Shown here: piece by piece, positions 1 through 32,000 of the stretch
How positions within the stretch are numbered: position 1 is the stretch's first letter
Layout of the letters: every line of letters begins with the position of its first letter
Source: Candidatus Saccharimonadota bacterium
GTDB taxonomy: Bacteria > Bacillota_I > Bacilli_A > Mycoplasmatales > Hepatoplasmataceae
Assembly: GCA_027925325.1 (NCBI GenBank)
Contig: AP027133.1
Coordinates: forward strand, 570,001 to 602,000
Direction: 5' to 3'
DNA length: 32,000 nucleotides
The notes under the pieces: generated by a model
Told to the model about the DNA's origin: nothing
The model's input: only the letters and a program-made list of their open reading frames with translations
The model's database searches: none
Translations under genes and position numbers: made by a program

Positions 1-1861
1 TAAATGGAGCATTATTAATTATTTCTGTATAAATATTTTTGATTGATTTTATGTCTAATCCTCGCGTTGGATGACCGGCTAAGAGCAATTTATGCTCACG
101 CGAAATTTCCCGCGAAATTACAAATTTTTGCTGATTGCCACCTGACAAATTTCTTATCTCAATATTATAATTACTAGCACCCTCTACATTCATTTTCTTA
201 ATTAATTTTTCTGTTCATCGATAAATTTCTTTATTATCAACAACTAAATTTTTTCCCTCTTTTTGATTTGTTTTTTTCGGAAAATAAATTTTTGCGAATC
301 TTTGATCATTGAAACTAGTAATTATTGAATTAAAGGCTAAATTTCGATCAGCAATAATTCCATGCTTAAATCGATCAATTGGAATATGACTAATAAATTT
401 ATTTTTATCTTTAATTTTAGAATTACTAATATCTCTATCTTCAAACAAAATTTTTGATTCTTTTGTTGCTTTTTTGATTCCGGCAATACAATTAAAAATT
501 TCCTCTTGACCATTTCCTTCAATTCCAGCAAGACCAAAAATCTCTCCTTCTTTAACATCAAAAGAAACATTGTCAACCGCTTTAAATCCTTTTTTTGTAA
601 TATAACTTAAATTTTTAACCTCAAGCAATTTTTTTGTAGAAGGACTTTCTTTCTTAAAATCTAATGTTATCTTTGTTCCTACCATTATTTTGGCAATATG
701 ATCAATCGTAACATCTGCTGTATTTTTGTAATTAGCAATTAAATTACCTTTATTCAATACAGCAATATTATCAGCGATTTCTTTTACTTCATGTAATTTA
801 TGTGAAATAAATAATATTGTTTTATTTGCATCCCTTAATTTTTTGATTAATTGTAAAAGAGAAGAAATTTCATCAACCGATAAAGTTGCAGTTGCTTCGT
901 CAAAAATAATTACATCTTTTTCTACTCAAAGTGTTTTTAATATCTCGACTTTTTGTCGATCACCAACATTTAATTTTGAGACCAATTGATCAGGATTTAA
1001 ATTAATCCCATAACGATTTGTGATTGCATCAAAACGATTACGATATTTTTTATAATTTAAAATTCCATATTTTGTTGAATTTCTTGTATTTAAATCAACC
1101 TTTAAGAAATCTAGTTCTTTTCTTATCTCTTCTAGTTTTTGTGTATTTTTTGTAAGATATTTTTTAAAATCTATTTTTAATTGCGAAATTTGTGAATTAA
1201 ATTTTTCCGATTTTTTTTCTAAATTTAAAATTTCTTTTTTTAATTTAGAAATTTTTTGTTCTTTTTTTAAAATATTTAATTTGTAAAATATAAGATTACT
1301 ATTTGTTAGTTTTTTTAATTTTTGTTCTAATTTATTAATTTCTAATTTATTATGATATCTTGCAAAACGTTTTTTTCTTAGTTCTAATTCAATATCATAA
1401 TATTTTTCAAATTTTTCTTTTTCTTTTGTATTTTTTGAAAAATTATTATATTTATTTTCTAATTCAAATATTTTTTGCTTTAAAGCATCTTTATCATCAT
1501 TTGAAACAAAAAGATCCTCTTGTCCCAAGATAATATTTTCAAGAACTGTGAATTTTTCAACCAAATGAAAATGTTGATGAACCATTCCAATTTGATGTTT
1601 TTTAGCAGCTCCTGATTGATACATATCAGAAATTTTTCCATCTATTTTAATTTCACCAAAATCTTGTTTATATAAACCAAATAATATCGAAGTAAGCGTA
1701 GATTTGCCTGAACCATTTTCTCCTACAAGTGCGGTGACTTTTGCCCCTTCAATTCCAAGATTAATGTTATTGTTCGCAACAATCTTTCCATTTAAAAATT
1801 TCTTAGTAATATTTATAAATTCTAGTTTATAAATAGGATTAGAGTTTTTTTTATTTGACAT
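1..1861 (-). CDS. ABC transporter ATP-binding protein with two nucleotide-binding domains (CUT2 / sugar-nucleoside uptake type); C-terminus runs off the window start
   Basis: Track ORFs 926..1861 and 215..757 are in one frame, joined by TGA at 926-928 and 215-217; the frame stays open to base 2. Motifs: Walker A GENGSGKST, Q-loop MVHQHF, signature-like LNVGDRQKVEILKTL, Walker B IIFDEATATLS, second-NBD signature LSGGNQQK. Confidence 0.85.
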
Positions 1862-2023
1862 TAGAATTTTTAAATCTTATTAACTTACTTTTTAAGTTAT
1901 ATTTATTGTAATATAAAATTCAAAAATTTTTAATTATTTTAAAAAATAATTATAAATTTGATTTTTTTGTTTTGTTTGTTTTTTATAAGAGATAAAATTT
2001 AATTGAAAGGGAATTAAATTTAA

Positions 2024-2626
2024 ATGCAAGGGCAAATATCTATAAATAAAAAAGAGAATTACTTTTTAAAAAATTTTGTCGATAAATTAGAGGTTTTTAA
2101 TAAAAAAATAAATGTTACTTTTAAATTAATTGAGGACTGTTTTTTTTTCGATGGATTATTGAGAAAAGAGATAATTTTAAATATTAATAAAAACATGCAA
2201 AATGAATTTATTAATTTAAAAGAATGAGGAAAAAATAATTTTTTAAAAATTAATTTAAAAAAATGAATTAAAATTTCTGTTATTAAAGTAAATGATTATT
2301 TTGATTTAATTGAATTAAAAATTAATCAAGTTTTGAAATTAATAGGTGATAAAATTTTAAATTCAAATTATCTTGATAGACCATATCCTTATCGAAAAAA
2401 TTCTAAAATATGAAGATATGATCTTATTTCAACAGAAGTTTTCAATATTTTAAATGACTATGATTTTTATACCAAAATTCATTCTGAAGAGTTTAATTAT
2501 TATTTACAAGAATTAAAATTATTAAAAGAAGATTTATTAATATTAATTGAAGACATAGAAAAAACTAACATCATTGAAAATAAGGAAATAAAAGCACAGA
2601 TTTATAATTTAATATTTAAAGAATAA
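2024..2626 (+). CDS. hypothetical protein (200 aa)
   Basis: ATG at 2024 with AAAGGGA about 13 nt upstream. The track ORF 2024..2227 continues through in-frame TGA codons to TAA at 2624-2626. No motif recognised. Confidence 0.6.
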
Positions 2627-2627
2627 G

Positions 2628-4505
2628 TTATTTTTTTTTATTGATATGATTCATTAAAATAATAATATCACTCGGAGATATTCCGGATATATTTTTTGCT
2701 TGATGAATCGTAGAGGGTTTAAAATTAATCAATTTTTCTTTTGCTTCTTTTGAAAGATTTAATATCTTTTGATAATCAAAATTTTCTTTAATTTTTAAAT
2801 TTTGATATTTTAAATATTTTTTAACTTCAATTTCTTGCTTTTTAATATATCCTTCAAATTTTATTTCAATCTCTAAATGCTTCTTTTCTTCAATTGTTAA
2901 TTGTTGATATTTTTTAAGTTTATTAACTAAAATATTTTCAAGATCAAAAATTGATATCTCCGGTCTTTTTAATAAATTTAATAATGAAAATGTATTTTGA
3001 TTAATTACTATTTTTTTTGATTTTAATAAATTACTAACATTTTTATCACTTTGATTTAGTTTTAATTCTTTTATTTTTAAAATTAAATTATCAATCAATT
3101 TAATTTTCGCATCTCATAATTTATAAGTATCTTCTGTAATAAGTTTATTTTTATAAGATTTTTTATAAAGCCTTCTAATTGCGTTATCGCTTCTTAGTAG
3201 TAAACGATATTCAGCTCTCGATGATAATAAGCGATAAGGATCATAAATTCCTTTTGAAGTAAGATCGTCTACCATTACACCGATATAAGCTTCATTTCGA
3301 TCTAAAATAAATTCTGGTCTTTTTTTAATCTTATTAGCAACATTGATTGCTGCAATTAGTCCCTGTCCAGCTGCTTCTTCATATCCACTTGTGCCATTAA
3401 TTTGTCCTGCTGTAAATAAATGTGGTATCTTCTTTAATTCAAATGTTTGTTTTAATTGGATTGGATTTAAAGAATCATATTCAATTGCATAAGCATGTTT
3501 TGCAACTTTTACATTTTCAAATCCAGGTAATGTTTTTAAAAATTTATCTTGTACATCTTTTGGAAGCGAAGAAGATAATCCAGAAAGATATATTGTATCT
3601 AATTTTTCTGATTCTAATTCAAGAAAAACTTGGTGCCGATCTTTTTGATAAAATCGCTTAATTTTATCTTCAATTGATGGACAATATCTTGGACCTATTC
3701 CTGTTATTTCTTCTGAATAAAGATAAGATTTATTTAAATTATCTTTAATAATTTGATGTGTTTTTTGATTAGTATATAAAATTCAAGCAGGAATATTTTG
3801 ATATTTTTTGACAATTAATCTTTCTTCTGAAAAATATAAAGGATCATCTGATCCAGGTTCAATTTTTAATTTACTAAAATCAATACTATCTTTAAAGACA
3901 CGGGGAGGAGTTCCTGTTTTTAATCGTAAAAGTTCAAGATTAAATTTTTTAAATTGTTCTGATACTCCACTTGTTGTTTTTAAATTATTTGGACCTGATC
4001 GATAAATATTTGTTCCCTGCATTATCTTAGAATCTAAAAAAGTTCCGGTTGTAATAATTACATAATTTGCAAAGATATGTTTATTTTTTTTGGTATTAAC
4101 ACCATTTAATATTCCTTTTTGATCAAACGATAAATTAATTACTTCATCTTCAATTAAATCAAGATATTGCATATTAAGAATTTTATCTTGCATCACTTTA
4201 GGATAATCAATTTTATCAACTTGAGCTCGAAGCGCTTGTACTGCTGAACCCTTTGATTTATTTAAAATTTTTGTTTGTAATTGTGTTGAATCGGCAACAA
4301 TAGGCATCAATCCGCCCAATGCATAAAGTTCTTTTACAACAATTCCCTTTGCTGATCCTCCAATTGAAACATTACAAAAAAGATATGAAATATCACTTTT
4401 TTTAAAAGTAACAAGAGCTGTCTTAATTTTTTGATTATTTAAAACATTGGCCGCTTCCACTCCAGCATGACCGGCTCCAATAATTATTACATCGTATTTT
4501 TTCAT
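2628..4505 (-). CDS. mnmG: tRNA uridine 5-carboxymethylaminomethyl modification enzyme MnmG (GidA), 625 aa
   Basis: N-terminus MKKYDVIIIGAGHAGVEAA (FAD fold). Central [25 protein letters not shown] read from 3360-3420. C-terminus NISGISPSDIIIL. ORFs 3783..4505 and 2628..3098 share the frame; I walked 3099-3422 and found only TGA, and did not check 3423-3782. Confidence 0.95.
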
Positions 4506-4534
4506 AAATTAATTTTATCAATAATTAGAGTAAA

Positions 4535-5584
4535 TTAAATTTCTCGTGTATATTTATCTGCTAAATTACTATTACTTTCGATATATTCAACTTTTATTTG
4601 CAAATGATTATTATTAATTAATTTAAATGATTGATCCATATAATCTTTTGCTTTTGTTTTACTATTCACTTTCCCTTTTTTGATTCAAGAAATTATTGTT
4701 TTGTTATCTTCATATACCAAACAATTATCTATTTCATTTTTTATTAAATATTTAACAAATTGTAAAAATGCAAAAGCCTCTATTTCATTTGCCCATTCAC
4801 ATTCAGAATTTTCTTTTTTACTTAATAATTGGCCTTTTTGATCAGCAATTATTGCAAGTCCTATTTTATTTTTATTTGAAGAAATGGCTCCATCAATATA
4901 AAAAATATTATTATTTGAATTATTGTTGTTGTTTTTATTTAAATTTTTAATATATTTTGCAAAATCTAAATAAAAAATAACAGTTGAAATTTGACTTAAA
5001 AAAGATAATAAATCTTTTTCTTTTGCAATCTTTTTGATTTTATTATTAAAATGAATATAAAAATTATCGAGAAGTCCTTCATTAAAAATTTGTTTTAAAT
5101 TATCTTTTTCCCCTTTAATAAAAAAATATAATTTTTTTAAATTATCTTTTTGATAATTAATATCGGTTGAATTTAAAATATCTTTTATTAAATTATCTGC
5201 ACTTTCATTAGTAACAGATAAAGATTTTTTTTCATTTAAAATTGAACTTATGATTTTAATAATTTCATTTCTATTTTGCAATAATTTTTGATTATTGTTA
5301 AATTTTGAATTTTTATCTAAATGAATTTTAATTCTTTTTAAAAAAGAAATTTTTCCATCATAATCTAATTCATCAAAAATTTTTCTCATTTTTTTTCAAT
5401 TTGATAAATCTTTAAAAACTTCAAAAATTTGATTATCCTTTAAGTTTGTCTTTTTTACAAAATCACTAATAAAATTAGAAAATTCTTTATAATCTTCACT
5501 TATTAATGTAACTTTCCCGTTTTTAGGATTTCAAAGTAATTCAAGTATCTTATCAATCGCGATTTTTAATTCATATTCTTCCAT
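4535..5584 (-). CDS. RNase H (type 1 fold) domain protein with ~190 aa uncharacterised N-terminal extension, 349 aa
   Basis: Track ORF 4685..5389 extends both ways through TGA (4685-4687, 5396-5398, 5531-5533), from ATG at 5582-5584 to TAA at 4535-4537. DEDD-like pattern: FYIDGA, ANEIEAFAFLQ, VYEDNKTIISW, SNSNLADKY. Confidence 0.7.
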
Positions 5585-5596
5585 TTAAACTCAATT

Positions 5597-6373
5597 TTAT
5601 TTTCCTCTCAATACTAGTCAATCAGCAATTTCAGCATAGATATTTTCTTTTGTTTCTTGATATTTATATCGCGCTCATTTTGCTCAAAAATAAGCCGTAA
5701 AGATTCTTGCTATTACAAACTTGTAATAATCAAAATCTAAAGAAAGATTAATATAAGTTTGTAAAAAAACATCCTCTTGTTTTTTTGTTAATTTTCTTTT
5801 TACAATAAAACTCGCAAGATCTAAATATTTGCTATTAATTCCACCATATTCATAATCAATAATTTTAATATTATCATTATTTAAAATTAAAATATTACCA
5901 TCTACAATATCATTATTTGCATAAACAAGATCCTTGTTTAAAAATTTTAACACTTCTTCTAAGATAATACTTTCATTTGGATAATTAAAAATTTCTTTTT
6001 GTGTATTTAAAAAATTTCAAGTTTTTAAAAAATTAGGTTCTCTTAATTTTGTATTATTTTTAATTTTAATATTATGAAGTCGATAAATTTCTTTTGCACA
6101 ATTAATCAAAATTTGATCTTTTACCTCTTCTGTTTTAAACGCTTTATGTTTAATTATTTTTGTACAAAAATAATTATTTTCAATCTCTAAATAATCAAAA
6201 ACTTTTAATTCTTTCAAAATTAAAATTTCTTGATTTCCATAAACATCAGTAAATTTGTTTTTAACAAAAAACTTACAAATAATATCATTTTTATAATAAA
6301 CATTATTTGATAATCCAATTTTATCTTTTGCTCAATTAGGATCAATTTTAATTATTTTTTCGTTTTTTTTCAT
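5597..6373 (-). CDS. choline/aminoglycoside phosphotransferase-family kinase (LicA-like), 258 aa
   Basis: ORFs 6017..6217 and 5684..5953 are in one frame, joined by TGA codons. Brenner-like NNDIVDGNIL followed by IIDYEYGG. The ATG at 6371-6373 overlaps the pyrG 3' end by 26 nt (alternative ATG at 6386-6388). Stop is TAA at 5597-5599. Confidence 0.7.
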
Positions 6374-7955
6374 ACTGATAAGCGGCATTAATAAAAGATT
6401 CAAAAAGTGGATCTAATTTATATAAGGTCGTATTGAATTCAGGATGAAATTGAACACCAATATAAAAATCATTATTTTTATATTCGACAATTTCCACTAA
6501 ATTATTTTCCGGATTAATTCCTGAAAATAATAATCCTTTTTGTTCTAATTCCTTTTTATATTTATTATTAAACTCATAACGATGGCGATGTCTTTCCTTT
6601 ATCATACTTTTCTTATATATTCTTTTTGCAAGCGTATTATCAATTAATTTACAATTATATTCACCCAAACGCATTGTTCCACCTAATTTTTTTAAATCTT
6701 GATCTTTAAGTAAATGAATAATAAAATTATTTTTATTTGGATTTAATTCTTCATGATAAACATTTAATTTAGCGATATTTTTGGCAAATTCTAAAATTAA
6801 TAATTGCATCCCAAAACATATTCCAAGTAATGGAATATTATTTTCTCTTGCATATTTAATTGCACTAATTTTTCCTGAAGTTCCTTCAATTCCAAATCCT
6901 CCAGCGATAATTATTCCTGAAAAATTTTTTAAATCATTTACATTTAAAGATTTTGCATCAAATAATTCTATTTTTAAAGAAATTTTTTGATAAATGGAAA
7001 TAATTCTTAATGATTCAATAATTGAAAGATAAGAATCTTTTAAATTATGATATTTACCAACTATTACAATTTTAATTTCGCCAATTTTTTGATCTTTAAT
7101 TAATTTATCAATCAATTGATAATTTTTAATTGGTGAATATTTTAAATTTAAATTTAAAATATCTGCAATTTTTTGATCAATTTTTTCATCTACTAATTTT
7201 TGAGGAATTTGATAAACACTATCAACGTTTTCAAGTTCAAAAATATAATCTTTGTGAACACTACAATTAGCTGAAATTTTATCAATGATTGTAGAAGAGA
7301 TTTTTTCTTCACTTCGTGTTACGAGAAAATTAGGAAAAACACCAAGACTATGCAATTGTTTCACACTATGCTGAAAAGGTTTACTTTTATATTCTTTATT
7401 TATTTTAAGAAAGGGAATAAAACCAATATGAATATTTATGACATTTTCTCTTTGAAACTGCAATTGTCTAATCGTTTCAAAGTAAGGAATAGATTCAATA
7501 TCACCAACCGTACCACCAATTTCAACAACTAAAAGATCATATCCATTTAAATTTTTTAATACAAGTTCAATAATTTTGTCGATAACATTAGGAATAATTT
7601 GAACTGTTTTACCCAAATATTTTCCCTTTCGTTCATCTTCTATTAAATTACTATAAATTTTTCCTGAACTAATTGAAGAATTTTTTGTAAGATTTTGATT
7701 AATAAATCTTTCATAATGACCAATATCTAAATCTGTTTCTCCGCCATCTCTAGTAACAAAAACCTCTCCATGTTCAATTGGTGAAATTGTCCCTGGATCA
7801 ACATTTAAATAAGGATCAAATTTCATCATATTTACTTTTAATTTTCTTTCTTTAAAGATAGAAGCAAGCGAAGCAGAAAAAATACCTTTTCCTAATGATG
7901 ATAATACTCCACCTGTTATAAAAATTATCTTCCCATTTATTTTTCTATAATTCAT
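6348..7955 (-). CDS. pyrG: CTP synthase, 535 aa
   Basis: Intact ORF. FITGGVLSSLGKGI N-terminus, GGTVGDIES, glutaminase domain LGICFGMQ and HRHRYE. Confidence 0.97.
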   Translation of the reverse strand: MNYRKINGKIIFITGGVLSSLGKGIFSASLASIFKERKLKVNMMKFDPYLNVDPGTISPIEHGEVFVTRDGGETDLDIGHYERFINQNLTKNSSISSGKIYSNLIEDERKGKYLGKTVQIIPNVIDKIIELVLKNLNGYDLLVVEIGGTVGDIESIPYFETIRQLQFQRENVINIHIGFIPFLKINKEYKSKPFQHSVKQLHSLGVFPNFLVTRSEEKISSTIIDKISANCSVHKDYIFELENVDSVYQIPQKLVDEKIDQKIADILNLNLKYSPIKNYQLIDKLIKDQKIGEIKIVIVGKYHNLKDSYLSIIESLRIISIYQKISLKIELFDAKSLNVNDLKNFSGIIIAGGFGIEGTSGKISAIKYARENNIPLLGICFGMQLLILEFAKNIAKLNVYHEELNPNKNNFIIHLLKDQDLKKLGGTMRLGEYNCKLIDNTLAKRIYKKSMIKERHRHRYEFNNKYKKELEQKGLLFSGINPENNLVEIVEYKNNDFYIGVQFHPEFNTTLYKLDPLFESFINAAYQYEKKRKNN

Positions 7956-8038
7956 AATATTAAAATTATAAATAAAATAGTAATTTTATTTAATTGTAAT
8001 TTTTATATACTTTATTAAAATATATTATTTAATTGTTT

Positions 8039-9517
8039 ATGAAAAAAATATTTATTACAACCCCTATTTACTATCCTAATGATAAATTGCATATCGGTCA
8101 TGCTTATACTACAATATTAGCTGATATTTATAAGAGATATAAAAAAATGCAAGGATATGAAGTTTTTTTTCTTACAGGTTCAGATGAACATGGGCAAAAA
8201 ATAACAGAAAAAGCAAGACAAGAAAAGCAAAACGAAAAAGAATATGTAGATAAAATTATTGAAAATTTTAAATTATTATGAGCAAAATTAAATATAAATT
8301 ACGACTACTTCATAAGAACAACTGATAAATATCATGAACAATTTGTACAAGAAACTTTCCAAGAATTATTAACAAAATCTTACATATATAAGGGCAAATA
8401 TAAAGGATTATATTGCAAATATGATGAAACATTTTTTACAGAGAAACAAGCTCTTGTTGGAAATATCTGTCCAGAATGTAAAAGAAAGTTAGTGTCCTTA
8501 GAAGAAGAAAGTTATTTTTTAAAAGTAACTTTATTTAAAAATTGAATAAAAGAAAAATTACAAAAAACCGATTTATTAACTCCAAATCATCTTAAAAAAG
8601 AATTAATAAATAATTTTTTAGATAAATCATTTTCTGATTTATCAATTACAAGAAAATCAATAAGATGAGGAATAAGTCTCTTAAATGATAAAAATTATGT
8701 CATTTATGTCTGATTTGATGCACTATTAAATTATCTATCTGTTTTTAAAAATAAAGAAAGTAAATATAAAGTAACTGATATTTGAAAAAAAGATTCGAAT
8801 TGAGAAATTTTACAGATAATCGGAAAAGAAATTACAAGATTCCACGCATTATATTGACCGATTATTTTAAAAATGAAAAATTATCGTACTCCTAAAATTT
8901 TCGCTCACGGTTGAATAGTAACAGATCAAGGTGAGAAAATGTCGAAATCAAAAAATAATGCTATTGATCCATTATTTTTAATTGATAAATATGGAAGTGA
9001 TGCAATTAGATTTTATTTGGTGAAAAATATTGCTCTAGGAGAAGATGGAAGATTTTCTGAAAATTTATTAATAAAAACAATCAATGGAATATTAGTAAAT
9101 AAATATTCAAATTTAATCGCTCGAACAGATAAAATGTTAAATAAATATTTTGCAGGATTTATACCACAAGAAATAATTTATAGTGATTATGAGATAAATT
9201 TGTCAAAAGAGATTAACAATTTCAAAAATAATTATTATAAGTTTATGGATCAATTTAAACTTAATCAAGCAATTGATGAAATTATTAAATATATTGAAAC
9301 TTTAAATAAATACATCGAAAATAAAGAACCTTGAAAAGAAAAAGATCAAAAATACTTAAAGGTAATCTTAAATTTTTTAACAAAAAATATTTTCGATCTT
9401 TCTTATCTATTTTCTCCTTTTATTCCAAATTCATTTCAAATTATAAATGAGTGATTAAATCAAGGAGATTTTACAAAAAAAATTAATAAAATAAATTTTT
9501 TATTTACAAAAATATAA
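8039..9517 (+). CDS. metG: methionyl-tRNA synthetase, 492 aa
   Basis: ATG at 8039. HIGH motif (LHIGHAYT), zinc-knuckle-like CPECKRK, KMSKS at about 8936. ORFs 8033..8281 and 8939..9334 share the frame; I walked 8282-8521 and it is stop-free, and did not check the remaining junction stretches. Stop is TAA at 9515-9517. Confidence 0.95.
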
Positions 9518-10429
9518 TTATTTATATAATTCTGTATCAATTAATTTAACTTCCGTAAAATCAATCTTATTTAAATTGGCTTTATCAAAATTTACCGCTT
9601 TTAATTCGGCTCCTTTTAAATTAGCTTTTGCAAGATTTGCTCTACTTAAATTTACATTAAGTAATTTAGCATTACTAAAATCAACATGAGATAAATTTGC
9701 ATAAGATAAATCTACATTTTCAAGAATTGCATTTTTTCAAGTTGATAAATTTAAATTAGATTTACTTAAATCTGTCTTTTTTAAAGTTGTTCCATTAAAA
9801 TTAGCATAACTGAAATTTGTTTTATTAAAATTACAATTTATAAATTTAGCATTAATAAAACTTCCTTTTTTAAGAGACATATTTTTAAAATTTGTTTTAT
9901 TAAAATTTGCTCCATCAAAAATCGGAGCAATAAAATTTAAATAGCTAAATTTTGCATCCAAAAGATTTGTATTACTAAAATTAACTTTTCTTAATTTTTC
10001 GCCAATAAAATTTATTAAAAATTTTTTATTATTAATTGAAAAATTACTTAGATTAGCATTTGTAAGATCACTTTTTGCAAATCTAATTTTTCTGAAATTA
10101 GCATCAGTAAGATTTACATCATTAAAGTTAGCATCAGTAAAATTAACTTTTAAAAAATTTGCTTTAGTAAGAGTTGCATTTTTAAAATTTGCTTCTGATA
10201 AATTACATTTTATGAAATTAGATTCCTTTAAATTTGTCTCTATAAAATTTGCCATCTTTAAATTAGATTTTTTAAATAATGAAAAACTTAAATTTGCTTT
10301 ACTAAAATTAATTTTATTTAAATTTGATTTTGCAAAAAGAGAATTATTTAAATTTTTGGTTGAAAAATTAATTCCTGTTAAATTTTTATTTTTAATTTCT
10401 GTAATTTCTTTTTTATTATTATTTTCCAT
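9518..10429 (-). CDS. pentapeptide-repeat protein, 303 aa, repeats over essentially the whole length
   Basis: A(N/D)(L/F)xx repeats run from NLTGINFSTKNLNNSLFAKSNLNKINFSKANL to ANLKGAELKAVNFDKANLNKIDF. ORF 9737..10429 continues through TGA at 9737-9739 to TAA at 9518-9520. The SD AAAGGA lies in the 11 nt gap after the upstream helicase stop. Confidence 0.9.
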
Positions 10430-10440
10430 AAAATTCCTTT

Positions 10441-13400
10441 CTATAAATTAATAGTATTTTTAATAATTTTTTCAATATTATTTAATTCCATTTTTTGATT
10501 ATTAAATCAATTTGAAATTCAAATACGATAAAAATTATAACCTCTTTCTTTTAAAAAGTCTTGCTTTGAAATATCTCTCTCTCTTACAGATTTATAAGAA
10601 TTTTTAATCGCCTGATCAGATTCTATCAAAAGAATTATTTTATGATTTTCATCATAAAATAAAAAATCTGCTTTATATCCATAAGTTTTATCTCTATTTA
10701 TTACATATAAATTATATCTTTTTGCTATCTTTATAAGTTCTTGATATAAATCTTTTTCAAATTTAGAATTAAAATTTTTAATACTAAATTGATTTTGATT
10801 GATTATTTTTTTATTATTATATGACTTAATACAATGTTTTAAAAATCTATAAAGAATATAAATTCCACTTTCTAAATTATCTTTATGTGCTTGATTACGA
10901 ATAAAAAAATTCTCAAAATCATTTTGTCTAATTGACGTAATTACATACATTTTTAATTTTGCTCTTGTAACCGCAACATTAATTCTATTTACTCCGCCAA
11001 ATTTATTAATTGGACCAAAATTAAAAGATATTTTTCCTTCTTCATTTCTTCCATACAAAGTTGAAAAAATAATTATATCCCTTTCGTCCCCCTGAACATT
11101 TTCAATATTTTTAACAAAAAGATTGACATCATCACTATTAATTCAATTAGAAAAATTAAAATCATTATAACTTATACTTGCTAATTTCTCTGAAAGATAT
11201 TTTTCTTGTTTTGAGTTCATTGTAATAATTCCAATAGATTTTTTATTTAAATTTAAATTATTTTTAATTTGATATAAAATTTCTATAATTTTATCGATCT
11301 CGTTATGATTAAGTCCATTTTTATAAATTGAATCTTTTAATTCAAAATATTCTATCGGTTGAAAATTTTTATTTTTTCCATTTTTACTAATAAATATAAG
11401 ATTATCATTATAAAAAATATTATTTGAATATTCAATTAATTCCTTAAAATCAGAACGATAATGATATTTAAGCATAATATGTGGAAATTTAGTTTTTGCA
11501 TAATTTAACAATGACAATTTATCATCAATTAAATTTTTCTCCTCAAATTTTTCAAATTCTTGATCAATATTTCTTGATACAAAAAAATTGGTTGGAGCTA
11601 ATTGCTTTTCATCTCCTAAAATTACAACTTTTTTAGATCTTTCAATCGCAGGTAAACTTCTTTCAATAAACATCTGTGAAGCTTCATCAAAAATAACAAG
11701 ATCAAACTTATCCTTAAGATCAAAAATACTTGAAATTGTCTCAGGATTTAATAATCAAATTTTATATAAATTCTTAAAGGTATCTTTTTCAGTTTTTAAA
11801 AACATTTTGATACCTCATTTTTTTTTCGGATCAAAAACTATTCTTTTAAATTGGGGCGATGAATTTTCAAAATTTATTAAAAATTGCTTTGCTAAATAAT
11901 ACTTTGTTATTTCCGAGAATTTTTTAATTTTTGTTTGTCTTAAATTTATAAATTTATCATAATTATTTTTTCAATCAAATATTTGATCTCTTAATTTAAA
12001 TATATATTTATATTTATTAAGTCTTTCTCGAAAAATTTTAAATTCTATTATTTGCAAAAGTTTATCAAATTTTATTTTCTGACTTTTTATATAGTTAATA
12101 AAATCTTTTAGAAATGAAAATTCTTCTTCAGAAAAATTTTTTATTATTTGAAATTTGTTAAATTTCAAAGTTACATTTTGCTCTTCTTTTTTATATTTTG
12201 TAATTAATTTTTCCTGATTTTTTAAATTATCAAAAAAAATCTTATTATATAAATCTTCTATTTTAGTTTTAGTTTGATGATAATTTTTTAAATTTAAAAG
12301 ACAATTTTGCAAAAATGTAATCATTTCTGTCATATCTTGATTTACTTGTAAATCTCTTTTTAAACCGGCGAATTTTCGATCATATTTTCTTTTGCTATTT
12401 AAAAATTTTTTCTTTAAAAGGAAAAAATTGTTTTTTAAATTTAAATATTTTTCTTCAATATTTTCCTTTTTCAAATAATTTGAAAATATATTAAAAACAA
12501 AATTATTTTTAATTACCAAATTAATATAATCAACTAAAAATGGTGTAAAAACTGAAAGATATATTAAATCATCACAAATCTTAAATAATTGTTCAAATCG
12601 ATCAATTGGATAATCAATTAGAAATGAGCTTAAACGATCATTTCTAAGATATTCATAAATATCTTTATATTTTTTTTCATTTCAATTTTGTAATAAATCT
12701 TTTCATAATAAAGATATCGTCTTTTTTTCTTTTTTTAATTCTTCTTTTTTTCCATTAATCAAAAAATTAAAATAATCAGAAATATCACCATCGTTTTTTT
12801 TAATAAAATCCAAACCATAAATATTAGCTATTTCATCTCTTAATTTGATCATTTGTTCAATTTTCGATAATAAATTATTTTCAAATAATTCTTTTATTTT
12901 ATTTAAAAAAATAGAAAAATTATTATTTTTATTTCCTTCATTTAAAATAAAAGAGTTGATTTTTTCATCATAAATACTCTCTTTTAAAAATTCATTAAAA
13001 TTTTTAAATTTAAAATAAAACTCCTCAATTAATTCATATATTTTTTTATTTTCAAAAAATTCAATATCTTTATAAAAATCAATTGAATCCATATTTTTTA
13101 AATACTCTACAATTTGATCTGATAAATTGTCAATCTTATTAATTTCTTCTTGAAATTTTTTATCATTAATAAATTCAAATTTTTCTGTTTCTAATATTTT
13201 TTTTGCCGCTTCATAAGATTGATTTATCTGTTGATAAAAATCACCTTTATTATTCATATCTGTAAGATAAAACGCAAATTTATTTAAATTATTCAATCTT
13301 TGATAAATAACATCAAGCGCAGCTCTTTTTTCTGAAACTAAAGCAATTTTTTTATTTTTTAAAATAGCATCATAGATGATTGATAAAATTGTTTGTGATT

Positions 13401-14505
13401 TTCCTGTTCCAGGAGGTCCTCAAATAACTAAATTATTAGTCTTATTTTCATTTATTTTTTTTAAAGCAAAAAACTGTTGATTATTTAAATTATCAATATA
13501 AAATAATCCTTTTTCATCAAGATTATATGCATTTTTTTCAATATGATTATCAAACAAAAATTGAGAATTTTTTTGTGAATTTTTTTTATTTACTAAACTA
13601 TATCTTTCTAGTTGTTTTGTAAAATATCCTTTTTCTAAAATTAAATTTAGATCTCTTTTTACAGCATTATCATACTTATCAAAAAAACCGATTGTAAAAC
13701 TTTTTTCTATCTTAAAAAGAAAATTAAATTTTTCAATGTTACTATAATCTTTAAATTGATCTAAATTATCAGAATAAGATTCAAGATAGGTAATAATTTC
13801 TTTTTTATTTCTTTTAAAATTAACAAATAAATTTTTAATATTTGATAAAAATGATTTTTCATAATCAAAATAATAATCTTTATTTTTTAAAAAATTTTCA
13901 ATTATAAAATTGTTAACTATAACATCTCTTGTATTATCATAATACATTCTTACTTTATGTAAATTATTATCAAATATTAAAATTATCGGAACAAAAAAAA
14001 TTGGTGATCTAATAGGAATTGTCTTATTTATATTTGTAAAATTTGTAAGAAAATAATAAGGGACAAAATAAAAGGTTTGATAACCGATTTCATTTTTAAT
14101 TTTTTGATTTTCTTTTTCAATATTATTAAAAATTAAAAAATTTTTTTCTTGATCTGTTTTTTTACTAGAAATTTTTTTTCTAATTTTTCTACAATATATT
14201 TTTTCTTTATTTTTTATATAAAATAAATTAAAATTTTTAATAAAATTTTCCTTATTTTCAATAATATTCAATTTTAAATCAACTTTTAAATTCTTAATAT
14301 CTTTTTTTAAAAAGCTATTTAATTTTAATAATGATTCTTCTTGTAAATTGGAAATTGAAAAATTATAATTAGTACTTTTCGATGTTCAAATATTGCGATT
14401 TCTCTTATTTAAATTTGTTAGCTTTTTTTGAAAATTTTCTAATTCCTGTTTAAATTTTTCTGATATCTTTATTTTTTGCAAATTATTTTCTTCTTTATGC
14501 TTCAT
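10441..14505 (-). CDS. DUF4011-like N-terminal domain + Upf1/DNA2-type SF1 helicase (AAA_11/AAA_12-like) + C-terminal Vsr/DUF559-like endonuclease domain, 1354 aa
   Basis: Five track ORFs (10519..11058, 11143..11673, 11971..12519, 12703..13296, 13420..14271) share one frame. I walked the junctions I could not infer from the track, and found only TGA (10 in total). ATG at 14503-14505 is preceded by AGGAGA; stop is TAG at 10441-10443. Motifs: LTNLNKRNRNIW (DUF4011-like), GPPGTGKSQT, DLVIFDEASQM, VILGDEKQLAPT, YHYRS, VQGDERDIIIFS, RINVAVTRAK. Nuclease tail: YKADFLFYD...LLIESDQ...ERDISKQDFLKERGYNFYRIWISNWF. Confidence 0.9.
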
Positions 14506-14619
14506 TTCTTATCTCCTAAATTTTCAAAAAAATGAATAAGTAAAATTATTATATATTTTTATAAAAATATAAAATTAAGATATTTTTTAAATATTTAATT
14601 AAAATATAATTAATTTAGA

Positions 14620-15348
14620 ATGACTAATGAAGAATTAATTTTTATTAAAAACAATAATTATGATTATTATTTAAGAATAATAACAAAAATAGAAGATGAG
14701 TATCAAAAAAGTAAAAAAATAAAACTAGCAAATATTTTTTCTGCTTTTTTTTATTATCTTGGTTATTTAATTTTGATTACTTTATTTCAAAACGCCGCTG
14801 CTTTAAGTTTTGCAAAAAAAGGACAATTTAGAAAAGCTGCTTTATATGCATTGCTTGGTTTAAATATTTTTTTCTTTTTATATTTAGGAGAAAGTAAAAA
14901 ATGAAAAAAACATTATAATCAAAAAATTAAAAAAATAAATTTAACTCAAGAAATTCAAGAAAAAATTAAAAATCAAGAATTTTTAAAAGGCTTAACAGAA
15001 GATAAATTAGAATTAATTAAAAAAGAAAAATTATTTAATACAAATCCTCCTAAAGATAAAATCAAATTAGGCTTAGTTTATGGCTCAAGTGTAAGAGCTA
15101 AAAATTTATTTAAAGATATTGGGGCAAATATTGTAAATGTAAGTGGAGGAAAAATGCAAAGTTATTTTTATCTTTTAAATGATGCAAGAGAAGATGCGAT
15201 CGAACAGATGATTAAAAATGCAATATTAACCTACGGTGAATTAGATAATAAAGAAATTCATAATATAAGATTATCAACATCACAAATTGCAAATGGTGCA
15301 AGTGAAATTTTAGTATATGGAACGGTTGTTAAAAATAAAAATTCTTAA
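14620..15348 (+). CDS. membrane-anchored YbjQ/DUF74 (UPF0145) family protein, 242 aa
   Basis: ORFs 14620..14904 and 15154..15348 are in the same frame, joined by TGA at 14902-14904; the linker was checked codon by codon. Two hydrophobic segments (IFSAFFYYLGYLILITLF, AALYALLGLNIFFFLYLG). C-terminal YbjQ-like GLVYGSSVRAKNLFKDIGANIVNVSGGK...AREDAIEQM...ILVYGTVV. Confidence 0.75.
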
Positions 15349-17096
15349 TTTATTAAAATTACAGCAAATTTTTTATTCTCAGTTTCCATTTTACTTACAA
15401 GTTCTTTGATTTGCTTTTCCTCTAAATAATCATCATGTCTTATTTGTTCAAAATTTCTTAAACCCATTTCCCCAATCATTTGATAAAGGGATGCAAGTGA
15501 ATTTATTGCTCTCAATTCAAAATGAATTTCATAAATTTTATTAGGAAGAAAATCTCGATCACTATTATAATAAAGAATCTTTTTTGGTTGTTTAAAAATA
15601 TTTTGTTCAAATTCTTGTTTTAAATAATTTTCAATTGCAAAAATCATCTCTAATAATTTTAGAGTATCAATTTTTTCTATATCATCTTTAATACTATGCA
15701 ATCCTTTTTCTAAAGATAATATTTTTGTGCTTCCAATTTGATCTCTTTCAAAAATATTTATTTTAAATTGACTATCATATAGAAAAGGTGAATGTGTTGC
15801 AAATATAATGTATATACTCTTAAATAATTCCTTATTTTTTGCAATTAAATTTTTTAAATATTTTTTTAATTCAATTTGTAAAGGAATTGATAAATTATTT
15901 TCCGGTTCATCAACCATAATAATTTTAATTTGATCATTAGAATTATCATGAATAATAGAATTTAAAGTAATAATAAAATCTAAAAAGACCTTTGCTCCAT
16001 TACTATTATTTTTACTTTCGTTACTTCCTATTAATCAATCACCTTTAGAATTAAATTGTAATTTTATTTGATTATTTGTAATATTTATTTTAATTTCAAA
16101 ATCAATGAATTCAAAATTTTGTAAAACCTTTTTTAAATTATTTCGAATCTTTTCTTCAATTTTTGATTTTTCTTCATTTTTTTCATTTCCATTAGGCATT
16201 TCATAATAAAATTTTAATTGTTCTTTTTCAGGATATAAAAAATTTAAAATATCATTAATTCTTGCCTTTTCCGAAAAAGCTTCACCTGTATTTATTCTTT
16301 CAAACAAATAATTTAAATCAAAATTATATTCAAGATCATTAATTCTTGAATTATTTTTAAGATAAACAATTTCAGGTTTCTTGATCAAAATTTTTTCAAT
16401 ATTTAAAAAAACTCTAAAAATAAATTCAGTTTTTAAATAAATTTTAGTGTTATCTATATTTAAATAAGCAATCTCAGAAGTTAATTCAAATCTTCCTTTG
16501 CTTTTTGCATATGAAATTACTCTTTTAATCTTATTAAATATTTTTTCTAATAATTTTTGTGTTTTTAGACCAACATTGTAATCTCTAAATTCCTGATAAA
16601 AATTTTTATAGAAATCTTCATTATTAGGATTTTTAAGATATTCAAAAATAATTTTTTTATAAATTGAATTATTATCAAGTGCATGTAAATAATTATTATT
16701 AGAATCTACTCCTACTTTTCTTCCTTCATTTCGAAAAATATTCATATATTTATCTTTTAAACTCTTTGGAAATAAATAATTTAAACTATTTTCTAATATT
16801 TTTAATTCTTTTTCCGAAAAATTATAATTAATAAAAACTCTCGATACGATATCTTCTTCTTTTTGGATCGCAAAATTTATTTTTTCAGAACCCTTAATAT
16901 CACGTAAAAATTTAGTTCTTAAATCTAAATTATTTCTTCTTAAAAAAGTTACCGCTTCTAAAAAAGATGTTTTCCCAGAAGAATTTAAACCCAAAAGTAA
17001 ATTTATATTATTACTATATAAATCTATCTTTTGTTTTTTAAAGATTGTCTTTATCCCCTCTACTTCAAAAGAAATTTTATTTTCTTCTATATTCAT
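15345..17096 (-). CDS. AAA_15/AAA_21-type (ABC/SMC-like) ATPase, 583 aa, no recognisable nuclease module
   Basis: ORFs 16035..17096 and 15345..15917 are joined by a single TGA at 16035-16037; the gap was checked. Walker A GLNSSGKTSFLEA, signature-like SNGAKVFLDF, Walker B IIMVDEPENNLS, H-loop FATHSPFL. SD GGAGAA upstream of the ATG at 17094-17096. Stop is TAA at 15345-15347. Confidence 0.85.
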
Positions 17097-17240
17097 ATTC
17101 TTAATTCTCCATTTTAATATATTTAATTTATATTTTTTAAATTATATATAATGTTTGATATAAAATAAATTATAAATATAATAATAATTTATCTTTTTTA
17201 AAATTTTTCGATTTAGATTAAATGTAACTTTTTGCCTATT

Positions 17241-18014
17241 TTAAATTTGATAAAATTTTTTAGCATTTTTATTTGTGATATCTATTAATTTATTTAATTC
17301 AATATTTTTCATTTTAGCAAATTCTTCAAGTACATATTTTAAATAAAAAGGATAATTTTTTTTACCACGAAATGGAACAGGAGTAAGATATGGGCAATCT
17401 GTTTCGAATAATATTTTCTCAAGTGGGATAATTTTTGCATTTTCTTTTACTTGATTTGCATTTTTAAATGTAAGAATTCCGTTGACACTAATCATTAAAT
17501 TTTTTAACTTTAAAAATTGTAAAAGAATTTTCTTTTCGCCGGTAAAAGAATGTATTAAATAATTTAAATTAGGAAATTTTAAGATTATTTCATAAATATC
17601 CTCATAAGCATCTCTTCCATGAATAACAACCGGTAAATTTAATTCATCCGCTAATTTTAACTGAAAAATAAATCATTTTTTTTGAATTATTTTTTCAGTT
17701 AATTTTATATTTCTTGAGTAATCAAGTCCTATTTCTCCAATAGCTTTAATTTTTTCTTTATTTTCTATGATTGTTTTTTTTAATCATTTAGCTTTATTTT
17801 GATCTAATTCTTTTACATCATAAGGATGAATTCCAAGCACAGGAATTAATTTTTTATATTTTTTATTTAAATTTAAAATTTCTTCTATTGAATTTAAATC
17901 TGTTCCAATATTAAAAACATATTCAAGTTCATTTAAAGATTTCTCTATTATATCTTCTAAATTATCCTGATAATATGACTTAACAAGATGAGCATGTGTA
18001 TCTATTGCTTTCAT
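17241..18014 (-). CDS. tatD: TatD-family metal-dependent hydrolase/DNase, 257 aa
   Basis: IDTHAHL N-terminus, GEIGLDY, PVVIHGRDA, LLFETDCPYL. ORFs 17784..18014 and 17241..17495 share the frame; I walked 17496-17783 and it contains only TGA (17673, 17784). Confidence 0.92.
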
Positions 18015-18019
18015 TTATT

Positions 18020-19360
18020 TTATTTTCCTATACAAAAAGTACTAAACAATTGATAAATATAATCTTCATCTAATTCTTTTCCTAAAATTTTATAAAGATC
18101 TCTTAAAATTATTTCAATTTCAAATGAAATTATATCTTCTTGATAATTTTCATCGATCATTTTGATTATATTTGTTAATTTTTCATTTATATTTTTGAAA
18201 TTATTAATTTGATTATCTGTAATTAAAATTGCTTCTTCAATTGTAAATTTTGCAATTAATTTTGTTTCAATATATTTAATAATCGCCTTTTCAAGTTCTA
18301 AAATATTATTTTCTTTTGCAGAAATTTTTAATAAATTATCATTTAATTTATTTTTTTTAAGTTGATCTTTTTTGTTTAAAACAGTGATTATTTTATTAGA
18401 ATAATTACTAATAATTTCCTTAAAATTATTTAATTGTTTATTTACTGATTTCGTACCATCGATAAGTAAAATAATAATATCGGCATTTTTTAATGTATTA
18501 AATGATTTTTTAATTCCGATCTTTTCTACTTTATTACCGAATTTACGAAGTCCTGCTGTATCTTGGAATGTTATTAAATGATTTTTTAAATAAATTGATG
18601 ATTCTACAACATCTCTTGTTGTTCCTTTGTAATTTGAAACAATTGCTCTTTCTTCATTTAAAATTTTGTTTAATAAGGTTGATTTTCCGGCATTGGGTTG
18701 TCCAATTAATGCAATTTTAATTCCCTTTCCAATTTTAATTACTTTCGTTGATTCATTTATTACCTTTAAAAATTCTTTATTTAATAATTTTAATTCTTGA
18801 TTTATTTTCTTTAAATTATAAATCGGAAGATCAGTATTTTCTGGATAATCAATTGCGACTTGAATTCTTGAGATTATATCTTCCAATTTTTTTATTATTT
18901 TATTAATAAATAATCCTTGTTTATTATTTAAATTTTTTGTTGCCTGATTTGCAAGTGTGTAATCATTAGTAAGAATAAGCGTATTAATCGCCTCTGATTG
19001 TGTTAAATTAATCTTTCCATTCATAAATGCCTGTTGCATAAATTCACCAGGATTTGCTTGTGTAATATTCATTTTTGATAATTTTTCAATTATTTTATTT
19101 GCAATTACCATCGATCCATGAAAATGAATTTCACAAACATCTTCTCCTGTAAAAGAATTTGGCTTTTTAAAAAGTAAAACAAGTGTATCATCGATAAATT
19201 CTTTTGCAAAAAATAACTTATGAAAGGTAACAGAATTTGCCTTTATCTCTAGATCCTTATATAGATTTTTCGCTATGTTAAAAGTAGCAGGACCAGAAAT
19301 ACGAATAATTCCGACATTTTGATTTATTGGTTTTGTAACTAAAGAATAAATTGTTTGCAA
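18020..19360 (-). CDS. mnmE: tRNA modification GTPase MnmE (TrmE), 446 aa, TTG start
   Basis: Intact ORF. GIIRISGP, G-domain GQPNAGKSTLLN and DTAGLR, C-terminal CIGK. No upstream ATG before TAA at 19376-19378. GGAG lies 7-8 nt upstream of the TTG. Confidence 0.95.
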   Translation of the reverse strand: MQTIYSLVTKPINQNVGIIRISGPATFNIAKNLYKDLEIKANSVTFHKLFFAKEFIDDTLVLLFKKPNSFTGEDVCEIHFHGSMVIANKIIEKLSKMNITQANPGEFMQQAFMNGKINLTQSEAINTLILTNDYTLANQATKNLNNKQGLFINKIIKKLEDIISRIQVAIDYPENTDLPIYNLKKINQELKLLNKEFLKVINESTKVIKIGKGIKIALIGQPNAGKSTLLNKILNEERAIVSNYKGTTRDVVESSIYLKNHLITFQDTAGLRKFGNKVEKIGIKKSFNTLKNADIIILLIDGTKSVNKQLNNFKEIISNYSNKIITVLNKKDQLKKNKLNDNLLKISAKENNILELEKAIIKYIETKLIAKFTIEEAILITDNQINNFKNINEKLTNIIKMIDENYQEDIISFEIEIILRDLYKILGKELDEDYIYQLFSTFCIGK

Positions 19361-19404
19361 ATAAAACTCCGAATATTATTTTATTAAATTTAAAATATTA
19401 AATC

Positions 19405-19665
19405 TTAATTTTTAATACAGGAAATAATCGTTCAAGTATCAGGTCATCAATCAGTTCCGATAAGCGTATCACAAAAAGCAATAAAGAGAAATGCAATTAA
19501 GATAAATAACAAAATATATTTTACTAAAAAATAAATTCCCTTAAAAAAATAATTAATAAAAAAATTAACAATGATTACAATGATTACTATCAGAAAAATC
19601 AATATTATTATTCAGAAGAGCATGATTCAATATCATGCTCAATCACTATAAAAATTATTAACCAT
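19405..19665 (-). CDS. small Trp-rich two-TM membrane protein, paralog A (86 aa)
   Basis: Hand translation with table 4: MVNNFYSDWAWYWIMLFW...LFIAFCDTLIGTDWWPDTWTIISCIKN. All 7 Trp are TGA, so it is invisible in the standard-code track. Weak SD; the start is uncertain. Confidence 0.55.
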
Positions 19666-19735
19666 AAAATTTCTTAATTCTTTAATAAAGTTAATTATTT
19701 ATTTTATTAATTTAATTGCCATTTATTCAATCGAC

Positions 19736-20032
19736 TAAATTTCAACTTGATGGTCATCAATCTGTTCCAATAAACGTATCACAAAAAGCAATAAATAGAA
19801 AAACAGAAAGAGCAACACCAACAATCGGACCGATAATTTTAAAAATTAAAGCAAGTGAAAATTTAAAAATAAATTTTAATAATATAAATATAAAAATAAA
19901 AGCAAGAATTGCAATTAGTAATCAGAAAATGAAAGTTCAATATCATTCTCAATCGCTATAAAATGCACCAACTGAATTACCCAAACTTGCCCCTAATTGT
20001 CCAAAATCATTATACACAGATTTTAATTTCAT
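19736..20032 (-). CDS. small Trp-rich two-TM membrane protein, paralog B (98 aa)
   Basis: ATG at 20030-20032 preceded by AGGAAAGAG. MKLKSVYNDFGQLGASLGNSVGAFYSDWEWYWTFIFW...LFIAFCDTFIGTDWWPSSWN. 7 TGA-Trp. TAG stop at 19736-19738. Shares the FYSDWxWYW and FIAFCDTxIGTDWWP blocks with paralog A. Confidence 0.65.
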
Positions 20033-20064
20033 ACTCTTTCCTTTAATTTTTTTATACTATCAAT

Positions 20065-20073
20065 ATTATAACA
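20065..20073 (-). promoter_or_regulatory. candidate extended -10 (TGTTATAAT) for small membrane protein gene B
   Basis: The reverse complement of 20065-20073 reads TGTTATAAT, about 32 nt upstream of the ATG at 20032 in the 58 nt intergenic spacer. Chance matches are common in AT-rich DNA. Confidence 0.35.
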
Positions 20074-20090
20074 ATGATATTATAACTAAA

Positions 20091-21023
20091 TTAAGAATAT
20101 TTATTAAAAAAGTCCAAACTTAAAAGATATTTTTCTTTTAAAGTAAAAACATCTTTTATTATTTCTAATAATTTTCCTTCTGTAATTTTTCTAATATAAA
20201 ATTCACTTTTTAATTGATCTTTCAAATTATTAATATTTATAATAATGAGTTCATCCGAAATATTTTTTTTAAGATGTGGATTTAAAATCTTAAGAACATA
20301 TTGATAAATTCCTACTTGTCTTCAATAATCAAAATTATTCCCCTCTGATGAGGTTTTAAGGTCACAAACATGAATCATTTTTGTATCCTTATTTATAAGT
20401 AAAAAATCAATTTCTCCCATAAAAATTCCATCAGGATGATAAAATTTTAAATTATGTCCAATTACAACAAAATTTTTCTGATCCAAATAATTAATAAATT
20501 CTAAAACTTCTGTTGATTGTGTTGAAATTAAGATATCTTCTTCATTTTCTAAATAATCAACAATTTCTCTTTCGATATTTTTTCCATAATCAATCGATTC
20601 TTGCAGTTTTATTTTTCCAAGTATTTTAAGTGTTTGACTATAAATTGTTTGCTTAGTAAACATCTTTACTTGATCTTTAATTAATTTTAATTCATATAAA
20701 ACTCTTTTACCTTTTTCAGAATTTCAATTAATTCAATTTCAACCAAATTCATTTACCATTTTATCTAAATCTACATTAAATTCTTTTTCTTTTTTAATTT
20801 GTTTTAATTTATATTCTCCTAAAAGAGGGAGAATATAAGGTTCGTTAAATTTATTCAAAAATTCTGATAAATTAGTATTACTTGGAACACTTAAAAATTC
20901 ATTATTTTGTTCAAGATAATAAAAATCTAAATTTTTATATGGTTGATATAATTTAGTTTTTTTAATTAATTTAAGTTTAATTTTTTGCTGTAATTCTGGA
21001 TAATAATAACGAAAATTTTTCAT
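20091..21023 (-). CDS. RecB/Cas4-like PD-(D/E)xK nuclease-family protein without Cys cluster, 310 aa
   Basis: ORFs 20739..21023 and 20322..20663 are in the same frame and continue through TGA (20739, 20733, 20724, 20322) to TAA at 20091-20093. Motifs in order: GEIDFLLIN, VCDLKTS (DxK), QVGIYQY (QxxxY). The ATG abuts the rsmI stop (TAAATG). Confidence 0.7.
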
Positions 21024-21857
21024 TTATTTTATTTTCTTCTCTTGTTTTAATAGATTATATAATTGATTTTTTTTAATTTTACTATCAAATAAATTATAAA
21101 TCTTTAAAATTTGTTGATCTTTTAAATTTAAATTTTGTAAAAAATTTAATCTTTTTTTAATTCTATCTAAATCTTTTTCAATATTTAAAATATTTTTTGT
21201 CGGTAAAATGACAACAAATTCCCCTTTTAGGTTTTTTTGATTTAAGAGATCTTTGATTGTTGATTTTTTTATCTCTTCAAATTTTTTTGTAAGTTCTCTT
21301 GCAATTATAATTTCTGTGTCCTCTTGATAATATTTTGAAATCAAATTTAAAGTATCAACTATTCTTTTTGGCGATTCATAAAATATAATTAAATCAATGA
21401 AATTTTTCAAATTTTCAAGCTGTAAAATCAATTTTTCTTCTTTACGGTCAATAAAACCAATAAAAGCAAAAGAATTAAAAATTATTCCACTTCCACTCAA
21501 AGCGGTAGTAATTGCACTAGGACCAGGAATTGGAATAACCTCTATATTTTTTGTTTTTAAATAATTAACTGTGAATTGCCCGGGATCAGAAATTAATGGA
21601 GTTCCGGCATCTGTAATTAATGCACAATCTCCTTCTAATAATTTTTGATAAACCAATTCTTTTATTTTAATTTCATTAAATTTATGTAAAGAATATAATT
21701 TAGAATTTTTTATCTGATAAAAATTTAATAATTTTTGTGAATTTAAAGTATTTTCACAAAAAATAAATTTAACTTTTTTTAAAATTTCTAAAGCACGTAA
21801 TGAAATATCAGAAAGATTACCAATCGGGGTTGCAATTACATAAAATTTATTGCTCAT
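21024..21857 (-). CDS. rsmI: 16S rRNA (cytidine1402-2'-O)-methyltransferase RsmI, 277 aa
   Basis: Intact ORF. FYVIATPIGNLSDISLRALEIL and ITDAGTPLISDPG are typical of the RsmI/tetrapyrrole-methylase fold. Confidence 0.93.
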   Translation of the reverse strand: MSNKFYVIATPIGNLSDISLRALEILKKVKFIFCENTLNSQKLLNFYQIKNSKLYSLHKFNEIKIKELVYQKLLEGDCALITDAGTPLISDPGQFTVNYLKTKNIEVIPIPGPSAITTALSGSGIIFNSFAFIGFIDRKEEKLILQLENLKNFIDLIIFYESPKRIVDTLNLISKYYQEDTEIIIARELTKKFEEIKKSTIKDLLNQKNLKGEFVVILPTKNILNIEKDLDRIKKRLNFLQNLNLKDQQILKIYNLFDSKIKKNQLYNLLKQEKKIK

Positions 21858-22371
21858 TTTGCCCTTCTAAATTAAAATAATTATTTATTAAAAAATTAAA
21901 AAAAATCTCATTTTCAATAATATTTGTATTTATCGCTAAATTAATTAGTTTTTGCTCTTTTAAAGAAATTTTTGTCAATAAAAAGCAATTTATTAATTGT
22001 CTTGTATATTCATCAGCTTGCAAAAAAGTATTTTTTATTTTAATTAAATCTTTACTTAAAAATAAACTTTTAAATTGATCATTTATTTTGAAATTACTAA
22101 AATTAAATTTACGATTTTTTAAATAAGATAAAATAAATTCTAAATTACGATTTCATCTAAAATAACTAATTTTAAATTCTTGATCAATTTTCTGTAATTT
22201 TAAAAATAAAAAAACTAATTTTTTAAGATTACGATAATTTCATTTATCGATATTTTCAATTATCTTTCAATTTAAAATTAATAACTCTTTTTCTTCTGTT
22301 TCAATAAATAATTCTTCTTTATTAAAATCATCTAATTTTTCATTAATTTGTTTTTCAATTAAAATTTTCAT
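21847..22371 (-). CDS. hypothetical protein, 174 aa, occupying the tmk-holB-...-rsmI slot
   Basis: ATG at 22369-22371. The whole frame was walked by hand: three TGA (22267, 22240, 22153) and no TAA/TAG until 21847-21849, overlapping the rsmI start by 11 nt. No Walker or AAA+ motif seen. Confidence 0.5.
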
Positions 22372-22381
22372 TTTTAAAAGT

Positions 22382-23008
22382 TTATTTTAAGTCCTTTATT
22401 ATTATTTCAACTATTTCATTTACTTTTTTATTTCCATCAATTATCAAAAATCTCTTATTTTCTTTTTTTGCTAATTGTAAATATCTTTTACGAATTTGCT
22501 GATGAAAATTTAAATCATAATTATCAAATTTATTTGTTGTTCGCTTATTTTTAATAATTCGTTTTCGTGCGATTTTAGGATCTAAATCAATTAAATATGT
22601 TCTCTTAGGATTTACATCTAAAGTTGCTAATTTACTTGTTATAATAATATCTTGATCTTTTACTCCTTTTAATCCTTGATAAACAAAAGTGGAATCAGTA
22701 AAACGATCACAAATTACAATTTTATTGTTTTTTAAATTGGGAATTATAAATTTTTGAATATGCTCCGCTCGATTTGCCTGCAATAAAAATAATTCTGTAA
22801 TCGGAAGAATATCATAATTGACAATTAAATCTCTTGTTTTTAAAAGAAATTCATTACCTGAATTCCCTGGTTCTCTTGTAAAAATAACTTCTTTATTTTT
22901 TAAAAAATATTTATCATCTTTTAAAAAAATTTTTTTTAATTCATCAATAATTGTTGTTTTTCCTGCACCGTCAATTCCTTCAATTGTGACAAAATTTTTA
23001 TTTCCCAT
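22382..23008 (-). CDS. tmk: thymidylate kinase, 208 aa
   Basis: Intact ORF. FVTIEGIDGAGKTT P-loop, DRFTDST. 1 nt overlap with the recR stop (TAATG). Confidence 0.95.
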   Translation of the reverse strand: MGNKNFVTIEGIDGAGKTTIIDELKKIFLKDDKYFLKNKEVIFTREPGNSGNEFLLKTRDLIVNYDILPITELFLLQANRAEHIQKFIIPNLKNNKIVICDRFTDSTFVYQGLKGVKDQDIIITSKLATLDVNPKRTYLIDLDPKIARKRIIKNKRTTNKFDNYDLNFHQQIRKRYLQLAKKENKRFLIIDGNKKVNEIVEIIIKDLK

Positions 23009-23604
23009 TATATTTCCTCTTGATTTTCAAAAACATATTTCATCGTATCTTCATTTAAATAACTTATATTTAAATCTTTCGGAACCCCTAATTTTATTTT
23101 TGAAAATAAAAATTTTCGTTCCTTAAAGCCTTCTTGTAATTCTTTTTTAAAAACTCTGATAATAATTTCACTTTCAATTGAAGGAGGTGTAAGAAAACTT
23201 ATTTTTAAAATTTTTTCATTTTGATGTAAAAAATCTTTTAATCTCAATATAACATTATTTAAATTATTATTATTTAAATAATCACTCTTGTGATTAAAAT
23301 TTAAATTAAATATTTTTATTGTTTGATTTTGATATAAATCATAAATTTTAAAATAATCATTTAAATTTTCAACAATATAAATAAAATCATTACTCAATTT
23401 ACAGTTAATACATTCTTTTCCTTCATAAAAAGTTTTACATAAATTGCAAAAATTAATATTATCTAAAAGATTTATAATTTTAGTTAATTTTTTTAAATTT
23501 TCTTCTTTATCTTTAATAAATTCAATCGCTAATCTTTGAGCTTGTTTTGGTCCTATTGAAGATAATAAATTCAATTCATTAATTAAAATATTTAAATTTT
23601 TCAT
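23008..23604 (-). CDS. recR: recombination protein RecR (divergent Toprim half), 198 aa
   Basis: HhH IGPKQAQRLA, zinc finger CNLCKTFYEGKECINC, IYIVEN, C-terminal KLGVPKDLNISYLNEDT. Confidence 0.88.
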   Translation of the reverse strand: MKNLNILINELNLLSSIGPKQAQRLAIEFIKDKEENLKKLTKIINLLDNINFCNLCKTFYEGKECINCKLSNDFIYIVENLNDYFKIYDLYQNQTIKIFNLNFNHKSDYLNNNNLNNVILRLKDFLHQNEKILKISFLTPPSIESEIIIRVFKKELQEGFKERKFLFSKIKLGVPKDLNISYLNEDTMKYVFENQEEI

Positions 23605-23611
23605 TTTTTAA

Positions 23612-25450
23612 TTATGTATTAACTATTTCTAATTTGTCGCCAAAAATTCTCTTATATTTATCAATAATCTCTTGATTTACAATTTGATCAATTTTAATTT
23701 TTTCCGTAACTTTTTTATCTTCTGAACGAAGTTTTTTATAAACTAAATTTAATTTATTCCAATCTGCAGAAAGAATTGGAAGTAAAATTACTTTTTCACC
23801 AAATAATTCTTTAATAAAAGATAAAAAATTTTCTTCAAGTGAAAAGTTTTTAAAAATAGTATATTGTTGTGAATTTGGCAATCCAAAAATAATAATTGAA
23901 TCTTTAGAAGAAACAAGAATTTTTCCTTCTAATAGACAAGAAACATATTCCTTTATTGATTTTTTATTAATATAAGAAGAAAGATAATTAAATCGATCAA
24001 TAAATTTCTTTGTTTTTTTCTTGTCAAATTCAAAAAGAACGGTAAGATAATGTTTAATATTTACAAAATCAGTAATTACATTTTTCTCATTTTTACCTTC
24101 AGTAATCTTAATTTTTCTAATTGCAAAATCAGTATTTAAATTATTAAATTCACTTTCGATAATAAAACTTTCAATCTCCTCAGTTTTTGCATTTTCAATC
24201 TCTTGTTCCGAAATTGAAGTATCTTCTTCTGCAAGCAAATTTTTTTCAACTTTTTCAGAATCAGAAATTTCTTCTTCAAATTTTTCTTCTTCTAATTTAT
24301 TTTCGCTAAGTAAATCAGATTTTTGATCATCAATTTCTTCTTCAATTGATTTTTCTTCTTCAATTGATTTTTCTTCTTCTATAAAATTTAAATTACTTTC
24401 TTCATCATTTTTTCTATCAATATATTCTGCTTCTTTAACTGATTGATCTTCATTAACTTCATTATCAGATTCAGAATTATCCTTAACAATAAAAATATTT
24501 ATTAAAGATAATTTAAGTAAATAAGGATCTTTTACATTTATTGATAAATTTATAAGATTATTTAATAATTTTTGGTATTTTAAATTACCTTCTAAAATAT
24601 TATCTGTAAGATAATTTATTAAAACTAATAAAAAATTTTTAAAATCAACTTCCGATTTTTGAATAAAAGAGAGCATTTTCTTATTATCTTTTAAATAGTC
24701 TTTTAAAAGATGATTGGGTAATATTCCTAAGATTTTTGTAATTTTTTCCTCATTTAAATCTTTTGAATAAAGAAAAATAGTTTCAAGATAAGATATCGCA
24801 TCTCTTAATGAACCATTTGCGATTTTTGCGACATATTTTAAACTATCATCAGAAATATTGGCTTCTTCAGCTTCTGCAATTTCTGTAATTTTTGCAAGAA
24901 TCTCTTTCTCATTTAATGTTTCTAAATTTAAAATTATCAAACGAGAAAGAACTGTTTCTGGAATTTTATTAATTTCAGTAGTTGCAAGCAAAAAAATTGT
25001 TTTTTCAGGCGGTTCTTCTAATGTTTTAAGTAAAGCATTAAAAGCTGACTTTGAAAGCATATGAATTTCATCAATAATATAAACCTTATAAAAAGATTTT
25101 GTCGTTGCATAATTAGATTTATCTTTAATATCCCTAATCTCATCGACACCATTATTTGAAGCCGCATCTATTTCAATTACATCAAAACTTGAAAAACTAT
25201 TAATTTCATTACAAGAATCACAATTATTACAAGGATTATATGATTTACTATCTCTTTCCTTACAATTAATCGCTTTTGCAAAAATTCTTGCTAGTGTTGT
25301 CTTTCCGACCCCTCTTATTCCATAGAAAAGATAACCATGATTAATTTTATTTTCTAAAATTGAATTTATTAAGATTTGTTTTACAATTTTCTGTCCACAA
25401 ACTTGATCAAAGTTTTTGGGACGATATTTAATATATAAAGAATTTGTCAT
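23612..25450 (-). CDS. dnaX: DNA polymerase III subunit gamma/tau, 612 aa
   Basis: Intact ORF. YRPKNFDQVCGQ, GIRGVGKTTLARIFAKAINC, Cys cluster CNNCDSC, IIDEIHMLS, SRL. Confidence 0.95.
   Translation of the reverse strand: MTNSLYIKYRPKNFDQVCGQKIVKQILINSILENKINHGYLFYGIRGVGKTTLARIFAKAINCKERDSKSYNPCNNCDSCNEINSFSSFDVIEIDAASNNGVDEIRDIKDKSNYATTKSFYKVYIIDEIHMLSKSAFNALLKTLEEPPEKTIFLLATTEINKIPETVLSRLIILNLETLNEKEILAKITEIAEAEEANISDDSLKYVAKIANGSLRDAISYLETIFLYSKDLNEEKITKILGILPNHLLKDYLKDNKKMLSFIQKSEVDFKNFLLVLINYLTDNILEGNLKYQKLLNNLINLSINVKDPYLLKLSLINIFIVKDNSESDNEVNEDQSVKEAEYIDRKNDEESNLNFIEEEKSIEEEKSIEEEIDDQKSDLLSENKLEEEKFEEEISDSEKVEKNLLAEEDTSISEQEIENAKTEEIESFIIESEFNNLNTDFAIRKIKITEGKNEKNVITDFVNIKHYLTVLFEFDKKKTKKFIDRFNYLSSYINKKSIKEYVSCLLEGKILVSSKDSIIIFGLPNSQQYTIFKNFSLEENFLSFIKELFGEKVILLPILSADWNKLNLVYKKLRSEDKKVTEKIKIDQIVNQEIIDKYKRIFGDKLEIVNT
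24343..24378. repeat. perfect 2 x 18 bp tandem duplication inside dnaX (encodes EEKSIE x2)
   Basis: caattgatttttcttctt at 24343-24360 is repeated exactly at 24361-24378; a partial third copy lies at 24331-24342. Confidence 0.9.
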
Positions 25451-25530
25451 TTTTACTCATATTATTATTTAAATATATTAGTTATTATAAAACTTTTATT
25501 AATTAATAATTAATAAAAGTAAATAAAAAA

Positions 25531-25606
25531 AGTCGCACATGACACTTCTCGACGTGGCTGCTTTGTTTCCAACCTGACCAGGTTACAAGGTTATCATTGC
25601 GACAAT
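25531..25606 (-). ncRNA. ffs: signal recognition particle RNA (small 4.5S/scRNA type)
   Basis: The only GC-rich non-coding island. The minus strand reads UUGUCGCAAUGAUAACCUUGUAACCUGGUCAGGUUGGAAACAAAGCAGCCACGUCGAGAAGUGUCAUGUGCGAC followed by a U-run. It contains the domain IV core GGUCAGG...GGAA...AGCAGCC, and the terminal GUCGCA/UGCGAC pairing closes the hairpin. Its position just upstream of dnaX matches Firmicutes. Confidence 0.85.
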
Positions 25607-25610
25607 AGAA

Positions 25611-25619
25611 ATTATAACA
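25611..25619 (-). promoter_or_regulatory. candidate extended -10 (TGTTATAAT) for ffs
   Basis: The reverse complement of 25611-25619 is TGTTATAAT. It ends 5-7 nt before the first paired nucleotides of the SRP RNA hairpin. Confidence 0.45.
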
Positions 25620-25628
25620 TTATTTAAT

Positions 25629-26873
25629 TTAGAATTTTTCAAAATCAAGATATTTTTTAAGAGCTTTAGGTACTATTATTGATCCATCTTTTTGATAATA
25701 ATTTTCAACAATTGCCGCAAATAAACGATCAATTGCAAGAGCAGAACCATTATAAGTATAGACAAATTCTTTTTGTCTATTTTCTTGATCAATTAATACC
25801 CTCGCATTCATTCTTTTTGCTTGAAAATCACCGATGAAAGAAAGGGAAGAAATTTCGCGATATCTTTTTTGCCCTGGAAATCAAATTTCAAAATCAATTG
25901 TTTTCTGACTTGCAAAAGATAAATCACCACTACAAAGATTAACCAAACGATAAGAGATTTCAAATTGATCTAATAAATCCTCAATTAAAGAAATCATCTC
26001 CTTAAAATCATTTTCAGAGTGATCTTTTAGACCGATCTTTACAATTTCAACCTTTCGAAATTGATGTAAACGAATAATTCCTTTTGTATCTTTTCCCGCT
26101 GATGCTGCTTCTTTTCGAAAACAATTTGTAAGTGCAAAATACTTTAAAGGTAATTGTTCTTTTTTCAAAATTTTATTATAGACTAAATTGGTAAGAGAAA
26201 CTTCTGCTGTCGGAATTAAAAATTGTTTATTTGTAAGTTCAAATAATTCATCTCTAAATTTTGGTAATTGAGCGGTATTGTAAAGCATTCGCTCATTTAC
26301 AATCACCGGACAATCAATCATTGTATATTTTTTTTGCAAATTAAAATCAAGCATAAATCTTTCTAAAGCAAAAATCATCAATGCTGCTTCATTTTGATAA
26401 ATAACATGTCTTCTTCCAGATAGAGAAATTGCTTCTTTTTCTAAAATTAAATTTTTCTTTTTTAAAATATCTAAATGAAAAAGAGAATCCTTTTTATGAT
26501 TATTTTTTTCTACTGTTTTTAAGACAATATTTTCCTTTTCACCATTACCGATCGGAACATCATTAAGAGGAATATTAGGAAATAAACTAACAAGTTCTTT
26601 TATTTTTGCTAAATCAAGTTTATTTTTATCAGAAATTATTTTTATTTCATTTGAAAGAATTTTGGCATCATTTTTTAAATTAAAATTACCGATTATTTTT
26701 TTTGATAAGTTATTTAATTTATTTCTTTTTTGTTCTTCAATTATTAAATTATCAGCGTATTTTTGGTAGATTTTAATAAAGGCATTAAAGTCTTTTTTAT
26801 TAAAATCACTTTTTTTAGATAAATTTTTTAGATAAAAATCTTTATTATTAATTAATTCTTTTAAATTAAACAT
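25629..26873 (-). CDS. serS: seryl-tRNA synthetase, 414 aa
   Basis: ORFs 25881..26873 and 25629..25811 are joined by TGA at 25881-25883 (FEI-W-FPG). Class II motif 2: FRKEAASAGKDTKGIIRLHQFRKVE. Confidence 0.95.
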
Positions 26874-26875
26874 AA

Positions 26876-29371
26876 TTAAATATTTTGTTTGTTAATTTGT
26901 TCTCCTTCATTTTTTGCTTCAATATCTCTAATAATTGTAATTCCTGTAATTTTATTATCATCTCTTAATTTAATTGTTGCAACGCCTTTTGCTGTTCTTT
27001 TAAATTGTGATATCCCACTTATATTTGTTCTAATTACCGTTCCATTTTCTTTAATTATCATTAAATCTTCTGTTTCTTTTACTGTTTTTAAACCGATTAA
27101 ACGACCTGCTTTTTCGATATTTAATGTTTTCACACCATTTGCTCCACGTTTTGTTAAACGATACTCATTAATATCAGATAATTTAGCAAAACCACGTTCG
27201 GAAATTGAAAGAATCAAATTACCATTATTTGATGTCGCAAAACCACAAACATATCCACCTGATAAATTAATTCCTTTTACTCCCTGTGTTACTCTTCCCA
27301 TTCTGCGTAATTGATTAGATTTAAATCTTACCGCTCTTCCAGCATGATTTCCGATAATAACATCAACATCTTGTTCTTTTGGAATCTTTGTAACCCCGAT
27401 TAAACTATCATCTTCAACAAGTTTTAATGCTTTCTTACCACTAATATTAATTCTTGAAAATTCTTCTGCAGATGTTTTTTTAACAAGTCCTCGTTTAGTA
27501 AAGAAAAGAAAATCATATTTTTGATAATCGTCAATCGCAACAATGTCCTCAACTTTTTCACCATGATTATCATCGATATTTTTAATAATATTAACAATCG
27601 GAATTCCTTTTGCATTTTTACTATACTTTCTTATCTCGTATCCTTTTAAACGGTAAACCTTACCAAAAGAGGTAAAAAATAACAGATCTAAATGTGTATT
27701 TGCAAAAGTGATCGTTGAAATAAAATCATGATCACTTGTTCTTGCCCCTTTAGAACCGGTTCCGCCTCTTTTTTGTACATTATATTCATCAACTTCTAAT
27801 CTTTTAACATAACCTTTATTGGAAAGGGTAATAATAATATCTTTTTTTTCAATCAAACTTTCATCGGTGATATTTGTATAATTTTGCGAAGAAATTTCAG
27901 TAAGTCTTTTATCACCATATTTTTCTTTTATCTCATTAAATAAATTAATCAATTCTTTTTGTTGGCGCGATTTTGATGAAATAATATCTTTTAAATCCTT
28001 AATTTCTAAATTAATTTTTTGATATTCTTGATTTAAATTCTCAATTTCAAGGCCTGTCAATCTTTGCAAACGCATTTCTAAAATTGCCTTTGCTTGTTTT
28101 TCATTTATTGATAATTTTTGTTTTAAATTAAAAATTGCAATCTCTCCCGTTTTTGAATTTTTAATCGTTTTAATAACATTATCAATATCACTTAATGCTT
28201 TTTTAAGTGCTTCCAAAATCTCTAAACGATCAAGTGCTTTTGTCAATAAAAAATCTGATTTATTTAATAAAACTTCTAATTGATGAGCAATATAAACCTC
28301 TAATAATTCTTTCAAATTAAATAATTTAGGACGGTTATTTTTCAAAGCCAAAAGATTTACAGCAAAAGAAGATTGTAATTGTGTTAATTTATAAAGCTTA
28401 TTTACTTCAACTTTGATATCGGCATATTTTTTAAATTTAATAACAATTCTTATTCCCTCACGATTTGATTCATCGCGTAAATCACTAATTGAATTAATTT
28501 GATTATTCTTAACAAGATCGGCTATTTTTTCAATTAAAACCGATTTATTAATCATATAGGGAATTTCAGTCACAATTGCTTCATCTTTTGCTTCGTTTAT
28601 TTCAATTTTAGAACGAATTACAATGCGGCCGTGGCCGGTTTGGTAAACATTTAATAAATCATCCTTATTTACAATTATTCCACCTGTCGGAAAATCAGGA
28701 CCTTTGATTGTTTCGAGTAAATTATGAATTTCAATTGTTGGGTTATTTAATAATAAAATAACAGCATTTAAGATCTCTTTAATATTATGAGGAGGAATTG
28801 ATGTTGCCATCCCAACAGCAATTCCTGTTGATCCATTTAATAGTAAATTAGGAATCTTGCTTGGTAAAACAACCGGTTCTGTCTCTGATCCATCATAATT
28901 TTCTTGAAAAAAAACGGTTTTTTTATTGATATCATCAAGCATTAAAGTAGAAATCTTGGCTAATTTGGCTTCGGTATATCGCATTGCAGCTGCTGAATCA
29001 CCATCAATTGAACCAAAATTTCCTTGTCCTTTAACAAGCGGATAGCGAAGAGAAAAAGACTGTGCCATTCGAACAAGCGAATCATAAACAGCGACATCAC
29101 CATGTGGATGATATTTTGCGATAACTTCTCCGACAGCACGAGCTGATTTTTTAAATGATTTATTATAATTCATATCAAGCCCATACATCGCATACAAAAT
29201 TCGACGATGGACCGGTTTTAAACCATCTCGAGCATCAGGAATAGCACGAGAAACGATCACAGACATCGCATAATCAATAAAAGAAGTCTCCATTTCCTTT
29301 ACGATTGAGATAGTTTCAATATTTTGATTATCTTGTTCTTTTTTTAATAAATCATTTTGATTTTCCATCAT
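26876..29371 (-). CDS. gyrA: DNA gyrase subunit A, 831 aa
   Basis: Intact [31 protein letters not shown], active-site region AAMRYTE, C-terminal beta-pinwheel repeats. SD AAGGA in the 18 nt gap after gyrB. Confidence 0.98.
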
Positions 29372-29389
29372 TTTTTTCCTTATCTTAAT

Positions 29390-31333
29390 TTAATAATCCA
29401 ATTTGGCATATAAAGCATTTTTTTCAATAAATTGCTTTCTAGGTAAAACAATTTCACCCATAAGTTCAGAAAAAACACGATCTGCATCTTGAGCATCTTC
29501 AATTTCCACAAGTAATAATTTACGATTAGAAGGATCCATTGTTGTTTCTCATAATTGTAAATCATTCATCTCTCCCAATCCTTTATATCTTTGAATTGAA
29601 ATTTTAGTATTTTTTTCTAATTTACTTAAAAATTTTTCTTTTTCAGAATCTGTATAGATATATTGTGATGATTTTCCTTTTGTTATTTTATATAAAGGAG
29701 GTTGAGCAATATAGAGATGTTTATTTTCAATAAGATCTCTAAAATAACGAAAAAAGAATGTAAGTAAAAGTGTTCGAATATGTGAGCCATCAACATCGGC
29801 ATCGGTCATGATAATTATCTTTCCGTATCTAATTTTTGTTAAATTAAAATCTTCATTAATCCCTGTTCCGATCGCTGTAATCAATGCATTTATTTCATTA
29901 TTATTAAATAACTTATCAATTCTTGATTTTTCAGCATTTATAACTTTTCCTCTTAATGGTAAAATCGCTTGAATTTCACGATTTCGTCCCATTTTAGCAC
30001 TACCACCGGCAGAATCTCCCTCAACAATAAAAAGCTCTGTAATTTGATTATTTTTGGAAGAACAATCTGCTAATTTTCCTGGAAGAGTACTAGAAAATAA
30101 ATTGTCTTTTCTACGTGTTAATTCTTTTGCTTTCTGCGCAGCAAGTCTTGATTTTGATGCCTGTTTAATTTTAGCAATCATAAGTTGGGCTTGTGTTGGA
30201 TTTTCTAATAGATAATTTTCAAATTGCTCCGAAATAATGTTATTTACAATTCTTCGAACTTCGATATTAGCAAATTTACCTTTGGTTTGTCCTTCATACA
30301 TCGGATCAGGGTGCTTTACAGAAATTACAGCGGTAAGACCTTCTTTTACATCATCTCGAACAAAAATTTCTTGTTCTTTTTTTGGTAATTGTTCCTTTAC
30401 ATATTTATTAATGATTCTTATAATAGCATCAAAAAATCCTTGAACATGCGTTCCTCCCTCAATTGTTGCAATATTATTAACAAATGAAAGAATTTTTGGT
30501 TGATAAGCTGTTGTATATTGTAAAGCAACGTCAACGGTAATATCTTCTTTTTTAGCAGATGAATATATCACATCTTTTGTAATTAATTCATAACCTTTAT
30601 TTAAATAATTAACAAAATCAATTAAACCATTTTTAAATTGATATTTTATTTTTTTAGAATCTATGTCACGATTATCGGTAAATTCAATCAGTAAATTTTT
30701 ATTTAAATAAGCATTTTCTTTTAATCTTTTGTTAATTATTTCAAAATTAAAACTATCTACCCCTTCATTAAAAAGAAAAAAATCAGGTTTGAAAGTTACT
30801 TTTGTTCCTTTGTGTGTGGTTTCACCTAAGTTTTGCAAACCACTTGATTTTGTTCCTCCATTTTCAAATAAAATTGAGTATCCTTGCTTATTTCGAAAAG
30901 AGACAACTTCAAGAAATTCAGATAAGGCATTTACAACCGAAGCACCTACACCATGTAATCCCCCAGAAACTTTGTAACCTGATTTATCACCACCAAATTT
31001 ACCTCCAGCGTGCAATTTCATAAATACTGTTTCTAAAGTTGAAACATTTGTTTTTGGATGGATTTCAACAGGAATCCCTCTTCCATCATCAATTACGGTA
31101 ATTGATTCATCGGGATTTAAAATTACTTCTATTTTAGTAGCATAATTTGCGAGTACTTCATCAATTGAATTATCAATTATTTCTCATACTAAATGATGTA
31201 ATCCTTTATCATCAATATTACCAATATACATTCCTGGTCTTTTACGAACAGCCTCTAATTCTTCTAATACTTGGATTGAATTTTGATCATAATTACTTTC
31301 TATTTCTTTAGTTGTTTCATTTTCCTTTTTCAT
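29390..31333 (-). CDS. gyrB: DNA gyrase subunit B, 647 aa
   Basis: ORF 29549..31021 was extended by hand. Upstream it passes TGA at 31184-31186 ([13 protein letters not shown]) to ATG at 31331-31333. Downstream it passes TGA at 29549-29551 (LQL-W-ETTMDP) to TAA at 29390-29392. Also LHAGGKFGG, the Toprim EGDSAGG, and PLRGK. Confidence 0.97.
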
Positions 31334-31341
31334 ATTATTTC

Positions 31342-32000
31342 CTAAATTTCAATAAATTGAATTTTTTGTTTCAAATTTTGATCGACTTTTGCTTTCGGTG
31401 ATGTAATAAAAGAATTTAAATTTTTATCAAGTAAAATTTTTAATAATAAATTTGAATTTTTTTTATCTAATTCTGAAAAAATATCATCCAAAAGTAAGAT
31501 AAATTCTAAATCATATTGCTCTCTTAAATATTCAATAAAAGAAATTACAAGCAATAAAATTGCCATTTTCATGTGTCCATCTGAAGAAATATTTAAATAA
31601 AATTCTTTATCATATTCAATAATATAATCATCTTTTGTAATTGTAATTGGTGGTTTTAAGAGTAGATTTTCTAAAATATAATCTTTTAAAATAATTGCTT
31701 TTTTGTAATATAATTTTAGTTCTTTATTTAGATAATTTTTTGTATTTTTCTGATAAAAAAAGTTTATGTTTTCAACTTCTTTTTCTCTTATATTGATTAT
31801 CTCTTCTTCAAGATCTTTTAATGAATTAACAATTTCTGATTTTAAAGATCGATTTATAACAATTGAATTATTATTTATATCTTGCAAAGAAATCAATAAT
31901 TTATCAAAATCTAATAATAACTTTTCATAAATTTTGTGATCTTGTTTAATTAACATATTAATTAAACTTTGTCTTGTTGTTTTTTGATATTTAAAATTAT
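31342..32000 (-). CDS. recF: RecF-like DNA replication/repair ATPase, C-terminal part (N-terminus beyond window end)
   Basis: The frame is open to the window edge upstream of the track ORF. Signature-like [13 protein letters not shown] and Walker B/D-loop [14 protein letters not shown] stop at 31342-31344. Position immediately upstream of gyrB. Confidence 0.7.

What the first reader, a model, noticed from the sequence alone, without database searches (positions are those of the whole stretch)
9518..17096. 7.6 kb accessory insert between metG and tatD: four non-housekeeping genes with defence-island flavour
Everything to the right (tatD to recF) and left (metG, pyrG, mnmG) is core translation or replication machinery in a Firmicute-like order.

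The segment 9518-17096 instead carries four genes: the helicase-nuclease, the pentapeptide protein, a 2-TM::YbjQ fusion, and an orphan AAA_15/21 ATPase.

They form three transcription units with their own AT-rich spacers (14506-14619 and 17097-17240) and SD sequences.

The combination of NTPase, nuclease and membrane protein is what defence islands typically look like. No known multi-gene system is matched by the gene order.
Basis: inference. Interest (0 to 1): 0.7.

Follow-up and report, generated by a model that had tools for sequence, protein, structure and literature searches.

The report
Conserved helicase-nuclease block, not an insert
The four genes are real, but they form a gene block that is fixed and under purifying selection in one group of woodlouse-gut mycoplasma-like symbionts; it is built around a lone helicase-nuclease related to known anti-phage proteins and is neither a recently inserted defence island nor a new multi-gene system.

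Summary
The window comes from 'Candidatus Hepatoplasma scabrum', which reads UGA as Trp. Read that way, 9518-17096 holds the four genes described:
- a 303-aa pentapeptide-repeat protein;
- a 1354-aa Upf1-like SF1 helicase with a C-terminal MTES_1575/Vsr-like nuclease;
- a 2-TM::YbjQ protein;
- a 583-aa AAA_15/21 ABC-type ATPase.

- All four genes sit in the same order in two other Hepatoplasma lineages; a third keeps three of them and has deleted YbjQ.
- Their amino-acid identities (58-83%) are at or above the genome average (61-64%). dN/dS is 0.10-0.41, against 0.16-0.24 for tatD and metG.
- Composition and codon use match the flanks. There is no tRNA, integrase or bounding repeat.

The helicase is the only part with a defence link. 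It matches PADLOC PDC-S37 and NCBIfam ProA and Hhe, but scores far below their membership cut-offs. Its relatives stand alone among housekeeping genes in other mollicutes and in 80 metagenome loci, never beside the other three gene types.

The ATPase belongs to a tiny subfamily, so far traced only to mollicutes, and has no nuclease or partner. The repeat protein is strongly basic, so it is not a Qnr-like DNA mimic.

Verdict: a lineage-fixed block of independent modules. It is ordinary, with modest interest.

The parts
9518..10429 (-). Pentapeptide-repeat protein, 303 aa. It is repeats almost throughout and strongly basic (pI 9.9, net +22). It lies 11 nt downstream of the helicase, so it is probably co-transcribed. 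Its stop codon abuts the metG stop codon (0-nt spacer).
   Evidence: Pfam Pentapeptide 3.8e-53. NCBIfam Qnr 74.9 bits against a cut-off of 240, and HalA 56.6 against 250. Charge. Orthologues at 64-66% identity in L001-L003. dN/dS 0.34-0.41.
10441..14505 (-). Helicase-nuclease, 1354 aa: a DUF4011-type N-terminal region (aa 1-345), an Upf1-like SF1B helicase core and a C-terminal MTES_1575/Vsr-like endonuclease.
   Evidence: Pfam AAA_12 9e-18, AAA_11 8.3e-15, MTES_1575 1.7e-14. PDB profile hits to IGHMBP2, Upf1, Sen1 and DNA2. PADLOC PDC-S37 2.5e-121 and Hhe 1.6e-69. NCBIfam ProA 370 bits and Hhe 288 bits, both below cut-off.
13396..13419 (-). Helicase Walker A motif, GPPGTGKS (aa 363-370).
   Evidence: Invariant across the 22-sequence alignment A2.
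11674..11688 (-). Helicase motif II, DEASQ (aa 940-944).
   Evidence: Four of its five residues (D940, E941, S943, Q944) are invariant and A942 nearly invariant in A2. About 500 aa of poorly conserved, K/N-rich insertion separates it from the Walker A motif.
10468..10761 (-). MTES_1575 (Vsr/DUF559-like, PD-(D/E)xK) endonuclease domain, aa 1249-1346. It contains E1295-x-D1297, R1308, D1311, G1322 and W1329.
   Evidence: Pfam PF18741 1.7e-14. D1297, R1308, D1311, G1322 and W1329 are invariant or nearly invariant in A2. PDB 3hrl 'endonuclease-like protein' 3.7e-4.
14506..14619 (.). A 114-nt AT-rich divergent intergenic region between the helicase (-) and YbjQ (+). AGGAG lies 8 nt upstream of the helicase ATG. 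YbjQ has no clear SD motif.
   Evidence: Sequence read directly. The promoter scan is no better than shuffled sequence.
14620..15348 (+). 2-TM::YbjQ protein, 242 aa. Hydrophobic segments lie at about aa 36-57 and 73-91; the YbjQ_1 domain is aa 149-238. Its 3' end overlaps the ATPase 3' end by 4 nt (convergent genes).
   Evidence: Pfam YbjQ_1 1.2e-18. Hydropathy. Full-length homologues only in Hepatoplasma plus one hit at 41%. Deleted in H. crinochetorum Ps, leaving a 324-nt gap.
15345..17096 (-). ABC-type (AAA_15/AAA_21) ATPase, 583 aa. It has Walker A GLNSSGKTS (aa 36-44), an SxG signature (aa 365-367), Walker B/D-loop DEPENNL (aa 396-402) and an H-loop THS (aa 434-436). No nuclease domain was detected. 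The C-terminal ~140 aa are poorly conserved.
   Evidence: Pfam AAA_15 2.1e-11. Alignment A3 motifs. PDB profile hits to SMC3 heads (3.9e-08), PtuA, GajA and AriA (1e-7 to 4e-6) and OLD (7e-6). Only 34 relatives at E<=1e-3 among 1.84 billion representatives. dN/dS 0.10-0.16.
17097..17240 (.). A 144-nt AT-rich spacer between tatD and the ATPase, with GGAG upstream of the ATPase ATG. In the Ps and Av lineages this junction holds different lineage-specific secreted-protein genes.
   Evidence: Sequence. L001 has a 729-aa repetitive ORF here; L003 has an ORF with a signal-peptide-like N-terminus and glycine-rich repeats.

Best explanation
The interval is a chromosomal block fixed in the H. crinochetorum / H. 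scabrum clade of Hepatoplasma. It is not a recent or mobile insert. It consists of independent modules that sit together at an old synteny breakpoint downstream of tatD.

Module 1 is a stand-alone helicase-nuclease: a DUF4011-type N-terminus, an Upf1-like SF1B motor and a C-terminal Vsr/DUF559-like MTES_1575 endonuclease. It belongs to the same broad family as the single-protein anti-phage factors Hhe and ProA and the PADLOC candidate PDC-S37.

The most likely mechanism has three steps, all inferred:
- the N-terminal region recruits the enzyme to foreign or aberrant DNA;
- the motor translocates 5'->3' using ATP, by analogy with Upf1, IGHMBP2 and DNA2;
- the C-terminal nuclease cuts.

Shown here: all helicase motifs and the nuclease core residues are intact, and the gene is under purifying selection.

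A basic pentapeptide-repeat protein is co-transcribed 11 nt downstream. It is probably an accessory nucleic-acid- or protein-binding rod, not a DNA mimic.

Module 2 is a membrane-anchored YbjQ protein and is dispensable, because it is deleted in strain Ps.

Module 3 is a nuclease-less ABC ATPase of the OLD/PtuA/AriA/GajA superfamily. It belongs to a tiny subfamily whose traced members are all mollicutes. It is strongly constrained, has no recognisable partner, and its role is unknown.
For: - Source and genetic code.
- Same order in three other lineages: L001, L002, L003; Av accessions AHK22685-7 are consecutive.
- Identity to the window: ATPase 58-83%, helicase 63-73%, YbjQ 62-78%, repeat protein 64-66%. 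For comparison tatD is 74%, metG 77-78%, and genome-wide average amino-acid identity (AAI) is 61-64% (PMC10928387).
- dN/dS (NG86): ATPase 0.10-0.16, helicase 0.20-0.27, repeat protein 0.34-0.41; tatD 0.24, metG 0.16-0.20.
- GC3 is 0.07-0.10, against 0.08-0.20 for the other 21 ORFs of the window. Codon-usage distance is within the flank range. All 13 Trp codons are UGA.
- No tRNA and no meaningful bounding repeats.
- Helicase relatives stand alone among housekeeping genes in Tyloplasma, in four other low-GC contigs that read as code 4 and in M. cynos. None of the 80 metagenome loci has a YbjQ or pentapeptide neighbour; two have only a weak ATPase-profile match (2e-07 and 7e-05) about 6-7.5 kb from the helicase.
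- On a neighbour-joining tree the Hepatoplasma helicases form one clade, with P0005 as sister, inside a clade of low-GC sequences, those traceable being mollicute-like, that is separate from the Clostridia, Vallitalea and archaeal sequences.
- Defence homology.
- YbjQ is deleted in Ps but present in its close relative L002.
Against: - No experiment bears on function. 'Defence' rests only on homology to Hhe, ProA and PDC-S37, and the scores are far below the equivalog cut-offs.
- DUF4011 helicases are core genes in P. aeruginosa (bioRxiv 10.1101/2022.11.11.516204). In mollicute-like contigs they sit beside uvrD or uvrC/uvrAB. A repair role is therefore equally compatible with the data.
- Independence of the modules is inferred from lack of co-occurrence elsewhere. 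The ATPase and YbjQ families are almost confined to Hepatoplasma, so that test has little power for them.
- The state of H. vulgare and of the tatD neighbourhood in Tyloplasma could not be read.
Confidence: 0.62

Rival explanations
1. The helicase-nuclease, possibly with the repeat protein, is a housekeeping DNA-repair or replication-restart enzyme kept in reduced genomes. It would act as a Dna2- or AddAB-like end processor and not as an immune protein.
For: - It is retained in three deep Hepatoplasmataceae lineages with genomes of about 600 kb and in Metamycoplasmataceae (PMC8249566).
- Its dN/dS is like that of tatD.
- Its neighbours are uvrD in L093 and uvrC/uvrA/uvrB in L094.
- The DUF4011 gene is core in P. 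aeruginosa.
- The PDB profile hits DNA2.
Against: - The M. hominis orthologue is disrupted by an ICE in a viable strain (PMC12228374).
- No H. vulgare homologue appears among the top 120 hits, although Tyloplasma's does.
- The nearest named families are anti-phage ones: ProA, Hhe, PDC-S37.
- A copy lies on a Spiroplasma citri plasmid next to a restriction endonuclease.
Confidence: 0.22
2. The ATPase, YbjQ, helicase-nuclease and repeat protein together form one new composite defence system. It would be a re-assorted analogue of Gabija: ABC ATPase + SF1 helicase + nuclease, plus a membrane component.
For: - The order is conserved across lineages that share only 61-64% AAI.
- All parts are under purifying selection.
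- The domain inventory resembles Gabija, and the ATPase hits GajA, PtuA and AriA.
Against: - These genomes are collinear throughout (PMC10928387), so conserved order is expected without any functional link.
- The genes lie on both strands in at least three transcription units.
- YbjQ is lost in Ps while the other genes stay intact.
- Helicase relatives in 6 mollicute or mollicute-like contexts have none of the partners, and the 80 metagenome contexts have no YbjQ or pentapeptide partner and only two weak, distant ATPase-profile matches.
- An ATPase paralogue sits about 30 genes away in Ps.
Confidence: 0.1
3. The segment is a recently acquired, horizontally transferred accessory island.
For: - The gene content differs from what follows tatD in outgroups.
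- The tatD-ATPase junction holds variable genes in the Ps and Av lineages.
- Tetranucleotide distance is somewhat raised at 11.2-15 kb.
Against: - The block is present in all four sampled lineages of the clade.
- Codon use is fully host-like and Trp is always UGA.
- There are no mobility genes, tRNA or att-like repeats.
- The tetranucleotide excursion is no larger than that of gyrA/gyrB.
Confidence: 0.04

Closest known systems
Hhe (DUF4011 helicase + Vsr-like nuclease; NCBIfam NF042953, PADLOC PDLC02194). From my own knowledge, it was reported as a single-gene anti-phage system by Gao et al., Science 2020.
   Same: Both have an SF1 AAA_11/AAA_12 motor followed by an MTES_1575/Vsr-like nuclease, with a DUF4011-type N-terminus in the family. 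Both are single-gene units. Klebsiella plasmid Hhe aligns at 33% identity over aa 339-1338.
   Different: The score is 288 bits against an equivalog cut-off of 2000. The protein has 1354 aa, against a profile of about 1800-1900 positions. Only the C-terminal third aligns to the Hhe profile. There is no extra C-terminal domain. It is fixed in the chromosome, not plasmid-borne.
ProA anti-phage protein (NCBIfam NF058533) and PADLOC candidate PDC-S37
   Same: These are the best profile matches: PDC-S37 2.5e-121 (aa 723-1352) and ProA 1.9e-110 (aa 705-1350).
   Different: The ProA score is 370 bits against a cut-off of 1500. The N-terminal 700 aa do not match either profile. I found no paper describing ProA or PDC-S37 in the library.
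Chromosomal DUF4011/MTES_1575 helicases of Mycoplasmoidales (M. cynos WP_129720618, M. bovis Mbov_0647, M. hominis)
   Same: They share the architecture, belong to a mollicute host, and are solitary genes among housekeeping genes.
   Different: They are longer (1561 aa in M. cynos) and share only about 33% identity. None has an adjacent pentapeptide, YbjQ or AAA_15 gene.
Gabija (GajA ATPase-Toprim + GajB UvrD-like helicase)
   Same: Both place an ABC ATPase of the same superfamily close to an SF1 helicase, with one nuclease domain in the pair.
   Different: The ATPase has no Toprim domain. The helicase is Upf1-like SF1B, not UvrD-like SF1A. The nuclease is a PD-(D/E)xK type fused to the helicase. 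The genes are separated by an opposite-strand gene, and the pairing is not seen elsewhere.
PtuA (Septu / retron Ec78) and AriA (PARIS) ABC ATPases
   Same: The ATPase core is similar: PADLOC AriA 1e-12, and PDB PtuA and AriA at about 1e-7.
   Different: There is no PtuB (HNH) or AriB (DUF4435) partner. Similarity is limited to the Walker A, signature and Walker B regions. The subfamily has only 34 detectable relatives.
Qnr / MfpA DNA-mimic pentapeptide-repeat proteins
   Same: Both are all-repeat, right-handed beta-helix proteins without a signal peptide.
   Different: The Qnr score is 74.9 bits against a cut-off of 240. The protein has 303 aa, against about 215 for Qnr. Its net charge is +22 (pI 9.9), whereas DNA mimics are acidic (the acidity of mimics is from my own knowledge).

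Membership tests
Hhe (NF042953 equivalog) | Whole-protein score at or above the curated equivalog cut-off (2000 bits) | tested here: not met
   288.3 bits; only aa 898-1344 align to profile positions 1245-1676 of 1797.
Hhe (NF042953 equivalog) | SF1 helicase core (AAA_11/AAA_12) with intact motifs | tested here: met
   Pfam hits. GPPGTGKS, DEASQ, GDEKQL, QGDERD and VAVTRAK are all present.
Hhe (NF042953 equivalog) | C-terminal Vsr/MTES_1575 endonuclease | tested here: met
   PF18741 1.7e-14, aa 1249-1346.
Hhe (NF042953 equivalog) | N-terminal DUF4011 domain | tested here: inconclusive
   The window protein has no PF13195 hit at E<=0.01. The hit is 'weak' in orthologue P0003 and clear in P0005-P0015, which align over the N-terminus. 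The AF2 model of aa 1-345 (pLDDT 66) has no PDB fold match.
Hhe (NF042953 equivalog) | Protects against phage when expressed | not testable with these tools
   This needs an experiment.
ProA (NF058533 equivalog) | Score at or above the cut-off of 1500 bits | tested here: not met
   370.5 bits; aa 705-1350 align to profile positions 1070-1705 of 1903.
PADLOC PDC-S37 | Match to the PDLC05009 profile over most of its length | tested here: inconclusive
   E 2.5e-121, but the best stretch covers only profile positions 726-1342 of 1550. PADLOC's own coverage rule was not available.
Gabija | GajA: ABC ATPase fused to a Toprim nuclease | tested here: not met
   There is no Toprim or DUF4435 Pfam hit. 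The C-terminal 140 aa have no conserved acidic motif in A3. GajA similarity is confined to the ATPase.
Gabija | GajB: adjacent UvrD-like SF1A helicase in the same operon | tested here: not met
   The helicase is Upf1/IGHMBP2-like. It is separated from the ATPase by an opposite-strand gene.
Septu / PARIS | Partner nuclease gene next to the ATPase (PtuB HNH or AriB DUF4435) | tested here: not met
   The neighbours are tatD and YbjQ. No PADLOC hit was found for them.
Genomic (defence) island / accessory insert | Variable presence among close relatives | tested here: not met
   The block is present in all four sampled lineages of the clade. Only YbjQ is lost, in Ps.
Genomic (defence) island / accessory insert | Deviant composition or codon use | tested here: not met
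   GC3, codon-usage distance and UGA-Trp use are within the range of the flanks.
Genomic (defence) island / accessory insert | Mobility signatures (integrase, tRNA target, bounding repeats) | tested here: not met
   There is no tRNA, only low-complexity repeats and no recombinase among the Pfam hits.
Qnr/MfpA DNA-mimic pentapeptide proteins | Family-level score and an acidic, DNA-like surface | tested here: not met
   Qnr scores 74.9 bits against 240, and MfpA 50.8 against 360. Net charge is +22.
YbjQ_1 (PF01906) | Pfam gathering score | tested here: met
   68.1 bits against 23. The N-terminal 2-TM extension lies outside the family model.

The most novel reading that the evidence does not exclude
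The ATPase, the membrane YbjQ protein, the helicase-nuclease and the basic pentapeptide-repeat protein might act together. They would form a previously undescribed, Hepatoplasma-specific composite immune system, a Gabija-like logic rebuilt from non-homologous parts. A narrower version is that the co-transcribed basic repeat protein is an obligate DNA-binding partner of an Hhe-like helicase-nuclease.
Probability: 0.1. Interest if true: 0.6.

Novelty: new member of a known kind. Interest (0 to 1): 0.3.

Why it matters
The result mainly corrects a reading. In very small, AT-rich, code-4 genomes, a run of 'non-housekeeping' genes with NTPase and nuclease domains looks like a defence island. Here it is a lineage-fixed block under purifying selection.

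There is modest positive value:
- Hhe/ProA-like DUF4011 helicase-nucleases turn out to be retained as solitary chromosomal genes across several mollicute lineages with genomes of about 600 kb. The published defence inventory of these genomes lists only restriction-modification systems and CRISPR-Cas9 and does not mention the helicase (PMC10928387).
- The work also identifies a very small, strongly constrained subfamily of nuclease-less OLD/PtuA-like ATPases, traced so far only to mollicutes, whose function is unknown.

Tried and rejected
- Table-11 ORF calling gave fragments, so I switched to table 4.
- Exact look-ups of window proteins failed. pyrG was not on record.
H. vulgare and the tatD region of Tyloplasma therefore could not be read.
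- The AlphaFold model of the ATPase from a 3-sequence alignment was unusable (pLDDT 45).
- Promoter and terminator scans were no better than shuffles.
- A viral-contig scan for the ATPase family found nothing.
- Literature searches for PDC-S37, ProA and Hhe found no description.
- The paper's supplement does not list these locus tags.
- I rejected the idea that the ATPase C-terminus is a degenerate Toprim domain, because alignment A3 shows no conserved acidic residues there.
- I rejected the idea that the repeat protein is a DNA-mimic regulator, because of its charge.
Full report
**What is there.** The window has about 20% GC, and table-11 ORFs in the region are fragments. With table 4 (UGA = Trp) the interval resolves into four ORFs at exactly the stated borders:
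- 9518-10429 (-), 303 aa;
- 10441-14505 (-), 1354 aa;
- 14620-15348 (+), 242 aa;
- 15345-17096 (-), 583 aa.

Pfam confirms each assignment. The first is a pentapeptide-repeat protein (3.8e-53). The second is an AAA_11/AAA_12 SF1 helicase with a C-terminal MTES_1575 restriction-endonuclease-like domain (1.7e-14). The third has a YbjQ_1 domain (1.2e-18) behind two hydrophobic segments. The fourth is an AAA_15/AAA_21 ATPase. The flanks are metG and tatD-mnmE. A 100% match identifies the source as the metagenome-assembled genome 'Candidatus Hepatoplasma scabrum' Ps-JP; the helicase is HPPSJP_5240 on a 606-kb genome.

**Transcription layout.** The helicase and the repeat protein are 11 nt apart on the same strand, and an AAGGA lies in that spacer. 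The helicase has AGGAG and the ATPase GGAG upstream; YbjQ has no clear Shine-Dalgarno motif. YbjQ and the ATPase converge and overlap by 4 nt. The stop codons of the repeat protein and metG abut. Orientation alone requires at least three units. Promoter and terminator scans do not exceed shuffled controls in this AT-rich DNA.

**Is it an insert?** Three other Hepatoplasma lineages were recovered through helicase homologues.
- Logan contig ERR14048305 (L002) has tatD, ATPase, YbjQ, helicase, repeat protein and metG, identical to the window.
- The H. crinochetorum Av/Tokyo2021 lineage (L003) has ATPase, YbjQ, helicase and the start of the repeat protein; its contig does not reach tatD or metG. 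The Av accessions AHK22685-7 are consecutive.
- H. crinochetorum Ps (L001) has tatD, an extra 729-aa repetitive ORF, ATPase, a 324-nt gap where YbjQ has been deleted, helicase, repeat protein and metG.

Amino-acid identities to the window are at or above the genome average:

| Gene | Identity to window |
|---|---|
| ATPase | 58-83% |
| Helicase | 63-73% |
| YbjQ | 62-78% |
| Repeat protein | 64-66% |
| tatD | 74% |
| metG | 77-78% |
| mnmE | 84-85% |
| Genome-wide AAI among these lineages | 61-64% (PMC10928387) |

Crude NG86 dN/dS values point the same way:

| Gene | dN/dS |
|---|---|
| ATPase | 0.10-0.16 |
| Helicase | 0.20-0.27 |
| Repeat protein | 0.34-0.41 |
| tatD | 0.24 |
| metG | 0.16-0.20 |

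GC3, codon-usage distance and the exclusive use of UGA for Trp (13 of 13 codons) are indistinguishable from the flanks. The only tetranucleotide excursion, over the K/N-rich middle of the helicase, is no larger than that of gyrA/gyrB. There is no tRNA, no recombinase, and only low-complexity repeats at the borders.

**Outgroups add nuance.** In Mycoplasmopsis cynos, from the sister family, the order is mnmE-tatD-rsmA. In Bacillus subtilis it is rsmI-abrB-metG-tatD-yabE-rnmV-rsmA. The content downstream of tatD in Hepatoplasma is therefore derived, and it sits at a synteny breakpoint. metG is inverted relative to tatD, so this is not a simple insertion between two adjacent genes. The tatD-ATPase junction is itself variable. 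Ps carries a 729-aa repetitive ORF there. Av carries an unrelated ORF with a signal-peptide-like N-terminus and glycine-rich repeats. H. scabrum and L002 carry nothing. I could not read H. vulgare or the tatD region of Tyloplasma, because the single genome-collection scan returned only strain Ps.

**The helicase-nuclease.**
- A profile search of solved structures places the motor with Upf1, IGHMBP2, Sen1 and DNA2 (SF1B). The C-terminus matches a Vsr/DUF559-like 'endonuclease-like protein'.
- All helicase motifs and the conserved E-x-D / R..D / G..W residues of the nuclease are intact.
- PADLOC gives PDC-S37 at 2.5e-121 and Hhe at 1.6e-69, both over the C-terminal half only.
- NCBIfam gives 'anti-phage protein ProA' at 370 bits (cut-off 1500) and 'Hhe' at 288 bits (cut-off 2000). 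The protein is a relative of these families, not a member.
- Genuine Hhe on Klebsiella plasmids aligns at 33% identity.
- Full-length or C-terminal relatives occur as solitary genes among housekeeping genes in Tyloplasma litorale and in four other contigs of 19-29% GC that read as code 4. One lies beside uvrD, one between uvrC and uvrA/uvrB with a SocA/Panacea gene, and one beside a TraG/VirD4 gene.
- A solitary relative also occurs in M. cynos.
- In Spiroplasma citri a split copy lies on a plasmid near an NgoFVII-type restriction endonuclease.
- A neighbour-joining tree puts the Hepatoplasma proteins in one clade. That clade sits inside a clade of low-GC sequences, those traceable being mollicute-like, distinct from the Clostridia, Vallitalea and archaeal sequences.
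- The literature shows a DUF4011 gene that is core in P. aeruginosa, chromosomal in M. bovis, and disrupted by an ICE in a viable M. hominis strain.
- The published defence inventory of these Hepatoplasmataceae genomes lists only restriction-modification systems and CRISPR-Cas9.

**Are the four genes one system?** I built HMMs for the ATPase and YbjQ families and ran phmmer with the repeat protein. I searched the six-frame ORFs of all 80 metagenome loci that carry helicase relatives, and of the five low-GC mollicute-like loci. Only the Hepatoplasma loci scored. The exceptions were two weak ATPase matches (2e-07 and 7e-05) about 6-7.5 kb from the helicase.

The ATPase family is tiny. A word-indexed search found only Hepatoplasma orthologues. 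An exhaustive profile search of 1.84 billion representatives found 34 proteins at E<=1e-3. Of the members traced, one is a paralogue about 30 genes away in strain Ps, one family is from Spiroplasma attinicola, and the rest are unnamed metagenome sequences. All of the top six hits that I read are K/N/I-rich. None was found on viral contigs.

The ATPase motifs (Walker A, SxG signature, DEPE, THS) are conserved, but the C-terminal ~140 aa are not, and no Toprim or other nuclease is detectable. Solved-structure profile hits to SMC3 heads (3.9e-08), PtuA, GajA and AriA (1e-7 to 4e-6) and OLD (7e-6) are all weak and confined to the ATPase motifs.

The 2-TM::YbjQ fusion is likewise almost confined to Hepatoplasma. 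It has been lost in Ps while its neighbours stay intact. The genomes are reported to be collinear throughout, so conserved order is not evidence of a functional link. I therefore treat the block as independent modules. The helicase + repeat protein pair is the only plausibly coupled one.

**The repeat protein.** It scores far below the Qnr, MfpA and HalA cut-offs. It is the most basic protein in the neighbourhood (pI 9.9, net +22). That argues against a Qnr/MfpA-style DNA mimic. A nucleic-acid- or protein-binding rod is more likely, but this is inference.

**Mechanism (steps marked).**
- Shown: intact motor and nuclease motifs, purifying selection, solitary occurrence across mollicutes, homology to anti-phage helicase-nucleases.
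- Inferred: the N-terminal DUF4011-type region directs the enzyme to foreign or aberrant DNA, the motor translocates 5'->3' as in Upf1-like SF1B enzymes, and the C-terminal PD-(D/E)xK nuclease cleaves.

Whether the biological role is defence or repair cannot be decided here. I weight defence or surveillance somewhat higher, and give about 0.22 to a housekeeping repair role. The ATPase's function is unknown. Its strong constraint (dN/dS about 0.1) and the lack of a partner are the most puzzling feature.

**Verdict.** The 'accessory defence island' interpretation is only partly supported. The helicase is a new member of the known DUF4011/Hhe/ProA-like kind, and the ATPase belongs to a small unnamed subfamily of a known superfamily. 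Interest is modest (0.3).

Noticed in passing
window 4535-5584 (-): A 349-aa ORF with a C-terminal RNase H-like (RVT_3, 3.1e-05) domain lies between mnmG and the choline-kinase ORF. It has no counterpart at this position, or anywhere in the 24 kb held, in H. crinochetorum Ps. It is therefore a better candidate for a lineage-specific insertion than the block under study.
   Followed up: partly
window 5597-7955 (-); L001 16575-18935: pyrG (6348-7955) and a choline/ethanolamine-kinase-like ORF (5597-6403) overlap by 56 nt here. In strain Ps they are annotated as one 786-aa CTP-synthase::choline-kinase fusion. This is either a frameshift in this metagenome-assembled genome or a real split of a fused gene.
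   Followed up: partly
window 17097-17240; L001 5518-7707; L003 3-338: The junction between tatD and the ATPase is a variable slot. Ps holds a 729-aa repetitive, probably surface, protein there. Av holds an unrelated ORF with a signal-peptide-like N-terminus and glycine-rich repeats. H. scabrum and L002 hold nothing.
   Followed up: partly
window 20091-21023 (-): A 310-aa protein with no Pfam hit is the most conserved gene of the neighbourhood (88.6% identity to Ps, above mnmG and mnmE). It carries a D...D-x-K-like stretch (GEIDFLLINKDTKMIHVCDLKTS) that resembles a PD-(D/E)xK nuclease.
   Followed up: no
window 19405-19665 and 19712-20032 (-): Two tandem paralogous small membrane proteins (86 and 106 aa) have Trp-rich ends (SDWxWYW ... 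CDTxIGTDWWP). All their Trp codons are UGA. Both are conserved in Ps and have no Pfam hit.
   Followed up: no
window 1-1861 (-): A double-cassette ABC ATPase has an insertion of about 200 aa, K/E-rich and apparently coiled-coil, inside the first nucleotide-binding domain (the ABC_tran hit spans aa 31-325).
   Followed up: no
L094 8001-11786 and neighbours; L093; L092: In other low-GC, mollicute-like contigs the DUF4011 helicase sits between uvrC and a DUF4357 / SocA-Panacea pair followed by uvrA-uvrB-hsdM (L094), just downstream of uvrD (L093), or next to a TraG/VirD4 coupling-protein gene (L092). This is reminiscent of the ICE insertion into the M. hominis DUF4011 gene.
   Followed up: partly
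L096 (Spiroplasma citri plasmid pSciBLHMB-7) 5480-11458: A DUF4011 helicase relative, split into two ORFs, lies on a plasmid. One unannotated ORF separates it from an NgoFVII-family restriction endonuclease. This is a mobile, defence-like context that contrasts with the chromosomal copies.
   Followed up: no
NZ_LR214986.1 (PLSDB): A 986,659-bp Mycoplasmopsis cynos record labelled 'plasmid 13' carries mnmE, tatD, rsmA, eno and polC. It is evidently the chromosome, mislabelled in the plasmid collection.
   Followed up: no

What the first reader, a model, noticed from the sequence alone, without database searches (positions are those of the whole stretch)
10441..14505. Giant single-polypeptide helicase-nuclease (DUF4011-like + Upf1-type SF1 helicase + Vsr/DUF559-like endonuclease) hidden behind 10 UGA codons
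The track shows five unrelated-looking ORFs. They are one 4065 nt frame interrupted only by TGA at 10507, 10519, 11143, 11755, 11815, 11971, 12682, 12703, 13420 and 14386.

All catalytic motifs are intact:
- helicase: GPPGTGKS, DEASQ, GDEKQLAPT, YHYRS, QGDERDIIIFS, NVAVTRAK;
- endonuclease tail: ADFLF...IESDQ...RD...GYNFYRIWISNWF, the pattern seen at the C-terminus of DUF4011/AAA_11/AAA_12 proteins.

This makes it a live enzyme rather than a relic, which is remarkable for a reduced genome in which it costs about 4 kb.

Walker A (about 13400) and Walker B (about 11690) are separated by about 565 aa of K/N/E/I-rich, probably coiled-coil sequence, much longer than I expect for the 1B/1C insertions of this family.

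The helicase + nuclease single-chain layout recalls single-protein anti-phage enzymes such as Nhi and Hna. The link to Nhi rests on my recollection of its domain content, not on a search.
Basis: partly seen in the sequence, partly recalled or inferred. Interest (0 to 1): 0.8.

Follow-up and report, generated by a model that had tools for sequence, protein, structure and literature searches.

The report
DUF4011 helicase-nuclease gene of Hepatoplasma
This is one intact 4 kb gene for a DNA helicase fused to a DNA-cutting domain in a tiny crustacean-gut bacterium; it belongs to a widespread known protein family and looks "hidden" only because this bacterium reads the UGA codon as tryptophan.

Summary
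Window 10441-14505 (minus strand) is a single 1354-codon frame with 10 TGA codons at the stated positions, no TGG codons, and all the quoted motifs.

The "hiding" is ordinary. The window is from Candidatus Hepatoplasma scabrum (genetic code 4). Its 25 ORFs contain 65 in-frame TGA and 2 TGG codons. GenBank already lists this gene as one 1354-aa hypothetical protein.

Domains:
- divergent DUF4011 N-terminus
- Upf1/Dna2-type SF1B helicase (AAA_11/AAA_12)
- C-terminal MTES_1575/DUF559 endonuclease

The best profile matches are the PADLOC candidate PDC-S37, NCBI's anti-phage ProA, and Hhe. All score far below the curated cutoffs and mainly match the C-terminal half. Nhi and Hna did not match.

The long Walker A to Walker B insert is a family trait: 420-520 aa in relatives and 577 aa here. 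It is predicted to be all-helical.

The gene is under purifying selection (dN/dS 0.23). It is syntenic in four Hepatoplasma lineages. It belongs to a clade of 17 sequences; the ten whose genes were inspected are TGA-recoded (Mollicutes).

Its neighbours, and those of its closest relatives, are mostly housekeeping genes. An anti-phage role is therefore plausible by homology but unproven, and a genome-maintenance role is a serious rival.

Verdict: a new member of a known kind, of modest interest.

The parts
10441..14505 (-). Complete CDS of the 1354-aa helicase-nuclease (code 4; 10 TGA = Trp; TAG stop)
   Evidence: The product is 100% identical to GenBank protein HPPSJP_5240 of Ca. Hepatoplasma scabrum. 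dN/dS is 0.23 against the H. crinochetorum orthologue.
14513..14517 (-). Shine-Dalgarno-like AGGAG, 7 nt upstream of the ATG at 14505
   Evidence: Read directly from the sequence. The promoter scan was uninformative in this AT-rich DNA: 90 sites found against 79 expected.
13606..14448 (-). N-terminal divergent DUF4011 region (about aa 20-300); an alpha/beta domain with no recognisable solved fold
   Evidence: Orthologue P0003 passes the Pfam DUF4011 cutoff and P0005 scores 42 bits. BLASTP to P0005 gives 1e-40 and to P0025 gives 1e-4. AF2 pLDDT is above 90 for aa 120-280. Foldseek finds no hit at E <= 0.001 in PDB or BFVD. The N-terminal HRDC domain seen in relatives is absent here.
13231..13488 (-). 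Helicase domain 1A, first part, with Walker A GPPGTGKS (nt 13396-13419) and motif Ia
   Evidence: Pfam AAA_11, AAA_19 and AAA_30 hits at aa 340-412. Columns G363-S370, K393, A396 and others are invariant in 120 sequences.
11761..13230 (-). All-helical insert of about 490 aa between Walker A and Walker B (aa 426-915)
   Evidence: Relatives have 420-578 aa between the two motifs. The AF2 model shows helices only, up to 62 residues long, with pLDDT 55-80. dN/dS is 0.28. No PDB structure covers it.
12226..12828 (-). Expansion inside the insert (about aa 560-760) largely confined to the Hepatoplasma branch
   Evidence: Alignment occupancy in other family members is 0.12-0.33 across these windows. 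dN/dS is 0.27.
10921..11760 (-). Rest of the helicase core (1A end plus 2A): Walker B DEASQ (nt 11674-11688) and motifs III, IV, V and VI
   Evidence: Pfam AAA_11 at aa 928-972 and AAA_12 at aa 1006-1191. Foldseek and HMM matches to SETX/Sen1, Upf1, IGHMBP2, Dna2, Aquarius, ZNFX1 and nsp13. dN/dS is 0.10.
10468..10761 (-). C-terminal MTES_1575/DUF559 (Vsr-like) endonuclease domain, aa 1249-1346
   Evidence: Pfam PF18741 at 54.1 bits against a cutoff of 38.2. D1280, E1295, D1297, R1308, E1309, D1311, R1321, G1322, W1329 and W1333 are conserved across 26 relatives. A family profile hits PDB 3hrl, 'endonuclease-like protein', at E = 1.8e-5.
9518..10429 (-). Neighbour, probably co-transcribed: 303-aa pentapeptide-repeat protein. 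A functional link is not shown.
   Evidence: It starts 11 nt after the helicase stop and has its own AAAGGA. Pfam Pentapeptide E = 3.8e-53. It lies downstream of the helicase in four Hepatoplasma lineages. It is absent next to relatives elsewhere.
15345..17096 (-). Neighbour: 583-aa AAA_15/AAA_21 ABC-type ATPase, weakly AriA/PtuA-like. A functional link is not shown.
   Evidence: It is conserved upstream of the helicase in four Hepatoplasma lineages and absent near relatives elsewhere.

Best explanation
The region is one functional gene of Candidatus Hepatoplasma scabrum. Its protein has four parts:
- an N-terminal DUF4011 domain
- a split SF1B (Upf1/Dna2-like) helicase core
- a roughly 490-aa all-helical insert within that core
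- a C-terminal MTES_1575/DUF559 (Vsr-like) endonuclease

It is a divergent, vertically inherited Mollicutes branch of the DUF4011 helicase-nuclease superfamily. The named members of that superfamily (Hhe, NCBI's ProA, PADLOC candidate PDC-S37) are single-gene anti-phage proteins.

Most likely mechanism:
- The DUF4011 domain and helical insert recognise or clamp a DNA substrate (inferred).
- The motor uses ATP to move 5'->3' along single-stranded DNA. This is inferred from the known polarity of Upf1-like SF1B helicases.
- The C-terminal nuclease nicks or cleaves the DNA being tracked. This is inferred from intact acidic residues D1280, E1295 and D1297. A point mutation (E1731A) in the Vsr-like nuclease domain of Hhe abolishes Hhe defence; that residue was not aligned to this protein here.
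- The most probable biological role is restriction of invading DNA (phage, ICE or plasmid) in an extracellular gut symbiont that lacks restriction-modification systems.

Confidence differs by level. The molecular identity is about 0.9 certain. The defence role is only about 0.5.
For: Gene integrity:
- The frame is intact with an SD and ATG.
- dN/dS is 0.23 overall and 0.10 in the helicase core, comparable to MetRS (0.20) and TatD (0.24).
- Orthologues of 1351-1353 aa occur at 63-73% identity in three other Hepatoplasma lineages.

Domains:
- Pfam AAA_11, AAA_12 and MTES_1575 all score above cutoff.
- DUF4011 is supported through orthologues.
- The helicase core matches Upf1, Sen1/SETX, IGHMBP2 and Dna2 by sequence and by predicted fold.
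- All helicase and nuclease motif residues are conserved in 26-120 relatives.

Kinship with defence proteins:
- PADLOC PDC-S37 at E = 2.5e-121 and Hhe at E = 1.6e-69.
- NCBIfam antiphage_ProA at E = 1.9e-110 and Hhe_antiphage at E = 1e-85.
- Hhe protects E. coli, and a point mutation in its Vsr-like domain abolishes protection (bioRxiv 10.1101/2022.06.16.496414).
- Relatives occur on 441 plasmid records, including Klebsiella plasmids annotated as hhe and a Spiroplasma citri plasmid where the homologue sits next to a restriction enzyme.
- Relatives also occur on about 20 IMG/VR contigs.
- Larger relatives have pAgo, retron, PD-Lambda-1 and PDC-S02 neighbours.

Organism context:
- The published H. 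scabrum genome analysis lists no restriction-modification system, only CRISPR-Cas9 (PMC10928387).
- An AAA_15/AAA_21 ATPase of a kind common in defence systems lies 840 nt upstream.
Against: - Scores are far below the curated equivalog cutoffs: ProA 370 bits against 1500, and Hhe 288 bits against 2000. The best-scoring stretches cover mainly the C-terminal half.
- The gene behaves like a stable chromosomal gene rather than a mobile defence gene. It occupies the same block (TatD, AAA_15, YbjQ, helicase, pentapeptide, MetRS) in four Hepatoplasma lineages.
- It falls in a 17-sequence clade. The ten members whose genes were inspected are TGA-recoded Mollicutes genes. Within it a second conserved synteny (helicase, ybeY, dgkA, cdd, era) occurs in the Tyloplasma lineage.
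- The 101 neighbours of the closest non-mollicute relatives (26 loci) are mostly housekeeping genes: thyA and folA in 4 loci, ddl, mur ligases. No PADLOC family matched more than 2 of them.
- Those relatives carry an N-terminal HRDC domain, as repair helicases do.
- A DUF4011 gene is a core gene in all P. aeruginosa isolates (PMC10250203).
- No experiment exists for this branch.
Confidence: 0.5

Rival explanations
1. The enzyme is the same, but its role is genome maintenance rather than immunity. It would be a vertically inherited, Dna2-like helicase-nuclease that processes DNA ends, flaps, stalled forks or R-loops. It would be retained in Hepatoplasmataceae because reduced genomes have few alternative end-processing enzymes.
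For: - The gene is syntenic in four Hepatoplasma lineages and lies in a clade with other TGA-recoded Mollicutes genes.
- Its dN/dS equals that of housekeeping neighbours.
- It is kept in genomes of about 0.6 Mb.
- Neighbours of the closest relatives are housekeeping genes, with a recurring thyA-folA adjacency.
- Relatives carry an HRDC domain.
- The helicase core resembles Dna2, Sen1 and IGHMBP2.
- A DUF4011 gene is core in P. aeruginosa.
Against: - No member of the superfamily has a demonstrated repair role. The only functional labels found for members are anti-phage: Hhe, tested in E. coli, and ProA, so named by NCBI.
- The M. hominis homologue is interrupted by an ICE in a viable strain, so it is dispensable there (PMC12228374).
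- The distribution across bacteria and archaea is patchy, and relatives sit on plasmids and proviruses.
- The HRDC domain is lost in the Hepatoplasma branch.
Confidence: 0.35
2. The helicase-nuclease is one component of a multi-gene module specific to the genus Hepatoplasma: the AAA_15 ATPase, the YbjQ-domain membrane protein, the helicase-nuclease and the pentapeptide-repeat protein. The co-transcribed pentapeptide protein, a fold known from Qnr and MfpA to mimic DNA, would regulate or inhibit the enzyme.
For: - There is an 11-nt gap between the helicase stop and the pentapeptide start.
- AAA_15, helicase and pentapeptide genes keep the same order in H. scabrum and in loci L001, L089 and L090, down to about 60% identity. 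The YbjQ gene lies between AAA_15 and the helicase in all but L001.
- The AAA_15 protein has weak AriA/PtuA-like matches.
Against: - None of the partner genes accompanies the helicase in any of more than 120 other loci, including other Hepatoplasmataceae.
- The block is flanked by housekeeping genes that are equally syntenic, so co-linearity may only reflect the general genome collinearity reported for these species.
- The YbjQ gene is on the opposite strand and is missing in H. crinochetorum Ps.
- The pentapeptide, YbjQ and AAA_15 proteins meet no family cutoff beyond generic domains.
Confidence: 0.1
3. The frame is a decaying relic or an assembly artefact and makes no functional protein.
For: The genome is a metagenome-assembled genome. 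The gene is large for a reduced genome. The window protein alone fails the Pfam DUF4011 threshold.
Against: - The 1354-codon frame has no TAA or TAG in DNA of about 18% GC.
- All motifs are intact.
- dN/dS is 0.23, and 0.27 even in the lineage-specific insert.
- Orthologues of the same length occur in independent assemblies.
Confidence: 0.02

Closest known systems
PADLOC candidate PDC-S37 / NCBIfam NF058533 'anti-phage protein ProA'
   Same: These are the best-scoring profiles: PDC-S37 at E = 2.5e-121 (405 bits) and ProA at E = 1.9e-110 (370 bits). They share the same superfamily and the same helicase 2A plus C-terminal MTES_1575 layout. Every relative tested of the ~1200-1450 aa class also scores best on PDC-S37, at 414-577 bits.
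   Different: The profiles are 1550 and 1903 positions long. The best stretch covers only aa 705/723-1352 of the window protein. The ProA equivalog cutoff of 1500 bits is missed by a factor of four. PDC-S37 is a candidate, not a validated system. I could not find the ProA publication in the held library.
Hhe (DUF4011 helicase plus Vsr-like endonuclease; single-gene anti-phage protein of E. coli). I attribute the original report to Gao et al. 2020 from my own knowledge. Its properties are taken here from bioRxiv 10.1101/2022.06.16.496414.
   Same: It has the same domain order: DUF4011, then an SF1 helicase, then a C-terminal Vsr/DUF559-type nuclease. Its nuclease-domain residue E1731 is needed for defence. 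PADLOC Hhe scores E = 1.6e-69 and NCBIfam Hhe scores E = 1e-85.
   Different: Hhe profiles are about 1800-1900 positions against 1354 aa here. Only aa 898/933-1344 match. The score is 288 bits against a cutoff of 2000. Hhe is plasmid- or island-borne, whereas this gene is chromosomal, syntenic and vertically inherited.
Upf1-like SF1B helicases (Upf1, Sen1/SETX, IGHMBP2, Dna2, Aquarius, ZNFX1, nidovirus nsp13)
   Same: The RecA-like 1A/2A core and all helicase motifs match. Foldseek E-values are 4e-12 to 1e-8 and profile HMM E-values go down to 2e-20. Dna2 is also a helicase-nuclease fusion.
   Different: These helicases have short 1B/1C insertions rather than a ~490-aa helical insert. They have no DUF4011 and no MTES_1575 domain. 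The Dna2 nuclease is an N-terminal PD-(D/E)xK domain of a different family. Most act on RNA or in eukaryotic pathways.
DUF559 / MTES_1575 / Vsr-like endonuclease domains (for example PDB 3hrl)
   Same: The C-terminal 100 aa match PF18741 above cutoff. The family profile hits 3hrl at E = 1.8e-5. The D...ExD...RERD...RGW..R.W pattern is conserved.
   Different: Stand-alone DUF559 proteins are about 100-130 aa. Here the domain is the tail of a 1354-aa motor protein. Activity and substrate are untested.
Nhi and Hna
   Same: Only the general concept is shared: one polypeptide combining a helicase and a nuclease that defends against phage (PMC11232893).
   Different: Nhi has an N-terminal HsdR-like nuclease and a DUF2075 SF1 helicase, about 610 aa. 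Hna has an SF2 helicase and a C-terminal PD-(D/E)xK nuclease, about 840 aa. No Nhi or Hna model appears among the PADLOC hits at E <= 1. I did not verify that both models are in that library version.

Membership tests
DUF4011 / SF1B helicase / MTES_1575 helicase-nuclease superfamily | N-terminal DUF4011 domain (PF13195) | tested here: met
   The window protein itself has no Pfam hit at E <= 1. Its 73%-identical orthologue P0003 scores 27.8 bits against a cutoff of 22.2, and P0005 scores 42.4 bits. The window N-terminus aligns over those regions at 1e-40 and 1e-4. G141, P168 and N198 are invariant in 91 sequences.
DUF4011 / SF1B helicase / MTES_1575 helicase-nuclease superfamily | Upf1-like SF1 core (AAA_11 plus AAA_12) with intact motifs I-VI, split by a long insert | tested here: met
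   AAA_11 scores 55.7 bits and AAA_12 scores 65 bits against cutoffs of 27. Motif residues are invariant in 120 sequences. The insert is 420-578 aa in all relatives inspected.
DUF4011 / SF1B helicase / MTES_1575 helicase-nuclease superfamily | C-terminal MTES_1575/DUF559 endonuclease with conserved acidic residues | tested here: met
   PF18741 scores 54.1 bits against a cutoff of 38.2. D1280, E1295, D1297, R1308 and D1311 are conserved.
Hhe (NCBIfam NF042953 equivalog) | Full-length score at or above the curated cutoff (2000 bits) | tested here: not met
   The score is 288 bits, and only aa 898-1344 match profile positions 1245-1676 of 1797.
ProA (NCBIfam NF058533 equivalog) | Full-length score at or above the curated cutoff (1500 bits) | tested here: not met
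   The score is 370.5 bits. The best stretch is aa 705-1350 against profile positions 1070-1705 of 1903.
PADLOC PDC-S37 | Match to model PDLC05009 over most of its length | tested here: inconclusive
   E = 2.5e-121 (405 bits) in two stretches. The best covers profile positions 726-1342 of 1550. This tool gives no PADLOC cutoff or coverage rule. The relatives tested score 414-577 bits.
Nhi | N-terminal HsdR-like nuclease plus C-terminal DUF2075 SF1 helicase | tested here: not met
   There is no DUF2075 Pfam hit and no Nhi PADLOC hit. The nuclease is C-terminal and of the MTES_1575 type.
Hna | SF2 helicase plus C-terminal PD-(D/E)xK nuclease, about 840 aa | tested here: not met
   The core is SF1B. 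There is no Hna PADLOC hit.
Anti-phage defence gene (functional class) | Enrichment of known defence genes in the neighbourhood (defence-island context) | tested here: not met
   The window neighbours are MetRS, TatD, MnmE and CTP synthase, plus one weakly AriA/PtuA-like ATPase. Among 101 neighbours of 26 close relatives, no PADLOC family matched more than 2, and only one type I R-M locus was seen. The larger relatives show more defence neighbours. The sample is small and was not tested statistically.
Anti-phage defence gene (functional class) | Experimental protection against phage or plasmid that depends on ATPase and nuclease residues | not testable with these tools
   This needs a recoded gene and challenge assays.

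The most novel reading that the evidence does not exclude
The helicase-nuclease and the pentapeptide-repeat protein encoded 11 nt downstream form a two-gene unit in the genus Hepatoplasma. The pentapeptide protein, a right-handed beta-helix of the Qnr/MfpA DNA-mimic type, would occupy the DNA-binding groove of the enzyme. It would keep the nuclease silent until a trigger displaces it. That would be a built-in DNA-mimic regulator of a DUF4011 helicase-nuclease, which has not been described for Hhe, ProA or PDC-S37. The evidence does not exclude this: the gene pair is conserved in four lineages. Nothing positive supports it beyond adjacency, and the pairing is absent everywhere else.
Probability: 0.08. 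Interest if true: 0.6.

Novelty: new member of a known kind. Interest (0 to 1): 0.25.

Why it matters
The practical lesson is that this window must be read with genetic code 4. Once that is done, the "five ORFs" become an already-annotated single gene.

The biological interest is modest:
- The published genome analysis of Hepatoplasmataceae lists only restriction-modification and CRISPR-Cas9 as defence genes (PMC10928387). It does not mention this 4-kb helicase-nuclease, which is retained in genomes of about 0.6 Mb.
- If it is a defence enzyme, it adds a second immune layer to H. scabrum, which has no restriction-modification system.
- If it is a maintenance enzyme, it would show that part of the DUF4011 superfamily, now being labelled "anti-phage" by homology (Hhe, ProA), has a housekeeping role. 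That would matter for automated defence annotation.
- The ~490-aa helical insert and the DUF4011 domain have no solved structural counterpart. This is true of the whole family, not just of this gene.

Tried and rejected
- ProA / PDC-S37 literature: four full-text searches found no paper describing them. The original Hhe paper was not held. Hhe facts therefore come from a secondary source.
- Solved structures: the single-sequence and profile searches hit only helicase cores and one DUF559-like protein.
- Foldseek with the aa 1-1200 model: only Upf1-like cores matched, and nothing covered the insert.
- Foldseek with the N-terminal model against PDB and BFVD: no hit at E <= 0.001.
- The promoter/terminator scan was uninformative in 80% AT DNA: 90 sites against 79 expected.
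- No tRNA gene lies in the window to document tRNA-Trp(UCA).
- I tested whether the pentapeptide, AAA_15 and YbjQ neighbours travel with the helicase outside Hepatoplasma. They do not. I therefore did not call it a multi-gene system.
It shows breadth of distribution but is not a census.
- The first NJ attempt with Biopython timed out and was replaced by a hand-written NJ. That tree has no bootstrap support.
- I rejected the relic/pseudogene reading and Nhi/Hna membership.

Full report
**1. Observation**

Translating window 10441-14505 on the minus strand gives a single frame of 1354 codons ending in TAG.
TGG is never used.
- Under table 11 the frame splits into five ORFs of 176-283 aa.
- The ATG at 14505 has an AGGAG 7 nt upstream, and an in-frame stop lies one codon before it.
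- All quoted helicase and nuclease motifs are present. Walker A is at nt 13396-13419 and Walker B at nt 11674-11688, 577 residues apart.

TGA encodes Trp. Three of the TGA codons (aa 917, 1329, 1333) align with Trp that is nearly invariant in homologues from standard-code organisms.

This is not peculiar to this gene. The window is 17-29% GC and 96% coding under code 4. Its 25 ORFs hold 65 in-frame TGA and 2 TGG codons.

**2. Source and annotation status**

The protein is 100% identical to GenBank protein HPPSJP_5240, a "hypothetical protein" of 1354 aa from the Candidatus Hepatoplasma scabrum MAG, on a 606,194-bp contig. The paper describing that genome gives the same length for accession AP027133.1 (PMC10928387).

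The gene is therefore already called as one CDS. It looks "hidden" only when a Mollicutes genome is read with table 11. The H. crinochetorum orthologue (72% identity, 1351 aa) is annotated "putative DNA helicase".

**3. Domains**

- Pfam places AAA_11 (in two pieces, around aa 340-412 and 928-972), AAA_12 (1006-1191) and MTES_1575 (1249-1346) above their cutoffs.
- DUF4011 is not detected in the window protein itself. It is detected in orthologue P0003 (73% identity; 27.8 bits against a cutoff of 22.2, aa 28-199) and in P0005 (42 bits).
- The window N-terminus aligns across those regions at E = 1e-40 and E = 1e-4.
- Many relatives have an HRDC domain at the extreme N-terminus. The Hepatoplasma branch is about 40 aa shorter there and lacks it.
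- The nuclease tail keeps D1280, E1295, D1297, R1308, E1309, D1311, R1321-G1322, W1329 and W1333, all conserved in 26 diverse relatives.

**4. The insert**

It is long compared with Upf1, but it is the norm for this family. In the 60 relatives inspected the distance is 419-578 aa, most often 421-432.

Alignment occupancy shows that only about aa 560-760 is largely confined to the Hepatoplasma branch.

An AlphaFold2 model of aa 1-1200 (120-sequence alignment, mean pLDDT 77.6, pTM 0.68) predicts aa 420-911 as helices only. Helices reach 62 residues, with pLDDT about 55-80. Foldseek against the PDB matches only the RecA-like core: SETX/Sen1, Upf1, Dna2, IGHMBP2, Aquarius, nsp13 and ZNFX1.

**5. 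Family placement**

The best profile matches are:
- PADLOC PDC-S37 (E = 2.5e-121) and Hhe (E = 1.6e-69)
- NCBIfam antiphage_ProA (370 bits, cutoff 1500) and Hhe_antiphage (288 bits, cutoff 2000)

Their best-scoring stretches cover mainly aa 700-1350, and neither equivalog cutoff is approached. The six relatives tested behave the same way: 414-577 bits on PDC-S37.

Neither appears among the hits.

The protein is therefore a member of the broad DUF4011 / SF1B / MTES_1575 superfamily and a sister of Hhe, ProA and PDC-S37. It is not an equivalog of any of them.

**6. Distribution and inheritance**

A protein search found 558 relatives at E <= 1e-10 among the candidates scored. A scan of species-representative genomes found at least 577 loci in Clostridia, Bacillota, Methanomassiliicoccales and other archaea, Bacteroidota, Pseudomonadota, Actinomycetota and others. 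It also found loci in Acholeplasma, Izemoplasmatales and Spiroplasma.

Literature and plasmid-database hits add M. hominis (gene split by an ICE in a viable strain), M. bovis Mbov_0647, Mycoplasmopsis cynos, and a Spiroplasma citri plasmid.

A neighbour-joining tree on 918 well-aligned columns groups P0001-P0016 and P0018 in one clade (no bootstrap). The ten members whose genes I inspected are TGA-recoded Mollicutes genes.

Within Hepatoplasma the gene sits in the same block in four lineages: TatD, AAA_15 ATPase, YbjQ-domain protein, helicase-nuclease, pentapeptide-repeat protein, MetRS. In the Tyloplasma lineage it sits in a different but also conserved block: helicase, ybeY, dgkA, cdd, era.

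Against H. crinochetorum, dN/dS is 0.23 for the whole gene. It is 0.10 in the core, 0.28 in the insert and 0.30 in the N-terminus. This is the same range as MetRS (0.20) and TatD (0.24). The gene is alive and constrained along its whole length.

**7. Defence or maintenance?**

For defence:
- The only functional labels found for superfamily members are anti-phage: Hhe, tested in E. coli, and ProA, so named by NCBI.
- Relatives are found on 441 plasmid records, many annotated hhe, and on some predicted proviral contigs.
- Among 117 neighbours of 31 larger relatives there are pAgo, retron RT, PD-Lambda-1 and PDC-S02 genes.
- The published H. scabrum genome analysis lists no restriction-modification system.
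- An AAA_15/AAA_21 ATPase lies nearby.

Against defence:
- The stable synteny and vertical inheritance described above.
- Among 101 neighbours of the 26 closest non-mollicute relatives, the commonest Pfam families are thymidylate synthase and DHFR (4 loci each), D-Ala-D-Ala ligase and Mur ligases. No PADLOC family matches more than two proteins, and only one type I R-M locus appears.
- The HRDC domain of those relatives is typical of repair helicases (established knowledge about RecQ).
- A DUF4011 gene is a core gene flanking a defence hotspot in all P. aeruginosa isolates (PMC10250203).

I rate the defence role at about 0.5 and the maintenance role at about 0.35.

**8. Mechanism**

Shown here:
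- intact ATPase and helicase motifs
- intact nuclease residues
- purifying selection
- a helical insert within the helicase core and a confidently predicted DUF4011 fold

Inferred:
- 5'->3' translocation on ssDNA, from the known polarity of Upf1, IGHMBP2, Dna2 and Sen1
- DNA cleavage by the MTES_1575 tail, by analogy with the Hhe E1731A result
- substrate recognition by DUF4011 and the insert

**9. Neighbours**

The pentapeptide-repeat gene starts 11 nt after the helicase stop and is conserved there in four lineages. Neither it, nor the AAA_15 ATPase, nor the YbjQ protein accompanies relatives anywhere else, and none meets a specific family cutoff. I treat a multi-gene module as a low-probability rival. 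I treat the DNA-mimic regulator idea as the most novel reading that is not excluded.

**10. Verdict**

The domain calls are right and the gene is alive. However, the "hiding" is trivial, the long insert is family-typical, the Nhi/Hna link is wrong, and the anti-phage role is unproven.
- This is a new member of a known kind.
- Interest is 0.25.

Noticed in passing
window 9518-10429 (-): A 303-aa pentapeptide-repeat protein (Pfam E = 3.8e-53) starts 11 nt after the helicase-nuclease stop. It is conserved in that position in four Hepatoplasma lineages and is not found next to relatives elsewhere. It resembles Qnr/HetL repeats only generically, and no family cutoff is met.
   Followed up: partly
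window 15345-17096 (-): A 583-aa AAA_15/AAA_21 ABC-type ATPase with weak AriA/PtuA/MAD3-like matches. It is 83% identical to the H. crinochetorum orthologue (dN/dS 0.15). It could be a separate defence-type or SMC/RecF-like ATPase. The C-terminal ~130 aa are unassigned.
   Followed up: partly
window 14620-15348 (+); L001 3518-5707: A membrane protein with a C-terminal YbjQ_1 domain lies between the helicase and the ATPase genes on the opposite strand. It is absent from the H. crinochetorum Ps locus. There a 729-aa gene sits between TatD and the ATPase, so this is a small variable spot in an otherwise collinear region.
   Followed up: partly
window 5597-6388 and 6348-7955 (-): The CTP synthase ORF and a choline-kinase-like ORF overlap by 41 nt in different frames. 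In H. crinochetorum Ps they are called as one fused 786-aa product. This is either a frameshift or assembly error in one genome, or a real fusion/fission.
   Followed up: no
window 4535-5584 (-): A 349-aa protein with a C-terminal RNase H / RVT_3-like domain has no counterpart at the syntenic position in H. crinochetorum Ps.
   Followed up: no
window 19405-19665 and 19712-20032 (-): Two small tandem paralogous proteins are Trp-rich and probably membrane proteins. They have 7 and 8 TGA codons in 86 and 106 codons, so they are invisible under table 11.
   Followed up: no
L087 (Spiroplasma citri plasmid pSciBLHMB-7) 3815-7413: A DUF4011 helicase-nuclease homologue is split into two adjacent CDSs (621 and 576 aa) on a Spiroplasma plasmid. 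Two genes downstream lies an NgoFVII-family restriction endonuclease. This is an MGE-borne and possibly decaying relative in another mollicute.
   Followed up: no
L085 4570-5982: In one TGA-recoded (Mollicutes) contig (GCA_947330515.1), the helicase-nuclease homologue P0007 lies directly downstream of a TraG/VirD4-type coupling protein. This suggests an ICE context for that copy.
   Followed up: no
L009, L023, L026, L036 (Clostridia/Bacillota MAGs): In four loci the ~1220-1290 aa family member lies next to a thymidylate synthase (276 aa) and DHFR (166 aa) gene pair. This is a recurring housekeeping adjacency among the closest non-mollicute relatives.
   Followed up: partly
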